Shown piece by piece: positions 1-31,531 of a stretch of DNA of 31,531 bases. Origin of the DNA: Gammaproteobacteria bacterium (lineage in GTDB: Bacteria; Pseudomonadota; Gammaproteobacteria; Burkholderiales; Burkholderiaceae_E). Where the stretch lies: positions 1 through 31,531 of the forward strand of contig JAUIAI010000001.1 in NCBI GenBank assembly GCA_030425615.1, read 5' to 3'. Made by a program: the position numbers and the translations under genes. Numbering within the stretch: the first letter of the stretch is position 1; the number at the start of each line of letters is the position of its first letter. The notes under the pieces were generated by a model. The model searched no databases. It was not told the origin of the DNA and worked only from the letters and a program-made list of their open reading frames with translations.

Positions 1-252
1 GTCCTCTGTCGTGAGATCCTCGAACGGAATACTGGTCGGCATGTCGATGTGAGACACGACCGACTTCGCCGCCTCCCTGAGCGCATCCACCGCGGCGCGG
101 TACTCGGCGGGGTCGGGGATGCCGGCGAGGGCGTTCGAGCACACCACGAGTCGGCTTTTGATCTGAACCGGGATTCCCTTCGCACTCTTGAAGTCATCCA
201 CGGTCCACGGCTCCCCGAAGCTCGCAGCCCTTCCCATCTTCGCTTCAGTCAT
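1..252 (-). CDS. Hypothetical phage protein, truncated by window edge (MTEAKMGRAASFGEPW...)
   Basis: Translated by hand. ATG at 250-252 overlaps the TGA of the upstream gene, and the frame is open to position 1. Absent from the ORF track because it has no stop in the window. Confidence 0.7.
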   Translation of the reverse strand, partial: MTEAKMGRAASFGEPWTVDDFKSAKGIPVQIKSRLVVCSNALAGIPDPAEYRAAVDALREAAKSVVSHIDMPTSIPFEDLTTED

Positions 253-538
253 CGCGGGACTCCTCTAGGGCGGGAAACCTCAGTGTCGAGAGGCCGCAGG
301 TGCAATGCTCACGTTCGCGTCTCGCCCCCGTCCAAGTGGGGCACACTTCGTGGCGGGAGAACTTGTCGTAATCCGCCAGCCTCTCGCGCAGGGAGGTGAT
401 CTCGGCAGCGCCACTGCTCAAGCGTTCAATGATCTCGTCAGCGACCGTGTGCCCTGCGTCACTGATCGGCTCCGTCAAGTCAATTCGATCGTTTCGCAGA
501 TCGTCGGCGAGTGACTCCATCCAGTGTTCAAGCACCAC
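245..538 (-). CDS. Hypothetical phage protein (97 aa) with C-terminal Cys/His cluster
   Basis: Tightly overlapping chain of minus-strand ORFs; shares the AxEIxSLRERL segment with its neighbour. Confidence 0.75.
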   Translation of the reverse strand: MVLEHWMESLADDLRNDRIDLTEPISDAGHTVADEIIERLSSGAAEITSLRERLADYDKFSRHEVCPTWTGARREREHCTCGLSTLRFPALEESRDD

Positions 539-924
539 TACTCGGCTCCCATTGCCCGGTCGATCGCTTCTTCATAGCTGTCGCCGGAAGCGATTCTTTT
601 TCGGTCGCGCAGACCGTTGTTCTCCAAGATCGGCCGATTAATCCACGCTCCGAGCGGGCCTTTTATTGCCTCGATTCCATCGCCGCGCTCTGCTTGCTTC
701 AGAACCCATGCGAGTCGGGCTTCAGCGCGTTCCGCCCGCTGCATCGCGCACACGTAGTCGCCGCACGCTTGGCCGTACAGATCCTTTGCACCTCCCAATC
801 GCTCGCGCAGGGAGGCGATCTCGGTGGCGGCTTCGTTCGCGAGCACCTGCACAGACGATCGGAACCCCGTCGATACTGCATCGCGGTCGCTGGCCTTGAT
901 CCGGTCGAGAATGTCTTCACCCAT
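538..924 (-). CDS. Hypothetical phage protein (128 aa, MGEDILDRIK...)
   Basis: Start moved to ATG 924 because a GGAGG Shine-Dalgarno lies upstream and it overlaps the previous stop by 8 bp. Confidence 0.75.
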   Translation of the reverse strand: MGEDILDRIKASDRDAVSTGFRSSVQVLANEAATEIASLRERLGGAKDLYGQACGDYVCAMQRAERAEARLAWVLKQAERGDGIEAIKGPLGAWINRPILENNGLRDRKRIASGDSYEEAIDRAMGAE

Positions 925-1165
925 CGCTCGGGCCTCCCGTGAATAGATCGGCGTCACTTCCGCCGGGCTCGTAGCCGTCGAGCTCGTGCATCGCTTCCTC
1001 GGCCTCGACCGCCTTGCGCTCCGACGACGCCGAGAACTTCGTCTCCTGCGACAGCACTTCCTCGAGGAGCCGATGGCCGATCTTCCGGGCTGCGCTCGCA
1101 GCGTCCGGCTCGTTCCATGCCGCGTAGCAGGCGGAGACGATCTGGTTCGGCGTGAGTTGGGCCAT
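917..1165 (-). CDS. Hypothetical phage protein (82 aa, MAQLTPNQIV...)
   Basis: ATG overlaps the TAA of the Sak gene (TAATG coupling); it is the C-terminal part of track ORF 917..1687. Confidence 0.7.
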   Translation of the reverse strand: MAQLTPNQIVSACYAAWNEPDAASAARKIGHRLLEEVLSQETKFSASSERKAVEAEEAMHELDGYEPGGSDADLFTGGPSDG

Positions 1166-1776
1166 TACGCCGCAGCCTCGCCCGGCTCGAATTCCTGAAT
1201 CGCCGAGAACAGATGCCCGTAGTTCTTGTCGTTCACCTCGCCCCACTTGAGCCCGAGAGACTCCAGGCAGAGCTTCGTGACCTCCTTCGCCGGGAGCGAG
1301 TCGTCGCCCAGCTCGGTCGATTTCATCTCCGCCGCGATCCGGAGCTTCTCGCGGTTCCCCTCGGAGAGCGTGGCTTTCGGCGGCGTGCTCTTCGCTCGCT
1401 GCTGCGGCACGTCCTCTCCCGCGTAGAGCGAGAACCCGAGGCCGAAGAGGGCGAGGCACTTCACGAGGCAGCGCATCCGGGTGTCGCTGATCTCGCGGGC
1501 ATCGGGGCGCTCGATCGCGTCGTTTCGGTGGTTCATCACCGGCAGCCACATGCGCCGCACGCAATCGCCGATCCGCACCTCGCACCAGACCGTCACCGAT
1601 CCGTCCGTCTCGACCTGGGGCTCGTGGTCGAACGTGGCCTCGGCTTCGGGGTAGTGCTCCATGAGCGTGCCCCATGCCCACGCCCACGAGAGGTAGGAGA
1701 GGTTCCCCTTCTTCTCAATGTGGTTCGATACGTCGACCGCCGAGAGCTTCTGCCAGATTTCGCCGTAGGTGCTCAT
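1165..1776 (-). CDS. sak: Single-strand annealing protein, DUF1071/Sak family
   Basis: Diagnostic motifs DVSNHIEKKGNLSYLSWAWAW, MWLPVMNHRN and RCLVKCLALFGLGFSLYAGED; GGAGG SD; adjacent to ssb. Confidence 0.9.
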   Translation of the reverse strand: MSTYGEIWQKLSAVDVSNHIEKKGNLSYLSWAWAWGTLMEHYPEAEATFDHEPQVETDGSVTVWCEVRIGDCVRRMWLPVMNHRNDAIERPDAREISDTRMRCLVKCLALFGLGFSLYAGEDVPQQRAKSTPPKATLSEGNREKLRIAAEMKSTELGDDSLPAKEVTKLCLESLGLKWGEVNDKNYGHLFSAIQEFEPGEAAA

Positions 1777-1788
1777 GCGCGCCTCCTA

Positions 1789-1977
1789 GAACGGATAGAT
1801 TGAGTGCCCCTCGACGCATTCCTGCGTGCGTTTGACGGGCGGGCCGCCCGAGTCCTTGTCTCACCAGAGATAGAGCGACGCTATTCGCCGATCACATTCA
1901 CGCGGAATCGAACCGCGCTCCCGTCGTCCCCGACCTCGACTAGCGACCGGGAGTCGAACCCGGCTTTTCCTTGTGTG
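1789..1977 (-). ncRNA. Putative structured intergenic RNA with two tRNA-like T-arm hairpins
   Basis: On the minus strand: CCGGG-TTCGACT-CCCGG (1947-1963) and CGCGG-TTCGATT-CCGCG (1901-1917), plus GNRA hairpins GTCG-GGGA-CGAC and ACGCA-GGAA-TGCGT. No convincing ORF. Confidence 0.4.
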
Positions 1978-2379
1978 TCAAAACGGGATTGAGTTTTCGT
2001 CGTCGGTCTCGGGACCGGAGGGGGCGGGGCCTCGTGAGGAAGCAGATGCGTCGCTTCCTCCACCGCCCCCACCGGCGAACGCGAGTTCCCGCACGTCCAC
2101 GTCGAGCGAAGTGCGAAGCTCGTCCTTCTTGCCCTTGTACTCGCGCGGCACAAGCTGGCCCGTCACGACCACCGACGTGCCCTTCGTGAGGTGCTCGACG
2201 AGAGCCTCGCCGCGCTTCCCCCAGATCGTGCAGTCGTACCAGACCGGGATTTCGTTCCGGCCCTTCCGCACGTTGGCGCAGATCGAGAAATTGCAGACCG
2301 AATCGCCTCCCGGCGTCGATCGCAGTTCGGCGTCCCTGCCGATGTTCCCGAACGCAGTCACTACGCTCATTCCAGCCAT
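1978..2379 (-). CDS. ssb: Single-stranded DNA-binding protein
   Basis: OB-fold motifs GNIGRDAELR, WYDCTIWGKRGE and KGTSVVVTGQL; Gly-rich linker; acidic tail ending DDENSIPF. Confidence 0.95.
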   Translation of the reverse strand: MAGMSVVTAFGNIGRDAELRSTPGGDSVCNFSICANVRKGRNEIPVWYDCTIWGKRGEALVEHLTKGTSVVVTGQLVPREYKGKKDELRTSLDVDVRELAFAGGGGGGSDASASSRGPAPSGPETDDENSIPF

Positions 2380-2583
2380 GTCGTACCTTTCTAAGTTCGC
2401 GCTCTCGCGCGTTAAATCGGGTGGCCCCGGCTCGCTAAAGGTCTAAGCCCCCTAGACGCCCCGCGATTGTTATGCCGGGTCAAGACTGCGTCACCCATAA
2501 CTCCAGTCTCGAAGCGGGCAGGTATCTCCCTGCATCGGGACCTTCCCGCCGCCGTCTCACCTCCCCGAACATCGGGGCGTGAT
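2380..2583 (-). ncRNA. Putative structured leader RNA upstream of ssb
   Basis: At least five hairpins in 200 nt, including CGCGC-GAGA-GCGCG (GNRA loop, 2398-2411). Confidence 0.3.
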
Positions 2584-2982
2584 CTAAAGCAGGCCCTTGA
2601 GCTGATCGAGCACGTATAGTCGCGGGGCGATGACGGCCTTGATCGCCTTCAGGCACGCAACGATGCCGAACACGGCGGGGAGCGCGGCGACCATTCCGCC
2701 CGTCGCCGCAGCAAACCACACGTCCGACTCGTCGAATTTGAGCGTCATATAGCCAGGATGCTTCTCACCGATTCGCCGATAGTTGCGGTACGCGGGCAGG
2801 AAGAAGAGCGGTACGATCGCGAAGCACAGGACGGCAACGATCAGGTTGCTCCAGAACCCCCATGCGAGGATCTCCTGCACGACGAGCGGCGCCTGCTCGG
2901 CGATGAACGCCGATCCCTGCTCCACGTACTGCATCACCGTGCCCACCGACTCGGTAAGCTTCTGTTCGAGATCTTCGTTCAT
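2584..2982 (-). CDS. Phage membrane protein (132 aa, two predicted TM segments)
   Basis: MNEDLEQKL...APLVVQEILAW...KAVIAPRLYVLDQL, with two hydrophobic stretches; ATGA-type overlap with the upstream gene. Confidence 0.8.
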   Translation of the reverse strand: MNEDLEQKLTESVGTVMQYVEQGSAFIAEQAPLVVQEILAWGFWSNLIVAVLCFAIVPLFFLPAYRNYRRIGEKHPGYMTLKFDESDVWFAAATGGMVAALPAVFGIVACLKAIKAVIAPRLYVLDQLKGLL

Positions 2983-3164
2983 TGCGAACCTCCGTTGACG
3001 TGAAAGATCCAGGCGCAGAGCAGCCCGAAGGCCATCACGCCGCCAATCGAGCAGCAGACGAGGAAGAACGCCGCCCGCAGCCCCGCGATCCGCTCGCGGT
3101 CCTCGTGCTGCATCCGCCGCTCGTGCGCGGCCAGCTCGTCGACTTGGCGCAGGTCGATGCTCAT
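2979..3164 (-). CDS. Small membrane protein (61 aa)
   Basis: MSIDLRQVDEL..., C-terminal hydrophobic helix, 4-bp overlaps at both ends. Confidence 0.7.
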   Translation of the reverse strand: MSIDLRQVDELAAHERRMQHEDRERIAGLRAAFFLVCCSIGGVMAFGLLCAWIFHVNGGSQ

Positions 3165-3349
3165 GACTTGACCTCGCTCGCATGGATCTCGCAAACCTCT
3201 GCGTCCTCGCACTCAGCCACGCAACTCCAGCAGAGGGAAACATCCGCGTCTTCTGCCGCCTTCTCGATGGCCTCTTCTTCCGTTTCGGCCTCGAACTCAC
3301 CGAGGTACTTTGATCCGACAACCTGCGCGTAGACTCGGAATCGCTTCAC
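3161..3349 (-). CDS. Small acidic hypothetical protein (62 aa, GTG start)
   Basis: VKRFRVYAQVVGSKYLGEFEAETEEEAIEKA...; GTGA overlap with the upstream stop. Confidence 0.75.
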   Translation of the reverse strand: MKRFRVYAQVVGSKYLGEFEAETEEEAIEKAAEDADVSLCWSCVAECEDAEVCEIHASEVKS

Positions 3350-3789
3350 GACCGATCCTCCGCCAGCCGCATCCCGCGCTCCTCGGCTTCGGCTTCCACG
3401 CGCGACTCGCACTCATCGCACAGCGCGTGGTCGGGGCGGGCGTACTGCTCCTCGCACGCGGGGCAGTTGAATTCCGAGTCCCAATCGCGGTTGAGCGAGT
3501 AGAGGATCGACTCCAGCACGTCGATCTCGTGGTCGTGCTTCTGCCGCAGCCGCTCGCGATCGTTCGCGTGCTCCGCGATGGCCCTGTCCGTCTGCCGTCG
3601 CGACTCCTCGAGCCGGGCGCGCAGCTCGTCGATCTGGCCGCGCAGCTCCGCCGTGGTCTGGTCGAACGACAGGAGCCGCGACCGGATGTCGTCGGCGCGG
3701 TCCGCGGTCATCGTCACCGGCTTGCGCGGGCCGCTCGGGGCGTCGCCGGGAAGGGCTACGTCGGCGGGGTGGGGCTGGGTGCTGGGCAT
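3346..3789 (-). CDS. Coiled-coil protein with C-terminal CxxC...CxxC zinc finger (147 aa)
   Basis: Heptad-like central region, then CPAC...CDEC; GAGGAG SD; first gene of the leftward operon. Confidence 0.8.
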   Translation of the reverse strand: MPSTQPHPADVALPGDAPSGPRKPVTMTADRADDIRSRLLSFDQTTAELRGQIDELRARLEESRRQTDRAIAEHANDRERLRQKHDHEIDVLESILYSLNRDWDSEFNCPACEEQYARPDHALCDECESRVEAEAEERGMRLAEDRS

Positions 3790-3828
3790 GTCGGGAATCT
3801 CCTCGGCGCTCCGTGCGCCATGCGGGTC

Positions 3829-3856
3829 ACTCTACAGGACTTCTCGGCGGGGTCAA
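3829..3856 (-). promoter_or_regulatory. Leftward sigma70-like early promoter (TTGACC-16-TAGAGT)
   Basis: Consensus-like -35 and -10 in the divergent intergenic gap. Confidence 0.55.
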
Positions 3857-3880
3857 CACTAAACTTTAAGATTTTCGCTG

Positions 3881-3910
3881 TTGACACAGATCGCAGGAAG
3901 CGGATAAGAT
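3881..3910 (+). promoter_or_regulatory. Rightward sigma70-like promoter (TTGACA-18-TAAGAT), probably leaderless
   Basis: Perfect -35 and near-consensus -10; the ATG lies 6 nt after the -10 with no SD. Confidence 0.65.
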
Positions 3911-3916
3911 CCCTGC

Positions 3917-4150
3917 ATGGACATCGACTCGTATCTCACGGCCAGGAACGAATCCGCTTCGCACTTTTCAAGGCGCGTCAGCCGCTTTAGGGACGTGTCT
4001 GCCGCCGCCATCATCAACATCCGGAACGGCACCGCGTCGCCCAGGATCGAGACGGCACAGGCGATCGTGCGGGCCTCCGAGGCTGAGCCTGCCCCTTGTG
4101 GGGGCACGATCTCCTACGAGGACCTTGCGCCTCGGGAGGAAGTCGCGTGA
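3917..4150 (+). CDS. Cro-like helix-turn-helix regulator (77 aa)
   Basis: HTH-like VSAAAIINIRNGTASPRIETAQAIVRAS and a GGTISYEDL tail typical of Cro/YdaS-like proteins; first gene after the divergent promoter. Confidence 0.75.
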   Translation: MDIDSYLTARNESASHFSRRVSRFRDVSAAAIINIRNGTASPRIETAQAIVRASEAEPAPCGGTISYEDLAPREEVA

Positions 4151-4590
4151 GCCGTCATGCCTGCGAGACGTGTGGGCTTGAGTACGAATACGACATTCGG
4201 ACTGCGCCGGAGACTGGGAACGTCGTTTACTGCGGAGCCTGTGTGGCCCCGTGGCTTAGATCTCAAAGGCTATCGGCTGCCCGAAGTCGCGCTTCACGTA
4301 AACGGTCAGTCGCGGTGCGAAAAGCGATTGATGCTGGCCGCATCGTTCGTTCAGAGAATTGCGAGAGGTGTGGAGCATCGGGACGGATAGAGGGCCACCA
4401 TTGGAGTTACGCTGACGAGCACGTTCTTGATGTCGAATGGCTATGCGTGTCATGCCACAGGAAACACCATTGGGATCATGGCCCCGCGAAGAACGATCCG
4501 TTGCCGTTGTCGCGGGCAGTTAGAAACCAAACATCCGGCCCGGTAGACCTGATCCCGAAGGACATGCCGACCGGCAACGAGGCGGCATGA
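4147..4590 (+). CDS. Zinc-finger / HNH-like protein (147 aa, GTG start)
   Basis: N-terminal CETC...CGAC; C-terminal CERCG..IEGHH..Y...LDVEWLCVSCHRKHH. Confidence 0.75.
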   Translation: MSRHACETCGLEYEYDIRTAPETGNVVYCGACVAPWLRSQRLSAARSRASRKRSVAVRKAIDAGRIVRSENCERCGASGRIEGHHWSYADEHVLDVEWLCVSCHRKHHWDHGPAKNDPLPLSRAVRNQTSGPVDLIPKDMPTGNEAA

Positions 4591-4645
4591 TGCGCCAGAT
4601 GCTTTCAGTTCGACCCGCCATGCGTGGGCGGGGGAGGGAGTCTGC

Positions 4646-4963
4646 ATGAGCGAATCGCAGCCGAGCCTACTGGTTTCGACGGGCAGGCTCTCGACGAGCC
4701 CCGAGAAGCTGAAGCGCGAGTTGATCTCCGCGCGGCGACTCAAGGCGGGCGCAGAAACCCGCTTGGTCGGCGCAGAGAACGCGCTGGCCTACGAGCGCCA
4801 GCACGGGACGCGCGCTTCAGTGATCCGCGCCGAGTGCGACGTGGCGAACGTCCACCGCACGCTCGATGGGCTCACCGAGGAGATCCGCGAACTCGAAGTG
4901 GAGCTCGCCGGCGAATGGGCGCCCGCATCGTGGGGCGCTGAAGGACGGTCGGCGGCTGGGTAG
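4646..4963 (+). CDS. Hypothetical coiled-coil protein (105 aa)
   Basis: GGGAG SD and helical composition. Confidence 0.7.
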   Translation: MSESQPSLLVSTGRLSTSPEKLKRELISARRLKAGAETRLVGAENALAYERQHGTRASVIRAECDVANVHRTLDGLTEEIRELEVELAGEWAPASWGAEGRSAAG

Positions 4964-5023
4964 CTGCCCCTCGGCCGGGCCGCAGCGGCTGACCAAACTG
5001 CGGCAACCATCGGAGGGGGTGGG

Positions 5024-5203
5024 ATGGACGAACGAGAGAATGTGAAGGACTCGCCGGAACGATTTGGCGGGGCAACGATCAGCCAAGTCGAGAATGGTTG
5101 GATCGTTGACATGCGGTCGGCGGGCAGACAGGTCACCACGGAAACCTACGTTTTCGAGACAGCCACTTCCCTCTGCGTGTTCCTCGCGAGGCGGATGTCA
5201 TGA
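5024..5203 (+). CDS. Hypothetical protein (59 aa, MDERENV...VENGWIVDM...YVFET)
   Basis: Translated by hand (below the track cut-off); GGAGG SD; ATGA overlap with the next gene. Confidence 0.7.
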   Translation: MDERENVKDSPERFGGATISQVENGWIVDMRSAGRQVTTETYVFETATSLCVFLARRMS

Positions 5204-5484
5204 GCGAGCAGCAGCCGCTCGGCGTGCCGTACCAGCGGCACTCGGCCACCAGTAGGGACGCGGCCATCCTCGTCTCAGAGAAGCCCACGAAGATCGTGCA
5301 GGATCGGCAGAAGATCCTCGCGATGGTCCGCCGCAGCGGGCCGATGACCGATCGCGAGATCCAGGCTGCGCTCGAGATGCCAGGTGACACCGAACGCCCT
5401 CGCCGGATCGAGCTCGTCCGCGCCGGCTGGCTCATCGACACCGGGGAGCGGCGTGATCGCTCGACCGTGTGGGGGTGCTCATGA
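5200..5484 (+). CDS. Winged-helix DNA-binding protein (94 aa)
   Basis: HSATSRDAA...GPMTDREIQAALEM..DTERPRRIELVRAGWL.DTGERR, a common phage wHTH pattern. Confidence 0.75.
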   Translation: MSEQQPLGVPYQRHSATSRDAAILVSEKPTKIVQDRQKILAMVRRSGPMTDREIQAALEMPGDTERPRRIELVRAGWLIDTGERRDRSTVWGCS

Positions 5485-5870
5485 CTCCCGAAGACGTGTG
5501 GCCCGAGGTCACCGAAGCGTTCGCCTTCTACGGCAAGAAGGTGCTGCCCCTCAAGGGGCCGAAGCGGCGCCGACTCATTCAGGCGCTGCTCGACGAAGGC
5601 TTTACCAGCGAGGATCTCGTCGCGATCGTTCACGGCTACGTCTGGCGTCACGATGGCCTCGGTGTGAATGCCGATGGCTGGGACCCGAAGGTGCATTTCA
5701 CGCCCGACTCTGTGTTCGTCATGGAGAAGGCGGAGGACCGGCTAGAACGGGGCCAGAGAGGCCCTTGGCTCAGCCGGGAGGAACAGGTCAAGGCGCGGCA
5801 GAAGGCGGCGCGTGAGCGTGTAGAGGCGGCCCGAGCGGCTCAATCGGGAGGGCACCTCAAAGCGGTCTGA
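5481..5870 (+). CDS. Protein resembling the conserved C-terminal domain of phage replication initiators (Phg_2220_C-like, 129 aa)
   Basis: LIQALLDEGFTSEDLVAIV...W...FTPDSVF...K.E.RL pattern; family call made by eye. Confidence 0.55.
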   Translation: MTPEDVWPEVTEAFAFYGKKVLPLKGPKRRRLIQALLDEGFTSEDLVAIVHGYVWRHDGLGVNADGWDPKVHFTPDSVFVMEKAEDRLERGQRGPWLSREEQVKARQKAARERVEAARAAQSGGHLKAV

Positions 5871-6070
5871 GATTCATGGAGTGCGCTGTCGGATAACGGC
5901 GGGGCGCACTCGTCACATAGCCTCGGTCCTGCCGGTAAGAATCGAGGCCACCGTGGGAACGCCACACAACCGGCAGCGCCAGAGTGAGACGGAAGAGGGC
6001 GCGTGGCAGCCAGGGCCTTCGTGGTGAAAGCAACTTCCGCAGGGATGCTCCGTTAGCCCCGGACTACCCA
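5871..6070 (+). ncRNA. Putative structured RNA with hairpin and pseudoknot(s)
   Basis: GAGTGCGC/GCGCACTC stem (5879-5911). GCCTCG/CGAGGC stem (5920-5948) whose loop CTGCCGGT pairs with ACCGGCAG (5969-5976). Confidence 0.35.
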
Positions 6071-6125
6071 CCCGGTTCTGCATGGTCAGGACTGGTAGGC
6101 CCGACTCTGCCCCGGAATGGCCGGG
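6071..6125 (+). repeat. Degenerate 5-nt-period NNNGG tract upstream of the RAMP gene
   Basis: 7 of 11 phased pentamers end in GG; the resulting triplets are GGT, GGT, GGA, GGT, GGA, GGC, GGA. Confidence 0.4.
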
Positions 6126-6183
6126 AACAGGAGAGGTCTACCCGGATGCGGTCAGAATAGAGAACAGGAGCAAGGGGAGAGAC

Positions 6184-6774
6184 ATGGAAGAAGTGAAGTT
6201 TCGGTTAGAGGGATTGGGTGCCCAATTGATGAAGAACGGCCAGATGGCCGATCGCTTCAACCCGTTCACGAAGAAGGTCGCGGAGTACGCGAAGCGGGCC
6301 TCGAAACTGACCGAGGATGAGGTCCTCGAGAAGTACAGATACGAATGGGAAGGTTCGCTTTACCGAAATCCGAAAACGGGCGCCGTTGGTTGGCCTGCGG
6401 AGAACGTGCTGCGTTGCCTCCAGGGAGGAGCGAAGCGGTTGAAGCTAGGGAGGAATATCGAGCGTGGCGTTGTCGAGTCGGAGGGATTTTTCGATCTCAC
6501 CTACGACGGCCCCAAGGATGTCGACGGGCTTTGGGAGGATGGCCGCTTTGTGGATGTCCGAAACGTGAACGCGAACCCTTCGGCTGCGAAGAAAAGCACC
6601 GTTCAGCGGTGTCGGCCGATCTTCCCTGAGTGGTCGCTAGGCGTGGCATTCATCGTCGACACACGCGAAATCAGCGTCGAAGACCTGGAGCAGTGTATGG
6701 AGTTGGCTGGGCTCTATATCGGGCTTTCCGACTATCGCCCGCGCTTTGGTCGCTTCCGCTCGGAGAAGCTGTGA
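6184..6774 (+). CDS. Stand-alone Cas7/RAMP-like protein (196 aa), candidate Vipr-type RNA-guided effector
   Basis: RAMP-like architecture by eye: N-terminal strand VKFRLEGLGAQLMKN, WPAENVLRCLQGGAK (like IPGSSLKGALR), RCRPIFPEWSLGVAFIVD, and C-terminal Gly loop AGLYIGLSDYRPRFGRF. GGGGAG SD before ATG 6184. No other cas genes nearby. Confidence 0.8.
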   Translation: MEEVKFRLEGLGAQLMKNGQMADRFNPFTKKVAEYAKRASKLTEDEVLEKYRYEWEGSLYRNPKTGAVGWPAENVLRCLQGGAKRLKLGRNIERGVVESEGFFDLTYDGPKDVDGLWEDGRFVDVRNVNANPSAAKKSTVQRCRPIFPEWSLGVAFIVDTREISVEDLEQCMELAGLYIGLSDYRPRFGRFRSEKL

Positions 6775-7217
6775 TGGAGCGGTTTCCCCTGGATTTCGAT
6801 GCCCTGGAGAAGGGGCAGACTATCCATACGCAGGAGATAGAGGCGATTTATGGGATTCCGAAGGACGACCGGCAATTCCGTTTCAAGCTCATGGCGTTGC
6901 GAACTCAGATCGAGCATGAGCGGAGCGATCTGCTTGTTCGGGAGACGCGCGATGCACTTCGCATCATGACTGATCGGGAGGCGGACGAGTACCTCGAAGG
7001 CCAGACCGACAAATCGGTGAGCAGACTCAAGAGGACAGCTGCTCGCACGCTTCGCGTTGATCGTTCGGACTTTACGGATGCCGAGCGGCGGCTCTCAGAG
7101 TCTCGGAGTCGGAAAGCGACGATGATCGCGATGTTTGCCGAGAAGGGGCGTCGTGAATCTCGGAAGCAATTGGCCGAGGCGAAGCAGGCATTCATCGCCG
7201 AGAGTGCGACGGACTAA
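6774..7217 (+). CDS. Alpha-helical partner protein of the RAMP gene (147 aa)
   Basis: TGATG coupling to the RAMP stop; MERFPLDFDALEKGQTI...LRIMTDREADEY...VDRSDFTDAERR; basic and helical. Confidence 0.8.
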   Translation: MERFPLDFDALEKGQTIHTQEIEAIYGIPKDDRQFRFKLMALRTQIEHERSDLLVRETRDALRIMTDREADEYLEGQTDKSVSRLKRTAARTLRVDRSDFTDAERRLSESRSRKATMIAMFAEKGRRESRKQLAEAKQAFIAESATD

Positions 7218-7220
7218 CCG

Positions 7221-7385
7221 ATCGGACTGGATAGGAGCGGAGAGGAGAGGACTGGACGGCAGAGGAAAGGATGGCAGGGGAGGGCAACGGAGCGGAGAGG
7301 AGAGGAATGGAGCGGATCGGACGGCATGTGATCGGACCGGCAGGGAACGGATGGGAGCGCAGCGGATAGGAGCGGAAAGCAATGG
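7221..7385 (+). repeat. Phased pentamer array (A-NN-GG)x33, i.e. GGA/NN alternation; candidate guide-RNA (vrRNA-like) locus
   Basis: 33 consecutive pentamers with no indel. Position 1 is A in 32/33, position 4 is G in 32/33, position 5 is G in 27/33 (else C), and positions 2-3 vary. Fills the gap from the TAA at 7215-7217 to the ATG at 7382. Confidence 0.92.
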
Positions 7386-7546
7386 ACTTTCACGAAAGAC
7401 GGATTCTGTACTACTCGAACTTGCTGGCGAAGCCGGCAGTAGACGAATGGGCCAGGGGGATCATGGGGGCGGCAGCGATGGACTACGCCAGGTCGAAAGT
7501 CGGGTGGCCGAGTCTCCGGGTGGTCCGTGACGACGAAGAGGAGTGA
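7382..7546 (+). CDS. Hypothetical protein (54 aa, MDFHERRILYYSNLL...LRVVRDDEEE)
   Basis: Translated by hand; in-frame TAGs within the array prevent upstream extension. Confidence 0.6.
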   Translation: MDFHERRILYYSNLLAKPAVDEWARGIMGAAAMDYARSKVGWPSLRVVRDDEEE

Positions 7547-7706
7547 CGCCATTGAGCGCCGCGCCGACCGCTTGATGCGCATGGTCGACGACTTCCTGGG
7601 CGAGCCCTCGACGAAGTGGCTGAACGATGCGCGGATCGAGATTCTCGGCGGCTTGCTCGAGCGGATCGAGCTGGCGATCGCCGAAGCGAAGGAGCGGACG
7701 TTTTGA
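7527..7706 (+). CDS. Hypothetical helical protein (59 aa, GTG start)
   Basis: Translated by hand: MTTKRSDAIERRADRLMRMVDDFLGE...; start is uncertain. Confidence 0.55.
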   Translation: MTTKRSDAIERRADRLMRMVDDFLGEPSTKWLNDARIEILGGLLERIELAIAEAKERTF

Positions 7707-7900
7707 GCATTCGAGAAGAGCTGGCGTCGCGTCGGCCGGGCAATCGCAAGCTGACGGACGAGGCGCTTGAGAGCGCGATCGGACTTCGTGACGCGGGGAG
7801 TGCGTGGAGGACGATCGGCACGCTTCTCGGCGTCGACGAATCGACGGTGCGCCGCGCAGTCGAGCGGTATCGCGCCAAGCGGGCGCGGGAGGGGGCGTGA
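7703..7900 (+). CDS. Small HTH DNA-binding protein (65 aa, TTG start)
   Basis: AIGLRDAGSAWRTIGTLLGVDESTVRRAV HTH; AAGGAG SD; TTGA overlap. Confidence 0.75.
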   Translation: MSIREELASRRPGNRKLTDEALESAIGLRDAGSAWRTIGTLLGVDESTVRRAVERYRAKRAREGA

Positions 7901-8604
7901 TGCGTGCTGTTGAGTTCACGAAGGAGCACGTAGAGCGATTTCGCGACCGCTTCCCTGCGACATTCTCGCAGGACGAGTGCTGGGAGTGGCCCGGTTCCCG
8001 CTTCACGTCAGGCTACGGTCGGGTGCATCTGCGAATGGATGGGGTTGACAGAACGCTCAAGGCACATCGTATCGCCTACGTCCTGTTTAAGGGGTCGCTG
8101 TCTACCGACGAACTCGTTCGGCACACATGCGATAACCCACCATGTGCCAATCCGCGCCACCTCCTGAAAGGCACGCCGGCGGATAACTCGCGCGATGCGA
8201 TGGAGCGAGATCGTCTGCCTAGAGGCGAGAGTCATGGGCGGGCAAAGGTGTCGGAGCGTGACGTGATCGACGCACGCTATCAGGCTGCGGTTGGACGGCC
8301 GGTTCCTTCGATTTCTCGATGCCTCGGCGTCGATCCTGTCAACGTGCGCGCTTTGCTCCGTGGCGAGATATGGGCTCGCGTTCCGATGCCTTCCGGCGTT
8401 GGTGTTGTCGAAGGAATCGAGTGGCCTGAGATCAAACTCCAAGGTTCCCGGCATGGTGGCGCGAAGCTGGAAGAGTCGGACGTGTTGGAGATCCGTGAGC
8501 GCACCGGAGACGGAGAGTCCCTGAGTGCAGTTGCTCGGGACTATGGGGTGACTCCGCAGCTTATCTGGCGAATCCATCACCGGAAGTCATGGACGCATAT
8601 CTGA
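7900..8604 (+). CDS. HNH endonuclease with two C-terminal HTH-like DNA-binding repeats (234 aa)
   Basis: CWEW.G....GYG...AHRIAY...VRHTCDNPPCANPRHL..GT..DN, followed by two G..HG.AK..E.DV...R repeats. Confidence 0.9.
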   Translation: MRAVEFTKEHVERFRDRFPATFSQDECWEWPGSRFTSGYGRVHLRMDGVDRTLKAHRIAYVLFKGSLSTDELVRHTCDNPPCANPRHLLKGTPADNSRDAMERDRLPRGESHGRAKVSERDVIDARYQAAVGRPVPSISRCLGVDPVNVRALLRGEIWARVPMPSGVGVVEGIEWPEIKLQGSRHGGAKLEESDVLEIRERTGDGESLSAVARDYGVTPQLIWRIHHRKSWTHI

Positions 8605-8981
8605 TGGCGAAGCTCTACGAACTCACGATCGAGATCCCCGGCCTTCCCGACTCTCAAGTGTCGGCAGGGAAGTCACATTGGCGCGCACGACAGGCGGCTG
8701 CGAAACGGTGGTACAAGCGCGTTGCGGCCGTGTGCGTTGGGGCTGAGCCGCCTGAGCCGTTGCAGTTAGCGAGAGTCACCTACGAGAGGCACAGCACAAC
8801 GGAGCCTGATTTCGGAAATCTGGTGAGTGGCATGAAGCATCTCGAGGACGGACTTGTTCGGTGCGGTGTCCTAGCCGATGACAAGCCCAGCAACTATGAG
8901 GGCGGAGCTCCCGTCTACCGCTGGGTCAAAGCGAAGCGCGGCGAAGGCCATGTGCGCATTCGCGTGGAGGAGTGCGAGTGA
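8604..8981 (+). CDS. rusA: RusA-like Holliday junction resolvase (125 aa)
   Basis: PDFGNLVSGMKHLEDGLVRCGVLADD resembles the RusA DxDNxxKxxxDxL...DD motif. Confidence 0.75.
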   Translation: MAKLYELTIEIPGLPDSQVSAGKSHWRARQAAAKRWYKRVAAVCVGAEPPEPLQLARVTYERHSTTEPDFGNLVSGMKHLEDGLVRCGVLADDKPSNYEGGAPVYRWVKAKRGEGHVRIRVEECE

Positions 8982-9229
8982 AGACCCCGCATCACATCCA
9001 CCTCGGCGGACAGGCCGGCGTCATGCTTTGCGTCGAGCTCCCCGATGGACGCCGCGTGCTCCAGGCGGGCGGAGTCGATGTGATCGACGCGGAGCAGGCA
9101 CAGGCGCTCGTAGGAGAGCTTCAGCGGGTACTCCCGTGGCTCGACCGCACGAATGTCTCGAGGGCCACACAGGACGGCTGGGAGCAGCAGAGAGGCGGCG
9201 TCGAGATCGGGACGCGGAGGGAGGCGTGA
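8978..9229 (+). CDS. Hypothetical protein (83 aa, GTG start)
   Basis: GTGA and TGATG overlaps within a coupled operon. Confidence 0.65.
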   Translation: MKTPHHIHLGGQAGVMLCVELPDGRRVLQAGGVDVIDAEQAQALVGELQRVLPWLDRTNVSRATQDGWEQQRGGVEIGTRREA

Positions 9230-9450
9230 TGGTGCGCGAATTCTGGCACGAGTACGACCACAAGGGGCGGCTGGTCATCAAGGTTCGGGAGCGCACTGGC
9301 TTCTGGGAGCGGAAGATGGTCGCCTACGTCGAAGAGATCGAGGGCGGCACGTTCTGGCGAAATGTGGAGACGGGAGATTCCGTGGACGCAGGGAAGACCA
9401 TCTGGCTCATGGATCGAGCGTGGAAGATCAGGGAGGACTCTGATGGCTAG
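9229..9450 (+). CDS. Hypothetical protein (73 aa, MVREFWHEY...)
   Basis: GGAGG SD and coupled start. Confidence 0.7.
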   Translation: MVREFWHEYDHKGRLVIKVRERTGFWERKMVAYVEEIEGGTFWRNVETGDSVDAGKTIWLMDRAWKIREDSDG

Positions 9451-9628
9451 AACTATCCTGCTCAACTACGAGACCGACTCGCTCGAGCGGTTTCGCGAAG
9501 TGGGCGAGATCCTCGCCAGGGTCGATCGAGCCGGTGTTCCCGTTCACGAGGCGATGGGAGAGCCCGAGCCCCCGGCGCCCACCGTGCCCTCGATCTTCGC
9601 CCGGCTCATGGGGCAGGGGGAGAGCTAG
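9443..9628 (+). CDS. Hypothetical protein (61 aa, MARTILLNY...)
   Basis: GGAGG SD and 8-bp overlap with the upstream gene. Confidence 0.65.
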   Translation: MARTILLNYETDSLERFREVGEILARVDRAGVPVHEAMGEPEPPAPTVPSIFARLMGQGES

Positions 9629-9870
9629 TGGCAGCGCGCTACAAGGGACCGGATCGAGGGACGGAGCACAAGCGAGTCAACGGCTCGGCGGTGGGGAGCA
9701 ACACCCAGAACGAACGCTACGAGGTCCACGTCCGCTGCCGAGAGTGCGACGCCCCGTTCTCGTTCTGGAAGTGGACCCACCGAAAGCGCGCCGATCAGCC
9801 CGACCTGCGAGTCTGCGCTCACTGCGCCGCGCTCAAGTGGGCAGCCCAGGGAAATCGCCCTGTCTCCTGA
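9628..9870 (+). CDS. Small zinc-ribbon protein (80 aa)
   Basis: CREC...CAHC; coupled start. Confidence 0.65.
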   Translation: MAARYKGPDRGTEHKRVNGSAVGSNTQNERYEVHVRCRECDAPFSFWKWTHRKRADQPDLRVCAHCAALKWAAQGNRPVS

Positions 9871-9904
9871 TTGTGTTTGCGATACAGCCCAAGCCGGGAA
9901 TCCT
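9869..9904 (+). promoter_or_regulatory. Putative late promoter, copy 1 (GATTGTGTTTGCGATACAG-N11-AATCCT)
   Basis: 18/19 identical to 12156-12174, with an identically spaced ATCCT; lies at the start of the packaging operon. Confidence 0.55.
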
Positions 9905-9929
9905 CTCCGAGACTCAGGGAGAGCATTCT

Positions 9930-10256
9930 ATGGCGGCACGGAAGAAGCGAGCAGCGCGAAAGGTCGAGAGCGAGACCAAGCCGGTCACGCAGACCCTTCG
10001 CGAATTCATCGGGTTCAAGGTCCCCAGCGCGGACAAGCGGCCCGAAGCGTGGCACGGCATCCTCGTCGCCAGAGCCAACGGCGCTCAGATCCCGCGAGAC
10101 CTGCGGGTCTACGACGAGAGCCGCTTCACCGGCGAGAAGCGCGTGGCCCAAGTGCAGGCGCTCTCCTACATCGACGTGCCGGTCGAAGACGCCGCCCGCA
10201 TCGTGCTCAAGGCTGCGATGGACGAGCATCGCGGCGAGAAACACTGCGACTGGTAG
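9930..10256 (+). CDS. Hypothetical protein preceding terminase (108 aa)
   Basis: GGGAG SD, ATG at 9930, basic N-terminus. Confidence 0.75.
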   Translation: MAARKKRAARKVESETKPVTQTLREFIGFKVPSADKRPEAWHGILVARANGAQIPRDLRVYDESRFTGEKRVAQVQALSYIDVPVEDAARIVLKAAMDEHRGEKHCDW

Positions 10257-10262
10257 AGCCGT

Positions 10263-10559
10263 ATGGCGGGTAAACAACCCACCAGAACCGGCAAGGGCAA
10301 GAGCGTCAAGGGTCAGGCGAACGGTGGCGGCCGGCCTAAAGGCTCGGTGAATCGAGTCACGAAGGCCGTCAAGGAAGCTCTTCGCGCCTCGCTCGAAGCC
10401 GGCGACGGCGCCGAGGCTTTCTTCCTGGGCCTCAAGCGCGACGATCCGAAGACCTACGCAGGCCTGATCGGCAAGCTCATCCCCAACGAAGTCATCGCCG
10501 ACGTGAAGACCGAGAACGTGGTGAAGATCGTCGACCTGACCGGCTCGAAGGCGAAGTGA
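10263..10559 (+). CDS. terS: Terminase small subunit
   Basis: GGGRPKGSVNRVTKAVKEAL motif; directly upstream of TerL. Confidence 0.8.
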   Translation: MAGKQPTRTGKGKSVKGQANGGGRPKGSVNRVTKAVKEALRASLEAGDGAEAFFLGLKRDDPKTYAGLIGKLIPNEVIADVKTENVVKIVDLTGSKAK

Positions 10560-12028
10560 GCGGCGTCGAGTACCGCATCGGGATGCCGCAGTATCCGGTG
10601 CTTAACGCCTTCATGGCGGACCGCAGCCGTGTCGCCCTCATCATGGGGCCGCTCGGCTCGGGGAAGACGTACGCGGCCATCCAGCGTCTTCTCGTGACGA
10701 TGTACGAGCAGGAGCCGAACGACGAGGGCGTCAGGCTCTCGCGCTTCTACGCCATCCGGAACACCTACCCGGATCTCACATCGACCACGATCCGCGACTT
10801 CCGCGAAGTGTTCACCGATCAGCTGGGAAACATGAAGATGGGCAGCCTCGAGCCGCCCACGTTTCACGTCTCGTTCCGTATGGAGGATGGGACGCGGGTC
10901 AAGTCCGAGGTGATTTTCCTCGCCCTTGATCGCGAGGACGCGGTGAAGAAGCTGCGCGGCTCGCAGGCGACCGGATTCTGGTTGAACGAGACGAAGGAGC
11001 TCGTGAAGCCGATTCTCGACATGGCCGACCTTCGGCATGGCCGGTATCCCTCGCTCGCTGCAGGCGGCGTGAAGCCGACGTGGCACGGGATCATCGGCGA
11101 CACGAACGCGCCGGACGAGGACCACTGGTACTACAAGCTGGCCGAGGAGGATCGGCCCGAGGGATGGCGATTCTTCCGGCAGCCTGGTGGCCTCGAGCGG
11201 ACAGGGACGAAGGATCACAATGGGCGCGAAATCTGGGACGTGAACCACGACGCCGAGAACCTCGCCAACCTGCCCGATGGCTACTACGAACGGGGCCAAG
11301 CGGGTAAGACCGATGCCTGGATCGCGATCAATCTCGCGAACGAGTACGGCTTCGTGTCCGATGGCAAGCCCGTGCATCCCGAGTTCATCGACTCGGTGCA
11401 TGTCGCGCAGGAGGAGATTCCCTACGACCCGCAGCTGCCGCTGATCCTGGGTATCGACTTCGGGCGGACGCCGGCTGCAGCCATCGTGCAGTACGTCCCG
11501 CAGTGGGGGCGATTTCTCGTGATCGACGAGCTCGTGACCAGCGACATGAGCCAAGCGGTATTCGGGCCGGAGCTCAAGCGGTACATCGCTACAAACTACC
11601 CCGGGGCGAAGGTCCGCGGGTGGTCGGACCCAGCGGGTGAGGGGCGCGGGCAGGCGACCGAGGACACGCCCCGTCAGGTACTCGAGGCTGCAGGTGTCCC
11701 CTGCGATCCGGCGCCCTCGAATGCGGTCATTCTGCGCCGCGCTGCTGTGGCGAACCCTTGCGGCCGGATCTGCGGCGATGGGCGCCCTGCGCTGCTTGTG
11801 TCCCCGAAGGCGAAGATGATCCGCAAGGGCCTCGCGGGGGGGTTCCAGTTCCGCCGGCTCAAGGTGGCGGGCGACGAGCGGTACACGGACGAGCCCGACA
11901 AGAACGTCTACTCGCACCCGGTCGAGGCGCTCGAGTACGCGCTGCTGGGCGAAGGCGAGGGGCAGGCTGCGCTGCTGCCGGCCGACTACGACGACGATGC
12001 GCCGGTGCAGGAATATGCCATCATGTGA
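10556..12028 (+). CDS. terL: Terminase large subunit
   Basis: Walker A GPLGSGKT, Walker B-like FWLNE, GDTNAP coupling motif, nuclease motifs LGIDFGRTPAA and SHPVEALEY. Confidence 0.95.
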   Translation: MSGVEYRIGMPQYPVLNAFMADRSRVALIMGPLGSGKTYAAIQRLLVTMYEQEPNDEGVRLSRFYAIRNTYPDLTSTTIRDFREVFTDQLGNMKMGSLEPPTFHVSFRMEDGTRVKSEVIFLALDREDAVKKLRGSQATGFWLNETKELVKPILDMADLRHGRYPSLAAGGVKPTWHGIIGDTNAPDEDHWYYKLAEEDRPEGWRFFRQPGGLERTGTKDHNGREIWDVNHDAENLANLPDGYYERGQAGKTDAWIAINLANEYGFVSDGKPVHPEFIDSVHVAQEEIPYDPQLPLILGIDFGRTPAAAIVQYVPQWGRFLVIDELVTSDMSQAVFGPELKRYIATNYPGAKVRGWSDPAGEGRGQATEDTPRQVLEAAGVPCDPAPSNAVILRRAAVANPCGRICGDGRPALLVSPKAKMIRKGLAGGFQFRRLKVAGDERYTDEPDKNVYSHPVEALEYALLGEGEGQAALLPADYDDDAPVQEYAIM

Positions 12029-12030
12029 GC

Positions 12031-12156
12031 ATGGTGAAGCTCTTCGCCGCCTTCGTCGCCGGCTGGTGCGTCTGCGTGATCGTCGCCGCCTGGCGCAACC
12101 GGGTGAACCGGACCCCCACAGAGGTCTACACCCTGAGCGGGAAGCGCCGCCGCTAG
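12031..12156 (+). CDS. Small single-TM protein (41 aa)
   Basis: MVKLFAAFVAGWCVCVIVAAW followed by a basic tail. Confidence 0.55.
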   Translation: MVKLFAAFVAGWCVCVIVAAWRNRVNRTPTEVYTLSGKRRR

Positions 12157-12191
12157 ATTGTGCTTGCGATACAGACGGTCCCGCCCATCCT
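12156..12191 (+). promoter_or_regulatory. Putative late promoter, copy 2 (GATTGTGCTTGCGATACAG-N11-CATCCT)
   Basis: Near-identical to 9869-9904; the GTG start lies 6 nt after the putative -10. Confidence 0.55.
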
Positions 12192-12197
12192 TCCGGT

Positions 12198-12590
12198 GTG
12201 GGTGAGAGTCTGTTCAAGCGCCTCGACGGAGGCGCCGAGATCGCACGAGCGGTCTCCGATGCGGAGGCGTGGGGGTTCCCGCGCTCGGTCCAGCCTCGCG
12301 AGGTAGCCGAGGCCGACTGGTTCCGTCTCGGCCCCTCGGTGGTGTTCTGGTTCGAGCACTACGCCGAAGTCCCGATCTACTTCGTGCACATCGCTGTGGA
12401 GCCCGAGGCTCGCAAGCGGTGGCCTGTGCGTCCGTGGCTGCGCTTCATCGAGCAGTACGCGCGGGATGCCGGGGCCGACGCCTTGGGCTTCGTGCGCTGT
12501 GAGGGCTCGGAGCAGTCGGACGACTACCTACGCAGACTCAACTGGGGAGAGACCGAGTACGGCCGCGTGAAGCCGTTGGAGGCTGCCTAG
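12198..12590 (+). CDS. GNAT-fold-like hypothetical protein (130 aa)
   Basis: YFVHIAVEPEARKRW...FIEQYARDAG...LRRLNW resembles acetyltransferase motifs A and B. Confidence 0.55.
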   Translation: MGESLFKRLDGGAEIARAVSDAEAWGFPRSVQPREVAEADWFRLGPSVVFWFEHYAEVPIYFVHIAVEPEARKRWPVRPWLRFIEQYARDAGADALGFVRCEGSEQSDDYLRRLNWGETEYGRVKPLEAA

Positions 12591-13114
12591 TGGGTGGAAT
12601 CGGCGAACTCATCATTGGGGCGGTTACGGGTGGACTCGCGGGGACGGCGGGCGCCGGTGCTACGGGAGCCGCGACGGCTGGCGCGGCGACGGGGGCTGCA
12701 GCTACCTCAGGCGCGGCGGCCACAGCTGGGACGGCTGTCGGCACCGCAGGATCGGCCCTGTCGGCTGCTGCTGCGGGTCAGACCGCGGCGGCTGGCGCTG
12801 GCGTGACGGCTGCCGGTGCTGGTACTGCCGGCGCGGCGGGCGCTGGAGCGGGCGCAGCCACAACCACAGCCCTCCAGTCGCTCGCTCCCGCTCTCCTCGT
12901 AGGCGGAGCATCGACCGGTCTCACACTCGGCCTGACGCCCACTCCCGGCGGCCCCACGATCCCGAAGAAGCCCAACCTCGACAAGACTGCCGCGCGTCGC
13001 CCACCGGGCATCGCAGCCAACATCCTCTCGAACCAGGGGCGCCGGTCGGGCAATAGCCTGGGTGGCGGCGGTGGTGGCAGCGTCGCGAAGCGCACGCTTG
13101 GCGGGGGTGCGTGA
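12590..13114 (+). CDS. Gly/Ala/Thr-rich pre-portal virion protein (174 aa)
   Basis: Low-complexity GAAT-rich sequence ending KRTLGGGA; sits just before the portal, like T7 gp7.3-type proteins. Confidence 0.7.
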   Translation: MGGIGELIIGAVTGGLAGTAGAGATGAATAGAATGAAATSGAAATAGTAVGTAGSALSAAAAGQTAAAGAGVTAAGAGTAGAAGAGAGAATTTALQSLAPALLVGGASTGLTLGLTPTPGGPTIPKKPNLDKTAARRPPGIAANILSNQGRRSGNSLGGGGGGSVAKRTLGGGA

Positions 13115-14730
13115 TGGCAATCGGAGAGGATCTTGTCGCACGCCTCGCCATCCTGAAGTCGGGTCGGATGAACTTCGACACGATCTGGCAGGACGTGAAG
13201 GACCTGACCAACCCGCACGGCGGCGACTACGTTGAGAAGGCGAGTCCCGGAGAGCGGCGCACCGAGAAGGTCTACGACCAGACGGCGGTGGTCGCTCGGG
13301 AGCGGTTCACGGCCATCATGGAGGCGCTGCTGACGCCCCGGAACCAGGAGTGGCACAACCTTCGCGCTTCCGACGAGGCGTTGAACGAGGACGCCGAGGT
13401 CCGGGACTGGTTCGAGCAGGCGAGTGGGATGCTCTTCAAGCTCCGCAGCAGTCCGAAGGCGCGCTTCTATGGGCAGATGCACGAGGTCTACTCCAGCCTC
13501 GGCGATACCGGGAACGGCTGCCTCTTCGTGGATGAGCGGCCCACGGGCGGCACTCGCTACCGCTACACGCACATCGGTCAGGCGTGGATCGAGACGAACT
13601 TCGAGGACATCGTCGACACGGTCTACTACGAGTACGAGCTGACGGCGAAGGCGGCCGTGCAGAAGTGGGGCGACGATGCCCCGAAGTGCGCGCGGGACGC
13701 CCTGGGCGACAACCCGTTCGAGAAGCACAAGTACCTGCACGTCGTTCGTCCCAACGAGAACGCCGACCCGAACAGCGAGGACCCGCGCGAGAAGAGGTTC
13801 GAGGCGTACGACGTGTGCGTCATGGACGAGACCGTGATCGGAGACAAGGGCGGTTTCCACGAACTGCCTTACATCTGGACCCGGTACACGGTGAGCCCCG
13901 CCGAGATGTACGGCCGCGGCCCGGCGATGCTCGTGCTCCCCGACATCCAGATGCTTCAGGAGATGGAGAAGACCTTCATCCGGGCCGGTCACAAGGTGGC
14001 CGATCCGCCGCTTCTCGTGGCTCATGACGGAAAGATCGGGCGCGGCTCGAAGAAGATCCGACTGCAGCCCGGGGGCATCAACTACGGCGGAGTGAACCCC
14101 GACGGCCGTCCGATGATCCAGCCGCTCCAGACGGGTGCCCGGCTCGACCTGACGCTCGAGATGATGGAGCAGAAGCGGTCTCTCGTGCGCGAGGTCTTCC
14201 TGAACAACCTGTGGGAGATCCTCGTCACCGATCGGGTCGAGATGACGGCGACCGAGGTGCTGGAGCGGACGAAGGAGAAGGGCCAGCTGCTCGCGCCCAT
14301 CATCGGGCGGCAGCAGTCGGAACTGCTCGGTCCGCTGATCGAGCGGGAGCTGAACATCGCCATGCGGCAGAACCTCCTACCGCCTCTCCCGGGTGCGCTG
14401 ATCGAAGCCAAGGGCGAGTACGAGATCGAGTACGAGAGCGACGCGACCCGGATGCAGGAGACCGAGGAGGGCGCAGCGTTCGCCCGTCTCATGCAGCTGA
14501 TCCAACCGCTCGTAGAGGGCGATCCGTCGATCCTGCGCAAGTTCGATCCGGATGCCGTGGTCGAACACTACGGCGAGAAGTTCGGCGTTTCGACCGAGGT
14601 CATGCGGACCGACGACGAGATGGAGGAGCTTCGCGCTGCCGAGGCTCAGGCTGCCCAGATGGAGCAGGTGGCGCAGCAGGCTCAGCCGATCGCGGGGGCC
14701 GTGCGTGACCTGTCGGAGGTGGCCGCTTGA
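13114..14730 (+). CDS. Portal (head-to-tail connector), T7 gp8/BPP-1-like
   Basis: KVYDQTAVVA..RF, YGRGPAMLVLPDIQML, MTATEVLER..EK..LLAPIIGR..SELL.PLIER motifs. Confidence 0.95.
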   Translation: MAIGEDLVARLAILKSGRMNFDTIWQDVKDLTNPHGGDYVEKASPGERRTEKVYDQTAVVARERFTAIMEALLTPRNQEWHNLRASDEALNEDAEVRDWFEQASGMLFKLRSSPKARFYGQMHEVYSSLGDTGNGCLFVDERPTGGTRYRYTHIGQAWIETNFEDIVDTVYYEYELTAKAAVQKWGDDAPKCARDALGDNPFEKHKYLHVVRPNENADPNSEDPREKRFEAYDVCVMDETVIGDKGGFHELPYIWTRYTVSPAEMYGRGPAMLVLPDIQMLQEMEKTFIRAGHKVADPPLLVAHDGKIGRGSKKIRLQPGGINYGGVNPDGRPMIQPLQTGARLDLTLEMMEQKRSLVREVFLNNLWEILVTDRVEMTATEVLERTKEKGQLLAPIIGRQQSELLGPLIERELNIAMRQNLLPPLPGALIEAKGEYEIEYESDATRMQETEEGAAFARLMQLIQPLVEGDPSILRKFDPDAVVEHYGEKFGVSTEVMRTDDEMEELRAAEAQAAQMEQVAQQAQPIAGAVRDLSEVAA

Positions 14731-15011
14731 CCGAGGCGGAGCGGTTTCAGGAGTGGTGCAACGCGCATCCTGACGAAATCGCGCTGGCGGTGAAGGAGTG
14801 GCGCGAGACGCCGAGGGCCGACCTGGCGCTGGCGTGGCTTGCGAACGAGGCGGGGATCTTCGAGGTGCCCGACTCCAATGATCCGGCGGATCTCGCGGCT
14901 GACAAGGGCCGCAGGGAGCTGTTCTGGGTGCTCGTTGACATGTCGAGCATCCGGCGGAACGACATCCTGACGCTGCGAGAGCGGCTGAATCTAGGGGAGA
15001 GCATGGAATGA
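14727..15011 (+). CDS. Small conserved head-module protein (Bbp19-like, 94 aa)
   Basis: DPADLAADKGRRELF motif; located between portal and scaffold. Confidence 0.7.
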   Translation: MTEAERFQEWCNAHPDEIALAVKEWRETPRADLALAWLANEAGIFEVPDSNDPADLAADKGRRELFWVLVDMSSIRRNDILTLRERLNLGESME

Positions 15012-15937
15012 GTGAAGCGATCGAGACTCCGGCAGGTGGTGAAGGTGGTGCGGCCGCGTCGGTCCTCGGCGGCGACAGTGGCAGCGGCGGTGAGGTCCAG
15101 GTCACGGAGGCTGCCTCGTGGCGTGATGGGCTCGACTCGGACACAATCGGTCTGATCGAGAGCCGGAAGTGGGACGGTGAAGGGAAGAACCCGCTGCAGG
15201 AGGTAGCGAAGGCGTACCGGAACATGGAGCGCCTTCGGGGCGTGAACGCCGATCGTCTCGTGCGGCTCCCCGACGAGGGGAACGAGGCTCAGACGCTCGA
15301 GATGCTGCACAAGCTGGGCGTCCCTGGCGATCCCTCGGGCTACGAGTCGCCAGAGGTGATGGTCGGAGATCAGCCGATCGACGGTGCGCTCATCGCCGAG
15401 CACATCTCGCACAAGATCGCGGCCACCCCCGAGCAGCATCGGAAGCTCGTGGAGGCCACGGGTGCGCTGTTGACGAGTTCCCAGGAGGCGCAGGCGGAAC
15501 AGGCTGCGTTGGCCGAGGCGGAGCGTGTGGAGCACATGAGCACCCACGCGAAGCAGTGGGAGAAGGATCAGGGGGCCGACCTCGAAGCCAACCGCGTCCT
15601 GTCGCGCCGCGGACTCGAGGCCCTGGGCCTGGACACCGACGCCATCGACAAGATCGCGCTGGCGCTCTCGGACGACGGATCGGCCATCAAGCAGCTGCTC
15701 GACGCCGGCATGAAGTTCGGGAAGTTCGTCGGGGAGTCGAGTCGTGGCGATGACGGTCGTGCTCCCGATACGGGTGGGTTCGCAGCGTCGTCGGCGGAGG
15801 CCAAGTACGAAGCCGAGCTCTACCAGGCGCAGAACTTCGAGGCGCTGAAGAAGACCGACGCGGCAGGAGAGATGGCCCGCCGGGAACTCCAGCGTCGATG
15901 GGATCGCTTCCACGACCTGAGCGCGAAGGGGCGCTAG
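15008..15937 (+). CDS. Capsid assembly scaffolding protein
   Basis: Acidic and helical, with VAKAYRNMERL.G and LGVPGDPSGY; position between portal and capsid. Confidence 0.8.
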   Translation: MSEAIETPAGGEGGAAASVLGGDSGSGGEVQVTEAASWRDGLDSDTIGLIESRKWDGEGKNPLQEVAKAYRNMERLRGVNADRLVRLPDEGNEAQTLEMLHKLGVPGDPSGYESPEVMVGDQPIDGALIAEHISHKIAATPEQHRKLVEATGALLTSSQEAQAEQAALAEAERVEHMSTHAKQWEKDQGADLEANRVLSRRGLEALGLDTDAIDKIALALSDDGSAIKQLLDAGMKFGKFVGESSRGDDGRAPDTGGFAASSAEAKYEAELYQAQNFEALKKTDAAGEMARRELQRRWDRFHDLSAKGR

Positions 15938-16149
15938 TTAGAAAGCGGTGGCGGTACATCCCGCGATCCGTAGATTTTCGAGACAGCTGCTAATCCACTC
16001 GGCGCAGTGGGGGATGAGCCAAACCGCAACGCGGTCCTCGTCCCGATAAGCGCCCCGGACCAGCGAATCGCTTGAACACGATTCGGTCCCACCTCGTAGG
16101 TGGCCAAGCCGAGACCCCAACGGTTTTCCAACTACTTACGAGGTGAACG

Positions 16150-17037
16150 GTGTCTACTCAGATCCCGACTTCCTTCACCGAGGAGTTCAGCTCCCAGGTG
16201 AACCTGCTCTCGCAGCAGGAACCGAGCCGCTTTCGTGGCGCGGTCATGGCCAAGACCTACACGGGCAAGGTCGCCCAGGTCGTCCACCAGCTCGGCCCCG
16301 TCGTGGCGCAGAAGCGCACCACGCGGCACGCCGACACCCCGCTCATCAACACGCCGCACGACACCCGCTGGGTGTATCCGGTCGACTACGAATGGGCGGA
16401 CCTGATCGACAAGCAGGACGAGATCCGCACGATCGCATCGTTCCAGTCGCCGTATGCGCGCAACGCTGCGGCGGCCATGAACCGCGCGATGGATGACGAG
16501 ATCATCGCCGCCTTCTTCTCGGACACGACGAAGACGGGCGAGGATGCGGGCACGACCACGGACTGGACCACGTTCGTTTCGGCGAATGCGGCCCATCAAG
16601 TGGCGTCCGGCTCGACCGGCATGACGATCGCGAAGCTGCGAAGTGCGAAGAAGGCGCTCATGGCGGCCGAAGTCGATGTCGACCGGGAGCGGCTCTTCGT
16701 CGCTCTCACGGCCGAGCAGCACGACGACCTGCTGGGCGAGACCCAGGCCACGAGTCTCGACTACAACACCACGCCGACGCTCGTGGACGGGAAGATCAGC
16801 TCCTTCATGGGGTTCAACTTCATCCAGACCGAGCGGCTCGGAGTCGACGGTTCGGCCAATCGACGCTGCCCCGCGTGGGCGGAGTCGGGCATGGCCCTGG
16901 GTGTCTTCGGTCCGATCATGGGTCGGATCGAGGAGCGCGCGGACAAGTCGTACGCGACGCAGGTCTACACCTGCGGGACGTTCGGCGCGACGCGCGTCGA
17001 GGAAAAGAAGATCGTGGAGATCCTCTGCTCCGAGTAG
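16150..17037 (+). CDS. Major capsid protein (295 aa, GTG start)
   Basis: FTEEFSSQVNLLSQQEPSRFR, RHADTPLINTPHDTRW, AAMNRAMDDEII, GKISSFMGFNFI, GATRVEEKKIVEI; GAGGTG SD. Confidence 0.93.
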   Translation: MSTQIPTSFTEEFSSQVNLLSQQEPSRFRGAVMAKTYTGKVAQVVHQLGPVVAQKRTTRHADTPLINTPHDTRWVYPVDYEWADLIDKQDEIRTIASFQSPYARNAAAAMNRAMDDEIIAAFFSDTTKTGEDAGTTTDWTTFVSANAAHQVASGSTGMTIAKLRSAKKALMAAEVDVDRERLFVALTAEQHDDLLGETQATSLDYNTTPTLVDGKISSFMGFNFIQTERLGVDGSANRRCPAWAESGMALGVFGPIMGRIEERADKSYATQVYTCGTFGATRVEEKKIVEILCSE

Positions 17038-17051
17038 CGATTCCTTGAGTG

Positions 17052-17085
17052 GCAGCCCCTAGCGGAGTCGTTGGGGGCTGCTTCT
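17052..17085 (+). terminator. Hairpin after the capsid gene, probable weak terminator
   Basis: GCAGCCCC-TAGCG-GAGT-CGTTG-GGGGCTGC 13-bp stem followed by a short TTCT tract. Confidence 0.5.
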
Positions 17086-17125
17086 CGAGACACGGGGCGC
17101 GGTGTCGTGCCCCAGGAGAAACGAA

Positions 17126-17653
17126 ATGGCCACTCTTTACGGTTCGGCAGTCGGCGGTGCCGGCGCCCTCGAACAGAGCACTCGGTCCCCGGCTCACGCG
17201 CGTGTGCGGACGACCATCTCCGCCTACGACGGAACGCCTGCGACCACGGACGTGCTCGTTCTCGGCTACTTCAAGTCGAGCGATCACCTCGTGGACATCG
17301 TGCTCGCCACGGACGGTGCGGCGACGGCGGGCGCTCTGAACATCGGTCTGCACTCGGTCGAGTTCCGGGATGGGGCGACCACGCTCACGGTGATCGACGC
17401 CGACCTCTTCGCTTCGGCGCAGTCGGTCGCTTCGGCGCTGGCGTGGGATGCGCAGACCAGCGTGTTCGACGAGGCGGGCACCTGTGACGACGTGATGGAC
17501 CGCGGCAAGGCGCTGTGGGTCCTCGCGGCGCTCGGCGCGGCCTCGTACACCGAGGACCCGGGGCTCACGTTCGCGATCACGGCGACGCCTTCGACCACGG
17601 TAGACGCGGCGACCGAGATGGTCTTCGCGGTCAGCTACGTCGCGGGCGACTAG
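17126..17653 (+). CDS. Capsid decoration/cement-like protein (Bbp16-like, 175 aa)
   Basis: Beta-rich with ALNIGL..DADLFASA; follows the capsid gene; AGGAG SD. Confidence 0.65.
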   Translation: MATLYGSAVGGAGALEQSTRSPAHARVRTTISAYDGTPATTDVLVLGYFKSSDHLVDIVLATDGAATAGALNIGLHSVEFRDGATTLTVIDADLFASAQSVASALAWDAQTSVFDEAGTCDDVMDRGKALWVLAALGAASYTEDPGLTFAITATPSTTVDAATEMVFAVSYVAGD

Positions 17654-17663
17654 GAGGAACGGC

Positions 17664-17843
17664 ATGGCTTCTCAGCAGACGACGGCGACCGTGGGCGACC
17701 TGGTGCTCACGACCTCGCAGACGGGATCGTTCGGCGCGAATGGCGTGGTCGTCGGATGGAACGACGACAACGACTCGGCCACGGTCCTCGCCCTTCTCGA
17801 GAAGGCCAAGCTCGAGATCCTTCGCGAGTTCGCCGGGAACTAA
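17664..17843 (+). CDS. Small virion-module protein (59 aa, MASQQTTATV...)
   Basis: Translated by hand; strong AGGAGG SD; stop TAA at 17841-17843. Confidence 0.75.
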   Translation: MASQQTTATVGDLVLTTSQTGSFGANGVVVGWNDDNDSATVLALLEKAKLEILREFAGN

Positions 17844-17927
17844 GCCGTCTCTCCCCGATTCGGCTCAGAGGGCCGGGGCATCGTCAGGGCGGCGGTGTCC
17901 CGGTCTTAGGGCACTACAGGAGCGCGC

Positions 17928-18488
17928 ATGGCATCGGTCGTCGAGATCGCCAATCAGGCGCTCATGAACCGGCTCGGGGATGAGCCGATCATCTCCCTCA
18001 CCGACGACACGCTGCGTGCTCGGGCTGTGAATGCGGCGTGGCCCTTCGTCCGCAAGGAAGTGCTCCGCTCCCACTCGTGGAACGCGGCCACCGTGCGCAC
18101 GAAGCTGGCGGCCCTCTCGGCTTCCCCCTCGTGGGGGTTCGATACGGCCTATCAGGTCCCCGCCAACTGTATCCGCGTGCTCGAGGTCGACACGACCTAC
18201 GACTGGCGCGTCGAGAACGGCCAGATCCTCACGGATGGCACCGGGGAACTCTCGATCCGGTACGTCAAGGACGAGACCGACACCGAGAAGTACGACGGCG
18301 CGCTGACGGAGGCGATGGCCCTGCGGCTTGCAGCTGAAGTCTGCGAGCGGGTCACGAACTCCCGTTCCAAGCGCGAGCTTCTGCTTGCCGAATACGAACA
18401 GGTCGTCATGGACGCTCGGGCTTCGGACGGGGAAGAGGGCTCCCCGGCCGAGTTCGAGGAAGACGACTGGATCACGGCGAGGCTGTAG
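17928..18488 (+). CDS. Tail tubular protein A (T7 gp11-like adaptor)
   Basis: MASVVEIANQAL..LG..PI.SL, RKEVLRSHSWN, AYQVPANCIRV, ALRLAAEVC motifs. Confidence 0.88.
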   Translation: MASVVEIANQALMNRLGDEPIISLTDDTLRARAVNAAWPFVRKEVLRSHSWNAATVRTKLAALSASPSWGFDTAYQVPANCIRVLEVDTTYDWRVENGQILTDGTGELSIRYVKDETDTEKYDGALTEAMALRLAAEVCERVTNSRSKRELLLAEYEQVVMDARASDGEEGSPAEFEEDDWITARL

Positions 18489-21053
18489 ATGCCCAAGGCG
18501 TCACCGATCCAGTACGGGTTCAACGGCGGCAAGCTCGGACCGCGCCTGCAGGGGCGCAGCGATCTCGCGCGCTACGCGATGGGCTGCAACGTCCTCACGA
18601 ACTTCATCCCTACCTATCAGGGGCCTGCGGTGAAGCGCAGCGGGTTCCGGTTTGTGGCCGAGGTGAAGGATTCGACCGAGAAGGTCCGGCTGATCCCGTT
18701 CGAGTTCTCGCGTGAGCAGGCGTATGTGCTGGAACTCGGTGAGGGCTACATGCGGGTCTACAAGGACTCAGGGGTCGTCCTCAGCGGCATGAGCCCCTAC
18801 GAGATCACCGACGGCGCTGGGGGCAATTCTCTGCCGTGGCTCGAAGACGAGTTGGCGGCGATCTCGTTCGTCCAGACGGCCGACGTGATCTACCTGGCCC
18901 ACGCCAACCACCCGCCGCACAAGATCAGTCGCACGTCGGATACGTCGTGGACCTGCACCGAGATCGAGTTCGACTGGCCCGCGTTCCGCGAGGAGAACGC
19001 CGACGACGACCTGCTCGTGATGATCGAGGAGAACACGGGCAGCGGGAAGCAGTTCGCGTTGCGGGGCCGGACGGCCGATGCGGTGACGATCTCAGGCACC
19101 TCGAACGCGACCCCCGTGGTCGTCACGACTTCGGGTAGTCACGGCTACTCGTCGGGCGATACGGTGTGGATCGACGGCGTGGCGACGGCGACGAGCCTCA
19201 ACGCGCAGCACTACGTCATCACCGTGACGGGCGCGACGACGTTCTCCCTCGACGGGACGAGTGCGCCGGGCTCGGCGGGTACGGGCGGCCTCGTCGAGAA
19301 GCTCCTGAGTACCAACTTCGAGTTCACGGCCGATCTCGTGGGCAGCTACGTCCGCATCTACGACCCGCCGGCGAAGTTCGTCCCGAAGTGGCAGGCGGCG
19401 CAGAACGTGGCCGGGAACATCGACGCCCGTATCGGCACGGCGACGGCGGGCGATCAGGTCTATTGGGAGCAGAACGTCTACTCGATCACGGCCACGCCTT
19501 CGGCGGCGACCGGAGACGATCCGCCTACCCACGACAAGGTCTCAGACGGCGCGATCCTCGACAAGACGAATTCGTGGCAGTTCTACAACAAGGGCGCGGG
19601 ATACGCCGAGATTACCGCCGTCGCTTCCGATGGGCTCTCCTGCACCGTGACCGTGGTGGTCGACTTCCCGTATGCGGCCTCCGAGACGAACCCCTCGAAG
19701 ACGACGCACACGAACGGATTCGACGCCTCCGCGACGCCGCGGTGGAACGTGGGCGCTTGGAACGAGGAGTACGGCTACCCGCAGGCTGTCGCGTTCTACG
19801 AGGACCGGCTGTGGTTCGGGGGCACATCGAAGGACCCGCAGACGATGTGGGCTTCGAGGACGGGCGACTACGAGAACTTCCAGACCGTGCCCGACGAGGA
19901 CGATTCGGCGCTCGTCTTCACGTTGGCGTCCGATCGGATCAACTCGATCTCGTGGATGACGGGCGAAGACGTGCTTCTGATCGGAACCAAGGGCGGCGAG
20001 TTCACGGCCGACGCCGGAAACGCCGATCAGGCGATCACGCCCGCGAACATCCGGGTGCGGCGCCGCTCGTTCTACGGGTCGGCAGAGAACGTGCAGCCGG
20101 TGACGGTCGACTCTGCCACGCTCTTCGTGCAGCGGTCGGGGTCGAAGCTCCACGAGTTGATCTACACGACCGACCCCTCGGGCTACTCGCGGCTCACGGC
20201 GCCGGACCTGACCCAGATGTCCTACGACATCCTGCAGCCCTCTGTGACGCAGATGGCCTATCAGGCATCCCCGTTCCGGATGCTGTGGTGCGTGCTCTCT
20301 GACGGCTCCCTGGCGAGCCTGACGTACATCCGGGACGAGGACGTGCTGGCCTGGGCGAAGCACACGCTGGGCGGCACGGACGCGAAGGTCGAGTCTGTGG
20401 CGGTCGTGCCCCACCCTGACGGCGATCAGGATCAGCTGTGGGCGATCGTGTCTCGGACGATCGACGGCGGCACGGTCCGCTACGTCGAATTCCTCGAGAA
20501 GCCGTTCGAGGAGATGGCGACCGAGGACGCATTCTTCGTCGATTCAGGGCTCACCTACGACGGGTCGGCCACGACCACGCTGACGGGGCTCGACCACCTC
20601 GAGGGCGAGACGGTGAAGGTCCTGGGTGACGGGATCGTGCTCGACGATGCCACCGTCTCGAGCGGTCAGATCACGGTCTCCCCCGCGGTGAGCGTGGCCC
20701 AGGTCGGTCTCGCAATGCCCGATGCCCAGCTGCAGACGATGCGACTCGAGGCGGGGGCCGCGGACGGCACGGCGATGGGCAAGCGCAAGCGCTTGTCTCG
20801 TGTCGTGGTCCGCGTGAACGAGCTCGGTGAGGGGCTCCGCTTCGGGATCGACTTCACGACGATGGAAGAGTGGCACATGCGGGACACGTCGGATCTCATG
20901 GATTCGCCCGTGCCGCTGTATTCGGGTGACACGCCGTCTCTGGCGATGCCCGGGGGCTGGGACCAGGCGGGGCGCGTCGCGCTCTCTCACGTCTACCCGC
21001 TGCCCTGCACGCTCGTTTCTGTGATGCCTCAGCTGCAGACGGAGGCGATCTAG
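18489..21053 (+). CDS. Tail tubular protein B / nozzle (T7 gp12-like)
   Basis: FNGGKL.PRL.GRSDL, VRLIPFEFS, YPQAVAFYEDRLWFGG, WASRTGDYENF, LAWAKH, LDHLEGETV motifs. Confidence 0.92.
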   Translation: MPKASPIQYGFNGGKLGPRLQGRSDLARYAMGCNVLTNFIPTYQGPAVKRSGFRFVAEVKDSTEKVRLIPFEFSREQAYVLELGEGYMRVYKDSGVVLSGMSPYEITDGAGGNSLPWLEDELAAISFVQTADVIYLAHANHPPHKISRTSDTSWTCTEIEFDWPAFREENADDDLLVMIEENTGSGKQFALRGRTADAVTISGTSNATPVVVTTSGSHGYSSGDTVWIDGVATATSLNAQHYVITVTGATTFSLDGTSAPGSAGTGGLVEKLLSTNFEFTADLVGSYVRIYDPPAKFVPKWQAAQNVAGNIDARIGTATAGDQVYWEQNVYSITATPSAATGDDPPTHDKVSDGAILDKTNSWQFYNKGAGYAEITAVASDGLSCTVTVVVDFPYAASETNPSKTTHTNGFDASATPRWNVGAWNEEYGYPQAVAFYEDRLWFGGTSKDPQTMWASRTGDYENFQTVPDEDDSALVFTLASDRINSISWMTGEDVLLIGTKGGEFTADAGNADQAITPANIRVRRRSFYGSAENVQPVTVDSATLFVQRSGSKLHELIYTTDPSGYSRLTAPDLTQMSYDILQPSVTQMAYQASPFRMLWCVLSDGSLASLTYIRDEDVLAWAKHTLGGTDAKVESVAVVPHPDGDQDQLWAIVSRTIDGGTVRYVEFLEKPFEEMATEDAFFVDSGLTYDGSATTTLTGLDHLEGETVKVLGDGIVLDDATVSSGQITVSPAVSVAQVGLAMPDAQLQTMRLEAGAADGTAMGKRKRLSRVVVRVNELGEGLRFGIDFTTMEEWHMRDTSDLMDSPVPLYSGDTPSLAMPGGWDQAGRVALSHVYPLPCTLVSVMPQLQTEAI

Positions 21054-21485
21054 ATGGGTGCCTTCGCGATGCCGGTTGCGCTGGGTCTGATGGCGAGCGG
21101 GACGGTCACGTCTGCGGTCGGGGCTCACCGTCAGGGGAAGGCGGAGGCGCGGGCGGCCCGGTTCAACGCCGAGCAGATCCGCCGTGAGACGATGGGTCGG
21201 CTGGAGCAGTTCCACGCGGAACAGCGCCGCATGGAGTCGTCCAACATCACGCGGGTAGCGAAGTCGGGCGTGCGGCTCTCGGGCTCGCCGCTCGAGGTCA
21301 TGGAGAACAACCGCTACCAGGCCGACCTCCAGGCCGAGAATCTCCGGTTCTCGGGCATGGTGCAGTCCGAGTTGCAGCGCATGAGGGGGAAGTCGGCGGA
21401 GAACGCGGCGCGCCTGGGGGTGGCGAGCGAGGTCGTGGGCGGAGCGGGGCGCATTGGGGCGTTGGCGGTGAACCACTATGCCTAA
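21054..21485 (+). CDS. Internal virion protein (gp14-like, 143 aa)
   Basis: Hydrophobic Gly/Ala N-terminus and KSGVRLSGSPLEV motif; position after the nozzle gene. Confidence 0.75.
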   Translation: MGAFAMPVALGLMASGTVTSAVGAHRQGKAEARAARFNAEQIRRETMGRLEQFHAEQRRMESSNITRVAKSGVRLSGSPLEVMENNRYQADLQAENLRFSGMVQSELQRMRGKSAENAARLGVASEVVGGAGRIGALAVNHYA

Positions 21486-22989
21486 CCTGCTCATCAATCA
21501 GCCTGCCGGGCCGGTTCAGGGGCCGCGTGCGTCGGCCGCGGAGTTCGGCGGGCAGGAGGCTGCGGCGACGCGGCAGCTGGGCCGTCAGGTCCAGCAGGCG
21601 GGCGAGATCCCTGCCGCCTGGAGCGCCATGAAGGCCCGCAGGAGCGCCGCCGAGTACCGGGTGGCCCTGCAGGACACGGCGCGGCAGATGTCGCTCACGC
21701 AGGATCTTGAGGGCGCTGAGGAGCGATTCCAGACCGAGCGGCGACGGCTGCAGGACCGATTCCGGAAGGGCTCGCGCGGTATCTACGATGCGCAGGCTTC
21801 GGTGACGGGCGACCAGATCGAGAGCCAGTTCCGGCATTCTATCCGGATGCGTCAGATCGAAGACGGGCAGAACGATCTCGACGAAGTGCTTCGACTGCAC
21901 GCGGACGAGCTGGCTACGTCGGAGGCTCCGGACGATCGGGCGATGGCGCTGGTTCGGGGGACGCTGGCGATCGACGAGGCCCGGGAATCCGGTTTGATCG
22001 GTGACGCCGACGTGGACAAGCTGACCCGGGAATTCTCGACTCGGGCGATGGGTGGGGTGCTTCGTCGCTTCCAGAACGACGACCCGGCAGCAGGGATCGA
22101 GTTCCTCGACTCTGGCGAATTCGTGGGCTCGGAAGAGGAGCGGCAGGTGTGGCGCGGGCACATGATGGTCGCGATGCGAACCCGCGTGAACGCCGAACTT
22201 TCGGAGGCGCGGAGGCAGGAAGCCTACGACCGGAAGGCCCAGAAGCTGCGAGCGGACTCGGCCCAGAAAGCATTGATCGAGAAGGCGTTCGGAAACGGCT
22301 TCACCGAGCAGGACGTGCTCGACTTCGCCGACGTGTGGACGCCGACCGAGATGGAGAGTCTTCTCGCTACGGCCCGCTCGGGTGGGAAGTTCGTCGCGAC
22401 GCAGAGCGATCCCCAGGTCTGGGACGAGTTGCGCGTGCTCGCCACGATCGACGACCCGAACATGGATGACGCGCCGTTCGAGGAGCAGGCCCGTCGTGCC
22501 TTCTTCCGTGGTCAGATCACGAAGGGCGACTACGGGTCGCTGCTCAGTCTCTACGAGGACACGCGCATCGGTGAATTCACGGAGATGATCCACAGCGACA
22601 TCGCTGGGCACTTCCTCGTCGGTCCCGGGGACAAGGCGAAGTCTCGCGAGGCGCAGCGCGCGTTTACGGAGTGGTACGTGCGCCGGTCCGAGGAGCTTGG
22701 CGACGCACCCTCGCTGGATGAGAGCTACGAGTTCGCCCGGCGCCAGGTCGAGTCCGCGATGTTGTCTCGTGCGGATGACCCGATCTATCAGATGGCACCC
22801 TCGTCGCTCGTCGGGACAGTGACGAAGCCGGACATCCAGGCGACGGCGCAGGCGATCATCGAGCGCGTCCAGTCGGGCGAGATTGACCCAGTGGAAGCTT
22901 CGATTGAGACGCGGCGTCTCCGGCGACTCGAGGAGTCGGTGAACGCCAAGGGCGCGCGTCAGGCAGCGCAGAACGAGGGCGGAGAGTGA
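21478..22989 (+). CDS. Internal virion (ejection) protein, 503 aa
   Basis: Helical and Ala/Arg/Glu-rich; syntenic with the gp15-like slot. Confidence 0.7.
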   Translation: MPNLLINQPAGPVQGPRASAAEFGGQEAAATRQLGRQVQQAGEIPAAWSAMKARRSAAEYRVALQDTARQMSLTQDLEGAEERFQTERRRLQDRFRKGSRGIYDAQASVTGDQIESQFRHSIRMRQIEDGQNDLDEVLRLHADELATSEAPDDRAMALVRGTLAIDEARESGLIGDADVDKLTREFSTRAMGGVLRRFQNDDPAAGIEFLDSGEFVGSEEERQVWRGHMMVAMRTRVNAELSEARRQEAYDRKAQKLRADSAQKALIEKAFGNGFTEQDVLDFADVWTPTEMESLLATARSGGKFVATQSDPQVWDELRVLATIDDPNMDDAPFEEQARRAFFRGQITKGDYGSLLSLYEDTRIGEFTEMIHSDIAGHFLVGPGDKAKSREAQRAFTEWYVRRSEELGDAPSLDESYEFARRQVESAMLSRADDPIYQMAPSSLVGTVTKPDIQATAQAIIERVQSGEIDPVEASIETRRLRRLEESVNAKGARQAAQNEGGE

Positions 22990-25900
22990 TGGCGGAAGAC
23001 GAGCGCATCACAAGCCCCGAGGTGTCGCCGGACGAGGCGTACCAGTTGGCCCGGTCTCGACGTGAGCGCGAGTCCGAGATGGCCTACCTGCAGTCGCTTG
23101 CCCAGCCCAAGGAAGCGGCTGCGCCGGCCGAGGGGGCTGCTGGCGCCGCGGAGTCCGAAGGCGAAGAGGAACTCCCGACGGATGACCGTAGCGTCCTGCA
23201 GCGGTTCGCGACGCATGTGAGCCCGCTGGAATTCATGGGCGGCGCACTCGATGCCTTCGACGAGGATTTCAACACGCTCCGGAAGCTCTCCGAGGGCGGC
23301 AACAAGTTCCTCATGGAGAGTCTCGGAATCCCTGGGCTCATCATCGACGAGGATGGCGGGCTCCGGTTCACGACGGACGCAGACGAGCTCCACGCCACGG
23401 ATGACTTCGGTGGCCTGCTGCCCGACATCGGGGACAAGGAGCGCGGCGGGATGGCGCGTGGCATCGGCCAGTTCGCTGCCAACTACATCGGTCTCGGGAA
23501 GGCGTTCAAGGGCCTCGGGGCCTTGCAGGGCACGACTCGCGCAGCGATGGCGACGAACGCGACGCTCCGTGGTGCTCTAAGCACATTCTCCGGGTTCGAG
23601 GGCATGGACAACCCGGTGAATCACCTCGTGGACGCATTCCCGTCGCTCGAGGGGCCCGTTACGGAGTTCCTCGACTCGGATGCCGAGGACCCGGAACTCC
23701 TGAACAAGCTCCGCAACGGCTTGCTCGACGCCGGGATCGGGACGGCCGTCGATGGCGCGATGTTCATGCTGCGGAATGTCCGGCACGCTCACAAGACAGT
23801 GGGGCAGCTGGATCAAATCGCTGACGACGTGGCCCGCACCGAGCAGATTGTCGAGACATCCCGTGAGCAGTTCAAGCAGCTGTTGGGCGATCCGGACGAT
23901 GCTCGCCTGTTGGCGATGGGGGACGCTGCGTCCGAAGGGGTCGAAGCGGGCGATGACGTGTTCATCAACTGGAGCCGCATCGACTCCGGAGATGACGTGA
24001 AGCAGCTGATCCAGGACATTGCCGACGCTGACGCTCCGGCGATCAACTCGGCGCGTCGTGGCGTACAGTCGAACGAACTCACCGAGCAGCTAGCCGATCA
24101 GGAGGACGCCTGGCAGATCCTTCTGGATCGGCGGAAGTCGAACACGCCGTCACCGCTCAACGCCGAGCAGTCGCTGGCCGTGCGTCGCCTCTGGACGGCT
24201 TCGAGTGAGAAGACGCTCGAGATGGCGCAGCGCGTCCAGTCGGGTGGCGGGGTCGCTGAGCAGACCGCATTCCGCAAGATGCTGGCCGTGCACGCCACGA
24301 TTCAGGAGCAGGTGATCGCAGCCCGGACGGAGACGGCGCGCGCTCTGCAGTCGTGGCGTATCCCGGCCGGGGGCATGGCCGAGTTCTCTGCGGGCCTCGA
24401 CGATCTCATGCGCCAGGTAGATCTCGACCCCGCGACGAAGCGGATCGCCGAGGGCCTCACGACCATGAACGCGATGGGCCGGACGACGGCCGCCGATGCC
24501 TTCGTCTACGCGGCGGGGCGTATGGGCAAGCTCGAGAGGTACGCCACGAACGCTTCGGACATGATCCGGCAGCTGTACTACGCAGCGCTGCTCTCGAGCC
24601 CGCACACTCACGCGCGGAACGGGATCGGAAACACCGGTATGTCGATCCTGCACATCATGGAGCGGAAAGCGGCCAATTCGCTGGGCCGGATGCTGGGCGA
24701 CGCCCGGGTCGCTGACGGTGAAGCTTCGGCGATGGCCTTCGGCATGGTGCAGGGCGCTCGTGATGCGTTCCGGATCTCGAAGCTCTCGCGGGAGGCGGCC
24801 GAGGCACAGGGTCGCATCGCGGGCACGGTGGCCGATGCGATGCGGACCGGTGACTCGGGGTTCGGGATCGGCAAGGTTGACTCCCGGATGCTGGGGGCCT
24901 TCTCGGCGGAGAAGCTCCGAGTGGATCCGGACAGCGCGTGGGGGAAGGCGCTCGACTATCTGGACGCTGCCACCCAGATCCCGACCCGCGGGCTCGGTGT
25001 GGCGGACGAAGTGTTCAAGACGGCCAACTACCGGGCCGAGATTGCGGCCCAGGCGCATCGTCGGGTCCAGCAGGAGATTGCAGAAGGGACGATTACGAAG
25101 GCGCAGGGGGCCGACCGTTTAGCGACGCTGCTTTCGGACCCGGACGAGGCCATGAAGCTCATGGCGATGCGGCAGGCGCAGGAAGCGACATTCACGGCGG
25201 TCCCGCAGGATACGGGCTTCTGGCGTGCCGCTCGAGGTGTCGCGCAGGCTCCGGTCCTCGGGAAGATCCTGCTTCCCTTCTCGCGGACTCCGTACAACAT
25301 CATGGTCGAGTCGATCGAGCGGCTCCCGCTGGCCCCACTGTCGAAGAAGTGGCGAGCCGATATGCTGGCCGGCGGGGCGCGTGCCGACATCGCACTCGCG
25401 AAGACCGGGCTCGGGTCGATGTTCCTTGCCGCCTCGTTCGATCTCGCCGCCAACGGCTATCTCACGGGCGACATGCGCGGCCTCAGTGTGACGCCTGGAG
25501 AGCGGGAGCAGCGCACCCGGCTTGGCGAGCGTTCGATGACGCTACGTATCCCCACCGACGATCCGGACGGCAGTGGTCGGACGTTCTCGTTCCGCGGCCT
25601 CGACCCGCTCACGTTCTCGCTGGGTGTGGCGGCCAATACCTACGAGATCCTGTCCTCCGACGACTTCGAGGCATACGACAAGGATGGGCAGGACATCGCG
25701 GCTGCGGCGATCATGGCGATCGGGTCGCAGTTCACGACCGCGAACTACATGAGCGGCGTGTCCGACTTCTTCGACGCGATGAGCAACCCCGCCCGCGCTT
25801 CGGAAGGCTACCTCGAGCGGCTCGTTTCTTCGCCCGTTCCGACCGGGATCGCCCAGGTGGCCCGCACGATCGACCCGACCTTCCGCGAGGTGAACACGTG

Positions 25901-26507
25901 GTGGGAGGCTGTGACGGCGAAGATCCCGCTGGCCTCGATGGCGCTCGAACCGAAGCTCGATGTATGGGGCCGGGAGCTTTCGCGCGATTCCGGTCTCGGC
26001 AGCGTCTACGACCTGACCATGCCGATCTACTCCGCGAATCAGGACGTGGCGCCGATCGACGTAGAACTCGACAGCCTCGGGAAGAGCCTCGGCAAGCCTC
26101 CGCGTTCGACGAGCTTCGACGGTATCAACGTCAACCTGAAGGCATTCCCGCACATCTACACCGAGTACGTTCGGCTGTCGGGCAACGCCATGAAAGAAAC
26201 GGTCGAGGGGGCACCCGTCATCGTCAAGTCGATCGGGTTCGTGAGTCAGGGCGGCGGACTGCGCGAGGAGCTTGACGCGATCGTGCAAGGCAATCATCCG
26301 TTTTCCGGGATCTACGAAGCTGGCACGGAAGGCGCAGAGGGGGACCGGGCGCACTGCATCCAGTCGATCACGGACGAGTACCGGAAGCAGGCACGGCGGC
26401 ACCTCGTCGAGAAGTTCCCGGACCTGCGGGCGGAACTCGAAGTGCGGGCAGACGAGCGGCAGGATCGGAACTTCGGTCCGCAGCGATTGAACCTCTTCGG
26501 CAACTAG
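22989..26507 (+). CDS. Large internal virion (ejection) protein, 1172 aa
   Basis: gp16-like slot; C-terminal LPFSRTPYNI, YMSGVSDFFDA and PKLDVWG motifs; no lytic transglycosylase motif recognised. Confidence 0.75.
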   Translation: MAEDERITSPEVSPDEAYQLARSRRERESEMAYLQSLAQPKEAAAPAEGAAGAAESEGEEELPTDDRSVLQRFATHVSPLEFMGGALDAFDEDFNTLRKLSEGGNKFLMESLGIPGLIIDEDGGLRFTTDADELHATDDFGGLLPDIGDKERGGMARGIGQFAANYIGLGKAFKGLGALQGTTRAAMATNATLRGALSTFSGFEGMDNPVNHLVDAFPSLEGPVTEFLDSDAEDPELLNKLRNGLLDAGIGTAVDGAMFMLRNVRHAHKTVGQLDQIADDVARTEQIVETSREQFKQLLGDPDDARLLAMGDAASEGVEAGDDVFINWSRIDSGDDVKQLIQDIADADAPAINSARRGVQSNELTEQLADQEDAWQILLDRRKSNTPSPLNAEQSLAVRRLWTASSEKTLEMAQRVQSGGGVAEQTAFRKMLAVHATIQEQVIAARTETARALQSWRIPAGGMAEFSAGLDDLMRQVDLDPATKRIAEGLTTMNAMGRTTAADAFVYAAGRMGKLERYATNASDMIRQLYYAALLSSPHTHARNGIGNTGMSILHIMERKAANSLGRMLGDARVADGEASAMAFGMVQGARDAFRISKLSREAAEAQGRIAGTVADAMRTGDSGFGIGKVDSRMLGAFSAEKLRVDPDSAWGKALDYLDAATQIPTRGLGVADEVFKTANYRAEIAAQAHRRVQQEIAEGTITKAQGADRLATLLSDPDEAMKLMAMRQAQEATFTAVPQDTGFWRAARGVAQAPVLGKILLPFSRTPYNIMVESIERLPLAPLSKKWRADMLAGGARADIALAKTGLGSMFLAASFDLAANGYLTGDMRGLSVTPGEREQRTRLGERSMTLRIPTDDPDGSGRTFSFRGLDPLTFSLGVAANTYEILSSDDFEAYDKDGQDIAAAAIMAIGSQFTTANYMSGVSDFFDAMSNPARASEGYLERLVSSPVPTGIAQVARTIDPTFREVNTWWEAVTAKIPLASMALEPKLDVWGRELSRDSGLGSVYDLTMPIYSANQDVAPIDVELDSLGKSLGKPPRSTSFDGINVNLKAFPHIYTEYVRLSGNAMKETVEGAPVIVKSIGFVSQGGGLREELDAIVQGNHPFSGIYEAGTEGAEGDRAHCIQSITDEYRKQARRHLVEKFPDLRAELEVRADERQDRNFGPQRLNLFGN

Positions 26508-26547
26508 AAACGGAATCAGGGGAGAGACGGAGAAACGGCCATGTGAA

Positions 26548-28788
26548 ATGACGATCCAAAGCCAGAACCGACGAGTGGCCTACGACGGCAACGGCCTGAC
26601 CGTGGCCTTCGACTACACGTTCCGAATTCAGGACGAGGGGGACTTGACGGTCATCCTGCAGTCTTCGGCGGGTGTCGATGCGGTCCAGACCATCACCACT
26701 CATTACACGGTGTCGGGGGTCGGGGATGCTGGCGGCGGCACGGTCACGATGGTTACGGCGCCGGCTGTGGGCGAGACGCTCTCGATCTTCGTCGATCCCG
26801 ACCTGACCCAGCTCACCGACTACTCGAACGGCGGGACGTTCCCCGCTCAGTCTCACGAGGATGCGCTCGACAAGCTGACGCTCATCGCGAAGCGCACCCG
26901 CGACATCGCGGAGCGCGGCCTCGTGCTCGAGGACGGTGACGTATCCGGGGCGGGGCAGTACGACGCCGGGTCCAACAAGATCACGAACCTGGGAAACGCA
27001 TCGGCTTCTGGCGATGCCGTCAACAAGAGCACGATGGACACGGCGATCGCTGCCGCAGCGCTGGGCGGGAGCACATCCGAAATCGTCGGCGACGGGTCTT
27101 TCTACCGCTTCGACAATCTCGCGTATCGGCTGGATGAGACGGGGGCCGAAACCCGTCAGCTGATCGCGGGGCTCGGGGATGTGCTTTCCGTCAAGGACTT
27201 CGGTGCCGTTGGCGATGGCGCCACGGATGACCGAACGGCGATCGTGGCCGCAGTGGCCGCCGCAGACGACACGGGGAAGGTGGTCTACTTCCCCCCCGGC
27301 CGGTACGTCGTCGACACGAGCGCAGGCGAGATCGACGTTTCGGGCGTGACCCTCATGGGGTCGTATGTCTTCGACGGCACGAACTCTGGCGGCCCCACCC
27401 TCGGGTCGGTGCTCTATCTCGCGGGCGATGCGACTGAGCCCGCGTTCGAGTTCCACTCCAACACGAACGTGATCGGCCTGGGCTTCTGGTACACGAACCA
27501 GCCCGACGACGCATCACCGACGGCCTATGCGCCCACATTCCGCGGGCAGCTCGGCGTCGGAGCCATGAACTTCGTTCGGTTCCTCGACTGCACGTTCTAC
27601 AACGCCTACGACGCCATCGACTTCAACGTGTCGACAAGTGTGGGCCATATCTTCATCGACCGCTGCACGATCTACGCGGCGCGCTACGGCATCCGGATCA
27701 ACGGGAACGATGAGGTGGTGAAGATCACGAACTCCTCGTTCACGCCGTCTCACTTCACCGACGGGACGGACTCCGGCATCCGGTCCTACACGAAGGCGAG
27801 TGGCTCGGCGATCCGAATCGACCAGGCGTCGGACGGACTCTGGGTGTCCAAGTGCCAGTTCTACGGCTGGAACAAGGGTATCGACTACGACTCCGGGACC
27901 TCGACGTTCCAACACATCGTCGATAACGAGATGGGGCAGACGCTCAACGCGATCTACGTCGGAGGCTGCATCGTGCAGTCGACGATCGCGGCGAACTCGT
28001 TCATCTGTTTCGACAACCAGACGGCGGCGACCCTCGGCTACTGCATCAACTTCGACTCGCCCAGCGCGGCACCGAAGGTGGCGATCTCGGGGAACTACTT
28101 CGCCCAGACGAGCGGCGATCACATCCGGATCAGCGATGCGACCTACGCGGGTCGGTATGTGATTTCGGGGAACCTGTTCGAGCTCATGTCTCGGTCGCAG
28201 ACCTCGGTGCACTCCGCGGTCAACTTCTCGAGCGCGAACGCCGCCCTGATCTTTGCCGACAACCACGTCACCGGGCAGGGCAACGCCTACGCTAACGGCG
28301 TGACGGTCGCCTCGGCCACGGTTGCAGCCATCAAGTCGAATACGTTCCAGAACACGAACGAGCCGGTATCGCTCACGAGCTGCGCGAATCTGATCGTCCG
28401 CGGCAACGAGTCTTTCAACTCGCAGGCGGCTCCGGACTTTACGGGGACGATCACGCAGACGTTCCGGCACACGGACAACGTGTGGGACCAGGCTACGTCC
28501 TTCTCGGTGGCGAGTGCGACGAGCATAGAGCCCCCGATCGGCCCGCTCGTGAACGTGACCGGGACGACCACGATCAACACGGTCTTCGATCAGGATGCGG
28601 CGGTCCCGCCCGCTGGGTCTGTCGTGATGCTCAAGTTTAATGCCTCGGTCACGGTGAACGACGCCACGACTTCGAGCGGGAACATCCGGCTGGCTGGCGG
28701 CTCGGACCTGTCGGCAACGGACAATGACATTCTCGTGCTCGTCTCTGACGGCGCGGAGATGCTCGAGCTTAGCCGCTCGGTCAACTAG
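26548..28788 (+). CDS. Tailspike/tail fibre with gp17-like N-terminal anchor and pectate-lyase-like beta-helix (746 aa)
   Basis: YDGNGLTVAFDYTFRI...LDKLT anchor; LSVKDFGAVGDGATDD..AI..A...GKVVYFPPGRY; repeated xNxF beta-helix rungs. Confidence 0.9.
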   Translation: MTIQSQNRRVAYDGNGLTVAFDYTFRIQDEGDLTVILQSSAGVDAVQTITTHYTVSGVGDAGGGTVTMVTAPAVGETLSIFVDPDLTQLTDYSNGGTFPAQSHEDALDKLTLIAKRTRDIAERGLVLEDGDVSGAGQYDAGSNKITNLGNASASGDAVNKSTMDTAIAAAALGGSTSEIVGDGSFYRFDNLAYRLDETGAETRQLIAGLGDVLSVKDFGAVGDGATDDRTAIVAAVAAADDTGKVVYFPPGRYVVDTSAGEIDVSGVTLMGSYVFDGTNSGGPTLGSVLYLAGDATEPAFEFHSNTNVIGLGFWYTNQPDDASPTAYAPTFRGQLGVGAMNFVRFLDCTFYNAYDAIDFNVSTSVGHIFIDRCTIYAARYGIRINGNDEVVKITNSSFTPSHFTDGTDSGIRSYTKASGSAIRIDQASDGLWVSKCQFYGWNKGIDYDSGTSTFQHIVDNEMGQTLNAIYVGGCIVQSTIAANSFICFDNQTAATLGYCINFDSPSAAPKVAISGNYFAQTSGDHIRISDATYAGRYVISGNLFELMSRSQTSVHSAVNFSSANAALIFADNHVTGQGNAYANGVTVASATVAAIKSNTFQNTNEPVSLTSCANLIVRGNESFNSQAAPDFTGTITQTFRHTDNVWDQATSFSVASATSIEPPIGPLVNVTGTTTINTVFDQDAAVPPAGSVVMLKFNASVTVNDATTSSGNIRLAGGSDLSATDNDILVLVSDGAEMLELSRSVN

Positions 28789-28799
28789 GAGGGAACGAC

Positions 28800-31531
28800 A
28801 TGAGACGAACAACCCGATTCATGGCGGTGGCGCTCGTGGCGCTCCTGGCCGTGATCTTGATGGGGGCGAAGCTGCCCGGAGTGACGCCTGCTCCTGGCGA
28901 GAACAAGCCGCAGCAGCGGGTCAACCTGACCTCGAGGCAGTCGGCTGGCGTCTACTACGTTGCTGACAGCTACGGGCTCCAGAATATCTACCTGATCCAC
29001 GGAGGCAGCCTCGCCGGCACGCTCTACATGTGCAACGAGACTGACGCCGACTCCGACGGAGATGGATCTGTCGACACGGCAGCCGAGTGCGTATCTCTTG
29101 GCAGCGTCGGTGCCGACCTTACGTTGGAAGGCCGGAAGGGAACGCGCCGATTCATCGTGATCGACATCGACACGGCCGAGGCAGACGGGACACCCTCGAA
29201 GCTCACGATCTTCGGGACGAATGACCAGGTGGCGAGCGGCGGCGGCTCAACCACTGACATCGACGGCGACGGCCTGTATGACGTAGTTCGGTTCCCTGCG
29301 GATTTTGACGGAGACGGGTCTTCCTGGCTGACGTGTACCGGGGAGGGCGAGCCCGATGCGGCCTGCCCTTTTGCCGGGCCTAAGGTCTGGACCGACTTCG
29401 CGAGTGACTTTCACGCTGCACAGGATAAGTCGAATGTCGGTGTTTCGATGTTTTTCGATCCGGGACTATATGTGACCCGAGTCGCTGTCTGTGACGGTGG
29501 CACGCGCGACGAGCTCTCGTGTAGCTCCGACGCTGACTGCACCGGAGGAGGAACCTGCGACGTGCTTCCGACTTCGGGGTACGATTTCCAGCACACCTAC
29601 CCGAGCGGAGCCCTCCGATCTTCCGTTGCGACGACCCGGACTGCGCACGCCCCCGTCGCTTGGAAGTCTGGGATGAAGATGTTTGGTGCAGGTGCCGACT
29701 TGAATAGCGCGGTTGATGACGCCGTTACCGGATCGTGGATTGTGGACGACCTGGGCTACGCCGCCGAGACGGACGGTTCCGATCCCGGCGTTGATCTTTC
29801 TGATTGGTCTTTCGGCGTCGGGTTCAAAGACACCGATTGCGGCGATGATACGGCCTACGGCGAGTGTCTTTATGACGACACGCCTGTAACCGGACTCGTC
29901 TCTGGGCTAGAGGGGAATGCCGAGGACAGCCTCTTGTGCATCTGCGACAACTCGGCTGCGAGTGGCGGGTGTACGGGTGCAGGCGTTGAGCCGAATGTCG
30001 ACGACGCTTGGGCTGCGGCTCTACAGTCTGGCGATTGGCTCATCTTCGACGGCATGTCCTACACGGACAACGCGAACACGAACGAAAACAACCCGATTGT
30101 TCGCGTGATCGTCGAGGGCGAGGGATGTGACAGCGGGAATGGCGTCCTCGTGCGAGCCCACGACGGGAGCTTCGATACGGGGGCGAGCCTCGCCGGGATC
30201 GACGTGCGTCGCGTGGATCCCCGGATGATCGCGACCGGAATTGAGGTGACGGGGTTCAACTTCGTCCCGCAGAACCCCCTCCAGCAGAACGGCTACGGTG
30301 CCGACTGGCCTCTGGCTGACGATTGCGGCGACTTCGACGACGGACAGGACGGGTCGGCAAACGGGGACTCGAATCGTTTTTCGGGGGTCGCAGCGACCGC
30401 GGACCGCGCCGACTTCGATCCGGACTGCGACCTTAACAGCTCCGTGGGCATCTTCAGCGGCTACGGGCATCGCGTGTGGGGTAATGCCTTTCACCACTCA
30501 TCTGCCGTCGACGGGCCCGGAACGATGGACGGCGCAGACAGCTGCATCGACTGTTCGTTCGACAACAACTATCTAGGCCCAACGAGTGCCGTCTCTTCAA
30601 TGCTCGACACCGGAACCGGCTGGGAGATCAGCGAGAACATCTTCGAGGGCTGTGCGGAGATCGAAACTTCTACGGGATCCTGCTTCCGGACGCTCGGCGA
30701 TAATGTCGAGTTCTTCCGAAACCGATTCTTCAACGTTGGCGTCGGGCGCTGCACTGATACCGATGACGCTACGACCGCCGCGTCGACAGAGCTTTGTCAC
30801 GACAACAACGATTGCTCGGGGACTTGCTCGATCTCGCCCGGCAATTGGGGTGCGGCGCGAAACGGTCTCAACCGATTCGAGCAGAATTTCTTTACCGGCT
30901 TCGTCTCGCGCTTCGGCCTAGACGCCTCGGGTTCCGACTTCATCTTCACGGACAACACGGTGACGGGGGTCAGCGGGGATATCCCGATCTTCATCGCCGT
31001 GGACCCGACGAACGACGACCTACGAGACGTGCAGATCCGCGACAACACGTTCCGCTTCATGCGGACGCGCGGGACGAATAACGCGTGGGTCACACTCATC
31101 CAAGATACGAACCAGATCCCCCGTAGCGTTCAGGTAACGGGCAACCGCTTTATCGCCAGCGAGGCGGCAGACGGCGACTCGAACCAGCTCGCGGCGCTCA
31201 GGATCGGGAGCGGGTCGAGCGAGAACTCTGCTCATGCCGAATACGAGATCAGCGGGAATGTCGTCTATGGCTACGACGTGCTTGCCTACACAGAGATAAC
31301 GGCCGGAGAACTTGAGGAGCCTCTCCCGCCCGGCTGGCGCAGAAACGTTTTCAACGATGTGATGCTGACGGAGCGGGGCGGCGACACCTACGCCAATGTG
31401 ATCTCGGGCATCACATGTGACGCTTCGACGAAGGGCGACGCATACACGATCACTGACTCCAGTTCGTGCACGACGGACAACGCCGGCACCGACGCTCAAT
31501 GCTACTGCGACGGTTCTAGCTGGACGGACCG
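28800..31531 (+). CDS. Large (>910 aa) Cys/Asp-rich beta-helix protein with N-terminal signal peptide; truncated by window edge
   Basis: Translated by hand, with no stop from ATG 28800 to the end; AGGAGG SD; MRRTTRFMAVALVALLAVILMGA N-terminus; DxDGDG motifs; about 28 Cys. Absent from the ORF track. Confidence 0.88.
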   Translation, partial: MRRTTRFMAVALVALLAVILMGAKLPGVTPAPGENKPQQRVNLTSRQSAGVYYVADSYGLQNIYLIHGGSLAGTLYMCNETDADSDGDGSVDTAAECVSLGSVGADLTLEGRKGTRRFIVIDIDTAEADGTPSKLTIFGTNDQVASGGGSTTDIDGDGLYDVVRFPADFDGDGSSWLTCTGEGEPDAACPFAGPKVWTDFASDFHAAQDKSNVGVSMFFDPGLYVTRVAVCDGGTRDELSCSSDADCTGGGTCDVLPTSGYDFQHTYPSGALRSSVATTRTAHAPVAWKSGMKMFGAGADLNSAVDDAVTGSWIVDDLGYAAETDGSDPGVDLSDWSFGVGFKDTDCGDDTAYGECLYDDTPVTGLVSGLEGNAEDSLLCICDNSAASGGCTGAGVEPNVDDAWAAALQSGDWLIFDGMSYTDNANTNENNPIVRVIVEGEGCDSGNGVLVRAHDGSFDTGASLAGIDVRRVDPRMIATGIEVTGFNFVPQNPLQQNGYGADWPLADDCGDFDDGQDGSANGDSNRFSGVAATADRADFDPDCDLNSSVGIFSGYGHRVWGNAFHHSSAVDGPGTMDGADSCIDCSFDNNYLGPTSAVSSMLDTGTGWEISENIFEGCAEIETSTGSCFRTLGDNVEFFRNRFFNVGVGRCTDTDDATTAASTELCHDNNDCSGTCSISPGNWGAARNGLNRFEQNFFTGFVSRFGLDASGSDFIFTDNTVTGVSGDIPIFIAVDPTNDDLRDVQIRDNTFRFMRTRGTNNAWVTLIQDTNQIPRSVQVTGNRFIASEAADGDSNQLAALRIGSGSSENSAHAEYEISGNVVYGYDVLAYTEITAGELEEPLPPGWRRNVFNDVMLTERGGDTYANVISGITCDASTKGDAYTITDSSSCTTDNAGTDAQCYCDGSSWTD

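Follow-up and report, generated by a model that had tools for sequence, protein, structure and literature searches.

VIPR (Viral Interference Programmable Repeat) is a CRISPR-related RNA-guided DNA silencing system described in preprints of 2026 (10.64898/2026.04.26.720920, 10.64898/2026.04.26.720927 and 10.64898/2026.10.15.759431), to which the preliminary description of the present locus had correctly pointed. Filament assembly, the contacts with G1, G2 and Y3 of the repeat, the 1-nt skip rule and silencing were reported (10.64898/2026.04.26.720920,.720927), and the arrays of Escherichia phage SUSP1, which carries a type II VIPR (vipr, vap1 and vrRNAs), were determined experimentally as guides (10.64898/2026.04.26.720920). 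The published guides are about 100 nt in length with 9-16 repeats, and each has a pseudoknot tail (10.64898/2026.04.26.720920,.720927). The Y3 pocket of SUSP1 is reported to exclude purines sterically, and silencing was abolished by perturbation of GGY, with GGY>GGA among the tested constructs (10.64898/2026.04.26.720920,.720927). Guides and Vipr move between phages (10.64898/2026.10.15.759431), and VIPR was reported to be without self-targets in its own phage (10.64898/2026.04.26.720920 /.720927). Biochemistry and structures of VIPR have so far all come from GGY-type systems.

The stretch of DNA analysed here (hereafter the window, 31,531 nt) lies on contig JAUIAI010000001.1 (GCA_030425615.1), and all three parts of the module named in the preliminary description were found in it on the plus strand. 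The first gene, vipr (ORF1, 6184..6774, 196 aa), is followed by vap (ORF2, 6774..7217, 147 aa), and the TGA of vipr (6772-6774) shares one base with the ATG of vap, which gives the TGATG coupling described before. The TAA of vap stands at 7215-7217, and the phased vrRNA array begins 7 nt downstream and was counted as 33 in-phase pentamers (7224..7388), in agreement with the 33-unit, 5-nt-phased array noticed just past the partner's stop. Among the ORFs scanned with PHROGs, those flanking the module include Sak, SSB, HNH, RusA, terminase, portal and tail genes, and the remaining ORFs scanned were ordinary phage genes; the locus is thus virus- or provirus-encoded. In the 4.27-Mb MAG, vipr is the sole Vipr gene and the array is the sole one of its kind. 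The region 6158-7562 is very probably a VIPR cassette of a tailed phage, composed of vipr, a Vap1-like gene and a 33-unit GGA guide array.

The limits of the cassette were obtained from the sibling phage contigs X4 and X5 (from two wastewater metagenomes), in which exactly 6158-7562 is absent; therefore the module was regarded as a cassette (6158..7562, plus strand), the presence or absence of which, as one unit, distinguishes sibling phages. X4 and X5 join 6157 to 7563 via 40 other letters, including three GGA-phased units, and their flanks differ from the window at 11 positions in 5360-6157 and at one position in 7563-7660. The 3' part of the cassette (7389..7562, plus strand) lies inside the indel and holds a 54-aa ORF (7382-7546, plus strand), for which no homologue was found among 5.8 billion protein clusters and no match was found in PHROGs or Pfam. 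X4 and X5 resemble the VIPR-null phages with solo vrRNAs (10.64898/2026.10.15.759431) in having a short GGA-phased stretch at the site without vipr-vap; they differ in that about three phased units are too few for a guide, and they are metagenome contigs only.

Residues 9-194 of ORF1 matched the SUSP1 Vipr protein (PDB 36pp_D) with an E value of 6.2e-17 (phmmer against PDB) at 29% identity, and ORF1 matched phrog_4652 at 8.7e-34 in PHROGs; a search of 1.84 billion cluster representatives gave 2046 relatives (E<=1e-3). The AF2 model (pLDDT 96.2) was compared with AFDB clusters, and ranks 1 and 3-6 were taken by A0A661D0E2, X1U2U4, A0A0F9A1L0, A0A1F4YLN4 and A0A2D6XG06 (best TM 0.89), which make up the set of five founding Vipr entries in the discovery preprint (10.64898/2026.04.26.720920); Csm3/Cmr RAMPs came next. 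Judged from homology and the model, ORF1 is a Vipr protein, that is, a minimal Cas7-like RAMP with a predicted single RRM core, glycine-rich loop and thumb, which bears out the RAMP/Cas7-like layout proposed earlier. Helix-1 (residues 72-84), the thumb (residues ~130-145) and the G-loop (residues 176-191, with G-L-S-D-Y-R-P-R-F-G-R-F) were located on it. The RNA-contact residues R138, D177, W178 and R179 of SUSP1 correspond in the alignment to R144, D183, Y184 and R185 of the window protein, respectively, and the P. fulva Vipr likewise has a Tyr (Y176) at the position of W178. The G1-contacting His17 of SUSP1 is replaced by Lys (K17), as it is in 10 of the 74 aligned relatives, and Lys33 of SUSP1 is replaced by Ala. 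In the window clade, 3 extra residues that include an invariant Trp (W70) precede helix-1, and the thumb is longer by 5 residues.

ORF2 matched by blastp the post-vipr gene of six other loci (L016, L009, L008, L011, L010 and L013) at 1e-39 to 3e-6. The ORF2 family was aligned by hhalign with the SUSP1-type Vap1 family (represented by bumzen_42, LESphi2 P21_8, Medea1_0008, LittleE gp33 and others) over 147 columns (probability 93.6%, E=2e-7), so that ORF2, by profile homology, is a Vap1-like accessory protein and the coupled partner of the preliminary description is placed in the Vap1-type family. Its AF2 model (pLDDT 90) shows residues 16-64 as a winged-helix-like N-terminal domain and residues 67-146 as a long helical hairpin. 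The winged-helix matches were weak (Pfam ScpB at 0.0017; MarR, ScpB and Z-alpha by Foldseek, none of them significant).

The array consists of 25 GGA, 6 GCA, 1 TGA and 1 GGC units, so that 8 of the 33 are not GGA; G-G/C-A makes up the constant part, with A as the third base in 32 units. The entropies at the five positions were 0.20, 0.68, 0.20, 1.93 and 1.95 bits, respectively; of the 16 possible NN dinucleotides, 13 are represented. When in-phase GGA was counted per 165-nt sliding window on both strands of the 31.5-kb window, 25 were found at the array and at most 6 elsewhere, and the binomial probability of at least 24 GGA in 33 units is ~1e-32. Neither a spacer nor a break of phase occurs over the 165 nt. 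About 30 homologue loci were examined, and in each of them GG-phased arrays of 5-nt period lie on the vipr strand, at the position relative to vipr that the array has in the window, which agrees with the expectation that such an array would consistently adjoin the homologues. Together with the Vipr and Vap1-type homologies, this identifies the locus as VIPR-like, as had been proposed.

The features shared with the SUSP1 system are the Vipr homology, the Arg, Asp, aromatic and Arg contacts with G1 and G2, the coupled downstream Vap1-type winged-helix partner, same-strand arrays in flanking non-coding DNA, and a phage-encoded locus without self-target. The differences are that the repeat is GGY in SUSP1 and GGA in the window; that SUSP1 has separate, tailed guides of ~100 nt, whereas the window has one uninterrupted 33-unit array; and that Gly176 and His17 of SUSP1 are replaced by Ser and Lys in the window protein, the thumb of which is 5 residues longer. 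The same gene pair and array layout are found in the VIPR of a Pseudomonas fulva prophage and in relatives such as P. aeruginosa phage LESphi2 (P21_9/P21_8) and phage Medea1, the Vipr proteins of which are 31-34% identical to that of the window, with a Tyr stacking on G2 in both; however, this group has GGC/GGT arrays that close with a GGG unit and carry a tail, and Cys or Gly in the G-loop. GGA-NN arrays also adjoin the Vipr gene in other loci (L021/P0009, L150/P0024 and L151/P0045; L044, L083, L133, L116 and L110 from IMG/VR; and others), most of which have a G-L-S-D/E G-loop, with Gly or Cys in place of Ser in some distant ones. These loci differ from the window in belonging to separate lineages with at most 40% identity to the window protein and, in many cases, in having separate guides of 11-17 units whose end is conserved (for example GGAAT-GGCTT).

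The third constant base is thus A in the window array and not the pyrimidine of GGY. Because 'a related consensus' is permitted for some types in the VIPR preprint (10.64898/2026.04.26.720927 /.720920), this bars the locus from the GGY-type consensus and not from VIPR. GGA arrays are carried by the window clade (L008, L009, L016 and L024), and relatives at <=43% identity have GGC/GGT. The distinct GGA subtype suggested in the preliminary description was therefore upheld as a clade-specific character and not noise, but it is not unique, with GGA arrays adjoining Vipr genes in several other IMG/VR lineages. The window locus is a natural specificity variant of known VIPR and, in other respects, an unremarkable new family member.

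Reading of GGA would need a remodelled pocket, because purines are excluded by the SUSP1 pocket and silencing is lost on perturbation of GGY. In the Vipr sub-family of the window, GGA accompanies a Gly/Cys-to-Ser replacement in the G-loop (S182, equivalent to G176 of SUSP1); Ser at this position forecast GGA rightly in three loci fetched later (P0009, P0024 and P0045), and at least 2 origins of Ser are needed on the tree, with 4 by parsimony. As the sole determinant of GGA, Ser182 was rejected: four distant lineages (L116, L110, L126 and L076) combine GGA with Cys or Gly, therefore Ser cannot be the only determinant. It is suggested, tentatively and with more doubt than confidence, that the G-loop Gly/Cys-to-Ser replacement has repeatedly re-specified the third base from pyrimidine to A, aided in the window clade by the Trp insertion and the longer thumb, and has made orthogonal VIPR 'dialects' with guides of up to 33 units (a target of ~99 bp) and no pseudoknot tail. 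If true, such dialects would stop the Vipr of a phage from loading rival guides or solo vrRNAs. How recognition of the repeat is encoded can be tested directly on a natural GGA lineage with a simple candidate determinant that recurs in independent lineages. Such a lineage also hints at a means by which phages reserve their guide-loading machinery for themselves when rivals donate or steal guides and, for tool building, at orthogonal Vipr/repeat pairs usable side by side.

By homology with VIPR of SUSP1 and of P. fulva, the array would be transcribed together with, or just behind, vipr-vap, and each pentamer would be bound by one Vipr protomer. G1 and G2 would be held by Asp183 and Tyr184 of the G-loop and Arg144 of the thumb, and A3 would be seated in a pocket built by helix-1 and the G-loop of the next protomer, with the NN dinucleotides displayed along a helical filament. 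The filament would read double-stranded DNA as two paired bases and then one skipped, and would block the transcription of a competing mobile element, with the silencing probably assisted by the winged-helix Vap.

Targets were searched for according to the published 1-nt skip rule (two paired bases, one skipped). The best 1-nt-skip score in the MAG was 31, against 28, 36 and 33 for 0-, 2- and 3-nt skips, respectively, and the best score in the phage contig was 25 (shuffle mean 22.4, 95th percentile 26), so that no self-target was detected there. One match with <=3 mismatches was obtained from 172 same-family genomes, which is about chance. Exact 9-unit seeds gave no match in IMG/VR, and exact 10-unit seeds matched 0 and 2 times in GTDB genomes and 4 times in JGI metagenomes, with no match extending past the seed. 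When the array was read as codons in both senses with the skipped base as the wobble position, tblastn against GenBank phages gave no match. No match rose above the controls. Such a failure is expected if the competitor is unsequenced, and it may be absent from the collections.

The absence of a detectable target also bears on whether the cassette is decaying or inactive, with intact genes, an array that has drifted or fused and working guides that have been lost. This reading draws as well on the eight non-GGA units, on the lack of spacer and tail, and on the sibling phage having lost the cassette entirely. It likewise draws on the degenerate GG-phased tract upstream (6074..6128, plus strand, 7/11 pentamers), which may be a decayed upstream guide and lies where the four relatives of the window clade (L008, L009, L016 and L024) keep a clean GGA array upstream of vipr; the tract is uncertain, lies outside the cassette, was unscored by the array scanner and occurs in the sibling without the cassette too. 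Decay is nevertheless considered unlikely. The G-C-A units appear to be tolerated, because each close relative (L009, L016 and L024) repeatedly has them in its arrays as well; no phase break occurs in 165 nt, neither ORF is disrupted and both are conserved, long GGA arrays of 26-44 units without interruption lie beside the intact Vipr genes of L151 and L116, and a missing target is what an unsequenced competitor would give.

No promoter and no plus-strand terminator were found around the array, and no promoter-like site lies between the vap stop and the array. The 184 nt 3' of the array folded no better than shuffles (z = +1.07), the sequence there is unconserved among the closest relatives, and Rfam gave one chance-level lncRNA match, located upstream. 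The locus sequence was found in DNA metagenomes only and in no RNA run. An array 7 nt past the vap stop with no promoter-like site between them would suit a cis-acting, Vipr-binding 3' UTR element (for autoregulation or mRNA stabilisation), and the traffic of guides and Vipr between phages (10.64898/2026.10.15.759431) would suit a decoy for a rival Vipr. Either role is very improbable, since neither the near-maximal diversity of NN nor an NN content that differs in each relative is needed by a pure binding site, and the homologous SUSP1 arrays are guides by experiment.

An origin of the array as a slippage microsatellite, or as low-complexity coding sequence of an overlapping ORF (7135-7530 on the plus strand; 7095-7382 and 7214-7582 on the minus strand), is hardly tenable. 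Tandem Repeats Finder reported periods of 5, 10, 15 and 20, and the array leaves all six frames nearly open, but a 5-nt period shifts the reading frame at every unit, constant positions stand sharply apart from variable ones, from locus to locus the type of array follows the Vipr clade, the annotated N-terminus of Gordonia phage Trine gp40 is a translated array, and no conserved product of an overlapping ORF was seen in relatives. The chance that ORF1 is a stray Cas7/Csm3 gene left from a class 1 CRISPR-Cas system is negligible: the best solved structures in the fold library are Csm3 subunits of type III complexes (E ~3e-5, TM ~0.5), and Csm3 and Cmr4/6 share with it the RRM core, glycine-rich loop, thumb, guide-RNA polymerisation and periodic base flipping, but the sequence-level match is Vipr and no Cas7, the AFDB Vipr entries (TM 0.89) stand far above the Cmr/Csm entries, and those RAMPs have a 6-nt period with contiguous pairing and depend on further Cas subunits, on Cas6 processing and on a CRISPR array, none of which is present here. 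In line with the preliminary description, no CRISPR repeat was found by Tandem Repeats Finder, and ORF1, ORF2 and the 54-aa ORF matched no cas or defence model of PADLOC or NCBIfam and no Cas profile of Pfam.

As for the other relatives of the VIPR cassette, a wider search with peptide patterns in IMG/VR, GTDB genomes and JGI metagenomes returned distant relatives only or nothing for the window's own clade. The window array, at 33 contiguous units, departs from the published guides of about 9-16 repeats with a conserved structured 3' tail. The arrays of the other GGA-type loci nearly all finish with one GGC/GGT/GGG unit (GGCTT in L083, GGCTG in L110, 20 times, GGCAG in L076, GGCGG in L126, GGCAC in L008 and GGCAT in L024), and the lone GG-pyrimidine unit of the window array is unit 24 (GGCAG, 7339..7343, plus strand), which by analogy may be the 3' end of a first guide composed of units 1-24.

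Just 5' of the array, the letters 7219-7223 are possibly a degenerate unit 0.

The gene pair and the array were delimited on the forward strand. ORF1 (vipr, 196 aa, 6184-6774) ends in a TGA overlapping the ATG of ORF2 (vap, 147 aa, 6774-7217), which is translationally coupled to it, and the pentamer array (7224-7388) begins 7 bases past the ORF2 stop. The array is one unbroken run of 33 units in strict 5-nt phase with zero phase breaks (25 GGA, 6 GCA, 1 TGA and 1 GGC). Entropy was 0.20, 0.68 and 0.20 bits at positions 1-3 and 1.93 and 1.95 bits at positions 4-5, respectively, and 13 of the 16 NN dinucleotides were used. In-phase GGA per 165-nt sliding window reached 25 at the array and at most 6 elsewhere on both strands of the window (binomial probability, ~1e-32), which confirmed the coupled pair and phased array of the preliminary description.

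ORF1 had zero matches in Pfam, NCBIfam and PADLOC, and fell in phrog_4652 (8.7e-34). One solved structure was matched by sequence, PDB 36pp, 'SUSP1 Vipr protein' (E=6.2e-17, residues 9-194), from an Escherichia phage with a characterised type II VIPR (Viral Interference Programmable Repeat). An AlphaFold2 model was built from a 67-sequence alignment (pLDDT 96.2), and five of its six best matches among AlphaFold DB clusters (A0A661D0E2, with TM 0.89, X1U2U4, A0A0F9A1L0, A0A1F4YLN4 and A0A2D6XG06) were exactly the five proteins that the discovery preprint lists in its Methods as founding Vipr hits (10.64898/2026.04.26.720920). Cmr6- and Csm-type RAMPs followed behind the Vipr entries, and Csm3 subunits were the best matches (E ~3e-5) in a PDB fold library older than the solved Vipr structures; the RAMP/Cas7-like layout first noticed in the sequence was borne out. 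With 2046 clusters matching at E<=1e-3 out of 1.84 billion representatives, the Vipr family is large, and the window Vipr represents its own 50%-identity cluster.

For ORF2, zero word-level relatives were found. It was 27-47% identical to the gene directly after vipr in six metagenomic loci, and its family matched the SUSP1-type Vap1 family by hhalign (93.6% probability, E=2e-7), in support of the proposed helical partner. Its model (pLDDT 90) starts with a small winged-helix-like domain and continues into a long helical hairpin; the fold matches were weak and all winged-helix DNA binders, in agreement with the published account of type II Vap proteins, which predicts them to bind DNA (10.64898/2026.04.26.720920).

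About 30 loci encoding Vipr relatives, from GenBank phages, metagenome contigs, IMG/VR and GTDB, were scanned on both strands for 5-nt-phased GG. Arrays were present on the vipr strand at every locus, upstream and/or downstream of the gene pair, as had been anticipated. With homology to SUSP1 Vipr, a Vap1-type partner and same-strand arrays at relatives, the locus is identified by sequence as a VIPR system built like those of SUSP1 and P. fulva (type II-like), which supports the VIPR-like reading first proposed. Its carrier is an uncultivated tailed phage found in biofloc and wastewater samples.

VIPR consists of the Vipr protein and guide RNAs (vrRNAs) of alternating GGY/NN motifs, and silences transcription of competing phages or satellites (10.64898/2026.04.26.720920, 10.64898/2026.04.26.720927, 10.64898/2026.10.15.759431). 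One Vipr protomer binds per pentamer with GGY buried, and NN pairs with double-stranded DNA, every third target base being skipped (10.64898/2026.04.26.720920, 10.64898/2026.04.26.720927). Judged on sequence, the window system is a variant of published VIPR in three respects, namely its third constant base, which is adenine instead of a pyrimidine, its array, which is very long and has no tail, and its G-loop, which has Ser182 where SUSP1 has G176. The preprint texts go no further than 'a related consensus' and NNNGG-type repeats for certain VIPR types, so GGA arrays may already be known to the VIPR authors.

The repeat type followed the Vipr clade. GGA arrays with occasional GCA, like that of the window, were carried by the window's clade (loci L008, L009, L016/17 and L024, 60-63% identity), whereas relatives of at most 43% identity had GGC/GGT arrays (Gordonia phage Trine, mycobacteriophages LittleE and prophiBWHA-1, Pseudomonas phages LESphi2 and Medea1, Felixounavirus bumzen and several metagenomic contigs). 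The GGA repeat type is thus read as a heritable property of a lineage, in line with the distinct subtype suggested at first.

In SUSP1 Vipr, G1 is contacted by H17 and D177, G2 by R138 and W178, and the Y3 pocket (E71, M72, C173, T175 and R179) 'sterically excludes purines' (10.64898/2026.04.26.720927). Guide constructs included GGY>GGA, and silencing was reported to be abolished when GGY was perturbed (10.64898/2026.04.26.720920, 10.64898/2026.04.26.720927). The G1/G2 contact residues are kept in the window Vipr as R144, D183, Y184 and R185 (alignments A4/A5). Its clade has Ser182 (G-L-S-D) at a position that is Gly or Cys in GGY systems, a 3-residue insertion directly before helix-1 with an invariant Trp70, and a thumb longer by 5 residues. 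The relative P0009 (39% identical) has the Ser and neither insertion, and its locus carries GGA arrays; so do P0024 and P0045, further Ser-bearing representatives picked before their arrays were known.

Searched in the reverse direction, for seven GGA-NN units in a row, IMG/VR yielded 118 stretches, and a Vipr gene accompanied 9 of these. G-L-S-D/E was present in three of the four strong family members and in the more distant L117; Cys or Gly stood in place of the Ser in five loci, namely L116, the remaining strong member, and L110, L126, L076 and L103, which are more distant. On a maximum-likelihood tree of 74 Vipr relatives, in which the window's clade stands on a long, fully supported branch, Ser required 4 changes by parsimony, at least two being forced by well-supported branches. 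Given these origins and the blind picks, yet five GGA loci lacking it, Ser182 is regarded as correlating repeatedly, but not universally, with GGA in this sub-family, which falls short of proof of causation.

At other GGA-type loci each guide ends with a single GGC, GGT or GGG unit. Unit 24 (7339-7343) is the only such unit in the window array and, by analogy, may mark the boundary between a guide of 24 units and one of 9. The stretch from vap to the array showed no promoter-like site, and the sequence past the array no terminator. The 184 nt behind the array were no more structured than shuffles and were not conserved in L009 or L016, and a 54-aa ORF starting in the last array units had zero relatives anywhere. 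Close relatives carry a clean GGA array directly upstream of vipr, where the window has a degenerate GG-phased tract (6074-6128, 7/11 units phased). Near-duplicate units (GGAGC-GGAGA-GGAGA-GGA(C/A)T) were seen at 3-6 and 14-17, 55 nt apart, and a similar 5-unit duplication, 40 nt apart, in the upstream array of L009, which suggests that arrays grow by internal duplication.

Several further arrays were recorded. L116 has a 44-unit unbroken GGA array (9682-9901) directly 3' of its Vipr gene, so the window is not alone in having a very long tail-less array. L110 has a very large array (2768-4053) beside a distant Vipr with a C-terminal extension; it is built of twenty GGA-type guides in succession, 6-17 units in length, which all end in GGAAA-GGAAC-GGCTG and are just 4 nt apart. 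In Trine (L001, MH271318), the annotated gp40 N-terminus (3088-3381) overlaps a 13-unit GGC array (3131-3195) and reads Gly/Ala/Arg-rich over it; Vap itself probably starts near residue 99, with the array between vipr and vap. In L016 (1660-1720), a tRNA-like 3' end, with a GGTTCGATTCC T-arm and then an acceptor stem ending CCA, lies ~100 nt past the downstream GGA array and is possibly an attachment-site remnant. Two other contigs of the window's own MAG, C482 (12-385) and C814 (136-215), hold further runs of 13-16 units in which GG is phased at 5 nt and the third base is mixed (C/A/T); as no Vipr gene was detectable there by HMM, these runs could either be solo guides or belong to a different type of VIPR.

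Targets were searched on both strands by the published skip rule, with each constant triplet replaced by one wildcard. None scored above controls with other skip lengths in the own MAG, above chance in 172 genomes of the same family, or above shuffled guides in the own contig, the last indicating that self-targeting is absent. No exact seed in IMG/VR, GTDB genomes or JGI metagenomes could be extended, and a codon-decoded peptide search of GenBank phages gave zero matches.

A sibling phage was present on contigs of two wastewater metagenomes (X4 and X5), in which a stretch of 40 other letters, with three GGA-phased units in it, connects 6157 to 7563. Its flanks differed from the window at 11 positions in 5360-6157 and 1 in 7563-7660. 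As 6158-7562 is missing between near-identical flanks, vipr, vap, the array and the following 174 nt appear, in these assembled contigs, to be gained or lost as one 1405-nt unit. This loss recalls the vipr-vap1 deletions reported for SUSP1 relatives (10.64898/2026.10.15.759431). Upstream of vipr, a non-coding stretch of ~300 nt (5871-6157) is shared with the VIPR-less sibling in conserved form and therefore lies outside the cassette.

Follow-up and report, generated by a model that had tools for sequence, protein, structure and literature searches.

The window, a 31,531-nt stretch of DNA, is a whole phage-like contig with HNH, RusA-like, terminase and tail genes that was binned into a 78%-complete MAG. 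A gene for a 196-amino-acid (aa) minimal Cas7-like RAMP protein (6184 to 6774, plus strand), here called vipr, was assigned by homology and by an AF2 model with an RRM core, a thumb and a G-loop. It overlaps by the sequence TGATG with a second gene of 147 aa (6774 to 7217, plus strand), which resembles the vap accessory genes discussed below. The gap between the TAA of this partner gene (7215 to 7217) and an ATG at position 7382 is occupied by a candidate vrRNA array of 34 contiguous GGANN pentamers (7219 to 7388, plus strand). The array starts one base past the partner stop codon and has the same orientation as all neighbouring genes. The ATG opens a 54-aa open reading frame (ORF); neither this ORF nor the other small downstream ORFs had a homologue in related loci.

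All 34 pentamers share one phase without a break, as had been claimed in the original prediction, whose coordinates (7216 to 7385) denote the same array outside the GGANN register used here. The triplets comprise 25 GGA, all in that single phase, as well as six GCA and one each of CGA, TGA and GGC. Expressed by column, the scaffold reads G in 32, G in 28 and A in 33 of the 34 units (binomial P against the window composition, 2e-13, 9e-9 and 2e-23, respectively), and the one remaining third base is a pyrimidine (Y). Same-phase GG reached 17 per 100 nt within the array, compared to at most 8 elsewhere on either strand of the 31.5-kb window. The NN columns hold 13 different dinucleotides, and their previously listed order proved correct. 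Tandem Repeats Finder reported only weak rows of period 5, 10, 15 and 20, which is expected because the repeat payload varies. The array RNA was predicted to be unstructured and less folded than shuffled sequences (z of +1.24), as would be expected for a protein-bound single-stranded guide. Neither a structured 3′ tail nor a hammerhead ribozyme was evident in the 34 contiguous units, an Rfam search of the array gave no match at the gathering threshold or at an E value of up to 1, and blastn against phage records returned no match. With a period of only 5 nt, the array lacks the repeats of about 24 to 48 nt and the spacers of a CRISPR array, and no cas genes were found near it besides the lone RAMP gene.

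The identity of this RAMP protein links the array to VIPR (Viral Interference Programmable Repeat), a CRISPR-related system for RNA-guided DNA silencing that was described in April 2026 (bioRxiv 10.64898/2026.04.26.720920). Its effector Vipr is a phage-borne minimal RAMP that polymerises on vrRNAs of 9 to 16 YNNGG repeats, with one protomer per repeat; the GGY is buried, and the NN dinucleotides pair with double-stranded DNA as NN-x, the skipped base usually falling on the codon wobble position (10.64898/2026.04.26.720920). The system is directed against rival phages and satellites and results in transcriptional silencing (10.64898/2026.04.26.720920). Type II vrRNAs each carry a conserved, structured tail at the 3′ end, and staggered arrays as well as arrays separated by ribozymes also occur. 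A profile built from 90 homologues of the window protein matched the PDB entry 36pp_D, named "SUSP1 Vipr protein", over its full length with an E value of 5.6e-57, and the single window sequence matched the same entry with an E value of 6.2e-17. The G-loop residues D183-Y184-R185 align with D177-W178-R179 of SUSP1 Vipr, and the thumb residue R144 aligns with R138. The AF2 model (pLDDT of 96.5) had Csm3/Cas7 subunits as its best Foldseek matches, and the protein also matches phrog_4652. Thirteen relatives of the window protein were present in an index of 5.8 billion proteins, and the family as a whole amounts to 2046 representative clusters by exhaustive HMMER searching. A search of the 171 other genomes in the family of the MAG yielded no Vipr homologue; the host assignment of the contig is therefore weak, and the rival targeted by the system is probably unsampled.

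The partner gene is found directly 3′ of vipr in nine related loci, where it encodes 144 to 169 aa. Its AF2 model (pLDDT of 89.8) displays an N-terminal winged-helix-like unit followed by a long helical hairpin. Comparison with known domains gave only weak matches to winged helices of the ScpB, PadR and OmpR types, and a fold search with the model yielded no significant match. The predicted fold is compatible with a DNA-binding Vap protein without proving this role.

The genomic context was compared for ten homologues and for 15 loci in 13 genomes belonging to the same phylum. Phased 5-nt arrays flanked vipr on the same strand in every compared locus, and the layout of vipr, partner gene and flanking arrays was shared by all 11 distinct loci fetched through the homologues and by the 15 phylum loci. 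Three relatives with 60 to 63% identity (L123, L124 and L128) carry GGA arrays both upstream and downstream of the gene pair. The arrays of five relatives with 34 to 43% identity (L001, L125, L126, L131 and L133) are composed of GGC or GGT units, and the same was found for all 15 loci from genomes of the phylum. Within the window clade, 131 units from four loci were aligned by column. The scaffold is fixed (G 97%; G 87%, with C 11%; A 95%), and the payload is hypervariable, with near-uniform remaining columns that use all 16 possible dinucleotides. Any two arrays of the clade overlapped by only 14 to 38% in their best register, and L123 and L124 have unrelated arrays in spite of 73% identity between their Vipr proteins. 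The adenine in place of a pyrimidine, noted from the single array, is thus a real and clade-specific property, and the comparison among relatives that had been suggested as a check, hypervariable NN with a fixed GGA, came out positive. The idea of a scaffold that carries a variable payload, rather than of a slippage repeat, was borne out by the kept phase, the diverse dinucleotides and their lack of relation between relatives. This lack of relation is the opposite of the invariant NN content that had been named as the mark of an iteron-like site. Departures from GGA in the arrays of the window clade are almost always GCA.

Three features of VIPR are present at the locus, namely, a Vipr homologue, phased pentamers with hypervariable dinucleotides beside vipr and a location on a phage. 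The canonical GGY triplet, for which array callers search as GG[C/T]NN, is absent. We conclude, with a probability of roughly 85%, that the array encodes the guide RNAs (vrRNAs) of a GGA-type VIPR system in a phage. By analogy with the published system, the array would be co-transcribed with vipr and the vap-like gene (as judged from homology with SUSP1), and the transcript would presumably be processed. One Vipr protomer would bind each pentamer as the protein polymerises on the RNA, and every pair of protomers would bury the fixed G-G-A and present the two variable bases. The concatenated dinucleotides would then pair with double-stranded DNA reading NN-x-NN-x, and this pairing would silence genes of a rival, be it a phage, a satellite or a prophage.

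The GGA type extends beyond this clade. An IMG/VR scan for ten phased GGA units recovered many plain microsatellites as well as phage loci with variable-NN GGA arrays, some of which consist of dozens of sub-arrays split by conserved punctuation. With a family HMM, more than 30 of the loci found by the GGANN pattern alone proved to encode a Vipr homologue next to their arrays. Very large GGA-type arrays of more than 20 guides of 8 to 15 units were observed in L017 (minus strand, about 2760 to 4140), L050 and L071. Each of these guides ends in GGAAA GGAAC followed by a conserved punctuation of about 9 nt, an 11-nt tandem repeat precedes the next gene, and a distant Vipr homologue is encoded upstream. 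As a separate observation, many "viral" contigs in IMG/VR (L003 to L010, L019, L025, L028, L036 and others) contain long (GGAAT)n tracts like human satellite III; these are probably contamination or mis-binned eukaryotic DNA.

To place the adenine in an evolutionary context, a tree of 38 Vipr proteins was labelled by array type. A-type and Y-type arrays were interleaved on this tree; parsimony gave eight changes between them, and at least four are forced by well-supported branches. The A-type clade that includes the window sequence has 100/100 support, and its sister is a Y-type locus. The cryo-EM structure of SUSP1 Vipr shows a third-base pocket that sterically excludes purines (bioRxiv 10.64898/2026.04.26.720927). 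Given an adenine at the third base and a solved pocket that admits only pyrimidines, the window clade must have re-shaped this pocket. Candidates for such a change, suggested by alignment, are N at the position of SUSP1 M72, S at the position of G176 and a 5-residue insertion in the thumb. The N and S residues occur in the window clade and in a second A-type clade, and the insertion is confined to the window clade. The N/S combination was found in 11 of 15 close relatives of the GGA type and in none of the five of the GGY type, a correlation that is phylogenetically clumped into about two clades and drawn from loci partly ascertained by the GGA pattern. Because of this clumping and ascertainment, we offer the correlation as a hypothesis only. 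The thumb insertion also means that the skip length need not be 1 in the window clade. The change from GGY to GGA was among the scaffold substitutions tested for SUSP1, and perturbation of GGY abolished silencing (bioRxiv 10.64898/2026.04.26.720920). The case for a functional GGA in the present array therefore rests on its conservation at the level of the clade.

A tentative explanation for the switch, which we consider possible but rather unlikely, is adaptive insulation. An A-specific Vipr might not be loadable by solo vrRNAs of the GGY type, and its own guides might be unusable by GGY-type rivals. If so, the GGY solo vrRNAs of satellites and rival phages could neither hijack nor redirect the A-specific Vipr, and the repeated switching between A and Y would be the signature of an arms race over guide loading. 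Under the same assumption, N for M72 together with S for G176 would represent a simple specificity code that provides naturally orthogonal VIPR scaffolds.

The 34 units probably represent about three guides of 11 to 12 units in a tail-less, head-to-tail array. The boundaries proposed here are tentative and were drawn from sequence resemblances. Guide 1 (units 0 to 10; 7219 to 7273, plus strand) would end in GCAGA GGAAA GGATG, which resembles the GCAGA GGAAT GGAAY at the end of both halves of the upstream array in L123. Guide 2 (units 11 to 22; 7274 to 7333, plus strand) would end with the irregular units GCATG TGATC, and a comparable pair of non-GG units is found at an in-phase junction in L128. 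Guide 3 (units 23 to 33; 7334 to 7388, plus strand) would run into the ATG at 7382, and its end, GGAAA GCAAT GGACT, resembles the GGAAY GGAAY GGNNN array ends of L123, L124 and L128. The proposal that irregular units mark the boundaries between guides is therefore plausible. The arrays of Y-type relatives end in GGCAA GGCAA or GGCAT GGCAT, and these array-end motifs suggest that, at the 3′ end, the arrays carry a short conserved handle instead of a long tail. Internal reuse of units had also been noted, and both repeats are present at the positions given; the duplication that they were taken to hint at was not supported. A 3-unit repeat arose in 14% of shuffles of the dinucleotide order (P = 0.14), so the internal repeats are no evidence of duplication.

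The leader before vipr (5871 to 6183, 310 nt) contains only a degenerate GG-phased tract, which may be a decayed upstream array (6065 to 6160, plus strand). About 8 of its 16 units keep the GG, the third base is mixed, and the resemblance is weak. The same slot in close relatives holds a clean GGA array of 14 to 19 units (L123, 3888 to 3972; L124, 3908 to 3977; L128, 93 to 187). The extent of the whole cassette, comprising vipr, the vap-like gene, the array and the 54-aa ORF, could be delimited to 6158 to 7562 by its absence from a near-identical phage. A 959-nt contig from an unrelated wastewater metagenome (run X4) is identical to positions 6000 to 6157 and 7563 to 7660 and skips the 1405 nt in between; this observation comes from one contig with a depth of about 7. 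In place of the cassette, the contig carries 40 other nucleotides that include three in-phase GGA units and may be the leftover of a solo or decayed guide. Since the cassette is present in one and absent from the other of two near-identical phages, it behaves as a module subject to gain and loss, which is in keeping with an accessory module for conflict. This absence recalls the vipr-vap deletions with leftover solo vrRNAs that are known from SUSP1-like phages.

The proposals that information resides in the NN columns and that it is read by a gapped, wobble-phased code have both already been published for VIPR. The gapped code put forward for this array coincides with the published 1-nt-skip rule, but matches with a 1-nt skip were not enriched in our searches. 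Neither in the 4.27-Mb assembly to which the contig belongs, searched with skips of 0 to 3 nt, nor in 1.2 Mb of fetched phage loci, searched with the guides of the window and with all 261 arrays, did the 1-nt skip perform better than skips of 0, 2 or 3 nt or than shuffled and reversed controls. Five exact patterns of 10 NNx units (unit starts 0, 7, 14, 23 and 11) were scanned against IMG/VR and gave a single match. Units 11 to 20 matched in 10 of 10 dinucleotides at positions 1291 to 1319 of L136, a 4.3-kb microvirus-like contig, within a 245-aa gene located between the major-capsid and replication genes. The match is in codon phase (peptide GGTADEIASR) and is the only in-phase viral match; its flanking units are unmatched, and it has no evident link to this phage or host. 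Searching JGI metagenomes with units 11 to 20 returned three records, two of them distinct, and one of the distinct matches lies on a eukaryote-like contig. Among 185,579 genomes, units 0 to 9 and 23 to 32 gave zero and one match, respectively, the latter out of codon phase in a Bacteroidota gene. We judged these three distinct exact matches to be about what chance would produce with 20 specified bases, and none extended past the seed. Two patterns allowing two to three mismatches were compared to 172 genomes of the family and yielded one match of 22/24, in an ankyrin-like chromosomal gene of a host, which we likewise attribute to chance. As the scans of the large collections covered exact patterns with a 1-nt skip, their outcome amounts to a lack of support for a target rather than to evidence against one.

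That none of these searches yielded a convincing target would also fit an array of VIPR origin that no longer guides, either because it is decaying or because it serves as a decoy or sponge that titrates Vipr. This reading could likewise draw on the 9 of 34 units that depart from GGA, on the decayed appearance of the upstream array of the same locus and on the loss of the whole cassette from the sister phage. Nevertheless, we consider it improbable. The third-base A is kept in 33 and the GG in 26 of the 34 units, far above the expectation for drift; the departures are mostly GCA and recur in relatives (C in 11% at column 2), which suggests a tolerated variant; and the ORFs of vipr and its partner are intact. 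A different type of sponge, one that sequesters a host post-transcriptional regulator of the CsrA/RsmA type or another GGA-binding protein, was an initial idea. CsrA binds GGA motifs, of which the array presents 25 within 170 nt, and the GGA-type locus L134 contains a small gene (1453 to 1668) with a weak match to CsrA (PF02599) about 1.3 kb upstream of vipr. However, homologous arrays in the same slot beside vipr use GGC or GGT, which are not bound by CsrA, and CsrA sites are not characterised by a strict 5-nt phase. Moreover, no GGA is presented by a hairpin, the RNA is less structured than shuffled sequences, and no match to CsrB, RsmY or RsmZ was obtained even at an E value of up to 1. The idea was dropped in view of the neighbouring Vipr homologue and the GGY arrays of relatives, and we regard it as very unlikely. 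Binding by a TRAP-like ring and a two-tetrad G-quadruplex were rejected on the same grounds.

The array might also act as double-stranded DNA, for example as iterons or as a partition or packaging site, and a regular short repeat in the early/replication region of a phage, near HNH and terminase genes, would suit such a function. This is highly improbable in our view given that iterons keep their sequence, whereas the variable positions of the array are unrelated between relatives; in addition, the 5-bp period corresponds to half a turn of the helix, the arrays are without exception on the strand of vipr, and a dedicated RNA-binding RAMP adjoins them. Equally slight is the chance that the purine-rich, unstructured tract, which is similar to Shine-Dalgarno sequences (GGAG/AGGA) and ends at an ATG, promotes translation of the 54-aa ORF at 7382, either as an enhancer or as a standby site for ribosomes. 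The homologous GGY-type arrays occupy the same slot without Shine-Dalgarno-like content, the ORF is without a homologue in any related locus, and a standby site needs no strict 5-nt phase over 170 nt. The least credible reading is that of a slippage microsatellite or a chance purine-rich tract. IMG/VR does contain many true GGANN microsatellites (GGAAT, GGACT and GGATT), but this reading is refuted by the 13 different dinucleotides among 33 units whose phase is never broken, by column P values from 9e-9 to 2e-23 and by the conserved position beside vipr in relatives.

The interpretation as a VIPR guide array places the locus in a known system, and its main value thus lies in a correct annotation, that is, as an RNA-guided weapon of a phage against rival mobile elements and not as a new class. 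Beyond this annotation, the array shows that GGY is not the locked part of every VIPR repeat, and within a single protein family the third-base pocket appears to have changed several times between accepting a pyrimidine and accepting adenine. Loci of the GGA type escape callers that rely on GG[C/T]NN, and a single pattern scan of IMG/VR already provided more than 30 of these loci with Vipr-linked arrays. Provided that A-type and Y-type Vipr proteins discriminate between their RNAs, they could be used as orthogonal scaffolds for multiplexed programmable repression, and such discrimination would offer phages a possible escape route from guide hijacking.

Among established systems, the Cas7 backbone of class 1 CRISPR effectors (Csm3; PDB 6xn3 and 6ifk) resembles the modelled Vipr in its RAMP fold (Foldseek E value of 2e-5, TM of about 0.5), in the binding of one subunit per RNA segment of fixed length and in base flipping induced by the thumb. 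Cas7 systems differ by a period of 6 rather than 5 nt, by the absence of pairing in 2-nt blocks and of guides made of a degenerate tandem repeat, and by a repeat handle, Cas6, Cas10/Cas3 and adaptation genes, none of which are present here. Of the solved members of VIPR, the type II system of Escherichia phage SUSP1 is the closest; it consists of Vipr, vap1 and vrRNAs (10.64898/2026.04.26.720920, 10.64898/2026.04.26.720927 and 10.64898/2026.10.15.759431). The two loci share a homologous Vipr, the order of vipr and a small accessory gene, flanking 5-nt arrays on the same strand, a fixed trinucleotide with hypervariable dinucleotides, a location on a phage and the lack of both cas1/2 and a CRISPR array. 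Unlike in SUSP1, the triplet is GGA (sometimes GCA) instead of GGY, the thumb is longer by five residues, N and S replace M72 and G176, and the 34 units, arranged head to tail, lack a recognisable pseudoknot tail of 40 nt. Such a long array of uninterrupted pentamers has a counterpart in the staggered tail-less vrRNA arrays of VIPR (fig. S18, 10.64898/2026.04.26.720920). The text of the VIPR preprints cited here does not mention GGA/NN among the natural motifs, and the logos and bar charts in fig. S17 of 10.64898/2026.04.26.720920 and fig. S10A of 10.64898/2026.10.21.760802 might depict it. The discovery paper permits "a related consensus" beside GGY (10.64898/2026.04.26.720920), and the non-canonical triplets GAC/NN, CAC/NN, WGT/NN and TGH/NN were reported in October 2026 (10.64898/2026.10.21.760802). 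The present array is like these non-canonical repeats in that a fixed triplet other than GGY stands beside a Vipr-like fold.
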